DNA of 30,209 nucleotides. Origin: a virus (taxonomy: Duplodnaviria > Caudoviricetes). Position numbers and translations under genes: made by a program. The stretch is taken from IMG/VR virus record IMGVR_UViG_3300008255_000351, positions 1 to 30,209 of that record, one strand, 5' to 3'. The notes beneath the pieces were generated by a model. That model saw only the letters and a list, made by a program, of their open reading frames with translations. It had not been told where the DNA came from and did not search any database. Positions 1 to 30,209 of this stretch are shown piece by piece; within the stretch, counting starts at the first letter, position 1; the number at the start of each line of letters is the position of its first letter.

Positions 1-2
1 AC

Positions 3-137
3 CAGCTCGAACAGGCCGACTCGATCGACCTAATCAACCTGAAGCTCGACATGCTGTCGAGCGAACAGGTCCGCGACGAGCGCCGGATCGGGCGCCTCGA
101 AGACCGCGACCGGGGGAGTAGTCATGAAGCGCAGTGA
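3..137 (+). CDS. 3' end of a hypothetical protein (partial; coiled-coil-like), probably the end of the late operon
   Basis: Open frame from the window start, QLEQADSIDLINLKLDMLSSEQVRDERRIGRLEDRDRGSSHEAQ*; overlaps the next ATG. Confidence 0.5.
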   Translation, partial: QLEQADSIDLINLKLDMLSSEQVRDERRIGRLEDRDRGSSHEAQ

Positions 138-252
138 GAAGCAGGCGACCGTGCAGCAGCAGGGCGGCAAGGGCAACCTGGCCCGCGCGCCCCAGAAGAT
201 GACGACCGGGCTCAGTGACGAGCGCCGGAAGCTCAGCTGCTACCGCAAGTAG
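124..252 (+). CDS. small basic hypothetical protein (42 aa)
   Basis: GGGGAG SD then ATG124; MKRSEKQATVQQQGGKGNLARAPQKMTTGLSDERRKLSCYRK*; converges on the minus-strand operon. Confidence 0.5.
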   Translation: MKRSEKQATVQQQGGKGNLARAPQKMTTGLSDERRKLSCYRK

Positions 253-253
253 A

Positions 254-450
254 TCAGTCGTAGTCCCTGCGCTGCAGGGGGCTCGTCGAGTTCACCCGTT
301 CCCCGGTACGTGGTGCGCGGTGGTGTCCACTCCCGGCGTACAGCGCCAGGAGGACGAAGAGCGCCACCGGAATCATCCAGCTCATGACCGGAACCGTACC
401 ACCCTGAAGTACCAGAGCGCCAGGGCACCGACCGCGAGCCAGGGGCTCAC
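254..450 (-). CDS. small hypothetical protein with one hydrophobic segment (start uncertain)
   Basis: Contains MSWMIPVALFVLLALYAG; abuts the upstream gene stop. Confidence 0.35.
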
Positions 451-680
451 TGACACGATTCGCAGGTCTCCGGGTTCTCCAGCGAGCACGCGATCGCCTC
501 GTCGATGATGATCTCGTTGTCGTCGTCGAACAGGTCATCCCAGGACGGGTAGTCCTGCCACTCGTCCAGCTCCGGGACTGGCTTCTCCTTGGCGGGCACG
601 GTCTGTGCCCGCAGCACGTCACGGTCAGCGAACCGTTGACGGTCTCGTTCGTTCCAGCTGTTGCTCATTGGTGCGGACAT
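447..680 (-). CDS. acidic hypothetical protein ending in an RNR-alpha-like tail (ACSLENPETCESCQ)
   Basis: GGAGGTGG SD before ATG680; C-terminal CxxCQ tail. Confidence 0.6.
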   Translation of the reverse strand: MSAPMSNSWNERDRQRFADRDVLRAQTVPAKEKPVPELDEWQDYPSWDDLFDDDNEIIIDEAIACSLENPETCESCQ

Positions 681-835
681 GTCCACCTCCCCCTTCGGAG
701 TTCCTGCTCGTCGAGGAGCACGTACCGGGGCTGCGGGTGGCCGGGCTCCCGGCACCCGCACTCGGCCAGATGGTCCCGGACGTAGTCCGAGTCGTGGGTG
801 CGCCAGTCCTTCTTGAAGTTGAACGGCTCCGCCAT
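665..835 (-). CDS. hypothetical protein (Cys/His-containing)
   Basis: MAEPFNFKKDW...; TGATG coupling with the upstream gene. Confidence 0.55.
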   Translation of the reverse strand: MAEPFNFKKDWRTHDSDYVRDHLAECGCREPGHPQPRYVLLDEQELRRGRWTCPHQ

Positions 836-1083
836 CAGGCGGCGACCCCCACGAACCCAGGCACCAGTTCCCACTGGTCGTCGGAGCCGACCGGGCGGCG
901 GTACCAGACCTTGCCGCGCTTGACGAACTCGAACGGGTACTTGGTGCGCTCACCGACCCCAGGCCGGGGCGCCGAGTACCGGGGGTTGTCCAGGGTGCCC
1001 CGCATCAGCCGGTTGTAGTGCTTCTTGCAGAGGCCCCGGGCCTTGAGCTTCCCGTCGCAGCCCTCGAACGTGCAGAGCTTCAC
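835..1083 (-). CDS. zinc-finger protein (CxxxGC...GLCxxHY, like the N-terminus of phage HNH proteins)
   Basis: LCTFEGCDGKLKARGLCKKHYNRL; GTGA overlap with the upstream gene. Confidence 0.6.
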   Translation of the reverse strand: MKLCTFEGCDGKLKARGLCKKHYNRLMRGTLDNPRYSAPRPGVGERTKYPFEFVKRGKVWYRRPVGSDDQWELVPGFVGVAA

Positions 1084-1514
1084 GACGCCACCGCCAGTTT
1101 GACGGCCCACATGCCGGGAACAGCAGCAGACGGGAGGGTGACGGGGATGGGGCGCTCGCCCTTGACGTGGTAGGCAGCGTTGCCTCGCCCGTCCATGGCG
1201 ATGAACCGATCGGGTCGATCTGGGTCGAAGGTTCCCATCTGCACGATCGGCAGCACCATGCGGGGGACAACCGAGACACGGAGTTCGTGCCCGCCTCGAA
1301 AGTCAGGAGCCGTGACCGTGAACGTGTGTCGGCCCGTACCGTCACAGTCGGGGCAAACGATGTCGTAGTCGTCGTGGTCGCATCGACCCGAGCCGCCGCA
1401 GTGATCGCACGGGCGGTCAGCCAGCGACCAGGGGTCGTTCTCCACTGCAACGGATCGGAACACGACCCACGCTGTGCCGTCACCGTTGAAGTGGATGCGG
1501 TCGGCGGAGATCAC
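1080..1514 (-). CDS. hypothetical protein with DnaJ-type CxxCxGxG zinc-finger repeats
   Basis: CDHCGGSG and CPDCDGTG; GTG1514 overlaps the recombinase stop. Confidence 0.65.
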   Translation of the reverse strand: MISADRIHFNGDGTAWVVFRSVAVENDPWSLADRPCDHCGGSGRCDHDDYDIVCPDCDGTGRHTFTVTAPDFRGGHELRVSVVPRMVLPIVQMGTFDPDRPDRFIAMDGRGNAAYHVKGERPIPVTLPSAAVPGMWAVKLAVAS

Positions 1515-2407
1515 AGCCCCAGCTCCAGGCCTTCGGTCACCTCGACAGTCCGGCGAGGGTTCTTGTCCAGGTACCGAGACGTCGTACCGACGTCGTTGTG
1601 GCGCATCGCCCGTTGGATGTCCGTCACCGGCACACCGGTCTCCTCCAGAATCCCAGCGAACGTGCGGCGCAGGTCGTGCGGGTCGAGCTTCCACCCGGCC
1701 CGCTGACCGGCCGCCTTCACGGCGTACAGGACCCCGTGGTACTGGAGGGGCTTGTCCCACTGGGCGACCCGGACCCGCTTCCCACGGATCGTGCACGAAC
1801 GCATCGTCGGCAGGACCGCGGTCGCGCCGAACGGGCGCTTCTTGTGCCAGGCCGCCAGAGCCTCGCGCAGCTCGCGAGGCACACCGATCGTGGCGGGCTT
1901 GTTGCCCTTGCCGATCAGGGTGAGCCGGGACCAGTCGGCCGAGAAGTCCTTCCAGCGCAGGCCACAGATCTCTTCGGCCCGGAGCCCGCACAGGGTCCCG
2001 AGCAGCAGGATCAGCCGGTCACGTTCCCCGGCGTCGTCGGTCGGCATCACCAGGATCAGGTCACGCAGTTCCTGCTTCGAGAGCCAGGTGTGGGTCCTCA
2101 CGGACCCACGGCCCGGGATGACCGAGTAGGTGAGGGCGGCCGACGGGTCGGTCTCGATCCAGCCCCGGTACACGCACCAGCCGAAGAAGCTGTGGGCGTG
2201 AGCCCGGCGCTTCTTCACCGTGGACGGGGCCGGGTTATTCGACAGGCACCAGTCGGTGAGGACCTTCTGGTCGATCTCGTCGAGCATGACGGCGCCCGAG
2301 TACTTCTGCAGGGTGTTCATCACCTTGCGGAACGAGGTCACCGAGGACGGGGTGCGGAGCCGTCCGGCCTCCTCGACGTAGGCGTTGATCGCTTCGTAGA
2401 ACCTCAT
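1511..2407 (-). CDS. int: tyrosine recombinase/integrase (Xer-sized, 298 aa)
   Basis: Catalytic set GLRAEE (R), GKGNK (K), HDLRR (HxxR), MRH (H), TTSRY (Y); N-terminal core-binding domain (APSTVKKRRAHAHSFFGW). Confidence 0.95.
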   Translation of the reverse strand: MRFYEAINAYVEEAGRLRTPSSVTSFRKVMNTLQKYSGAVMLDEIDQKVLTDWCLSNNPAPSTVKKRRAHAHSFFGWCVYRGWIETDPSAALTYSVIPGRGSVRTHTWLSKQELRDLILVMPTDDAGERDRLILLLGTLCGLRAEEICGLRWKDFSADWSRLTLIGKGNKPATIGVPRELREALAAWHKKRPFGATAVLPTMRSCTIRGKRVRVAQWDKPLQYHGVLYAVKAAGQRAGWKLDPHDLRRTFAGILEETGVPVTDIQRAMRHNDVGTTSRYLDKNPRRTVEVTEGLELGL

Positions 2408-2409
2408 GG

Positions 2410-2637
2410 TCAGTCCTCGTCGTACGCGTAGAGGACGCCGTCGCGCATCAGGTCACCGAGGCGGCTGGCGACCTGGCCGATCACCCGGTCGATCTGCTCG
2501 TCGGGGTTCTTCGACGGGCTCCAGCACGAGTCCGTGTAGACCGTGTGGTCGCCGAGTCGCAGCTCGAACCGCAACCGGGACGGGTCCTCGGGGTTGAGGA
2601 TCCGGACGTGAAGCGGGAACTCTTGGTTGAGTGTCAT
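2410..2637 (-). CDS. hypothetical protein upstream of the recombinase
   Basis: ACGAGAGGA SD before ATG2637 (MTLNQEFP...). Confidence 0.7.
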   Translation of the reverse strand: MTLNQEFPLHVRILNPEDPSRLRFELRLGDHTVYTDSCWSPSKNPDEQIDRVIGQVASRLGDLMRDGVLYAYDED

Positions 2638-2666
2638 GGTGGGTTCCTCTCGTTCCATGACCAGAA

Positions 2667-2689
2667 CTGTACCACACTGGGCCCCGACT
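2667..2689 (-). promoter_or_regulatory. extended -10 promoter (TGTGGTACAGT) with a degenerate operator upstream
   Basis: Minus strand AGTCGGGGCCCAG-TGTGG-TACAGT; same layout as the promoters at 8795, 13969 and 24810. Confidence 0.65.
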
Positions 2690-2771
2690 TATCTACCTGG
2701 GATTATTTCCGGGACTGAATGGCGACCACAGAGAAAGGAGGATCTCTGGTTTTGTGGCCTGACCAGGGAGT

Positions 2772-2987
2772 TTACACCATAATGCCGCGCACGAACGCCT
2801 CGAACGAGAACAGAGTCTCCCGAGGTGCCACGTACCAGCGATCATCGATTCCCCGCACCCGGTCGAACTTCGACTTCACCGTCCAACGGTCCGTCGAGTG
2901 GGTCTCGACAGCCAGGACCCCACCCGTGAGCTGCGAGACGAGCAGGACCGCCGACGGCTTCGGGTCCTTGCGGTCCCAGCCGGTCAC
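2772..2987 (-). CDS. hypothetical protein
   Basis: GTGA overlap; VTGWDRKDPKPSAVLLVSQL...GIMV*. Confidence 0.55.
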   Translation of the reverse strand: MTGWDRKDPKPSAVLLVSQLTGGVLAVETHSTDRWTVKSKFDRVRGIDDRWYVAPRETLFSFEAFVRGIMV

Positions 2988-3166
2988 CGTGTCAACGAAG
3001 GCCCCAGGTACCGCAGCATCAGGAGCTTGTTCCGGGTGTGCCCGTACAGGTCGCGGTCGCGCTCCGCGACCTCGCACCGGCACGGCATGTGCTTCCACCC
3101 GCCACCCTCCATCGGTATGACGTACCCGGACCAGCCAGGTCGGTGCAGGCACAGCGGGCAGCTCAC
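2984..3166 (-). CDS. small Cys-rich hypothetical protein
   Basis: CPLC...CRC; GTGA coupling; GAGGAG SD. Confidence 0.55.
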   Translation of the reverse strand: MSCPLCLHRPGWSGYVIPMEGGGWKHMPCRCEVAERDRDLYGHTRNKLLMLRYLGPSLTR

Positions 3167-3489
3167 CACAGCTCCTCGACGCGCATCGGGATCGTGAACC
3201 GGTCGACCAGGGCGTCCGCCAACGAGCGCCGAACCTGGCGCTCCAACATCTGACGGACGTCACCGTTCTGGAGCATGTGGCCCGCCACGACCTGCCGGTA
3301 GCACAGCTTCTCCACTTCGAAGGAGTGGAACATGGAGCCCGGCCCCGTCGGGCGATGACGGGGGACTAGTAGTTCGCCGGTCACCTCGTAAGCTCGACGC
3401 GGATCCGTGGACTCGACCGGACCGAGCACGGTCCGGGAGTACGCCGAGGGCTTCGGGTTGAACAGGGCCCTGCCGTACTGGTCGATCAT
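3163..3489 (-). CDS. hypothetical protein
   Basis: MIDQYGRALFNPKPSAY...; in-operon spacing. Confidence 0.6.
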   Translation of the reverse strand: MIDQYGRALFNPKPSAYSRTVLGPVESTDPRRAYEVTGELLVPRHRPTGPGSMFHSFEVEKLCYRQVVAGHMLQNGDVRQMLERQVRRSLADALVDRFTIPMRVEELW

Positions 3490-3493
3490 GACG

Positions 3494-3610
3494 TCACCAG
3501 TGCCCGTCCGGGTACAGGCGGGCCGCAACAGCGGACAGCTTCCGGCACAGCCAGATCCCGAGCGCGTCGAGCGCGCGACCGAGACGGACCCGGGCCTCGA
3601 ACTCAGTCAT
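3494..3610 (-). CDS. small hypothetical protein (38 aa; not in the ORF track)
   Basis: MTEFEARVRLGRALDALGIWLCRKLSAVAARLYPDGHW*; GAAGGT SD. Confidence 0.45.
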   Translation of the reverse strand: MTEFEARVRLGRALDALGIWLCRKLSAVAARLYPDGHW

Positions 3611-3740
3611 CGGTCGTTACCTTCGGGCATGGCTCTGGCGCGTCGGGGTCGTGGCCGCCAGTGACCGAGCATCGTCCAGTCGGGTTGTCGTGGAAGTCGA
3701 GAAGGCAGTCGTCGCACCACCGGCAGATATCGTCACTCAT
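3603..3740 (-). CDS. small Cys-rich protein (45 aa; not in the ORF track)
   Basis: MSDDICRWCDDCLLDFHDNPTGRCSVTGGHDPDAPEPCPKVTTDD*; ATGA coupling. Confidence 0.5.
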   Translation of the reverse strand: MSDDICRWCDDCLLDFHDNPTGRCSVTGGHDPDAPEPCPKVTTDD

Positions 3741-3895
3741 GATTCAACCATTCCTGTTCGGTATGCCCGGCGCCATTCGGCCGACACCCACAGCCGCACG
3801 GTCGGGGCATCGTCCATCGCTCGGACGATCTCGTGGCCCACCCGGTTACGGACGTCCATGGCCGCCCACAGGCGGCACCAGTCAGAGAACTCCAT
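3737..3895 (-). CDS. small hypothetical protein (52 aa; not in the ORF track)
   Basis: GAGGAG SD; MEFSDWCRLWAAMDVRNRVGHEIVRAMDDAPTVRLWVSAEWRRAYRTGMVES*. Confidence 0.55.
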   Translation of the reverse strand: MEFSDWCRLWAAMDVRNRVGHEIVRAMDDAPTVRLWVSAEWRRAYRTGMVES

Positions 3896-4076
3896 CGTCA
3901 CTCCTCACCATGTAGGCGCCACCGTCGTCCGGGTGGCCCATCTCCCGGTACCGGGCACGCATCGCGTCCACGGTCTCGGTGCGGCGGGCGCGCCATAGGC
4001 GCTCCTCGCCGTGCTCGGACAGGAACGGGTGGGGCTCGTGCTCGGGCACCACGGACAGGTGGCGTTCAGCTTCCAT
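3882..4076 (-). CDS. hypothetical protein
   Basis: GAGG SD; MEAERHLSVVPEHEP... Confidence 0.55.
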   Translation of the reverse strand: MEAERHLSVVPEHEPHPFLSEHGEERLWRARRTETVDAMRARYREMGHPDDGGAYMVRSDDGVL

Positions 4077-4242
4077 CCCACAACCTCTTCTTCGGCGCGT
4101 CCCAGAACCGACCGTCGGGAACCCCGTACGACTGGCACAGCTCGCACACCAGCCAGTTGCACTCCGGGTGGCTGCAGTCCCGGTGAGGGACGAGCGACCG
4201 CTGCTTGCAGACCGGGCACTGCGGATCCAAGGTCTCGGCCAT
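4066..4242 (-). CDS. small zinc-binding protein (not in the ORF track)
   Basis: MAETLDPQCPVCKQRSLVPHRDCSHPECNWLVCELCQSYG...; TGATG coupling. Confidence 0.55.
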   Translation of the reverse strand: MAETLDPQCPVCKQRSLVPHRDCSHPECNWLVCELCQSYGVPDGRFWDAPKKRLWDGS

Positions 4243-4496
4243 CAGAACGCCTTCTCCACGAGCTTGAGGTACACGGGTCGGTTCCCGAAGAACCCCTCGT
4301 CCTCGTCTGGCCCGATCCGCCAGAAGTGATCGGACAACTGCCGCAGCTCGTACTGTGGGTTGGCCCTGCGGATCCGGTCGAGCTTCGCCTCGACCTCCTC
4401 GAACGAGCGGTGGACCGAGTAGACCCTGACGTCATCAGGCTCGGCGTTCCCCTGGAACTCGGACCAGCGGAGCAGGACGAACACGGTTTCCTCCAT
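4242..4496 (-). CDS. hypothetical protein
   Basis: GAGGA SD; TGATG coupling. Confidence 0.65.
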   Translation of the reverse strand: MEETVFVLLRWSEFQGNAEPDDVRVYSVHRSFEEVEAKLDRIRRANPQYELRQLSDHFWRIGPDEDEGFFGNRPVYLKLVEKAF

Positions 4497-4774
4497 CAGA
4501 ACGCGTCCTCATCGATCAGGAGCGGGTCACCGACCACGTACTGGTCGACCCGGCGCCCATCGCCCCGGTACCGGCCATTGATGATCGCGTGCAGCTCAGA
4601 CGGCTTCATCCAGTCGACGGTCGGCGTGATCAGACCACGCACGACCTTCTCGTGCCAGTACCGGTCGGGCGGGTCCGGCCGGTCCCGGAAGTGCTCGTGA
4701 ACGGTGCAGAACGAAGCACCTTCTCGTGCTGGCTGGGCGCACTGCCCCCACTCAGTCCTCTTCTTGCAGCGCAT
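4496..4774 (-). CDS. hypothetical protein with an N-terminal CCCH-type zinc finger
   Basis: MRCKKRTEWGQCAQPAREGASFCTVH. Confidence 0.6.
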   Translation of the reverse strand: MRCKKRTEWGQCAQPAREGASFCTVHEHFRDRPDPPDRYWHEKVVRGLITPTVDWMKPSELHAIINGRYRGDGRRVDQYVVGDPLLIDEDAF

Positions 4775-5003
4775 TCCGCAGCGTCTCCAGGGCGTCCTCA
4801 AGGATCTGACGGGCGGTCGGGGCGGACACCCCGATCTCCGCGGCGGCGGTCTTCATCGGCGCCCCACCGAAGAACACCCGCGACACGACGTGCGCCTGCT
4901 TCTCGGGCAGCTCGTCGGCCAGCTCCCGAAGGCGCTCGTACCTGAACTCGGCCTCGGGGTTCTCGATGAGGTTCGTCAACGGGTCGAACCGGTAGATCTG
5001 CAC
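4752..5003 (-). CDS. stand-alone sigma-70 region-4-like HTH protein
   Basis: LADELPEKQAHVVSRVFFGGAPMKTAAAEIGVSAPTARQILEDALETLR fits the L-P-x-E-x-x-V...IA..LGVS..TV...A..KLR pattern. Confidence 0.75.
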   Translation of the reverse strand: MQIYRFDPLTNLIENPEAEFRYERLRELADELPEKQAHVVSRVFFGGAPMKTAAAEIGVSAPTARQILEDALETLRNALQEED

Positions 5004-5004
5004 G

Positions 5005-5358
5005 TCACAGCCCGAGCGTCACGCCGTCGCCGATGTCGACCGGGCCGGTGTACGGGGCCTCTTGCGGTCCCATCCCGGGCGTGGTCTCGTCGAGGGCTTC
5101 CAGCTCAGCGAGGCGACGGGCCGCCTCGTCCTCGTCCAAGGGGACCAGCTTGCGCTCCCGGCGCGGCGGCGCGGCCGCCAGCTCGACACCCTGGGTGTAT
5201 AGGGGGCGCTCCCCGGCGATGAACCGGACCGCGAGCAGGAACTGCTGGTCGTCCAGCCCGGCGAGCAGCTCACCACTGTCCTTCCGGAGCCCTTCGATGG
5301 TGGCGCCAGCGTCCACCAGGAGCGCGTCGCACAGCTCGATCAGCTCATCGACCGTCAT
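5005..5358 (-). CDS. hypothetical protein
   Basis: GGAGGA SD; MTVDELIELCDALL... Confidence 0.65.
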   Translation of the reverse strand: MTVDELIELCDALLVDAGATIEGLRKDSGELLAGLDDQQFLLAVRFIAGERPLYTQGVELAAAPPRRERKLVPLDEDEAARRLAELEALDETTPGMGPQEAPYTGPVDIGDGVTLGL

Positions 5359-5509
5359 CGCGGTCCTCCATGTTCGCAACGGCAGCTCTCAGGACAGAGA
5401 GCATCTCCAGCAGTTCGTCCTTGGTCTCTGCGGCCAGCTCGCCCTGAGCGGTACCGCATGCCGCCCGAACGTGGAAACGCCGGACTATGGCGTACGGGTC
5501 AACGCTCAT
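5345..5509 (-). CDS. hypothetical protein
   Basis: GGAGGTGG SD; MSVDPYAIVRRF... Confidence 0.55.
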   Translation of the reverse strand: MSVDPYAIVRRFHVRAACGTAQGELAAETKDELLEMLSVLRAAVANMEDRDDGR

Positions 5510-6104
5510 CGGGGTCCACCTCCTCGACCACGTCACGGACCTCGTCGCGCATCCACTCCTGGACCTGCTGGACGACCTTCGCCTCCAGGTCCTGGACCGT
5601 GCCGTCGTTCACGATGACCGCGTCCCAGCCGTCGAACCCGACGAGCGCGGTCTCCGAGATGTGGCCCTCGGCCACCCGGCCCGGGCGGTCGATCCGGATG
5701 AGCTTCCCGCCGAGCGCCTGCAGCGCCTCGGCCTCCGAATGGAACCGGACGTCGGAGAACACGACATCCCGGTTGCCGATCCCTTCGACCGCCTGGCGCA
5801 CCCAGAAGTCCTCGCCGAACACCTTGCGGGCGCCGACCCCGAGGTCCTGGAGGAACTTACGGACCTCCGGGTAGACGTTCTTCGCTTCCTCCCAGCCCAT
5901 ACCCTGCACGACCCAGGCGAGTCGGCCGCGGCCGACACCGATGTTCGTGGCCTGAGTCTGGGACGTGACGATCGGGTCCGCCTCCAGGGCCAGGTCCTTC
6001 AGCTTGTCCGCGAACGCCCGGCGCTGGAACCCGAGGTCCCGGGACAGGGCGGACGCAGCGACGTCCTTGCCGACGCGCGCGACGTGGCCGATTCCGATGA
6101 TCAT
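5499..6104 (-). CDS. deoxynucleoside monophosphate kinase
   Basis: MIIGIGHVARVGKD (P-loop), AFADKLK, VRKFLQDLG, DVRFHSE and HISE motifs typical of phage dNMP kinases. Confidence 0.9.
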   Translation of the reverse strand: MIIGIGHVARVGKDVAASALSRDLGFQRRAFADKLKDLALEADPIVTSQTQATNIGVGRGRLAWVVQGMGWEEAKNVYPEVRKFLQDLGVGARKVFGEDFWVRQAVEGIGNRDVVFSDVRFHSEAEALQALGGKLIRIDRPGRVAEGHISETALVGFDGWDAVIVNDGTVQDLEAKVVQQVQEWMRDEVRDVVEEVDPDER

Positions 6105-6364
6105 GGGCGCTCCTCCTGAGCTGATTCGAGGAGGGCGTCGGAGATGACGCCCCCGTCTGCGGGGATGACCGAGAGGGTCCAGGTCCGGTCCGCCTCGTCG
6201 CGGAACGAGAAGTAGAACCCCATGTCGAGGCCCTCGGCCCGGCCCCGGAACGCGCACAGAACGGTCTCCGCCATGTGCTCGACGACGTGAGCCGGGTCGA
6301 ACCCGAACTGCCGGGCCTCTTCGATCGACGTGAACTTGGCGTAGCGCTTCGGTTCGTCGCTCAC
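6101..6364 (-). CDS. hypothetical protein
   Basis: GTGA and ATGA coupling at the two ends. Confidence 0.6.
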   Translation of the reverse strand: MSDEPKRYAKFTSIEEARQFGFDPAHVVEHMAETVLCAFRGRAEGLDMGFYFSFRDEADRTWTLSVIPADGGVISDALLESAQEERP

Positions 6365-6900
6365 CGGCCCAGCTCCTCGATCCAGTCGAGCACTTCGGAC
6401 CAGTCCTGGGCTCGGTAGCCCGCGGTGACGTGCTCGTTCCACGGGCGGTCGAACACGATGACCTTCTTCCCGGCCTCTTCGAGCGCTTCGATCACGTCGG
6501 GCGAGTCGTCCACGTACACCGAGCACGGGACCGTGTACTTCGAGTCACCGAGGTCGGTGACGAGCTGGGTCTGGCGTCGCCAGGGCGACTCGACGTGCCA
6601 GTACTCGGCGGCCGCAGCAGCGCCGCCGCCACGGGACGTCACGAACGCGACCGAGTGGCCCGCCTTGAGCAGGAAGTCGATCGCGCCGGGGGCGCCCGGG
6701 ACGTACGGCAGGTCGTGCCACACCTGGGCGTGGTCGCACCAGGCCCACAGCTCGCCGTAGGTCTCGAAGTGCATGAGTTCGAGCGGGTCGTCCCACTTCT
6801 GGAACTCGGGCACCGCGACCCCGAACCACACCTCGTAGCGCTCACGGAGCGCACGGTGGAAGTCCAGGGTCACCCCGTCGATGTCCAATCCGATCCTCAC
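6361..6900 (-). CDS. HAD-superfamily 5'(3')-deoxyribonucleotidase
   Basis: DIDGV (motif I), FVTSR (motif II), K...YVDDSP (motifs III/IV), FDRPWNEH. Confidence 0.9.
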   Translation of the reverse strand: MRIGLDIDGVTLDFHRALRERYEVWFGVAVPEFQKWDDPLELMHFETYGELWAWCDHAQVWHDLPYVPGAPGAIDFLLKAGHSVAFVTSRGGGAAAAAEYWHVESPWRRQTQLVTDLGDSKYTVPCSVYVDDSPDVIEALEEAGKKVIVFDRPWNEHVTAGYRAQDWSEVLDWIEELGR

Positions 6901-7124
6901 GGGCCGACCGCCGCACGGTGACCGCGGTTGAACTCCGCGGTCCCCTCCAGGACCTCACGCACCCCGGCAGCGGCCGTCACGAGGACGCGCTCCTGCTGCT
7001 CGTAGGCGAGCACGGTCTCGATGAGCCGCAGGTGCCGGTCGATCGGCACGTCGGTGACGCCTTCGGCCTTCTGCTTCGCCCAGTAGACGTGCAGGTCGGC
7101 GAGGTCTCTCTCGATCAGTGACAT
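6897..7124 (-). CDS. hypothetical protein
   Basis: AAAGGA SD; MSLIERDLADLH...; coupled stop/start. Confidence 0.6.
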   Translation of the reverse strand: MSLIERDLADLHVYWAKQKAEGVTDVPIDRHLRLIETVLAYEQQERVLVTAAAGVREVLEGTAEFNRGHRAAVGP

Positions 7125-7903
7125 CAGAGTCCTTTCGTGGTGAGCCCAGCGATGCGCCGGGTGTCGCGGTAGTAGCGGAGGCAGTCCAGGCACCGGTAGC
7201 GCTGGTACTTGGAGACGGTCGTGTAGTGGAAGCCGCGCTTCTCGCGGTGCGTGGAGTCGCAGTACGGGCACGACGGGAACTGCAGACCCTCGGCGTCGGG
7301 CTCCGAGAGCGGAGCCGGGATCCGGATCGGCAGGTAGTCCTCGACCTCGTGGAGGAGTTCCTCAGTGAGGAGCACGTCCTTGCGGTTGTAGCGCTCCATG
7401 ATCCGGATGTACTTCGGGTCCTGGTTGATCCAGCCCTCCCAGAGCGCCCAGCCCTCGTGCTTCAGCTTCTCGCCGATGTCGAGCACCCGAGAGACGTAGG
7501 CGAGCTTGTTCGAGTCGAGCCGGAACTCCTTCGCGACCAGCTTCTTCAGGTCCCAGCGCTCGAACGGCGAGGGCCGGGAGAACCGTTCGACGTCGCCGGT
7601 CCTGCGGCGAGCGAGCCAGATTTCGGTCTGCATGTGCTTCTCGTCGAACGACTGGCCGTTGAAATGCACGACGATGTCGGCCTGATCGAGCAGGTCACGG
7701 GCCGCGGCCACCATGCCGTCGAACCCGCCCTCCTGGTACTCGGAGTGGAACATGACTTTCTTCTCGTCGAGCCACTTCGCTGCGAAGCAGATCATGCGGC
7801 CGCGCTCCACGACCTGCTCGGGGCTGGCGTGGAGATCCCAGAGGGGCGGCCAGGCGTACAGGAGCGGCGGCCTGGTCTCGATGTCGAGCACCAGGACCCT
7901 CAT
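7124..7903 (-). CDS. RNase H-like DEDD (DnaQ/YprB-like) exonuclease with a C-terminal zinc ribbon
   Basis: LDIET (ExoI), HFNGQSFD (ExoII), YNRKDV (ExoIII); CPYC...YRCLDC. Confidence 0.88.
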   Translation of the reverse strand: MRVLVLDIETRPPLLYAWPPLWDLHASPEQVVERGRMICFAAKWLDEKKVMFHSEYQEGGFDGMVAAARDLLDQADIVVHFNGQSFDEKHMQTEIWLARRRTGDVERFSRPSPFERWDLKKLVAKEFRLDSNKLAYVSRVLDIGEKLKHEGWALWEGWINQDPKYIRIMERYNRKDVLLTEELLHEVEDYLPIRIPAPLSEPDAEGLQFPSCPYCDSTHREKRGFHYTTVSKYQRYRCLDCLRYYRDTRRIAGLTTKGL

Positions 7904-8124
7904 TCGACGATCTCCACGTCGACCATGTCGACCAGCTTCGGCATGTCCTCCGGCGGGAACTCGGTGGGCTCGTCCGGGTCGAACTCGACCCAGACCCCGA
8001 GCCGGTTCAGCCGGTAGCAGTAGCACAGGTCGTCGTCGGGCCACACCACGAACTTGAGGAGCAGCAGGCGGTCTTCGTGCTCCTCGGAGAAGAGCGGGGC
8101 GAACGTGATCTCGGGCTCTTGCAT
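7900..8124 (-). CDS. acidic hypothetical protein
   Basis: AAGGAG SD; TAATG coupling; MQEPEITFAPLF... Confidence 0.6.
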   Translation of the reverse strand: MQEPEITFAPLFSEEHEDRLLLLKFVVWPDDDLCYCYRLNRLGVWVEFDPDEPTEFPPEDMPKLVDMVDVEIVE

Positions 8125-8456
8125 TAGAACAGGGCTCCTTCGGGAGTGGACTGGACGAGGCTCATGTACTTCTCCAAGGGCATCAGGACGTACGGGCCGT
8201 TGCCGGACGACCGCAGGTCGCCCTTCCAGAGCAGGACCCAGTTCTTCCCGGCCTTCGCTTCGCAGGTCCGAGCCCACTGGAGGAACAGGGGCTTGGCGGT
8301 GTTCTTCGCCTCGTGCAGCCACGGCACGCCGGTGAAGTCCCCGTAGTCGAGGGTGCCCCGCAGGGGAGCGCGGTCGACGCGCTCACCGAACAGGATCTTC
8401 AGGAACCCGAGGAAGTAGTTCTCACCCTGGGTGCCCTTCTGGCGCGCCTTACTCAT
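8124..8456 (-). CDS. Holliday junction resolvase (Hjc-like PD-(D/E)XK)
   Basis: KARQKGTQGE...DYGDF...HEAKN pattern. Confidence 0.85.
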   Translation of the reverse strand: MSKARQKGTQGENYFLGFLKILFGERVDRAPLRGTLDYGDFTGVPWLHEAKNTAKPLFLQWARTCEAKAGKNWVLLWKGDLRSSGNGPYVLMPLEKYMSLVQSTPEGALF

Positions 8457-8785
8457 GACGCCAAACCCGCATCGGCTAGGACTTTGCCGAGCAGCACCGT
8501 GGCGCCATCCCAGCGCCGGTGCTTGCGGATGACGCCGTGCGCCCGGATCTGGTCGTCGTCGAACGCCTCCATCCGAGCGATGTCGCGGAGCTGCAGGTCG
8601 GTCAGCGGCTCTTCGACGGGCTCGAAGAACCGGTCGTCGTACTCCACCGTGATCGCGTAGCCGTAGTCGGCGTACTGGACGCCGTCATCGAAGTAGGTCC
8701 CCTGGTTCCAGATCGCGATGTGCGCGATTGGTTGCCGACCCTCGCTGAACCCGTAGGGCCAGATCTCGATCGTGGTGTTCAACAT
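8453..8785 (-). CDS. hypothetical protein (near-leaderless mRNA)
   Basis: ATG about 9 nt after the -10 TAATAT; ATGA coupling downstream. Confidence 0.65.
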   Translation of the reverse strand: MLNTTIEIWPYGFSEGRQPIAHIAIWNQGTYFDDGVQYADYGYAITVEYDDRFFEPVEEPLTDLQLRDIARMEAFDDDQIRAHGVIRKHRRWDGATVLLGKVLADAGLAS

Positions 8786-8794
8786 GGTGCCCCC

Positions 8795-8818
8795 ATATTA
8801 CCACACCAGTCCCGGACT
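8795..8818 (-). promoter_or_regulatory. operator plus extended -10 promoter
   Basis: Minus strand AGTCCGGGACTGG-TGTGG-TAATAT. Confidence 0.8.
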
Positions 8819-8825
8819 CGGTCAC

Positions 8826-9752
8826 TCATGGCGAAGGCTCCCATCCGGCCGCAACGGCCTCTCTCACGTCGTTGTAGAGCTGCGGAACCCGCAGCTCCTT
8901 GGCTCGGTCGAACCCGACCTTGCGGGTGACCTTCTCCAGGGCCTGCTTGCCCGCTTTGTCGTTGTCGAAGCACAGCAGGATCTGGTGGTAGGGCTCCAGG
9001 TCCTGGAGCCAGTGGTCCTTCCAGGCGCCAGCGCCGGAAGGCAGGGCGAACACGTCGACTCCGAACTGGTTCATCTTCGGGGTCATGGCCCACGAGTCGG
9101 ACTCGCCCTCGACGATGACCGCCTGGGCGCCGAGGTGCAGGTGGCGCCAGCCGTACGGGTGGTACAGCCGGTGCGTGAACTGCGAGCCCGGGACCGATGA
9201 CTTCTTCCCGTCCGGGTGCCGGAGCTTGATCCCGTACACCACGTCGCCGAAAGCGTGCGGCTCGAAGTGCGGCACGTAGACCGTGCCGTCCGGGTCGCGG
9301 CGCAGCCCGTACCACTGGACGTTCAGGCCGAGCAGCTCGGTCACGGCCTCGTACGGCATGTCGTGCACCAGGTTCTCCAGGGAGCGGATCGGTTGCACCT
9401 CCACGTCGCCGGGCTCCTTCCCGCCCCGCAGGGCCAGCCTGCGGACGTAGGAGACCGCCTTCTTCAGGGGCCGGGGCTCCTCGCCCGTGGCGATGTCCTC
9501 CTCGGCGATCCAGTCGAAGATGTCGCCGTGCTTCCCGGACCCGTAGTCGTAGAAGTGGTCCTCGTACAGGTGGGTCGACGGGGTGCGCTCGGTCGGGTTC
9601 CAGGGCGGGCGGACCTTGTCCTTCTGGACGTCGTGACCGCACAGCTCGACCAGCTCGGTCATCGTGATCGTGGTCTTCAGCATGGTGGCCTTCTCGGCCA
9701 GGTCAAGGGCGTTCCAGTCGTCGTCGTCCTCGAAGTCGAACCGGTTACTCAT
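8826..9752 (-). CDS. DNA primase (TOPRIM) with a degenerate N-terminal zinc-binding-like domain
   Basis: VIVEGESD, LLCFDNDKAG, NDVRE; N-terminal ERTPS...YDYGSGKHGDIFDW. Confidence 0.9.
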   Translation of the reverse strand: MSNRFDFEDDDDWNALDLAEKATMLKTTITMTELVELCGHDVQKDKVRPPWNPTERTPSTHLYEDHFYDYGSGKHGDIFDWIAEEDIATGEEPRPLKKAVSYVRRLALRGGKEPGDVEVQPIRSLENLVHDMPYEAVTELLGLNVQWYGLRRDPDGTVYVPHFEPHAFGDVVYGIKLRHPDGKKSSVPGSQFTHRLYHPYGWRHLHLGAQAVIVEGESDSWAMTPKMNQFGVDVFALPSGAGAWKDHWLQDLEPYHQILLCFDNDKAGKQALEKVTRKVGFDRAKELRVPQLYNDVREAVAAGWEPSP

Positions 9753-9966
9753 CGGTGCTTACCTTCGGGTATGGACCGTTGAACTCGGCCCAGTGTTCGT
9801 CGCACGCGATGGTCTGTGAAGCAACGAGCTTCATCTGTGCGCCCGCGACGCTGAACGATCCGATCGGCTTGGCGTAGAAGCGTTCGGTGCCCTCGTTGGT
9901 GCAGGCGTAGCCGCCGTGGTGGCAGGGGTGTGACGTGGCGGTCTGGCGTCCACATCGGCAGGTCAC
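9745..9966 (-). CDS. small Cys/His-rich hypothetical protein
   Basis: AGGAAGG SD, GTG start; ends GPYPKVSTDE*. Confidence 0.55.
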   Translation of the reverse strand: MTCRCGRQTATSHPCHHGGYACTNEGTERFYAKPIGSFSVAGAQMKLVASQTIACDEHWAEFNGPYPKVSTDE

Positions 9967-9997
9967 GTCGCGGCCCTTCCTGTTCGGTATGCGCCGG

Positions 9998-10333
9998 TCA
10001 CTCGAACAGCCCTTTCGTGCGGTTCACCAGCTCGGCCTGGTACCTGACCCCGGTGTACGGGTCCACGACGTGAGAGATCACGCCGCCCGCGTCCGACATC
10101 CGCTCAACCAGGTACCTGGCCGCGGCGATCTCGCGCTCGGCGTCCTTGTCGCCGAGCGTCTTGGCGAACCCCTCGTCCAGGGACTCCAGGTCCTTCAGCA
10201 TCGACTCCCGGGCCTCCCGGAACGACCGGAAGTACTTCGGGTCTTTGTCGTAGCGCTTGACGACCATGTACGGGTACTGGTCGACCGGGTAGACCTTCAA
10301 GTCCTTCTGGGCCACGGGCCCCTTCCTTGGCAT
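9998..10333 (-). CDS. hypothetical protein
   Basis: GAGGAG SD; TGATG coupling; MPRKGPVAQKDLKVY... Confidence 0.65.
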   Translation of the reverse strand: MPRKGPVAQKDLKVYPVDQYPYMVVKRYDKDPKYFRSFREARESMLKDLESLDEGFAKTLGDKDAEREIAAARYLVERMSDAGGVISHVVDPYTGVRYQAELVNRTKGLFE

Positions 10334-11295
10334 CAGAAGGGCTCCTCGTCCTCGTCGTAGTACCGATCCATGACGGCCGGACCGGTCATAGTCTCCACTG
10401 CAGGGCCGGACAGCGTGCCCTGCTCCTCCCGGTACGAGCCCGGGTACGGCGCCACGGTGTCCCACTTCGAGATCCGCATCGTCGACGCGTCCAGCCGGTA
10501 CTTCTTGCCGGTCGGGTCCGCACCGCCAGAACGGTTCTTGAGGAGCTGGAACCAGATCTCCTCGCGCACCTGATTGAAGCGCTGCTCGGTGATCCCCTTC
10601 TCCAGGCGCGGCGCGTAGGCGCCGCACACGTAGTCCATCGGGGCGAACCCGCCGTAGCGGCCGGAGCCGAGGTCGAGCGGCTCGTGGCCGCCCTCCCCCT
10701 TGCCGACCTGGTGCAGTAGGACGACCGAGCAGTCGTGCGCCCGGGCCCAGTCGCGGGCCTTCTGGGAGGCCTTGTCGACCTGCTCGGACTTGCCCATGAG
10801 GCCGCCCCCGCCGATCAGCTCCAGGTAGTCGAACATCACCAGGCGGGGCGCGGTACCGATCTCCCTCGTGGCGTCCTCGAACGACTCCGAGGCCTGCTTC
10901 AGGGTGATGGCCGGGGTGTCGTCGCAGACGAACCCCCGGTACTTGTCCTGGACCGCCACCAGCTCCGGCACCGGGTCACCGTTCTTCAGGCGGTACTCCA
11001 GGTCCTTCGTGGTGGTCGGCAGCTCCATGGCCGCCAGGCGCGCCGCGACCATCCGCCAGTTCATCTCCAGCGAGAAGAACAGGGTGGGGATGTGCGGGTT
11101 ATTCCGGATGATGTTCAGCCCGACCGTGGTCTTACCGACCGAGGAGAACGCCATGATCATCGCGATCTCAGACCGGGCCAGACCGCCCCCGGTGGGGCGG
11201 TCGAACCAGTCCATGCCGAACCCGATCCGGGGGATCGGGTCCGTGGCCCAGTCCCGGTACGACTGGAAGCCCTGCGCCAGGTTCTGGACCGTCAC
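10333..11295 (-). CDS. DnaB-like (SF4) replicative helicase, RecA-like domain only
   Basis: AFSSVGKT (Walker A), FFSLEM (H1a), MFDYLEL (Walker B), LLHQV (H3), LLKNRSG (Arg finger). Confidence 0.9.
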   Translation of the reverse strand: MTVQNLAQGFQSYRDWATDPIPRIGFGMDWFDRPTGGGLARSEIAMIMAFSSVGKTTVGLNIIRNNPHIPTLFFSLEMNWRMVAARLAAMELPTTTKDLEYRLKNGDPVPELVAVQDKYRGFVCDDTPAITLKQASESFEDATREIGTAPRLVMFDYLELIGGGGLMGKSEQVDKASQKARDWARAHDCSVVLLHQVGKGEGGHEPLDLGSGRYGGFAPMDYVCGAYAPRLEKGITEQRFNQVREEIWFQLLKNRSGGADPTGKKYRLDASTMRISKWDTVAPYPGSYREEQGTLSGPAVETMTGPAVMDRYYDEDEEPF

Positions 11296-11531
11296 AGATG
11301 GTCCCTCCACCAGCGCCGGGCATCACCGGCGGCCACGACGGACACCACGGCACCAGCCGCGGCCCAGCCCCAGCGCTCGTCGCCGAAGAACGCGACCGTG
11401 ACCCAGACGAGCCAGAGGTACCAGAGCCCGAGCAGCACGAACGTGACGTTCGGGTGGTCGTAGAACCAGTCCTTGAGCGAGCGGCGAGCCCGCGGCTGGT
11501 TGTCAGGGTCGAACTCGTACAGGGCGCTCAC
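11292..11531 (-). CDS. small membrane protein (2 TM)
   Basis: Hydrophobic segments VTFVLLGLWYLWLVWVTVAFF and WGWAAAGAVVSVVAAG. Confidence 0.65.
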   Translation of the reverse strand: MSALYEFDPDNQPRARRSLKDWFYDHPNVTFVLLGLWYLWLVWVTVAFFGDERWGWAAAGAVVSVVAAGDARRWWRDHL

Positions 11532-11767
11532 AGGTAGTCCTCCCGGGTGAGGAAGGGCTTCCCGTCAGACGCGTAACCGAGCACGTCCCAGGAGTTCTCG
11601 GTGAGGGTCTCAGTCGAGTGCGGTCCGTCGAAGGTCCCGTCGCTGTCGAGTAGGTAGACGTTCTTGACCTCGATCGCGTAGCCATGGAACGGCCATGGGT
11701 CGAACTTGATGACCGGCCTGCTCCAGTCGATCGTCAGCTCGGGTGTTTTGGGCTGGAGCGCCCTCAT
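11528..11767 (-). CDS. hypothetical protein
   Basis: ATGA and GTGA coupling. Confidence 0.6.
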   Translation of the reverse strand: MRALQPKTPELTIDWSRPVIKFDPWPFHGYAIEVKNVYLLDSDGTFDGPHSTETLTENSWDVLGYASDGKPFLTREDYL

Positions 11768-11949
11768 CGGGCCACCATCGGGTTCTTGTTGGTGAAGCGC
11801 TGCTTGCGGTGGCGCCGGTTGAACTGGTCGATGACCTCGTTCGACAGGTGACCGCGGGTACCGACCTCGATGCCCTGGTTGCGGGCCCAGGTGCGGACGA
11901 CGTCCGCTCCGACCTCGGTCTTCTCGATGGCTGCTGTGTCGTTGCTTAT
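11764..11949 (-). CDS. lsr2: Lsr2 DNA-binding-domain-only protein with an apparent ATA start (not in the ORF track)
   Basis: GAAAGGA SD then ATA; (M)SNDTAAIEKTEVGADVVRTWARNQGIEVGTRGHLSNEVIDQFNRRH matches the Lsr2 C-terminal pattern VRxWAxxxGxxVxxRGR. Confidence 0.8.
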   Translation of the reverse strand: MSNDTAAIEKTEVGADVVRTWARNQGIEVGTRGHLSNEVIDQFNRRHRKQRFTNKNPMVAR

Positions 11950-11958
11950 GTGTTCCTT

Positions 11959-12108
11959 TCAGTCCCAGAACTCGTCGTCCCAGGGCACCTTGTCCGTGGA
12001 TGTGAGGGTCTCTTCAAGCGCGTGGATCATCGAAGAGACGAGGGCGACCCCGAGGGCCGCCAGGGTGGCGAGGGCCACTGCGGCCCCCGCCAAGGTCCGG
12101 GTGTTCAC
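11959..12108 (-). CDS. small single-TM protein
   Basis: VNTRTLAGAAVALATLAALGVALVSSMIHAL...; GTGA coupling. Confidence 0.55.
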   Translation of the reverse strand: MNTRTLAGAAVALATLAALGVALVSSMIHALEETLTSTDKVPWDDEFWD

Positions 12109-12698
12109 TGGACCGGGCCCATACCGCCCTGGAGGCGGTCGAAGACCCACTGCGGGGCCGGGCCGTACTTGCCGTTCAGCCAGAGCGCGGTCTCACCCTG
12201 CTTGGCCCGGAAGTCCGGGCTGTTCGGGGTGCGCTTCGACTGGCGGTTGTCGTAGAAGCCGTTCGGGTTGTTGAACAGCTCCATCCACTCCTGGTCGACC
12301 TTCGAGCCGCCCGTGCCGGGTGCGGCCTGGAAGCCCTGCGTCTGGGGCGCAGCAGCGGGCTGCTGCTGCGGACCGAAGTTGCCCTGCACCACGTTGGCCG
12401 GGACGAACCCGCCCTGCGATGCCTGACCCCCGTCGAACGGGCCCGGAGCGGGCGCCTGGGGCTGGAACTGCTGCTGAGGCACCGCCGTGGTGCCCGGGAA
12501 CGCCTGGCCGACGTTGGCCGCGGCCTGGATGGTGTTGGCGTTCTTGAAGAACCCCTCAGCGAGCGTGAAGTGGGTCTCCACGAGCTGCTCCAGGGTGAGC
12601 TTGCCGTCCGCCACGAGGCGCCATGCGCCCGAGAGGACCTCGGCGGCCTGGTTGGATGCGGCTCCGGTGCGGAGCCCGATCGAGTAGTCGTCTGACAT
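12105..12698 (-). CDS. putative ssDNA-binding protein with a C-terminal PDF motif
   Basis: WMELFNNPNGFYDNRQSKRTPNSPDFRAKQGETALWL...PQWV; Q/P/G-rich linker; AAGGAGG SD; lies next to a nuclease gene. Confidence 0.7.
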   Translation of the reverse strand: MSDDYSIGLRTGAASNQAAEVLSGAWRLVADGKLTLEQLVETHFTLAEGFFKNANTIQAAANVGQAFPGTTAVPQQQFQPQAPAPGPFDGGQASQGGFVPANVVQGNFGPQQQPAAAPQTQGFQAAPGTGGSKVDQEWMELFNNPNGFYDNRQSKRTPNSPDFRAKQGETALWLNGKYGPAPQWVFDRLQGGMGPVQ

Positions 12699-12752
12699 GG
12701 GCGTGGTGCCCTCCTTGGGCTGTGAGAGGATCCAGGAAGGATCCAGGACTGG

Positions 12753-13604
12753 CTATTGGACGTCGAGGACCTGCCCGTACGGGCAGACGTCCCAGTGGTC
12801 GCAGTAGTCCGGCGAGCACAGGTTGCTGGCCGGGTTGGCGGGCAGGTCGAGCCCGGCGGACCGCATGCCCTCGTAGAGGGTGACGACCTGCAGGGCCTTT
12901 GTACGGACCCCCTCGATATGTTCCGGGTTGACGGTGGTCTCCCGGCGCTCGAACACGCCCTTATGGGTCATGATGTCGAAAAAGAACCGGTAGCCCGGGG
13001 CGTCCGGGTAGAGCTGCGAGAGCGCGTCCACGTACCAGGGCGCCTGGTTCTGCTTCCGGGCGTGGTGCTTGTTGTAGGGCCACTTGTTCTTCCCGGCGGT
13101 CTTGTGGTCCTCGCCGACGATCTCCCCGTCCGGGCCCTGGATCACCAGGTCGATCGAGCCGTTCTGGGTGTGCCCGTTCCAGAGCGGGAGCGAGAACCCC
13201 TGCTCGGTGGCGAGCACCGTCCAGCCGTCCTCCTGCTTCCAGACCGCCTCAGGGTTGTTCCAGTACGACTCCAGCATCACGTCGAGGATCCGGGTCGCGG
13301 TCTCGAAGTCCGGGACCTCCTTCGTCCACTTGAACGTGCCGGGCCGCTTCGTGCGCTCCGACTCGTGCGAGGGCTCCATGGCGATCGTGCGCTCCAGGCA
13401 CTCGTACGCCTCGATCTTCGGCATGTGGACGTCCGGGAACACCCCGGACCGGATCAGCGCGTTGTACGCGAACTCCAGGGCGTAGTGGTAGGCGGTACCG
13501 ATCGCTCGGGTGATGCCCCCGTGGTACACCTGGGACTCGATGCTGTACTGCATCGCCCGGCCGCACTTGTCGAAGTCGCCGAGGGTCGACTGGCGGACCT
13601 TCAC
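12753..13604 (-). CDS. Cas4/RecB-like PD-(D/E)XK exonuclease
   Basis: GTAYH, GSIDLV, EDHKT, QAPWY; N-terminal Cys plus CSPDYCDHWDVC (Fe-S staple pattern). Confidence 0.88.
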   Translation of the reverse strand: MKVRQSTLGDFDKCGRAMQYSIESQVYHGGITRAIGTAYHYALEFAYNALIRSGVFPDVHMPKIEAYECLERTIAMEPSHESERTKRPGTFKWTKEVPDFETATRILDVMLESYWNNPEAVWKQEDGWTVLATEQGFSLPLWNGHTQNGSIDLVIQGPDGEIVGEDHKTAGKNKWPYNKHHARKQNQAPWYVDALSQLYPDAPGYRFFFDIMTHKGVFERRETTVNPEHIEGVRTKALQVVTLYEGMRSAGLDLPANPASNLCSPDYCDHWDVCPYGQVLDVQ

Positions 13605-13930
13605 AGGCGCACCGCGTTCTCTGCGTACGGGTCCTGCTTCAGGGCGTCCCGGCGGGGACGCAGCTCGTCCGAGGACGGGGCCACCAGGGCGATGTCAGCA
13701 GGGCACGCACCGTTCTTGGCGAGCGTCCGCCGGATCCGGGCGAGGTCGTAACCGTCAGCCTGGGCCTGGTCCTGGATGATCCCGGAGAACGGGACCCCCG
13801 GGAACCGTTCCTCCACCTCGTTCATGATCCCCAGCAGGTGCTCCATCACCCCGAGGGTGCTCGGGTCACCGGCTCTGTCCGCCTTCTCCACCGCTCGCTT
13901 CACGAGCGGGTGGTCAATCCATTCCTTCAC
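13601..13930 (-). CDS. hypothetical protein, first gene of the replication operon
   Basis: GAGAGGA SD, GTG start; GTGA coupling to the nuclease gene. Confidence 0.7.
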   Translation of the reverse strand: MKEWIDHPLVKRAVEKADRAGDPSTLGVMEHLLGIMNEVEERFPGVPFSGIIQDQAQADGYDLARIRRTLAKNGACPADIALVAPSSDELRPRRDALKQDPYAENAVRL

Positions 13931-13968
13931 TGCTGTCTGTCCTCTCTGTCATTCCAGCAACTGATCAC

Positions 13969-13992
13969 AGATTAGCACACCAGTCCCGGACT
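13969..13992 (-). promoter_or_regulatory. operator plus extended -10 promoter of the replication operon
   Basis: Minus strand AGTCCGGGACTGG-TGTGC-TAATCT. Confidence 0.8.
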
Positions 13993-14028
13993 TTCGTGAA
14001 CCCCACTGTACTCGGGGGGTGTCACACG

Positions 14029-14202
14029 ATGAATCGATGCGACCACGACGACGGCAAGCGCACCCTGTTCTGCGGGCTCTGCGGCAAGGAGCGCGAGCCC
14101 GGATCCCTGCGGCGCGTACGCCTGCAGGGGTTCACGGGACCGGCCTCCCTGAACCCGAACATCGAGCGGTTCTGGGAGACCGGCGACGTCGAGCACCTGT
14201 GA
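14029..14202 (+). CDS. small zinc-binding hypothetical protein
   Basis: MNRCDHDDGKRTLFCGLCGKERE...; GGGGGTG SD. Confidence 0.55.
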   Translation: MNRCDHDDGKRTLFCGLCGKEREPGSLRRVRLQGFTGPASLNPNIERFWETGDVEHL

Positions 14203-14213
14203 CGGGTGATAAG

Positions 14214-14242
14214 TTGACGCCTCCTTGACAGTCCGGTACTGT
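14214..14242 (+). promoter_or_regulatory. sigma-A-type promoter overlapped by an operator; leaderless mRNA of the HTH regulator
   Basis: TTGACG-N17-TACTGT-N6-ATG14249; operator variant ACAGTCCGGTACTGT at 14228-14242. Confidence 0.75.
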
Positions 14243-14248
14243 TCAGGT

Positions 14249-14572
14249 ATGGCACGACGACCCTCCATTACCCAGGACCGCCTGGACCGACTCCGGGAGG
14301 ACTACGAGGCGTGGAACCCGTACGACCCGGACGGCCCGACCGCGAACGAGATCGCGGCCCGTCACGGCGTGTCGAAGAACACGATGTACACCTGGCGGTC
14401 CCGAGGCTGGCGCCTCGACGGGCACGACGGTGAGGGCCAGCAGGGCTGGAAGGGCCGCGCGGGACAAGCGTCACACGACGATGTGTCCGAAGTCATTTCG
14501 TACCTGACCGACGAACTCGTAAAGTCTCGTATCCGGGTTGCCGAACTAGAGAGGGAGCTTCGAGGGGAGTAG
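14249..14572 (+). CDS. HTH transcriptional regulator (candidate repressor) with a C-terminal coiled coil
   Basis: TANEIAARHGVSKNTMYTWRSRG HTH; ELVKSRIRVAELERELR. Confidence 0.8.
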   Translation: MARRPSITQDRLDRLREDYEAWNPYDPDGPTANEIAARHGVSKNTMYTWRSRGWRLDGHDGEGQQGWKGRAGQASHDDVSEVISYLTDELVKSRIRVAELERELRGE

Positions 14573-14577
14573 CAGCG

Positions 14578-14904
14578 GTGAACAGACAGTGCGGTGACAA
14601 GGCGGAAACGGTGCGGCACATGGTGCTCCTGATTGAGCGCCACATGCTGCAGGCACAGCAACAGATCCGGGACTCGCGACGAACGCTGGAGATGATCCGG
14701 GACATCATCGGGTACCACGAGCCGTCCGTCGTCATCGATCGGATGGAGATCGGCGAGCGGGTGACCGGCGACGTGGTCGCTCACTGCCGGGAGTTCCTAC
14801 ACCACCAGATCATCGGGCTACGTGACCCGCTGGAGGTCCTGATCGAGCTGAGGGGACCCAGGAACGCAAACGAGCCCCCAGTCTACCCGGTGGCGGGAGA
14901 CTGA
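14578..14904 (+). CDS. hypothetical protein
   Basis: ORF directly after the HTH gene; GGGGAG SD. Confidence 0.55.
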   Translation: MNRQCGDKAETVRHMVLLIERHMLQAQQQIRDSRRTLEMIRDIIGYHEPSVVIDRMEIGERVTGDVVAHCREFLHHQIIGLRDPLEVLIELRGPRNANEPPVYPVAGD

Positions 14905-14911
14905 GGGCTCG
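14863..14911 (-). terminator. intrinsic terminator at the end of the early array
   Basis: Long GC hairpin CGAGCCC-CAGTCT...AGACTG-GGGCTCG followed by TTTGCGTT on the minus strand, at the convergence point. Confidence 0.6.
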
Positions 14912-14926
14912 AAGGCGGGGGTCGGA

Positions 14927-15079
14927 CTAGGGCTTCCTCTCTGGCTTCAGCTCGACCACCTGACCGGCGGTCTTGCAGTAGTGTTCGACGACGGCGCCGG
15001 GCGCCTGGTACATGGTGTCCTGGCATTTCGGACACCGGTACAGGGCGGTGCAGATCCCTGCCGGGCGTGAGATCCTCAC
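14927..15079 (-). CDS. small zinc-ribbon protein (not in the ORF track)
   Basis: VRISRPAGICTALYRCPKCQDTMYQAPGAVVEHYCKTAG...; GTGA coupling. Confidence 0.5.
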   Translation of the reverse strand: MRISRPAGICTALYRCPKCQDTMYQAPGAVVEHYCKTAGQVVELKPERKP

Positions 15080-15300
15080 ACCAGCACCTCGTCGAGGTAC
15101 ACCTCCCGGGTGACCTTCTCGCCGATCCCCGTGGGGAGGTCAGCGGTGATGGTCACCCAGTCATCGGTGCGCCGGTCGACAGTGATGTTCTGCAGCTCGA
15201 CCGGGGCGTAGTCGGCGATCAGCTCGCCGATGGCCGCCCTGACTTGCGGCGGGTGGGGCTCTGCGGTGACGGGCACCGCGGTGTGGAAGGACCGTCTCAT
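15076..15300 (-). CDS. hypothetical protein
   Basis: ATGA coupling; MRRSFHTAVPV... Confidence 0.6.
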   Translation of the reverse strand: MRRSFHTAVPVTAEPHPPQVRAAIGELIADYAPVELQNITVDRRTDDWVTITADLPTGIGEKVTREVYLDEVLV

Positions 15301-15521
15301 GACAGCACCCCCACGGGCGCGTGCTTCGAGCAGAACGCCTCCCCCGTGAACTCGCCCATGAAGACCCGGACGGTCGCGGGGGTGTCGTCGCACCACGGGC
15401 TGCAGCAGACGAAGTCGCGAGCCTCATTGCCGTTCGGTGTGGTTGGGAACCACTCCCGCTCGATGCCGTGCAGCTCGTCGGTCTCGTCACGACGAACGTC
15501 GTCGTCTGTGTCGAATGACAT
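15297..15521 (-). CDS. early-array hypothetical protein (Cys/His motif)
   Basis: GAGAGGAG SD; CCSPWC...FCSKH. Confidence 0.7.
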   Translation of the reverse strand: MSFDTDDDVRRDETDELHGIEREWFPTTPNGNEARDFVCCSPWCDDTPATVRVFMGEFTGEAFCSKHAPVGVLS

Positions 15522-15527
15522 TCTTGT

Positions 15528-15595
15528 ACTCCTCTCGGTTCAGCCCGGCGGTGTTGCCGGGCAGTGGGCCCCGAGCCCGTGAGGGCCCGAGGTCC
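15528..15595 (-). repeat. structured leader, copy A
   Basis: ggacctcgggcc-ctcacg-ggctcggggccc ACT gcccggc-aacacc-gccgggc tgaac CGAGAGGAGT. Confidence 0.85.
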
Positions 15596-15598
15596 CGG

Positions 15599-15877
15599 TC
15601 ATGACGTGGCGAGCGCGTCCTTGGCGAGCGCCTTGATCGCATCGAGCGGCCCACCGAGGTGGGACTCCTGCGTCCCTCCCCGGGACTCGTACTCGGACGC
15701 CGAGATGAGGGCGATCAGGTACTCGACCTCTTCGGAGTAGCCGTCCTCGGCAAGGACCCGCTTGTCCTCGTCGTAGATCTCGTCGTACATGGCGACGATG
15801 ATCGGGTCGACCTTCAGCGCCTCGGTGTAGGCGTCGCACTGCTCGGTCGTGTACTGGGGGATGTCGGCAATGGTCAT
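15599..15877 (-). CDS. early-array protein, paralog of 17044-17301
   Basis: MTIADIP...DPII...YESRGGTQESHLGGPLDAIKALAK. Confidence 0.75.
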   Translation of the reverse strand: MTIADIPQYTTEQCDAYTEALKVDPIIVAMYDEIYDEDKRVLAEDGYSEEVEYLIALISASEYESRGGTQESHLGGPLDAIKALAKDALATS

Positions 15878-15884
15878 GGTTGGT

Positions 15885-15955
15885 TCCTCTCTGTGAGACC
15901 TGGCGCTGTTGCCAGGAGTGGACTGGTCACACGTTAGCATGACCAGTCCGGGACT
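15885..15955 (-). repeat. structured leader, copy B, with an embedded operator and extended -10 promoter
   Basis: ggactggtcatg-ctaacg-tgtgaccagtcc ACT cctggc-aacagc-gccagg...GAGAGGA; contains AGTCCCGGACTGG and TGcTAACGT. Confidence 0.85.
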
Positions 15956-16254
15956 CAGTCGAGCACGCCGATGGCGACGAGGTTGAGGCGCTCGCGCTCG
16001 TCGAGGTCGCGCTCGTCGAAGTTGCCCAGGCCGTGGGCTTCGAGCGCCTCCCTGAGGCCTTGCCAGAGGGCGGACGTGGACAGGTTCCGGAGGTGGATCT
16101 TCTGCTCGTGATCGAGCCGGGTGTCCAGAAGCTGGTCGAGGTGACTGTGGCCGATACTCCCGGCGATCACCAGGACCGCCAGGGCCTCCTCGGGCGCCAG
16201 TTCGATCGTGATCGACTGGAGCACCGGCTTGGTGCTGTTGGCTGTGATGTTCAT
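15955..16254 (-). CDS. early-array hypothetical protein
   Basis: GAGAGGAG SD; MNITANSTKPVLQSITIEL... Confidence 0.75.
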   Translation of the reverse strand: MNITANSTKPVLQSITIELAPEEALAVLVIAGSIGHSHLDQLLDTRLDHEQKIHLRNLSTSALWQGLREALEAHGLGNFDERDLDERERLNLVAIGVLD

Positions 16255-16259
16255 TCTGT

Positions 16260-16327
16260 TCTCCTCTCAGGTGACCGGCGCGGTGTTGTGCCGGAGTGGG
16301 CGCCGAGCCCGTGAGGGCTCGACGTCC
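16260..16327 (-). repeat. structured leader, copy C
   Basis: ggacgtcgagcc-ctcacg-ggctcggcgccc ACT ccggc-acaacaccgc-gccgg tcacct GAGAGGAG. Confidence 0.85.
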
Positions 16328-16333
16328 TGGGTG

Positions 16334-16627
16334 CTACCACCAGGCGGGGAAGTGCCTGGGGTTGCCGTTGCGTTTGAACGCAACGAACAGTGGGCGGATC
16401 CGGTAGCGGCCGTTGCGGGGCTTGTCGTACACCTTCGCTCGGCGGGTCACGGTGAACGTGAAGCCCGGGATGTACGAGACCCACGCCCTGGTTCGCCACC
16501 AGGGGTCGTGAATCGAGTGGCCGTGCCAGGGCCAGTCGTAGGCCCGGTACCCGGCGCCCCGCTTGAACGGAACGAACCGGAACTGCCATCCAGGCCCGTG
16601 GGGGTTGCGATCCAATTTGATCTGCAC
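16334..16627 (-). CDS. early-array basic, aromatic-rich protein
   Basis: ACGAGAGGAG SD, GTG start. Confidence 0.7.
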   Translation of the reverse strand: MQIKLDRNPHGPGWQFRFVPFKRGAGYRAYDWPWHGHSIHDPWWRTRAWVSYIPGFTFTVTRRAKVYDKPRNGRYRIRPLFVAFKRNGNPRHFPAWW

Positions 16628-16633
16628 TCTTGA

Positions 16634-16698
16634 TCTCCTCTCGTTGACCAGGCGGTAGTGCCTGGAGTGGACGCCGGACCCTCTCAGGTCCGGCGCCC
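16634..16698 (-). repeat. structured leader, copy D
   Basis: gggcgccggacc-tgagag-ggtccggcgtcc ACT ccaggc-actacc-gcctgg tca ACGAGAGGAG. Confidence 0.85.
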
Positions 16699-16766
16699 GG
16701 GTACTTGGGGGCTCTCCCCGTCAGCCGAGGAGAAGTAGGCGCCAGGGCCGAGCCCCCGATGCAGAA

Positions 16767-16970
16767 TCAGGCAGGCACGACCGTGATGCTCATGTCCACG
16801 GCATCCCCGTGCGGATCGATGACGTCCTCGGCGACCTTCAGGGCGCCTTCCAGGGTCACGAACCCCTGAACGGCATCGTCCAGGTAGAACGTCGGAAGGT
16901 CATGCCAGATGGCGTCCTCGGGGTAGCCCTGCATGCGCGCTACGCGCGCGCTGACAGCCCATAAGCTCAT
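16767..16970 (-). CDS. early-array hypothetical protein
   Basis: ACGAGAGGAG SD; MSLWAVSARV... Confidence 0.7.
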   Translation of the reverse strand: MSLWAVSARVARMQGYPEDAIWHDLPTFYLDDAVQGFVTLEGALKVAEDVIDPHGDAVDMSITVVPA

Positions 16971-16975
16971 TGTGA

Positions 16976-17039
16976 TCTCCTCTCGTGGTTGCAGCGGTGT
17001 TGCTGCAGTGGACCCGGTATCCCTTCGGATACCAGGCCC
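16976..17039 (-). repeat. structured leader, copy E
   Basis: gggcctggtatc-cgaagg-gataccgggtcc ACT gcagc-aacacc-gctgc aacc ACGAGAGGAG. Confidence 0.85.
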
Positions 17040-17043
17040 GGGG

Positions 17044-17301
17044 TCACGCGCTCTTTGCGAGCGCCTCCAGGGCCTCCAGGGGCCCGCCGATGTGGGTCGG
17101 GACCGTGCCGCCGCGACGGTTGTACTCGCGCAGGGCTGCGGTCATGAACCCGTATCGGTCCTCCAGTGTCCCGTCCGCCAGCTGGACCTGAATGGCCGCT
17201 GGCAGCTCCAGGAACAGGTCCTGGATGACTGGGTCGGCCTGTAGCAGCTTGCGGGTCTCCCCGTACTGCTCGGACTCGATGACGCCGATGTGGTTGCTCA
17301 T
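17044..17301 (-). CDS. early-array protein, paralog of 15599-15877
   Basis: MSNHIG...DPVI...YNRRGGTVPTHIGGPLEALEALAK. Confidence 0.75.
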   Translation of the reverse strand: MSNHIGVIESEQYGETRKLLQADPVIQDLFLELPAAIQVQLADGTLEDRYGFMTAALREYNRRGGTVPTHIGGPLEALEALAKSA

Positions 17302-17306
17302 GGTGT

Positions 17307-17372
17307 TCTCCTCTCGTGAACCGCACCGGGATGGTGCGGAGTGGACCCTCCCCGTGCGACCGGGAAGGATCC
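17307..17372 (-). repeat. structured leader, copy F
   Basis: ggatccttcccg-gtcgca-cggggagggtcc ACT ccgcacc-atccc-ggtgcgg ttc ACGAGAGGAG. Confidence 0.85.
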
Positions 17373-17379
17373 TGGGCTC

Positions 17380-17961
17380 TCACAGGCCCCAAGCGTCGAG
17401 CAGGGCTCGACCCACAGGGCCAGGGGTACGGACCACCTGACGGTCCGGGTACTTGCCCGCCACATGGGCTGCGGCGAGCTGGTAGACGGACTCGCAGAAC
17501 AGTGCGTCCCGGACCGCCTGGGAACCGATCCCGGCGGCCTGGGCCCTGAACAGCTCGACCTCGTCGTCAGCCGTGAAGCTGAGCCCGTGGTCGATGTGTG
17601 CCGTGTCGTGCCAGACCCTGAACCGCAGGTTGTCGTCCCGGCTGAACACCGGGTGGTCGTGCCACAGGTCAGAGACCTGCAGCTTCAGCGGGGTGACGAT
17701 CGACTCGTCGTAGGCCGTGACCATGGCCTCGAAGTCGACGTACGGCGTGTCGTCCTCGACCGCCTCCCAGACCGATGCACGGCCCAGGCACCAGACGAGG
17801 GTGACCCCGTCCTCGGTGATCGTCCTGGTGCGTTCTCCGACGTAGTCGGCGAGCGCCTCGGCGTTGGTCACCGACTCGATCCCCAGGTAGCCGTCCGCAG
17901 CCCCTCGCAGGGCCTTGTTGTACTCGGCGGCCAGGGCCTGCCATGTCGCGTTGCTGAGCAT
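17380..17961 (-). CDS. early-array protein with a putative metal-binding motif NxxFRxWHDxxH...E
   Basis: HPVFSRDDNLRFRVWHDTAHIDHGLSFTADDE. Confidence 0.75.
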   Translation of the reverse strand: MLSNATWQALAAEYNKALRGAADGYLGIESVTNAEALADYVGERTRTITEDGVTLVWCLGRASVWEAVEDDTPYVDFEAMVTAYDESIVTPLKLQVSDLWHDHPVFSRDDNLRFRVWHDTAHIDHGLSFTADDEVELFRAQAAGIGSQAVRDALFCESVYQLAAAHVAGKYPDRQVVRTPGPVGRALLDAWGL

Positions 17962-17967
17962 GATGTT

Positions 17968-18034
17968 TCTCCTCTCGTGGTAGCTGGCAGGGTTGCCAGC
18001 GGTGGGCGCCGAGCCCGTGAAGGGCTCGACGTCC
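17968..18034 (-). repeat. structured leader, copy G (7-nt loop, ACC linker)
   Basis: ggacgtcgagcc-cttcacg-ggctcggcgccc ACC gctggc-aaccct-gccagc tacc ACGAGAGGAG. Confidence 0.85.
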
Positions 18035-18042
18035 TGGGGTGT

Positions 18043-18318
18043 TCACCAGCCGTCGGCTTCCTCGATCCAGGGACCGAGGTGGTGGGCGTCAGCGATCGCC
18101 CAGGCCGGTGCGAACGCCGAGCCCCGGTAGGCCACCGAGGTGGGTAGCTCGATCGATCGATCGGGCTCGTCCTCGGCGTAGGCATCGATCGCAGCGATGC
18201 ACACCGGGACCATCGACGCCGGGACCGGCGGGTAGTGGTTGTGCTGGAGGTGCCACCGGATGGCGGTCTCCAGGTCCACGCCGGACTCGGCGATCTCTTG
18301 AGCGTGTAGTGCTCCCAT
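18043..18318 (-). CDS. early-array phage hypothetical protein (HLxxNHYPPVP...HHL)
   Basis: ACGAGAGGAG SD; WHLQHNHYPPVPASMVPVCIAAIDA...AHHL. Confidence 0.75.
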   Translation of the reverse strand: MGALHAQEIAESGVDLETAIRWHLQHNHYPPVPASMVPVCIAAIDAYAEDEPDRSIELPTSVAYRGSAFAPAWAIADAHHLGPWIEEADGW

Positions 18319-18325
18319 GATGGGT

Positions 18326-18390
18326 TCTCCTCTCGTGAAGCCAGCGGTAGTGCTGGCAGTGGACCGGCGAGCGGTGAAGCTCGCAGGCCC
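18326..18390 (-). repeat. structured leader, copy H
   Basis: gggcctgcgagc-ttcacc-gctcgccggtcc ACT gccagc-actacc-gctggc ttc ACGAGAGGAG. Confidence 0.85.
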
Positions 18391-18393
18391 TGG

Positions 18394-18666
18394 TCAGACC
18401 TTGCGGACCTTCCGGGCGACGACCTCGCAGCGGGACTGCGTGGCGCCAGCCACCCGGAAGAACCGGGTCGAGACCTTGCCCTCGACCCGCACTGACCGAC
18501 CGGCCTCGACCTTGAAGGTCGGGTGGTACCAGGCCACGGGGACCGTGTCCTGGGTTCCCTCGGGTGAGGTCGTGGTGACGTGGAACGTGGTCCACGGCTC
18601 GCCGCTCGGGCTCTCACGCCGTACGGCGTCGGCCACGACGAACCCCTCGATCCTGACGGTGTTCAT
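18394..18666 (-). CDS. ssb: short OB-fold SSB/PriB-like protein lacking the acidic tail
   Basis: MNTVRIEGFV...RESPSGEPWTTFHV...DTVPVAW...GRSVRVEGKVSTR...CEVVARKV. Confidence 0.75.
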   Translation of the reverse strand: MNTVRIEGFVVADAVRRESPSGEPWTTFHVTTTSPEGTQDTVPVAWYHPTFKVEAGRSVRVEGKVSTRFFRVAGATQSRCEVVARKVRKV

Positions 18667-18670
18667 GATG

Positions 18671-18735
18671 TCTCCTCTCGTTGGGCTCGCAGGGTTGCGA
18701 GCGGTGGGCCCGGAGCCCGTCAGGGCTCCAGGTCC
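18671..18735 (-). repeat. structured leader, copy I (ACC linker)
   Basis: ggacctggagcc-ctgacg-ggctccgggccc ACC gctcgc-aaccct-gcgagc cca ACGAGAGGAG. Confidence 0.85.
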
Positions 18736-18951
18736 TCAGTTCTCCATGACGACCGCCGAGTGCCGGTAGCCACCCAGGCGGGAGCCGCAGCCCTCGCACG
18801 GTGACCACGAGAACTCGCAGTCGTCGCCCGAGTCACTGCAGGTCACCGCCACGTAGCCCTCCACGAGCCCCAAGGGCTCGCAGTCGGTCTCGTCGGCCAG
18901 CTCCCCGTTGGCGGCGAGCATGGCGCAGTCGGTGCAGATCAGGATCTCCAC
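18736..18951 (-). CDS. early-array Cys-rich acidic protein
   Basis: GTG after ACGAGAGGAG; ICTDC...FSWSPCEGCGSRLGGYRH. Confidence 0.7.
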   Translation of the reverse strand: MEILICTDCAMLAANGELADETDCEPLGLVEGYVAVTCSDSGDDCEFSWSPCEGCGSRLGGYRHSAVVMEN

Positions 18952-18956
18952 TGTGT

Positions 18957-19021
18957 TCTCCTCTCGTGATGCCGGGCGGGGTGCCCGGAGTGCCAGCAGC
19001 ACCGGCGAAGGTGCTGCGGGC
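18957..19021 (-). repeat. structured leader, copy J
   Basis: gcccgcagcacc-ttcgcc-ggtgctgctggc ACT ccgggc-acccc-gcccgg catc ACGAGAGGAG. Confidence 0.85.
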
Positions 19022-19024
19022 GGG

Positions 19025-19195
19025 TCAGACGTAGTGCTCGGGCCAGTTCTCACGCCGGTACTCGGCGAGCGACTGGCCGTCGTCCGGGGTGGCCTCCCAG
19101 TCGAGCTTCGTGCACTCCCGGCACGGGCAGTACCACAGGGGCACCTCGGGCTGACCGTTCGAGCCGCTGTTGGCGATGCAGGCGATGACGTCCAT
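19025..19195 (-). CDS. early-array small Cys protein (56 aa; not in the ORF track)
   Basis: MDVIACIANSGSNGQPEVPLWYCPCRECTKLDWEATPDDGQSLAEYRRENWPEHYV* after ACGAGAGGAG. Confidence 0.7.
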   Translation of the reverse strand: MDVIACIANSGSNGQPEVPLWYCPCRECTKLDWEATPDDGQSLAEYRRENWPEHYV

Positions 19196-19200
19196 GGTGT

Positions 19201-19267
19201 TCTCCTCTCGTTGGGCTGCAGCTCGTGCTGCAGCAGTACCCGGCCCAGGTTCGATCCTGGGCTGGGT
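19201..19267 (-). repeat. structured leader, copy K
   Basis: acccagcccagg-atcgaa-cctgggccgggt ACT gctgcagc-acga-gctgcagc cca ACGAGAGGAG. Confidence 0.85.
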
Positions 19268-19273
19268 GGGGCG

Positions 19274-19546
19274 TCACCGGGTCGCCCTGTGCGCCTCCAG
19301 GGCGCCGTAGGCCTCGACCAGAGCCGAGATCAGGTCCGGGATGGCCTCCCGGTGCACGCTGATCCGGAGCTTCGACACGGTGTCGTCGATGGTCTCCGAT
19401 GCCGTGAGGTCAGCGAAGGCCACGCCGTCGGTCTCGACGGTGAAGCCCCAGCCCTCGCCCACGCCCATCGTGGCGGCCGAGTCGAACCGTCCGGTCCGGG
19501 CCACGCACGCCGGGACCGGCTGACGGGTGATGGTTGCAGTGCTCAT
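19274..19546 (-). CDS. first early-array protein, hypothetical
   Basis: AGAGGAG SD; MSTATITRQPVPAC... Confidence 0.7.
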   Translation of the reverse strand: MSTATITRQPVPACVARTGRFDSAATMGVGEGWGFTVETDGVAFADLTASETIDDTVSKLRISVHREAIPDLISALVEAYGALEAHRATR

Positions 19547-19550
19547 GATG

Positions 19551-19618
19551 TCTCCTCTGTTCGAGCAGCGCCACCGTGGCGCTGCAGTCGACCAGCAGCC
19601 CGTGAAGGCCACCGGTCG
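19551..19618 (-). repeat. structured leader, copy L
   Basis: cgaccggtggcc-ttcacg-ggctgctggtcg ACT gcagcgcc-acggt-ggcgctgc tcgaac AGAGGAG. Confidence 0.85.
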
Positions 19619-19619
19619 G

Positions 19620-19835
19620 TGAGAAGAGAGGAAGCCCCTCCAGCGTGGCTGGTTCGTCCGGGGCCCGATCGGTGCCAGCTCGGCGGCACCACGAGGGGCC
19701 GTGCTCTGCTGGTCCTGCCCACCAGGGCCGTCCCCCACGGGTGGGGCGCTGGTGGCGGTCGAGCGGCTCTTGAGCCCGGGCGCTGTCCCCGGGTGGGCTC
19801 TGGCCTCGGTGTCCTCGCTGGGTCGATCGGCCTGA
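19620..19835 (-). ncRNA. candidate structured 5' leader RNA of the early transcript
   Basis: No credible ORF; long-range pairing GGCCGAUCG/CGAUCGGGCC encloses several GC hairpins. Confidence 0.4.
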
Positions 19836-19839
19836 CACC

Positions 19840-19869
19840 AGTAGAAGCAGACCAGTCCTGGACTGTCAA
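19840..19869 (-). promoter_or_regulatory. probable early promoter with a perfect operator in the spacer
   Basis: TTGACA (19869-19864) overlapping the palindrome CAGTCCAGGACTG (19853-19865); -10 is non-consensus (TTCTAC/TCTACT). Confidence 0.65.
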
Positions 19870-20020
19870 GGGGTCTGACCAGGGATTATGCGAAATCTTT
19901 CCGGGACTGGTGCGCCACCAGGGCCAGGGCCAAGCCACCAGGTGCGCCCACCAGGGTGCTCGGAGAGCACTGCTCTCTACCCAGCCCCGTCCTGTCACTC
20001 GACCCGCTGGGTTGGATGCC

Positions 20021-20050
20021 CATGCATGACCATGCATGATCATGCATGCC
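20021..20050. repeat. three 10-bp tandem repeats of CATGCATG(AC/AT/CC)
   Basis: catgcatgac catgcatgat catgcatgcc. Confidence 0.8.
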
Positions 20051-20416
20051 TGGGCTCGACTGGGGCCAGGGCCCTGCCACGGTGAGTGGTGCCGGGCTCG
20101 CCGGGCGCCCGGCCGGGCCCTCGGAGCCCGTGCCTGCTGCGTCACCAGAGAAACAGGGTTCTCCCTGGGGCGATGCGGTCGTCGAGGCCCCCCTCGACCC
20201 CTGGCCGGACCGGGGTCCATAAGGTGGGGTCCCGATCAATCGTAGTAGGGGCACCGGTAATCCGCGTGACAGGTGACGGGGTCATAAGGGCGTCTCCTGG
20301 GGCCTGTCACTGGTGTGACGCTGGTGCTGTCACCGGCCACTGTGTGTGGTTCCTGGTCACTCAGGGTGGTATCTGTGTTGCAGTTCTGTTACAATGTGCC
20401 CTAGGCGATTACGAAA

Positions 20417-20438
20417 CCAGTCCCGGATCTGGTACAGT
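20417..20438 (+). promoter_or_regulatory. partial operator plus extended -10 promoter for the late operon
   Basis: CCAGTCCCGGA-TC-TGG-TACAGT. Confidence 0.6.
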
Positions 20439-20790
20439 GGGGGGACTACAGGGGGGCCCCAGGGTGAGCCGCACAGCGGCGGCTCACACCAGGTGAACCA
20501 GGGGCGGCGGAGCGCCAAGCGCAGCCGCCACCAGGATACCGGGCCAGGCCCGGGCACTCGGGAGGACTGTGTCCTCCCTCCAGTTGAGACTGGTCCGCCT
20601 CTCGGCGCGAAGCGGAGCTTCGCCCCTCCAGGCTCCAGGTCCAGGGGACCTGTGCCTCCGCGTCGCTCCGGCACTGGTCCGCTTCTCGGCCCGACCGAAG
20701 GGAGGACTGGGTACCTGGTGCGCGATGTACATCGCGCCCTGGACGACACCAGATGCGTTTCCCCGGTGCGCGCGCGGGGGTGTGTGTGCG

Positions 20791-22752
20791 ATGGGTGAGA
20801 TCCGCAAGCACTGGCAGCCGAAGAACAACTCGGAGCGCCACATGCTGCCGAAGTACCGGTCCTGGACGCTGCCCGATCGGATGCGTGAGGCGGTGCGTCT
20901 CGTCATGGACGAGGGGATCGCCCAGGCGGAGGCCGCCCGGCGGTGCGGTGTGTCTCGTCAGCGGGTGAACCTGAACGTCCGGGAGGCCCGGGAGCTGGCC
21001 GCAGAGCGCGAGGCGCGAGCGGCGGCCGCCAGGGAGCAGCGGAACCTGGCGATCGAACCGGTCACCGATGCAACGACCGTTCCAGATCTGAGCGATGTTC
21101 CGGACGCTCCGGAACAGTTCGAGGGGCCGATCCTGAAGGTCGCCCGGCGCATCCCGACGTTCCGCGAGTTCAACGAGCGGTACTTCTCGAACGAGGTCTG
21201 CCCGGACTGCGGTGTCCACCACGAGACCCCGGACTTCCACCTGCAGGTCATGGACCTGCTGGAGGACGACACGAAGCGCCTGAAGCTCATCAACTTCGCG
21301 CCGTACCACGCCAAGTCGACCCTGGCGACCGTGAAGTCCACCCTGTACGAGATCATCCTGGACCCCTCCAGCCGTACCGCGCTCATCTCGCGAGCGGGTC
21401 CGCTCGCCGAGGCGTTCCTGTACCAGATCAAGCAGCACCTGACGGACCCGGACCTGTACAACGGGGCGGCCGGGAACCTGATCGAGGAGTGGGGCCCGTT
21501 CTACAACCCGGGCTACTGGGCCGCGGACCAGATCTACATCGCTGGGCGCTCCGGCGCCCAGAAGGAACCGACCGTGTCGACCTACGGGTTCGGCAAGCAG
21601 ATCTACGGGCGCCGGTTCGACCGGATGATCTTCGACGACGTGGCGGACCTGGAGAACCAGAACACGCCCGAGTCGATCGCGAAGATGTACAAGAAGATCT
21701 GGCAGGAGTACTCGAACCGGGTCGGCAAGACCGGGCGCCTGATCTTCGTCGGGACGCGCGTCGCGTCCGGTGACATCTACTCGATGCTCGACGACGTGGA
21801 CGGCATGAACGTCCTGCGGTTCCCGTGCATCCTCGACGAGGAGGAGCAGGCCACGCTCTGGCCGGAGCACTTCCCGTACTCGGCCGCGGTCGCGCAACGC
21901 AACGCGATGTCGGAGGCCGACTTCCAGCTCGTGTACCAGAACATCGACATGCCGGGCCACGGCGCGTCGTTCACACAGGAGGCGTTGGACCGATCGCACG
22001 ACACCGACCGTTTCATCGGACAGTACGGGCCCAACTGGGGCCTCGTAGCCGGACTCGACCCCGCTGGCGCGAACGAGCAGGCCGGGTACACGGCCCTCGT
22101 GCTGCTCGCCGTGGACTTGGACACCGGCAGGCGTCACCTGATCGACCTGGTGAACGTGAAGCAGATGAAGGCCCCGCAGGTGATCGCCCAGGTCCTGGAG
22201 TGGGCTGACCGGTACCCGCTGCGTGAGCTGCGGGTCGAGGTGAACGGGCTGCAGGCGCAGCTCTACCAGTACAACACCGAGCTGCAGGCCGGGCTCACGG
22301 CGCGCGGTGTGCGGATCGCTCCGCACGTCACGCACAAGGGCAACAAGTGGGACCCGCAGTTCGGCGTCGAGGCGATGGCGACCCTGTACCACAACCAGAT
22401 GATCTCGACCCCGTGGGCTGACGCGAACTCCCGGAAGAAGTTCCGCGAGCTGGAGCAGCAGCTCATCCAGTTCCCGATGGGCAAGGTCTCCGACCTCGTC
22501 ATGGCGATGTGGTTCGCCGAGATCGGGTGCCGCGAGATGTTCCAGCGCACCCAGCTCCCGTCGTTCGACGGGCGCCGCAAGCTGCCCGGCCGGATCCGGC
22601 GTAACCGCGCCGTGATCGACTTCGGCAACAAGGCGGTCCGCGGTGCAACCGTCGAGGAGCAGTACGGGTTCCTGGAGGGCGGCATGCCGCACCAGCCACC
22701 GCAGCGGTTCGTGAACGTGCCGCACGAACGCCGTGAGGGGGTGACTGTGTGA
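20791..22752 (+). CDS. terL: terminase large subunit with an N-terminal HTH/coiled-coil extension
   Basis: APYHAKST (Walker A), MIFDDV (Walker B), FVGTR (coupling motif), GLDPA and SDLVMAMWFA (nuclease Asp residues); start uncertain. Confidence 0.92.
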   Translation: MGEIRKHWQPKNNSERHMLPKYRSWTLPDRMREAVRLVMDEGIAQAEAARRCGVSRQRVNLNVREARELAAEREARAAAAREQRNLAIEPVTDATTVPDLSDVPDAPEQFEGPILKVARRIPTFREFNERYFSNEVCPDCGVHHETPDFHLQVMDLLEDDTKRLKLINFAPYHAKSTLATVKSTLYEIILDPSSRTALISRAGPLAEAFLYQIKQHLTDPDLYNGAAGNLIEEWGPFYNPGYWAADQIYIAGRSGAQKEPTVSTYGFGKQIYGRRFDRMIFDDVADLENQNTPESIAKMYKKIWQEYSNRVGKTGRLIFVGTRVASGDIYSMLDDVDGMNVLRFPCILDEEEQATLWPEHFPYSAAVAQRNAMSEADFQLVYQNIDMPGHGASFTQEALDRSHDTDRFIGQYGPNWGLVAGLDPAGANEQAGYTALVLLAVDLDTGRRHLIDLVNVKQMKAPQVIAQVLEWADRYPLRELRVEVNGLQAQLYQYNTELQAGLTARGVRIAPHVTHKGNKWDPQFGVEAMATLYHNQMISTPWADANSRKKFRELEQQLIQFPMGKVSDLVMAMWFAEIGCREMFQRTQLPSFDGRRKLPGRIRRNRAVIDFGNKAVRGATVEEQYGFLEGGMPHQPPQRFVNVPHERREGVTV

Positions 22753-22985
22753 AGCGCACGTTCGACAGCTGGGAAGAGGCCGACCAGTCCCGCGAGAACC
22801 CCGACGCCGAGATGGTGTGCGGGGTCCGCATGGAGGACGAGACCGCCCGGTACTTCGTGGTGCCGCGGGAGACCTCGGACGACGAGATCGCCGAGATGGC
22901 GTTCGAGATCCGCAACGGTCGTCCCGTGTCGAACTACGAGCGCACGATCCGTGACCTGGCCGAGCGCCGCCTGGTGGACGCCTGA
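22749..22985 (+). CDS. hypothetical protein between terminase and portal
   Basis: GTGA and TGATG coupling. Confidence 0.7.
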   Translation: MKRTFDSWEEADQSRENPDAEMVCGVRMEDETARYFVVPRETSDDEIAEMAFEIRNGRPVSNYERTIRDLAERRLVDA

Positions 22986-24811
22986 TGGAGTACACGCCGA
23001 TCAACATCGACAACGTGCCGTCCATGCTGACGGCGTACACGGAGCGCTGGCGCGAGCGCGACGAGCGCATGGACATCATCGACGCGGCCGTGAAGGGTGA
23101 GTTCGGCCTGACCGACGAGTTCGGTGACTCGGTCGACAACAAGTCCCCGAACATGGTGCAGGTCGCCCTGGAGGACACCGCCGAGGCCGCCTCGATCGTG
23201 CCGTCGGTGCGCGTCACGCCCTCGCGCCAGTCGCTGAAGGACAAGGCCGCGGCGATGGAGCGCATGGGGTCCGCGTACCTCGACTTCTCGCAGATCGAGC
23301 TGCTCACGATCCGCTCGCTGATGGACCTGTGCGCCTACGGCCAGCTCTCGTGGGTGGTCGAGCTGGACGACGAGTCCGGCTCGCCGGTCATCAAGTGGCG
23401 CAACCCGCGGTTCTGCTACCAGGAGGCCGGGTGGCACACCATGGACTCCACCCGCAAGGCCCTGTTCGTGCGTCAGCTCTACGTGTCGCAGCTCCCGCTG
23501 GAGTGGCAGGTGAAGATCTACACCCACGTCGACAAGGACTTCCCGTCCCAGACGCCGGAATGGTGGGAGGACCAGGAGATCACGATCGTCGAGATCTTCA
23601 CCGAGAAGGAGATCGTGACGGCCGCGGTCTACCAGTCGACCTCGCGCACCGTCCCGTCCGCGTCGCGCCGCTCGTACATCCCGATCGAACTGGACCGCCG
23701 ACAGACCGCCGGTGGGATCTGCCCGGTGATCGTCGCCGAGCGCATCTCGCTCGACGGCCAGCCGCGCGGCCAGTTCGACCAGATCGTCCGGGTCATGGAA
23801 GGCCACATCCGGCTCCTGTCGACCCTCATGGACTACGCCGACCAGGCGGTCTACTCGGACGTCTGGGTGAAGGACCTGATCGGCACGATGCCGGTCGGTG
23901 GTGGCTCGTACATCCAGCTCGGCCCGCAGGGCGCCATCGGTCGTGTGCAGCCCGCGGTCTCGTCGCTGCAGGTGTTCGAAGAGCTGGACCGCCTCATGGA
24001 GGGCATGCACCTCGGTGGCCGCTGGCCGAAGGTCCGCCCGGGCGAGGTGTCGCAGTCGATCGCGTCCGCCAAGTTCATCGAGGCCTCGGCCGGGATGATG
24101 AACACGACCATCCGGACGCTGCACTTCATCATGAAGCGCGCGATCGAGCAGGCCCTCCGGGTGTGCTTCGTGGTCGACAAGGCGCAGGGCGCCGACCGCG
24201 CCGTGTCGGGGATCCTCCGCAACCAGCAGTTCATGATCGATCGCGACCGCGACGACATCGACCTGGAGGCCCGCGTGCGGGCCGAGTACGGCATGGGGCT
24301 CGGCCGTGAACCGGCCCAGGCGATGGTGCTCGGCATCCAGGCCCAGCAGGCCGGGCTCGTCTCGACCGAGTACGTGCAGGAGAATTTCGAGGGCATCCAG
24401 GACGTCGAGCTGGAGCGCCGCCGGATCGACGTGCAGGGCATGCGGGACATGGCGCTAGCGCGCCTCATGCAGGGCATGGAGACCGGCGAGGTCCCGATCT
24501 CGGCCCTCACGAAGATCGCGAAGGCCCGCATGAACGGCGACGACCTGTTCGACCTGTTCGACGAGTACATCGTGAAGCCGCAGGAGGAGATGCAGGACCA
24601 GCAGCTCACGAGCGGCATCGATGGTAGTGCCATGATGCCCGGCGCGGCGCCCGCCGGAATGCTTGGGGTGGCCCCGCCACCGGCCCCGCCCGCCGAGGAG
24701 CTACTCGGGGGCGGGCCGGGAGGCCCGCCGGAGTCGATCAGTAGGACTTCGGTCCCGATGGGTCAGGGCTCGTTCGCTGGCGTCCAGTCCCAGATGGGCG
24801 GTCCTGCCTAG
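22985..24811 (+). CDS. portal protein
   Basis: 608 aa directly after terL; helical character; GQPRGQFDQ segment; Pro/Gly-rich C-terminal tail. Confidence 0.8.
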   Translation: MEYTPINIDNVPSMLTAYTERWRERDERMDIIDAAVKGEFGLTDEFGDSVDNKSPNMVQVALEDTAEAASIVPSVRVTPSRQSLKDKAAAMERMGSAYLDFSQIELLTIRSLMDLCAYGQLSWVVELDDESGSPVIKWRNPRFCYQEAGWHTMDSTRKALFVRQLYVSQLPLEWQVKIYTHVDKDFPSQTPEWWEDQEITIVEIFTEKEIVTAAVYQSTSRTVPSASRRSYIPIELDRRQTAGGICPVIVAERISLDGQPRGQFDQIVRVMEGHIRLLSTLMDYADQAVYSDVWVKDLIGTMPVGGGSYIQLGPQGAIGRVQPAVSSLQVFEELDRLMEGMHLGGRWPKVRPGEVSQSIASAKFIEASAGMMNTTIRTLHFIMKRAIEQALRVCFVVDKAQGADRAVSGILRNQQFMIDRDRDDIDLEARVRAEYGMGLGREPAQAMVLGIQAQQAGLVSTEYVQENFEGIQDVELERRRIDVQGMRDMALARLMQGMETGEVPISALTKIAKARMNGDDLFDLFDEYIVKPQEEMQDQQLTSGIDGSAMMPGAAPAGMLGVAPPPAPPAEELLGGGPGGPPESISRTSVPMGQGSFAGVQSQMGGPA

Positions 24812-24833
24812 TCCGGGACTGGTGTGGTACACT
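24810..24833 (+). promoter_or_regulatory. operator plus extended -10 promoter of the sRNA/tRNA cluster
   Basis: AGTCCGGGACTGG-TGTGG-TACACT. Confidence 0.8.
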
Positions 24834-24838
24834 GGTCT

Positions 24839-24945
24839 TCGTCGGAACTCCTCTCGTCCGACGAGACGTCAACCCCCCGCCCGTGGATCCCGACCCACCG
24901 CCTTCTTGCTGGCGGTCAGTAGGACGGCACGGGCGGGGGGTGTGA
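24839..24945 (+). ncRNA. candidate trans-acting antisense sRNA with an anti-RBS loop
   Basis: Stem TCGTCGGA/TCCGACGA with loop ACTCCTCTCG; second domain closed by CCCCCCGCCCGT/ACGGGCGGGGGG with inner ACCGCC/GGCGGT. Confidence 0.6.
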
Positions 24946-24952
24946 TGAACGG

Positions 24953-25028
24953 AGCGGTGTGGGGGAGTTTGGTCGTCCCCGGCGGGTTCATACCCCGCAG
25001 ATCGCAGGTTCGAATCCTGCCACCGCCA
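24953..25028 (+). tRNA. tRNA-Met (CAT), initiator-like
   Basis: Acceptor aGCGGTG/CACCGCc with a 1:72 mismatch; D stem GGGG/CCCC; anticodon stem GCGGG-TT CAT AC-CCCGC; T arm GCAGG-TTCGAAT-CCTGC; no encoded CCA. Confidence 0.9.
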
Positions 25029-25031
25029 CGG

Positions 25032-25098
25032 AAGGCCGTAGCTCAATGGCAGAGCGCCCGACGGGGAGATGCGGGTTCGAGTCCCGCCGACCTACCCA
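25032..25098 (+). ncRNA. tRNA-like RNA with a truncated anticodon arm (or tRNA pseudogene)
   Basis: TA-GCTC-AATGGCA-GAGC D arm; GCGGG-TTCGAGT-CCCGC T arm; NCCA at the expected register; anticodon arm only CCC-GACG-GGG. Confidence 0.7.
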
Positions 25099-25117
25099 TC
25101 TTGCGGGGGTGTAACCG

Positions 25118-25528
25118 ATGGAACCAGGACAGCCCGACGTGGTGAACCAGCTGCCCGCGACAGGGAACCCGATGGAGCCCCAGTCCGGGACCTACGGTCG
25201 TGTCGCCGACACCGATCGTCTCAAGCAGCAGCTCGATCTCCCCGGCGCCGGTCCTGGCGGTGCGGCCGTAAAGCCGACACCCCCGCCTCCCGGCATGCCG
25301 CAGGGCACCCAGATCACGCCACCCCCGGGTGGCGTGCCGGACGTCCTGATGAAGCCCACCTCCCGGCCGGACGTTCCGGCCTCGACCCCGTTGCAGGGGA
25401 CCGAGCCCCCGCCGTCGCAGACCGTCCAGAACCACATCGCTGCCCTGGAGGCGCTGCTGAACTCGCCCACGACCTCGCAGACCACGAAGCGTTGGGCTGA
25501 GACGGTCCTGGAGCGGTACCGCTCGTGA
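25118..25528 (+). CDS. Pro-rich hypothetical protein (possibly virion-associated)
   Basis: GGGGGTG SD; GTGA coupling to the next gene. Confidence 0.7.
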   Translation: MEPGQPDVVNQLPATGNPMEPQSGTYGRVADTDRLKQQLDLPGAGPGGAAVKPTPPPPGMPQGTQITPPPGGVPDVLMKPTSRPDVPASTPLQGTEPPPSQTVQNHIAALEALLNSPTTSQTTKRWAETVLERYRS

Positions 25529-28500
25529 CTGACTTCCTCGACTCGGCGTTCGAGGCGGTCGGCCGGGCGGCGAAGCCGCTCGCCCCGGCCATCGACTTCC
25601 TCGCCCCGACCAGTACCGGCCAGGGCGGCCAGGAGCTGTCGATCGGGAACCTGATCAACTCGGTCGGCCGCGGCATCCAGAATACGGTCGACGAGGGTCT
25701 CGTCGGGCTCGGGGCGGCCGCGTACAACGCGGCCACGATGCGCGGCATGTCGGCCCGCGACCGGCTCCTACTGGGCGGCATGGCGCTCGCCGGTGGGGCC
25801 ATGTCGGCCCGTGCGATCCACTCCGGGTGGAAGGCCAACCAGCCGGTCCGGATGCACGCCCGCACGATGCGCGCGCCGCTGGGCGAGGTCCCGGGCGGGT
25901 ACCCGCAGCTGACCGAAGGGCTCGGTGACCCGCACCGGTTCATCGACATCACCGCAGAGGCGCAGGACCTGGCGTTCCAGCGCCCAGGCATCAACCGCAA
26001 GCAGGCGCAGATCCTGGCGTCCGACGACGGGTTCGGTGTGGCTCGCGGGTTCGCTGCGTTCGACCCGGCCGACGAGGTGAAGCTCGCGTCCGCGGCCGGA
26101 CTGTTCGAGACCTACGCGGCCCGCGCCCCGGAGGGTGCCCGCGGCGCCCAGGTCGACTGGGCCCGGTTCTCGTACGCCATGGACACCGGCAAGGTGCGCG
26201 GTACGCCCGGCAACGCCAAGGTGAAGAAGCTCTGGAAGGCGGTGACCGAGACCCCTGAGGACGTCACCATGGAGCAGGCCGAGGAGCTGTTCGGCTACAT
26301 CCAGATGATCGGTGACCGCACCGACGGCATCACCGCGGACGACCTCTCGATCGGGCTCGCTGGCCGGGTCGAGCACATCGACTTCGTCGATGACGACGTC
26401 CGGTTCTTCGTGTCGCACCCGGTCGGGTGGAACGACGGCCAGTCGGTCGACCCGTACATCCGCGCGAAGCGCCTCCAGCAGCTCAACATCCGCCAGCTCG
26501 CTGACCGCGGCCACCGGATGATCCGGCAGCTGTTCGACATCGGCGACCAGCAGTACAAGCTCTTCCAGGAGACCGGCCAGACGGACCTGCCGAAGGGCAT
26601 GCACCTCGGTCGGGACTGGTACCCGGTCGCGCTCGACGACACGAAGAAGGCGTTCGGTGTCGACGACGGCGACGGACTGAACCGTGCGGTCGCGGCGGTC
26701 TCGTTCCTCTCGGAGGCCGAGGACTGGTCGACGAACGTGTACAAGGCGCGCCGGATCCTCGATCTGGCGGGCGACGTGTCGGACGAGGACTTCCAGGCCT
26801 GGCTGCGCGACGGCGTCACGCCGGACGCCTACGACTCGAAGGTCGCTCGGCACAAGTACACGGGCAAGCTCGCAAAGGAGCACAACCGCCGGTTCCATGA
26901 GATCTGGGACACCGTCAAGAACGGGCCTCCGGGGGAGCGCGGCTTCAAGGTCGACGAGAGGACCATGAAGAAGGTCCTTCGGCTCTACGGGGGCGTGGAG
27001 CCCGTCGATGACGTGTTCCGCTCGACGAAGGCCCGCAAGCAGAAGAACTTCTACCTGAACATCCGGTACCCGGACGGCGAGTGGCCCGTCACGATCGACC
27101 GGCACGCCTACGACGCGTTCTACGGCATGGACGCCGGGATCCAGGACCGTCCGATCGACTCAGCGATCGGCGACGGGGACCAGGCGTACGACGTGATCGC
27201 CGACACGTACCGGGCGGTCGCTCGTGAGCTGGCCGAGGAGTCCGGCGAGCAGGTCCTCCCGCACCAGGTGCAGGCCGTGGTGTGGGAGGTCTGGCGCATC
27301 CTGAAGGGCACGCAGGGCCGGGACGGCTGGGGCGCACGCTTGAACGGCGCGAGCACGCCCACCCCGTTCATGATGACGCTCCCGGACGAGGTCTCGAACC
27401 CCGTGTTCGACGCGCTCATGGGCAAGTCCGGCCTCACCGGTGCGCTCGGCCAGGACCTGTCGGGCCCGGTGCCGGTGACGCTCCTCGAAGCGTCCGACGT
27501 GAAGGGCCTGTCCGCGGTCTCGGTCGGCGACGACTACGTCGTGCTCGCCGACATGGACGACAAGGTCGCTGCCTCGGTCCGCACGAAGACCCCGGGCGTG
27601 ATCGGCACCGACCGCATCGCGCGCTGGGTCGACTCTGAGCCCCTCAAGGTGAGGTCGCTGGACGAGTTCGTCGCGACCGCCACCGAGGACGTCCACTGGA
27701 TGGAGACCACGCTCGCGTCGGACCACGTCGGTGGCGTGCACCCGGCGCTCCGGCCGGAGGACACGATCGTCGCGTACCTCGACGAGGGCGCCAAGGTGAA
27801 GACCCCTACTGGTGTCAAGGCCCGTCGCGCTGGCCGCGCCGCGGTCGACACGCAGGACCTGTCGTACGAGCGCCTCGGACCGGACGACATCGACCCGAAG
27901 AAGTGGCGGGGGAACGACTCGCCGCTCAACACGCACGCCTGGGCGGCGGTCTCGGCCGAGCTGACGCCCGAGCAGGTGAGCGCGTTCGGCGTACAGGGCC
28001 ACGACAACGTGGCCGCCACGAACCAGCTCCGCGCCGAGCTGCAGCGGCGGGGCTACAAGCCGATCGATCAGGAGGGGTTCTACGGGTCTGAGACCCCGGA
28101 GGTCTCGTTCCTGGTGTTCGGGATCTCGCCGCGCGAGGCGCGCGAGATCGGTGAGATGTTCCACCAGGACTCGGTGATCACGAACGACGGGTTCCTGTAC
28201 AACCGGAACGCCACGAACGACCCGGCCGACCTCGGCCGCCGTCGGGCCGCCCAGGGTCTGGAGCTGGATCCGCCGCAGGACCCGAGCCTCCCGCCCACGG
28301 AGTACTTCCGGTCGGAGCTGGTGATCGGCGGCAGGCGCCTGAAGTGGCGTCAGGACCTCGACTGGGACAACACCGAGGACGTCGCTGACGAGCTGATCGA
28401 TCAGCGCAAGACCTTGAACCGCGAGCGCGTCGAGATCGCGATCCCGCCCGGCCGGGACATCCACGAGCTGGTGTCCGACCTCGAAGGGCGCGGGTTCCGT

Positions 28501-29802
28501 GACGTCTCGGTCTACACGAACCGAGACCAGGTACCCGGGTTCGACCGGGCATACGAACGAGTCGTGACCGACGGGGCGGCCGTCACCGTCATCCGCACCG
28601 CTGATGGTGCGATCTCGGACCCTCACGGCTCGCACGTCTTTGTCCGGTCGAACTCTGGCCTCCCGAAGCGGGCGAAGAAGCCGCCCGCACCGGGCTGGCA
28701 GGACACCGGCGAAGGCGTGGCGATCGCGGGGAACACCCTCCTGGTCGACGGCCGGTTCCCGAGCGGCAACGTCGAGTTCACGGGCCCGTTCCAGGCGAAG
28801 CTGAACGGCCAGTCCCCGATCGCGTGGGGCTACGTGGACAACACCTTGACCCCGATCTTCGACGAGCTGGAGCTGAACTCCGGCCGGTTCCAGGCCACGA
28901 TCAGGGGCGACAAGATCACCCCGGCCGACGAGATGGACGTCACGGGCGCGATCCGCGCGCACCAGGCGCTCCGCGACGCCGGGTACCCGCAGGCGGTGCT
29001 CTCGAACGACAAGGGCAACGTCAAGAAGATGAAGCTCCAGACCTCGGAGGGGACGTTCTCGTTCGGCGAGGAGAAGGCCACGACAGCGTCCTCGGAGGTC
29101 GTCACGACCCGCAACGGCCTGGCCGCGGTGCAGTGGCACAACGACCGCAAGGTCCCCCGGTTCGAGCGCCAGTACGGCATGTCGCTCGACATCGGCTGGC
29201 GCGCCGGTCGCGCGAACCACGCGCTCGACGGTGCCATGGTCGAGCAGCTGGAGCAGGGGACGGGGCTCGTGTTCAACGAGCACGAGGCCGTGATCCACCG
29301 GGCGCGTCTGGTCGGCATCACCACCGAGAACGTCAACAAGAAGGACCCGGCGTACGCGTACTTCCCGTTCGCTCCGGACCAGCGGATCGTCCTTACCCGC
29401 GAGTTCTGGGAGGACCAGGCCCGGTTCGAGCGCCAGCTCGCCGAGGACCGCCAGACCGGGTGGATGACGCCTCGCGTCGAGCCCACGGCCCGCAGCATCA
29501 TCGTGCACGAGCTGGGCCACGTCATGCACCTGTCGGCCCGCATGGGCGAGGGTATGGTCATCAACTCGCCCATGGAGCGCGAGATCTTCAAGCTCGTGGG
29601 TGGGGCTCGCCAGCTCAATAAGGTCGCCGGGCGTGAGATCTCGACGACCGCCGGTACGGAGATCTCCGAGTTGATCGCCGAGTCCGTGACCGAGGTCCTG
29701 CTCTCGGACCGCCCCTCCAAGCTCGCCAGGGACGTGTATGCTGTCCTCACTGACCACCTGGGCGAGTACATGAAGCACCACAACATGAGGCCCACAGCAT
29801 GA
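25525..29802 (+). CDS. large multidomain protein (1425 aa), probably virion-internal, with a C-terminal zincin metallopeptidase
   Basis: WY...LS....W..N...KNFY.NI...VTIDRHA...Y...A...QVQAVVW domain; SAE...NQLRAEL..RGY...EGFYG..E.SFLV...FHQDSVI domain (DUF3293-like); VHELGHVMH...SELIAES. Confidence 0.75.
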   Translation: MTDFLDSAFEAVGRAAKPLAPAIDFLAPTSTGQGGQELSIGNLINSVGRGIQNTVDEGLVGLGAAAYNAATMRGMSARDRLLLGGMALAGGAMSARAIHSGWKANQPVRMHARTMRAPLGEVPGGYPQLTEGLGDPHRFIDITAEAQDLAFQRPGINRKQAQILASDDGFGVARGFAAFDPADEVKLASAAGLFETYAARAPEGARGAQVDWARFSYAMDTGKVRGTPGNAKVKKLWKAVTETPEDVTMEQAEELFGYIQMIGDRTDGITADDLSIGLAGRVEHIDFVDDDVRFFVSHPVGWNDGQSVDPYIRAKRLQQLNIRQLADRGHRMIRQLFDIGDQQYKLFQETGQTDLPKGMHLGRDWYPVALDDTKKAFGVDDGDGLNRAVAAVSFLSEAEDWSTNVYKARRILDLAGDVSDEDFQAWLRDGVTPDAYDSKVARHKYTGKLAKEHNRRFHEIWDTVKNGPPGERGFKVDERTMKKVLRLYGGVEPVDDVFRSTKARKQKNFYLNIRYPDGEWPVTIDRHAYDAFYGMDAGIQDRPIDSAIGDGDQAYDVIADTYRAVARELAEESGEQVLPHQVQAVVWEVWRILKGTQGRDGWGARLNGASTPTPFMMTLPDEVSNPVFDALMGKSGLTGALGQDLSGPVPVTLLEASDVKGLSAVSVGDDYVVLADMDDKVAASVRTKTPGVIGTDRIARWVDSEPLKVRSLDEFVATATEDVHWMETTLASDHVGGVHPALRPEDTIVAYLDEGAKVKTPTGVKARRAGRAAVDTQDLSYERLGPDDIDPKKWRGNDSPLNTHAWAAVSAELTPEQVSAFGVQGHDNVAATNQLRAELQRRGYKPIDQEGFYGSETPEVSFLVFGISPREAREIGEMFHQDSVITNDGFLYNRNATNDPADLGRRRAAQGLELDPPQDPSLPPTEYFRSELVIGGRRLKWRQDLDWDNTEDVADELIDQRKTLNRERVEIAIPPGRDIHELVSDLEGRGFRDVSVYTNRDQVPGFDRAYERVVTDGAAVTVIRTADGAISDPHGSHVFVRSNSGLPKRAKKPPAPGWQDTGEGVAIAGNTLLVDGRFPSGNVEFTGPFQAKLNGQSPIAWGYVDNTLTPIFDELELNSGRFQATIRGDKITPADEMDVTGAIRAHQALRDAGYPQAVLSNDKGNVKKMKLQTSEGTFSFGEEKATTASSEVVTTRNGLAAVQWHNDRKVPRFERQYGMSLDIGWRAGRANHALDGAMVEQLEQGTGLVFNEHEAVIHRARLVGITTENVNKKDPAYAYFPFAPDQRIVLTREFWEDQARFERQLAEDRQTGWMTPRVEPTARSIIVHELGHVMHLSARMGEGMVINSPMEREIFKLVGGARQLNKVAGREISTTAGTEISELIAESVTEVLLSDRPSKLARDVYAVLTDHLGEYMKHHNMRPTA

Positions 29803-30050
29803 TGTACCGATCGATCTGCACGAAGTGCGTCCACTTCGGGGCGTACAACACCGAGGACGACACCTCTCTCGTGACGTGCGAGGCCTTCCCGAACGGGATC
29901 CCCGACGAGATCCTCCGCACCGGGTTCGACCACCGTCAGCCGTTCGAGGGCGACGGTGGGATCCGGTTCACGCCGGACGGCCCGGTCGACCTGGAGTGGA
30001 TCGAGAAGACCGTGGAGGTCCGACCGGATCGAGACCCCGCCAACTGGTGA
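29799..30050 (+). CDS. small Cys-rich protein (CxxCxHF...CxAFPxGIP...DH..P..GD.GI.F), candidate peptidase partner or immunity protein
   Basis: ATGA coupling to the peptidase gene; recognisable motif. Confidence 0.7.
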   Translation: MMYRSICTKCVHFGAYNTEDDTSLVTCEAFPNGIPDEILRTGFDHRQPFEGDGGIRFTPDGPVDLEWIEKTVEVRPDRDPANW

Positions 30051-30074
30051 CACCCCTGCGGGGGTGAAGGCAGC

Positions 30075-30209
30075 ATGGAAGACCTTCTGGCCCCTGCCGC
30101 CACCCAGTTCGACGGAGCATCGAGCTTCGATGCGTCGTCCCTCGATGCCAACCTGCAGTCCATCTCAGCGGTCGAGCGCACATGGCGCGCTCCGGCGCTC
30201 CCGGACGAG
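30075..30209 (+). CDS. hypothetical protein (partial, runs off the window)
   Basis: GAAGG SD; MEDLLAPAATQFDGASSFD... open to the end. Confidence 0.55.
   Translation, partial: MEDLLAPAATQFDGASSFDASSLDANLQSISAVERTWRAPALPDE

Follow-up and report, generated by a model that had tools for sequence, protein, structure and literature searches.

Leaders that recur before one gene after another raise the question of what they do to the message that carries them. We examined this question in a 30,209-nt stretch of DNA (the window) from an uncultured actinobacterial-type phage (IMG/VR record IMGVR_UViG_3300008255_000351), in which 12 minus-strand leaders were found, one before each of 12 consecutive small genes. 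Each leader runs 5' to 3' through a 12-bp hairpin (hairpin 1), the trinucleotide ACY, a second hairpin (hairpin 2) and a Shine-Dalgarno sequence (SD), with a fixed length of 69-74 nt from the first nucleotide of hairpin 1 (+1) to the start codon. We consider it somewhat better than an even bet that hairpin 1 and its A-C form a reduced tRNA mimic for the host RNase P, splitting the transcript gene by gene. If so, one long phage message would be cut into single-gene pieces by the host's tRNA-trimming enzyme.

The leader array and its genes

The array (15297..19546, minus strand) comprises 12 genes of 56-193 aa with GC3 of 0.84-0.96, each with its own leader. Because it adjoins replication genes and lies opposite the terminase, it likely consists of early genes. 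It is headed by a promoter-like site (19840..19869, minus strand) with a perfect -35 hexamer, which overlaps a repeated palindrome (19852-19864), and a weak -10. A similar start was noted in the related locus L014, and the site is termed a putative promoter because a consensus scan did not find it. A tyrosine integrase is also encoded in the window.

All 12 copies that an earlier note had placed on the minus strand were recovered at those positions. Leader 1 (19547..19618) comprises hairpin 1 (19618-19589, the first coordinate being +1 here and in all following copies), ACT (19588-19586), hairpin 2 and an SD (19558-19552), ahead of a 90-aa gene (19546-19274). The same parts, with ACT, were found in leader 2 (19196..19267; hairpin 1, 19267-19238) before a 56-aa gene (19195-19025) and in leader 3 (18952..19021; hairpin 1, 19021-18992) before a 71-aa phrog_3034 gene (18951-18736). 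Leader 4 (18667..18735; hairpin 1, 18735-18706; ACC) directly abuts the upstream stop codon, and its gene (18666-18394) encodes a 90-aa SSB-like protein (PF00436). Leader 5 (18319..18390; hairpin 1, 18390-18361, with G3-U70; ACT) precedes a 91-aa gene (18318-18043), and leader 6 (17962..18034; hairpin 1, 18034-18004, with a 7-nt loop; ACC) precedes a 193-aa phrog_7806 gene (17961-17380).

Further along the array are leader 7 (17302..17372; hairpin 1, 17372-17343; ACT), whose 85-aa phrog_2223 gene (17301-17044) has homologues in cluster A mycobacteriophages, and leader 8 (16971..17039; hairpin 1, 17039-17010, with G3-U70; ACT), followed by a 67-aa gene (16970-16767). The G3-U70 pair also occurs in leader 9 (16628..16698; hairpin 1, 16698-16669; ACT), the sole copy distant (68 nt) from the upstream stop, whose gene encodes 97 aa (16627-16334). 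The stem of leader 10 (16255..16327; hairpin 1, 16327-16298; ACT) is identical to that of leader 6, and a 99-aa gene follows (16254-15955). Leader 11 (15878..15949; hairpin 1, 15949-15920; ACT) has a variant SD, overlaps a copy of a repeated DNA palindrome (15943-15955) and precedes the array's second phrog_2223 paralogue (92 aa, 15877-15599). Leader 12 (15522..15595; hairpin 1, 15595-15566) carries the final ACT (15565-15563) and leads into a 74-aa gene (15521-15297), after which overlapping ORFs without leaders were noted.

Structure of hairpin 1 and its tRNA-like end

The leader descriptor matched 12 times in 15400-19900, whereas 200 dinucleotide shuffles gave 0.02 matches on average and never more than one; an additional weak match at 15314, with an 8-nt loop and no SD, lies inside a gene beyond that interval and was not counted. 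As the earlier note had claimed, the stem spans 12 positions in every copy (fully paired in five when G-U is counted as a pair, with a single mismatch in seven), +1 is G in ten copies, and the linker is invariant as ACT (n = 10) or ACC (n = 2). The alignment columns were just 62% alike, yet pairing was kept, with several pair types at most stem positions. Among the 144 stem positions there were 16 G-U, 5 A-C and 2 other mismatches, and the excess of G-U over A-C favors a fold in the minus-strand RNA. A G-C or C-G pair stands at position 1 in 11 copies and at position 2 in all 12, and pair 3 is weak in ten. Since a 13th pair could be closed by eye in eight copies, the invariant feature is the span from +1 to the A (30 nt in 11 copies, 31 nt once).

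Equivalents of A73 and C74 are present in all 12 leaders and were each predicted to be 93% unpaired on average, whereas C75 is present in just two and CCA follows hairpin 1 in none. The base at -1 never pairs with A73, and it is never the preferred U. The 1:72 pair was predicted to be weak in context in three copies (probability 0.00, 0.26 and 0.57). It was noted that the loops (6 nt in 11 copies, 7 nt in one) did not bear out the T-loop likeness proposed earlier. None matches the canonical 7-nt T-loop UUCRANY, and the consensus N-U(10/12)-C(8/12)-R(12/12)-C(9/12)-G(8/12) mostly lacks an A58 equivalent, leaving T-loop remnants.

Elements in the same slot of related phages

We scanned 120 terminase-selected loci with a descriptor that left the loop and the 3' sequence free. 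Of 42 SD-linked matches, 39 had a T-loop and ended in ACG or ACT, while an AC ending was seen in just 4 of 29 matches without an SD; the loci are redundant and mutually related, so these counts are not independent events. The same slot was occupied by armless tRNAs with true T-loops, a full tRNA, mimics of the tmRNA tRNA domain, or type II hammerheads. In L050, a full ARAGORN tRNA was followed by ACC, a hairpin and an SD. Rfam tmRNA matches of 77-81 nt were found in 4 of 10 loci scanned, and three of them end in ACT ahead of an SD within an array. The linker and T-loop covaried in all 48 elements, GG occurring with UC in 29 and AG with GC in 19, and both classes were found together in 26 of 52 loci. 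This covariation would correspond to the tRNA elbow contacts G18-U55 or A18-G55 and G19-C56.

Type II hammerheads (n = 29, in 6 of 122 sources) were all on the minus strand and SD-linked, and six in one locus (L124) exceeded the Rfam RF02276 gathering score. Their cut falls between two hairpins and thus corresponds to the ACY linker rather than to +1. Homologues of the gene at 17961 are preceded by a hammerhead in L050 and L097, while a homologue of the gene at 16970 is preceded in L014 by a T-loop-bearing tRNA mimic, ACT and hairpin 2. Hammerhead-type and tRNA-type phages were interleaved in a quick terminase tree. The window leaders contain no hammerhead core.

These same-slot elements support the tRNA-mimic reading of the window leaders, and with tRNA or tmRNA mimics and hammerheads interchanging there, the slot is likely a cutting site. 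That the plain hairpin is homologous to the T-loop mimics is argued from shared position and layout and from the co-occurrence of both forms in L014, not from an alignment. The proposal of tRNA mimicry and mRNA cutting is therefore much better supported than from the window sequence alone, although the true T-loops belong to the relatives. The 3' strand is 11 nt in 61 of 69 relative elements, most of which have an 11-bp stack with ACG, and 39 of the 69 begin with C at +1, so neither the 12-bp RNase P ruler nor G+1 is family-wide. CCA was found in none of these 69 elements, and hairpin 2 is missing in some relatives.

RNase P as the best-fitting enzyme

Given the fuller mimics and hammerheads in the same gaps, the leaders likely let the host RNase P cut the long message. 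RNase P was the best-fitting enzyme because A73-C74 is invariant and -1 never pairs with A73, and because C74 and long 5' leaders both hinder the RNase Z of Bacillus subtilis. Pairing of the leader with RCCA is described as an RNase P antideterminant (PMC10731613), and G at position 74 is reported to lower B. subtilis RNase P activity more than 100-fold (PMC1874595). Cytidines after the discriminator are described as suppressing RNase Z (PMC7479834), and its impairment by long 5' leaders places RNase P before RNase Z in the B. subtilis account (PMC1874595). Retention of A73-C74 with avoidance of CCA is consistent with an initial cut by RNase P, after which RNase Z may act.

The array would be transcribed as a single message from a site near 19860. 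RNase P would pair A73-C74 with its own L15 GGU and cut 5' of +1, so that the downstream mRNA begins in a G-C stem. If the host's RNase Z is functional, a further cut after A73 may release the minihelix, in which case hairpin 2 would cap the 5' end of the mRNA, as in mitochondrial tRNA punctuation. With no D-loop linker and little of the T-loop remaining, the window version would resemble C4 RNA or pre-4.5S RNA, hairpin substrates that lack a T-loop. Against RNase P stand the loops that are not T-loops, the lack of U-1, the scarcity of C75 and the weak 1:72 pair in three copies; in model hairpins, T-loop replacement is reported to lower efficiency and shift the cut by one base (PMC11143913). 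Also against it, the 12-bp ruler and G+1 do not hold across the family, a cut at +1 would give the upstream mRNA no 3' hairpin, and the hammerhead cut in this slot matches the ACY linker instead.

A host clue came from the relative L160, one binned contig with 45% terminase identity, which sits in an Acidimicrobiales bin that may not represent the window's host lineage. In that bin, C74 was kept in 26 of 26 tRNA genes read, and CCA was encoded in only 11. Of 26 genomes from the order, 25 yielded an RNase P RNA, and the L15 GGU was present in all 12 RNase P RNAs read.

Alternative explanations

It is unlikely, in our assessment, that a host nuclease, RNase Z or some other, cuts the mimic solely at its 3' side, within the ACY linker. 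Hairpin 1 would then cap the upstream mRNA, which matches both its position 0-8 nt past the stop in 10 of 11 gaps and the layout of the relatives' hammerheads, and the downstream mRNA would begin two bases before hairpin 2. The RNase Z-blocking CCA is missing from all 12 window copies and all 69 relative elements, and plant mitochondrial mRNA 5' ends at t-elements and acceptor-like stem-loops are attributed to RNase Z, with experimental evidence for cox1 and as a hypothesis for the others (PMC1920247). However, a Z-only route leaves the retention of the suppressing C74 unexplained, and the impairment of the B. subtilis enzyme by long 5' leaders (PMC1874595) and the lack of hairpin 2 in some relatives also count against it. 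Of the 41 genomes sampled, 18 carry RNase Z-like genes, but full-length TIGR02651-type matches in only 7, none above the cut-off. The short NF000806-type genes skip model positions ~150-198, the tRNA-binding arm.

It also appears improbable that the leaders stay uncut within an intact polycistron, where they would insulate or bind a factor (RNase P, the ribosome or a phage protein, for example) and thereby hold the SD accessible or hinder decay. The fixed distance to the start codon and the drift of the window loops from T-loops agree with this, and the tRNA elbow is read by many factors other than nucleases. Yet self-cutting ribozymes stand in for the leader before homologous genes, insulation does not call for an A-C that is always present and unpaired where the stem ends at a fixed point, and the SD was predicted to be just 52% unpaired on average.

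We regard cutting at the base of hairpin 1 by RNase III or a phage-encoded nuclease as very unlikely. The reported minimal Escherichia coli RNase III substrate is an 11-bp helix with a tetraloop (PMC1540722), pair 3 is weak, and internal-loop or long imperfect stems occupy the slot in L121, L143, L078 and Streptomyces phage Immanuel3. Nevertheless, G-C or C-G beside the scissile bond suppresses RNase III cleavage, as pairs 1 and 2 would, and neither T-loops nor an elbow is needed for it; a Pfam scan of 36 ORFs of this partial genome, most of them unassigned, returned no RNase family. That the repeats act mainly as DNA, as gene-shuffling recombination/excision cassettes resembling T4-type PeSL elements or as attenuating terminators, is highly improbable: one repeat per gene, an identical stem in two copies, the phrog_2223 paralogues and the integrase would suit cassettes, but the low column identity with retained pairing, the coding-strand excess of G-U over A-C (16 vs 5) and the tertiary-type covariation in relatives point to RNA, and no leader has a U-tract, while the stretch from hairpin 2 to the SD is too short to hold a promoter.

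Comparison with known systems

No description of such a twelve-leader tRNA-mimic arrangement was found in the literature searched. The SAS/ESAS and intergenic inverted repeats of actinobacteriophage clusters K, EF and EG similarly combine a conserved repeat, a strong SD and small genes; the passages on SAS/ESAS in PMC7302621 treat them as sequence motifs of unknown role and do not mention a tRNA-like fold. In plant mitochondrial t-elements and mitochondrial tRNA punctuation, RNase P, RNase Z or both likewise recognise mRNA ends marked by acceptor-like stem-loops and degenerate tRNA-like folds (PMC1920247). As described there, the mitochondrial enzymes are protein-only, the elements scattered and the mRNA ends mapped, whereas the window leaders, known from sequence, form a standard repeated cassette in a bacteriophage and would be read by a host ribozyme.

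The likeness to T7 early-mRNA processing proposed earlier would lie in host nuclease sites between early genes. In T7, RNase III acts on long stems interrupted by an internal loop, and the upstream mRNA retains a 3' hairpin after the cut. The window has a short G-C-closed hairpin with tRNA-type ends, and an RNase P cut at +1, 0-8 nt past the stop in 10 of 11 gaps, would leave the upstream mRNA without a 3' hairpin.

P4 CI RNA is a non-tRNA RNase P substrate. Others described for the bacterial enzyme include acceptor/T-arm model hairpins, the phage RNAs C4 and M3, pre-4.5S RNA and the hisCD hairpin (PMC10731613, PMC11143913), the hisCD cut being proposed to stabilise part of a polycistron. The hairpin substrates described share with the window a stem of ~12 bp, G+1 and a 3' A-C able to pair with the L15 GGU, and C4 and 4.5S RNAs also lack a T-loop. 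In these accounts each substrate is a lone site or a small RNA that carries RCC(A), whereas the window has 12 copies punctuating one operon, with CCA avoided, U-1 absent, and hairpin 2 and the SD at a fixed distance. The clustered hammerheads of prophage polycistrons (RF02276; Perreault et al. 2011, PMC3088659) are, as described, also a cutting device before genes. Compared with these, the window leaders, having no hammerhead core, would need a host enzyme, and an RNase P cut would fall before the hairpins rather than between them.

Leaders of the twelve-gene array

On the minus strand of the window, between positions 15522 and 19618, 12 leaders were identified, one ahead of each of 12 consecutive genes (56-193 aa, GC3 0.84-0.96). 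Each consists of a first hairpin, an ACY linker (A73, C74 and Y75 in tRNA numbering), a second hairpin and a Shine-Dalgarno (SD) sequence. The stem of hairpin 1 spans 12 positions in every copy; pairing is complete in 5 copies, and the other 7 each contain a single mismatch. The loop is 6 nt in 11 copies and 7 nt in one. The linker is ACT in 10 copies and ACC in 2, and the first stem base (+1) is G in 10/12; these counts agree with those of the earlier note. A73-C74 is present in 12/12 and predicted to be unpaired, with C75 in 2/12 and CCA in 0/12. Hairpin 2 has 5-9 bp and an A/C-rich loop followed by a short spacer and the SD, and the distance from +1 to the start codon is 69-74 nt.

The 12 observed leaders compare with a mean of 0.02 in shuffles. 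The stems of the leader strand contain 16 G-U pairs versus 5 A-C mismatches, and several pair types occur at most positions of hairpin 1; pairs were counted by script because some stems are out of register when the 12 copies are aligned with MAFFT. The window leaders are a real, strongly selected RNA element, and the 12-gene array they punctuate is presumably co-transcribed early in infection.

The most fitting interpretation of the leaders is a tRNA mimic in reduced form that would serve as an mRNA processing signal. The likeness to T-loops claimed for several hairpin-1 loops is weak: the loop N-U-C-R-C-G retains the U55-C56-R57 portion, but it falls short of a T-loop by one base and lacks A58 in most copies. 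No tRNA cloverleaf with D and anticodon arms was found in the array by ARAGORN or Rfam; Rfam at E values up to 10 returned only chance hits there, and lowering the ARAGORN threshold produced little but noise. It was noted separately that pair 3 of hairpin 1 is G-U in 3, A-C in 4 and A-U in 3 of the 12 copies, a pattern which we take to recall the G3-U70 identity of alanine tRNA and tmRNA. Pair 6 is non-Watson-Crick in 7/12 copies and marks the junction at which relatives insert a linker.

tRNA mimics in related phage loci

We examined 120 related loci, including L014, which were chosen from the terminase alignment and many of which are redundant. Between 1 and 8 mimic elements per locus were found in 25 of them, on the minus strand and upstream of the terminase. 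Their plan comprises an acceptor strand, a short linker, a T-stem with a 7-nt T-loop, the acceptor again and ACG or ACT; in most cases a second hairpin follows, and then a spacer and the SD. When loop and 3' bases were left free, the scan recovered 42 distinct SD-linked hits, 39 of which had a T-loop plus ACG or ACT; among hits of the same scan without an SD, only 4/29 had an AC start. A wider scan of 162 loci returned 75 distinct elements in 60 loci, with an A-C end in 69 and CCA in none, figures that are biased on T-loop and ACG because a T-loop-like motif was required and 42 of the loci had been fetched by an ACG-containing pattern.

Among 48 short-linker elements, which are not 48 independent events because the sequences are related, linker GG accompanied loop UC in 29 and AG accompanied GC in 19, with 0 exceptions. 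Each class included 8-10 different linkers, and both classes were found together in 26/52 loci. We read this covariation as reflecting putative elbow contacts, G18-U55 or A18-G55 together with G19-C56. The span from loop to A was 11 nt in 61/69 elements of relatives, compared to the 12-bp stem of the window, and +1 was C in 39/69 and G in 28/69; both the 11-nt span and C+1 count against the strict length ruler that the earlier note had invoked for RNase P.

Larger and smaller forms were also encountered. Locus L050 carries a full tRNA followed by ACC, a hairpin and an SD, while four loci gave 77-81-nt Rfam tmRNA hits, three of which end in ACT ahead of an SD within an array. The tmRNA-scoring RNAs lie at L052 887-967, L106 3702-3782 and L144 3883-3959 on the minus strand and at L143 3389-3469 on the plus strand; they hold the tRNA-like domain only, with an ACT end and G3-U70 by eye, as mini-tmRNA mimics. 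In L014, forms with a T-loop share the locus with a plain hairpin of 12 bp followed by ACT, and single plain-hairpin copies with ACT were found in L014 and L085. The bare window hairpin may be homologous to the tRNA mimics of relatives.

A second plain-minihelix array was not found in closer phages, where terminase homologues at 63-86% identity had little or no flanking DNA. When viral sequences were scanned with a pattern built on the spacing of the window leaders, 13 hits were returned, 0 of which had the structure. Among 9 hits to a T-arm pattern, the one relevant hit was L038, which is the same contig as L014, and the others lay among tRNA genes of unrelated phages. Within the loci that were scanned, Rfam did not match the armless mini-tRNA. 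It was also noted that window 25032-25095 (plus) holds a tRNA-like element that has a D-arm and T-loop but lacks a proper loop for an anticodon; Rfam scores it as tRNA at 42.3 bits, whereas ARAGORN does not report it. It lies directly after tRNA-Met, has an ACC end and is ahead of the ORF at 25118. A similar cassette, with a T-loop, may thus be represented by this element in a rightward operon.

Hammerheads in the leader position

Across 122 sources, type II hammerheads were found in the same position in L050 (6), L150 (5), L148 (1), L149 (1), and L097 and L124 (8 each, in loci of nearly the same sequence). All scanned hammerheads were on the minus strand and SD-linked, and one further example was recognized by eye in L047. 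The Rfam model RF02276 placed six in L124 above its gathering threshold and three in L050 below it. The hammerhead core (CUGANGA, GAAA and an NUH site) occurred 0 times in the window; CTGANGA matches at 18739 and 17570 lacked a matching core.

Homologues in related loci were available for only 3/12 array genes, and among these two same-gene swaps were observed. In L050 and L097, a hammerhead stands ahead of the homologue of window gene 17961 (identity about 40%); in L014, the homologue of window gene 16970 is preceded by a T-loop mimic. Neither device was present in the stretch inspected for the homologues in L045, L049 and L121. In a quick terminase tree without bootstrap, the window adjoins L047 and L014, and the two devices are interleaved. 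Tandem prophage hammerheads are reported to cut polycistronic RNA in vitro (PMC3088659). Because hammerheads occupy the slot in relatives, we infer that the slot upstream of each gene is a cutting site. The gene-for-gene interchange of mimic and hammerhead would further imply that both set the 5' end of each early mRNA.

A third repeated cassette was also seen in this slot, composed of a stem with a small internal loop, a short hairpin and an SD, at about 7450-4670 in L121, 1740-390 in L143 and 2370-480 in L078 (all minus). It had no Rfam match in these loci and may be a target for a nuclease or a ribozyme of an unknown type.

Candidate processing enzymes

Host RNase P is, on a somewhat better than even judgement, the likeliest first cutter of the window leaders. 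The enzyme would cut 5' of +1, after which RNase Z may excise the minihelix, and the remaining hairpin would shield the mRNA from RNase E/J. The invariant A73-C74, predicted to be unpaired, favours RNase P; with B. subtilis RNase P, a G in position 74 is reported to reduce activity >100-fold (PMC1874595). RNase P is placed ahead of RNase Z because long leaders impair B. subtilis RNase Z, according to PMC1874595. Excision in this order would explain the kept C74 and the missing CCA together.

Real tRNA genes of the phage family have C74 in 7/7 and CCA in 0/7, and those of Streptomyces phage Immanuel3 have C74 in 22/22 and CCA in 4. The only host clue is relative L160 (terminase identity 45%), which sits in a bin titled Acidimicrobiales (G001), a placement that could be a binning error; tRNA genes of this bin have C74 in 26/26 and CCA in 11/26. 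Since C74 is kept and CCA often absent in real tRNA genes of the group, ACY would be how tRNA genes end there. RNase P RNA was found in 25/26 genomes of the order of G001, and the L15 loop, with which the earlier note had paired ACY, reads GGU in 12/12 of the RNAs read from this order, partly by eye.

Pairing of the leader with the A73 region is described as an RNase P antideterminant (PMC10731613). In the window, -1:73 pairing occurs in 0/12 copies and -2:74 pairing in 1/12, and the sequence upstream of +1 is predicted to be 70% unpaired on average, with low values in 2 copies. U at -1, the base that RNase P prefers there, occurs in 0/12 copies (C 6, A 5, G 1), and the 7-nt T-loop and elbow for the RNase P S-domain are absent from window loops and present in relatives; the absent T-loop and U-1 count against RNase P. 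The T-loop is reported as dispensable for cleavage of C4 or 4.5S RNA (PMC10731613), and in model hairpins without one, RNase P cleavage is weaker and its site is shifted (PMC11143913).

A cut at +1 would end the upstream mRNA 0-8 nt past its stop in 10/11 gaps, without a 3' hairpin, which speaks for a cut confined to the ACY linker by RNase Z or another nuclease, as do the hammerheads of the slot, which cut between their two hairpins at the linker position. CCA is also strictly avoided (0/12 window leaders, 0/69 relatives). However, C74 is present in 12/12, and a cytidine after the discriminator is reported to suppress RNase Z (PMC7479834); moreover, the leader 5' of the mimic would be the whole upstream gene unless RNase P cut first. 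A linker-only cut is considered unlikely. RNase Z-like genes were recorded in 18/41 genomes of unstated completeness (TIGR02651 full-length below cut-off in 7, NF000806 in 16, both in 5); the 41 include G038, marked unpublished, and the RNase Z-like ORFs inspected leave out L210.

Cleavage by RNase III at the stem base is less probable still. Hairpin 1, with 12-13 bp, has the at least 11 bp to the loop of the minimal E. coli RNase III substrate (PMC1540722), but the elbow of the relatives' mimics does not fit this enzyme. Pairs 1 and 2 are moreover G-C/C-G in 11/12 and 12/12 copies, which is reported to suppress E. coli RNase III cleavage next door, assuming a stem-base cut.

Even with RNase P followed by RNase Z, the upstream mRNA would have an unprotected 3' end, so the gain is probably a defined, hairpin-protected 5' end. 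In T7, RNase III processing yields stable single-gene mRNAs; the gain shared here is probably not of that sense, to which the earlier note had likened the leaders.

Intrinsic terminators were rejected as the main explanation, with 0/12 copies flagged with a U-tract; actinobacterial terminators can lack U-tracts. Hammerhead half-sites and DNA att sites were likewise rejected as main explanations of the window leaders. Mobile DNA cassettes of the PeSL type carry a promoter in each repeat and form excised circles, and a promoter-like palindrome overlaps only 1/12 window leaders. This repeated palindrome lies at 8806-8818, 13980-13992, 15943-15955 and 19852-19864 (minus) and 24810-24822 (plus), with 10 matches at ≤1 mismatch versus 0.42 expected; some sites contribute two of these matches, one per strand. 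By eye, most copies stand just upstream of extended -10-like hexamers, and one overlaps leader 11; it is likely a phage promoter or operator motif.

Novelty and related systems

Taken as a whole, we entertain, at slightly less than even confidence, an actinobacterial phage family with bacterial tRNA punctuation, in which a standard cassette ahead of each early gene would be excised by RNase P of the host and a subsequent 3' nuclease, and would be interchangeable gene for gene with hammerheads. If true, the cassettes would form a series of full tRNA, tmRNA tRNA-domain mimics, an uncatalogued armless mini-tRNA with an elbow switch (G18-U55 / A18-G55) and a bare minihelix. Few natural sites have been mapped for RNase P in bacterial mRNA processing, and the window would offer a dozen natural candidates in one operon; together with about 70 distinct relatives, from full tRNA to bare hairpin, they make up a graded set on which the requirements of the enzyme could be tested. 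The hammerhead swap is also relevant to the question of why ribozyme arrays occur in phages, since the function common to both devices is likely to set early mRNA 5' ends. The leader cassette is also a possible compact, host-processed insulator for polycistronic constructs.

No description of gene-by-gene tRNA mimics in phages was found in the literature searched, which was mostly outside subscription journals. Thousands of viral candidate RNAs are reported in PMC10690425, the supplements of which could include the mini-tRNA motif, and start-associated repeats are described in PMC7302621 with no tRNA-like fold. Among known systems, those nearest to the leaders are t-elements, which are tRNA-like signals for mRNA processing (PMC1920247), hairpins that are natural substrates of RNase P, and hammerhead clusters of prophages.

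Genomic setting

The window is a 30-kb partial phage record with a GC content of roughly 67%. Its minus strand encodes a tyrosine integrase, dNMP kinase, polymerase exonuclease, primase, helicase and exonuclease, and the terminase gene starts at 20569 on the plus strand. No DNA match was found among GenBank phages, and locus searches with the exonuclease alone or the 193-aa protein alone found nothing. Homologues of one array protein occur in cluster A mycobacteriophages, and in the cluster A stretches L029 and L030 the genes homologous to those of the window are tightly packed.

The nearest cultured terminases, at about 30% identity, belong to Streptomyces phages such as Immanuel3. At 38500-44700 (minus) of Immanuel3 (L031), a conserved SD and long hairpins with imperfect pairing precede each of the right-end genes, so that this cultured phage may have a fourth type of processing device. 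Window 25525-29802 (plus) encodes a protein of 1425 aa that matches DUF7178 and DUF3293, in a position like that of the large gene 9 of Immanuel3. Five terminase homologues (P0011, P0023, P0070, P0076 and P0083) likely carry inteins, given their length of about 950-970 aa and PF14528 in four of them.

Follow-up and report, generated by a model that had tools for sequence, protein, structure and literature searches.

A temperate phage, known from a 30.2-kb partial record (30,209 nucleotides, all of which were analysed and which we call the window), has a hairpin directly after its portal gene whose loop is complementary to the ribosome binding site (RBS) repeated in front of its small early genes. 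The loop is on the opposite strand from these genes, and the corresponding segments in related phages change together with the RBS of each lineage. Exposure of the loop, and a pairing with the RBS that is stronger than that of the 16S rRNA tail, are predicted. We consider it probable that the hairpin belongs to a trans-acting antisense RNA, one RNA for many targets, that damps early translation during lytic growth, and the support for the antisense reading is comparative.

The window encodes a terminase, a portal protein that is a distant relative of Streptomyces phage portals, a tyrosine integrase and a replication operon, and it has an array of small genes on the minus strand at about 14.9-19.6 kb. 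Four of the five terminase matches in genomes are in Acidimicrobiia assemblies, and that class is therefore taken as the likely host. A gene for a 1425-aa protein with DUF7178 and DUF3293 matches (25525-29802) directly follows the head genes.

The post-portal cassette and its predicted targets

The cassette and the regulatory features discussed with it are the following.

1511..2407, minus: tyrosine integrase, which points to a temperate lifestyle
14249..14572, plus: HTH protein of 107 aa, apparently leaderless, a candidate repressor
19854..19869, minus: early array promoter, TTGACA overlapping the palindrome AGTCCnGGACT
22985..24811, plus: portal protein, with the hairpin-tRNA cassette inserted directly 3' of it
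24810..24833, plus: predicted promoter, consisting of the palindrome AGTCCGGGACT, 7 nt and TACACT, with no -35
24839..24864, plus: anti-RBS hairpin, with the loop ACUCCUCUCG at 24847-24856
24867..24947, plus: second long GC stem of the candidate sRNA, from folding, which alone does not fix its strand
24953..25029, plus: tRNA-Met(CAU), initiator-like (1:72 mismatch, three G-C anticodon-stem pairs)
25032..25095, plus: tRNA-like RNA with a truncated anticodon arm

The sequence-only reading had described the hairpin behind a promoter motif, followed by a GC stem and the tRNA-Met, and all of these elements are where it placed them. The hairpin reads TCGTCGGA-[ACTCCTCTCG]-TCCGACGA, and its predicted stem has 6 bp if the RNA starts at 24841 and is longer in a read-through RNA. 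The region 24835-24952 folds at -69.7 kcal/mol (z -5.55), and none of 200 shuffled sequences was as stable. The loop core is predicted to be 0.93-1.0 unpaired in four of the five transcript forms that were folded, and to be sequestered in the longest unprocessed form (24841-25100). The second stem matched no Rfam family, and no convincing homologue of it was found in 3.0 Mb of retrieved loci.

The same reading had called the sRNA separately promoted. A palindrome followed by a TAnnnT motif is indeed present upstream, whereas a generic sigma-70 scan recognised no promoter at the cassette, and so we infer the promoter at 24810-24833 from its motifs. It overlaps the portal stop codon and has a predicted start site at 24840-24841. 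The palindrome AGTCCnGGACT has nine matches in the window with at most one mismatch, against 1.7 expected, and TAnnnT follows at identical spacing after three of the five exact copies, at 8818 (minus), 13992 (minus) and 24810; the copy at 19864 overlaps TTGACA. Thus, the promoter at 24810 shares an operator-like palindrome with the early and replication promoters. A near-copy (14230-14240) covers the -10 of the HTH gene itself, which is divergent from the replication operon, and the simplest reading of the HTH protein is a putative CI-like repressor.

In locus L008 the corresponding slot behind the portal gene holds a similar promoter, and a leaderless ATG is found 6 nt downstream of the -10. 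This would suggest that the slot is an insertion site and that the RNA of the window starts near 24841. The slot takes variable insertions (window 24811-25117, L008:14735-15040 and L064:13929-14700).

We take the tRNA-Met to be initiator-like from its 1:72 mismatch and its three G-C anticodon-stem pairs. Such a tRNA with the anticodon loop UUCAUAC is present in the window and at L011:3212-3284, and a pattern built on it matches about 130 viral stretches. Among 119 loci anchored on this unusual tRNA, of which 80 were covered with full flanks, three had a repeated RBS motif and none had an upstream match of at least 8 nt. Short RNAs that resemble a tRNA or a mini-tmRNA but have neither a normal anticodon arm nor a coding part occur at 25032-25095 of the window, at L001:3389-3469 and at L020:3702-3782.

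The predicted targets, all on the minus strand, are as follows.

2645..2653: 9-nt match to the RBS of a 75-aa ORF that lies upstream of the integrase, a predicted target
13940..13946: weak 7-nt match to the RBS of the first gene in the exonuclease/helicase operon
15528..15537: 10-nt match to array copy A (CGAGAGGAGU), predicted to be a strong target
15885..15891: weak 7-nt match to array copy B
16261..16268: 8-nt match to array copy C, predicted to be a moderate target
16635..19211: exact tag ACGAGAGGAG at eight array RBSs, which are the predicted main targets
19552..19558: weak 7-nt match to copy L, the first RBS of the array

The sequence CTCCTCTCGT occurs nine times on the plus strand of the window and is absent from the minus strand. 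Eight of the copies are the complements of array RBSs (at 16635, 16977, 17308, 17969, 18327, 18672, 18958 and 19202), in agreement with the perfect complementarity to copies D-K that had been claimed, and the ninth, the sole exact copy away from a gene start, is the hairpin loop. The loop is 5.6 kb from the array, on the opposite strand and in another transcription unit, and therefore it could act only in trans. The bare 10-mer match is by itself weak evidence: of 400 Markov simulations, 47 (0.12) contained it somewhere beyond the array, and for this reason the weight rests on the place of the loop and on the relatives. Among the 472 strong loops of the window, this loop is the best match (p about 0.01 against shuffled motifs).

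The partial matches that had been listed (10 nt in copy A and 7-9 nt in copies B, C and L, at 2645-2653 and at about 13940) all check out. The number of genes that would be silenced, which had been put at about a dozen, comes down to about 10-11 strong predicted targets, the 7-nt matches being weak. The best nine of 202 SD-like (Shine-Dalgarno-like) starts are all array RBSs, and the tenth lies inside the 1425-aa gene. Net binding, including opening costs, is predicted to be -13.4 to -15.1 kcal/mol for the nine leaders, -12.7 for the integrase-operon leader, -11.2 for copy C and -5 to -7 kcal/mol for the 7-nt sites. Loop pairing at the eight exact sites is predicted at -18.5 to -21.3, compared with -13 for the 16S tail.

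Because the five genomes with related prophages yielded no 16S end, the 16S tails were taken from members of the likely host class; of the 81 genomes compared, 48 have CCTCCTTT and none has CCTCCTCT. Compared as a possible mimic of the host anti-SD, the loop is not identical to the 16S tail of this class, which is itself an inferred host. The late head genes mostly use a GGGGGUG-type site, other than the array tag. In the phage family, GAGGAG is found in none of 66 terminase leaders, compared with 30 of 66 for GGGG, and in two of 69 portal leaders.

Each exact-tag RBS sits behind a two-hairpin leader unit. Twelve such leaders are present at 15500-19640 (minus). In each, a short CCACU-like linker joins a long hairpin to a second one, which is followed by the RBS, and the leaders are possibly nuclease processing units.

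Loops and tags in related phages

If the loop acts on the tag, the two might be expected to covary in related phages, a check that the sequence-only reading had proposed. They do: the anti-RBS segments of the relatives match the tag of their own lineage, be it GAGAGGAG, CACAAGGAG, GAGGAGGAAC, GAGGAGAG or AAGGAGCCAUC. The clearest case is L011, the one relative in which a stand-alone cassette was found. Its layout (a -10, a long hairpin with the loop UUUCUCCUCUCGCUC, then tRNA-Met) is homologous to the cassette of the window; the stem end and tRNA align at 72.6% over 95 nt (E 3e-6), and the homology includes the 3' end of the second stem and its junction with the tRNA. The L011 stem differs from that of the window, its loop carries CUCCUCUCG, and four G-U pairs favour the anti-RBS strand; the two array RBSs that are visible read CGAGAGGAG.

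Most of the other relatives with a loop carry it in the terminator at the end of the array. G001 has the same tag as the window and two anti-tag hairpins after the exonuclease, G010 (tag AAGGAGCCAUC) has an 11-nt mirror within a hairpin, and marine relatives with the tag ACGAGGAGGAAC have terminator loops with GUUCCUCCUC. L057 (tag GAGGAGAG) has CUCUCCUC at the place of the array-end terminator. In G003 and L001 the tag is CCCACAAGG(G)AG, and CUCCUUGUGGG is present upstream of tRNA or tRNA-like genes, although folding does not place these copies cleanly in a loop; a terminator loop is present in G003 as well. The relatives with matching segments (G001, G003, L001, G010, L057 and the marine clade) are on several branches of a terminase tree, which is a quick tree. 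Of 13 homologous hairpins, 11 have G-U pairs that favour the anti-RBS strand, and it is on this strand that U-tracts come next.

The window segment pairs with its own tag set at -19.6, compared with -8.5 to -13.2 for the other tag types, a comparison that is descriptive since the segments were chosen by their match to the own tag; a permutation value of 1/5040 was set aside for the same reason. The L057 loop pairs less well with its own tag than with that of the window, and the L069 loop lacks specificity. In G013 an anti-tag copy is buried in a stem and is ambiguous. Three relatives that are 94-100% complete (G006, G007 and G008) have arrays and no matching loop, and the closest relatives by terminase have no cassette after the portal. 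Exact and near-exact hairpin scans of viral contigs returned only the record of L011 and one unrelated contig, which looks like a chance match.

A structure-first test found own-tag matches of at least 8 nt in 12 of 61 array-end hairpins and in one of 1246 hairpins elsewhere, with 12 of 23 records that have an array-end zone being positive, where the zone was defined after inspecting earlier data. In loci fetched after the zone had been defined, the counts were 8 of 199 versus 0 of 527 hairpins, and eight of the nine loci with the motif were positive. This second test used 22 of 32 loci (six already analysed or near-identical and four with little upstream sequence were left out), and 13 of the 22 were without an array motif. 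Because nearly all positives are related marine-type phages (11 of 12 in the first test and eight of eight in the new loci), there are perhaps five independent events. In a loose genome-wide test the excess was approximately twofold (21 loop hits versus 10.3 and 16 of 33 genomes versus 8.2), and only nine of 34 records reached p<=0.05. Apart from those for the loci fetched later, the counts leave out G002 and G014, whose top motif did not mark an RBS array, the redundant L021, L126, L130 and L170, and records without a motif of at least four copies; L011 was added by hand from two leaders.

The array-end zone of the window itself has no anti-tag loop, and this is consistent with the anti-tag role having moved to a free-standing gene in this phage. 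Short anti-SD runs are present on the minus strand at 19620-19650, upstream of the first array gene, and at 12725-12745, just after the exonuclease; they are possibly remnants, and relatives carry anti-tag copies in these places.

The leaders of the relatives display several kinds of RNA elements. By pattern matching, 21 of 34 related loci have a first array leader that fits a type III hammerhead, with stem III formed between an anti-tag strand and the first RBS, although Rfam scored none of these leaders. Examples, all on the minus strand, are L020:8820-8900, L172:8810-8890 and L177:9060-9170, and there are others. Such a first leader is a candidate for a cleavage-gated SD site, in which the released 5' piece would itself be anti-tag, and the anti-tag strand of stem III is a possible origin of the loop. 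These leaders also bear on the ACGAG prefix, whose conservation had been tentatively put down to pairing with the sRNA; this is possible, but the GAAAC/stem-III strand of the hammerhead-like first leader could be a second source of it.

Type II hammerhead arrays (Rfam RF02276), with one hammerhead per early-gene leader, are found on the minus strand at L004:3963-6384 and L172:5712-8559 and in L043 and L057. By eye, tRNA-like T-arm/acceptor elements replace hammerheads in minus-strand leaders at L177:5700-8850 and at L011:400-470 and 1750-1820. A conserved non-coding stretch upstream of the terminase (L001:3060-3150 and L002:6220-6310) had no Rfam match at gathering score.

One can imagine from these patterns an early-gene timer made only of RNA, in which the early transcript would be cut by hammerheads, tRNA-like elements or hairpins into tagged units, all of them silenced by an anti-tag RNA. 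The anti-tag would have begun as stem III, would then have been copied into the array-end terminator and would be, in the window, a free mobile gene accompanied by an initiator tRNA; the SAS repeats described below would have the same explanation. We put this scheme forward tentatively, as an idea that may well prove wrong.

Possible role of the RNA

In the mechanism that we favor, a putative stand-alone gene would specify an RNA of about 110 nt, transcribed from about 24841 and with a 3' end presumably set by 5' processing of the tRNA-Met. The RNA would be made alongside the lytic promoters, probably under shared control, and would accumulate. Through its loop, which is predicted to be open, it would bind in trans to the tag over the SD of about ten early mRNAs, and occlusion of the SD would make the early proteins come as what is probably a timed pulse. 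Late head genes with the GGGGGUG-type site would escape, and in the relatives where the loop ends the early transcript a delay would be built in.

The sequence-only reading had left the choice between an early-to-late switch and immunity. Lytic damping is preferred here, and immunity is less likely because the promoter shares its palindrome with the early and replication promoters and because five relatives with loops (G001, G004, G005, G010 and G011) have no match to the integrase of the window, in a search with that one integrase as query. In the same search, G006 has an integrase and no loop. The early transcript of most relatives itself terminates in the loop. These observations argue against an RNA that silences the early genes of a prophage or of incoming kin with the same tag, where divergence of the tags would amount to heteroimmunity as with c4 of P1 and P7. 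Such a role has some attractions, however: the phage is temperate, the RBS of the integrase operon is a predicted target, tags differ between lineages and the sections on c4 in PMC12197685 provide a precedent. We consider it unlikely as the main function, and exclusion of same-tag kin could be a side effect of lytic damping.

Pairing might also have a positive or structural role, in which the RNA guides processing, stabilizes the cut mRNA units or aids ribosome loading together with the initiator-like tRNA that adjoins it in the window and in L011. The resemblance of the array leaders to processing units would fit this suggestion. However, the duplex covers the SD core and is predicted to be stronger than SD:16S pairing, and most relatives have no tRNA beside the loop, which makes the suggestion quite improbable.

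Two further explanations are very unlikely. CUCCU is an anti-SD, and five members of the host class each have 9-43 copies of GAGAGGAG followed by ATG; one could thus imagine a generic element directed against host mRNAs during host take-over, with the match to the array as a by-product. Yet the full tag with a start codon occurs only 1-6 times per genome in the five class genomes, compared with eight times in the 2.6-kb array, and the loops follow the tag of each phage. It could also be proposed that the minus strand is the functional one, as a decoy that shows the tag to an RNA-binding protein, or that the site acts as DNA. The two strands are equal in the folding of the hairpin, and the minus strand gives a slightly better fold of the second stem; against this, the promoter motif and the tRNAs are on the plus strand, and the G-U pairs and U-tracts mentioned above mark the anti-RBS strand. 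Least likely of all is that the match arose by chance or is a relic without function, such as a leftover hammerhead stem strand. The frequency of the bare 10-mer in the simulations and the same CUCGUC end in the hammerhead-like leaders of relatives speak for this; the position of the loop right after a promoter motif, the homologue in L011 and the enrichment in both hairpin tests speak against it.

Comparison with known systems

As far as is known, phages shut off their early genes mainly by means of proteins, such as RegB of phage T4. Among the comparable antisense RNAs are c4, which acts on one operon, and CI of phage P4. The antisense RNA that we favor would by itself control many targets through their private RBS tag and, if real, such a regulon would be a different way to time an infection. 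We found no description of a phage sRNA against a shared early RBS in the literature searched, which was mostly open-access.

The c4 RNA of P1 and P7 is the closest phage system. Where c4 is treated in PMC12197685 and PMC8201110, it acts on the ant mRNA and maintains immunity, and the likeness lies in a phage antisense RNA acting in trans, with loop-exposed seeds near the RBS of an mRNA of the phage itself and with specificity set by sequence. The loop of the window, too, is predicted to be exposed and to pair near RBSs. Unlike c4, it would have one seed for a tag common to about ten early genes, and lytic timing is the more likely role. The c4 covariance model had no match at gathering score in the window, nor at E<=5 in 24700-25200; no antirepressor (ant/icd) targets were found among the 48 ORFs scanned, and the best predicted pairing is with small genes of the array, most of them without a known function.

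RsaE and RNAIII of Staphylococcus aureus also use an accessible C-rich loop that pairs with the SD of several mRNAs, and the portions of PMC3861533 that concern them describe a block of initiation. The window has a predicted accessible pyrimidine-rich loop complementary to several SDs, with the seed CUCCUCUC rather than UCCC, and the RsaE and RNAIII family models in Rfam gave no match in the window. By the same portions of PMC3861533, RsaE and RNAIII are host-encoded and have a generic UCCC seed, in contrast to a 10-nt lineage-specific tag that covaries with phage targets. The T4 RegB endoribonuclease, which inactivates early phage mRNAs by attacking GGAG according to the part of PMC1702504 that deals with it, is a protein nuclease and thus a functional analogue only.

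The start-associated sequences (SAS) of Cluster K mycobacteriophages resemble the system of the window in another way. As described in the SAS sections of Pope et al. (2011, PMC3203893), they are a private extended RBS before non-structural genes, with one copy in the opposite orientation; their function was left open as a binding site for RNA or protein, and in those sections the reverse copy is not proposed as an antisense RNA. The tag of the window is likewise repeated in one orientation before non-structural genes and has a single antisense copy away from a gene start, where the transcript strand is the one we infer; it belongs to another phage group and differs from the 13-bp SAS consensus of Cluster K, where 17-bp inverted repeats (ESAS) are a further part of the layout. 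In mycobacteriophage Anaya, the opposite-orientation SAS (about 59870; L245:29870) lies in the intergenic gap between gp96 and gp97, after the last SAS genes, and folding places CCUCCUAUCC in a 10-nt hairpin loop.

The RNA of the window is thus a comparatively supported candidate for a multi-target phage antisense RNA. If the candidate holds, compact orthogonal tag/anti-tag pairs would become available for actinobacterial synthetic biology, and the matching layout in Anaya makes the question left open by Pope et al. in 2011 directly testable in Mycobacterium smegmatis.
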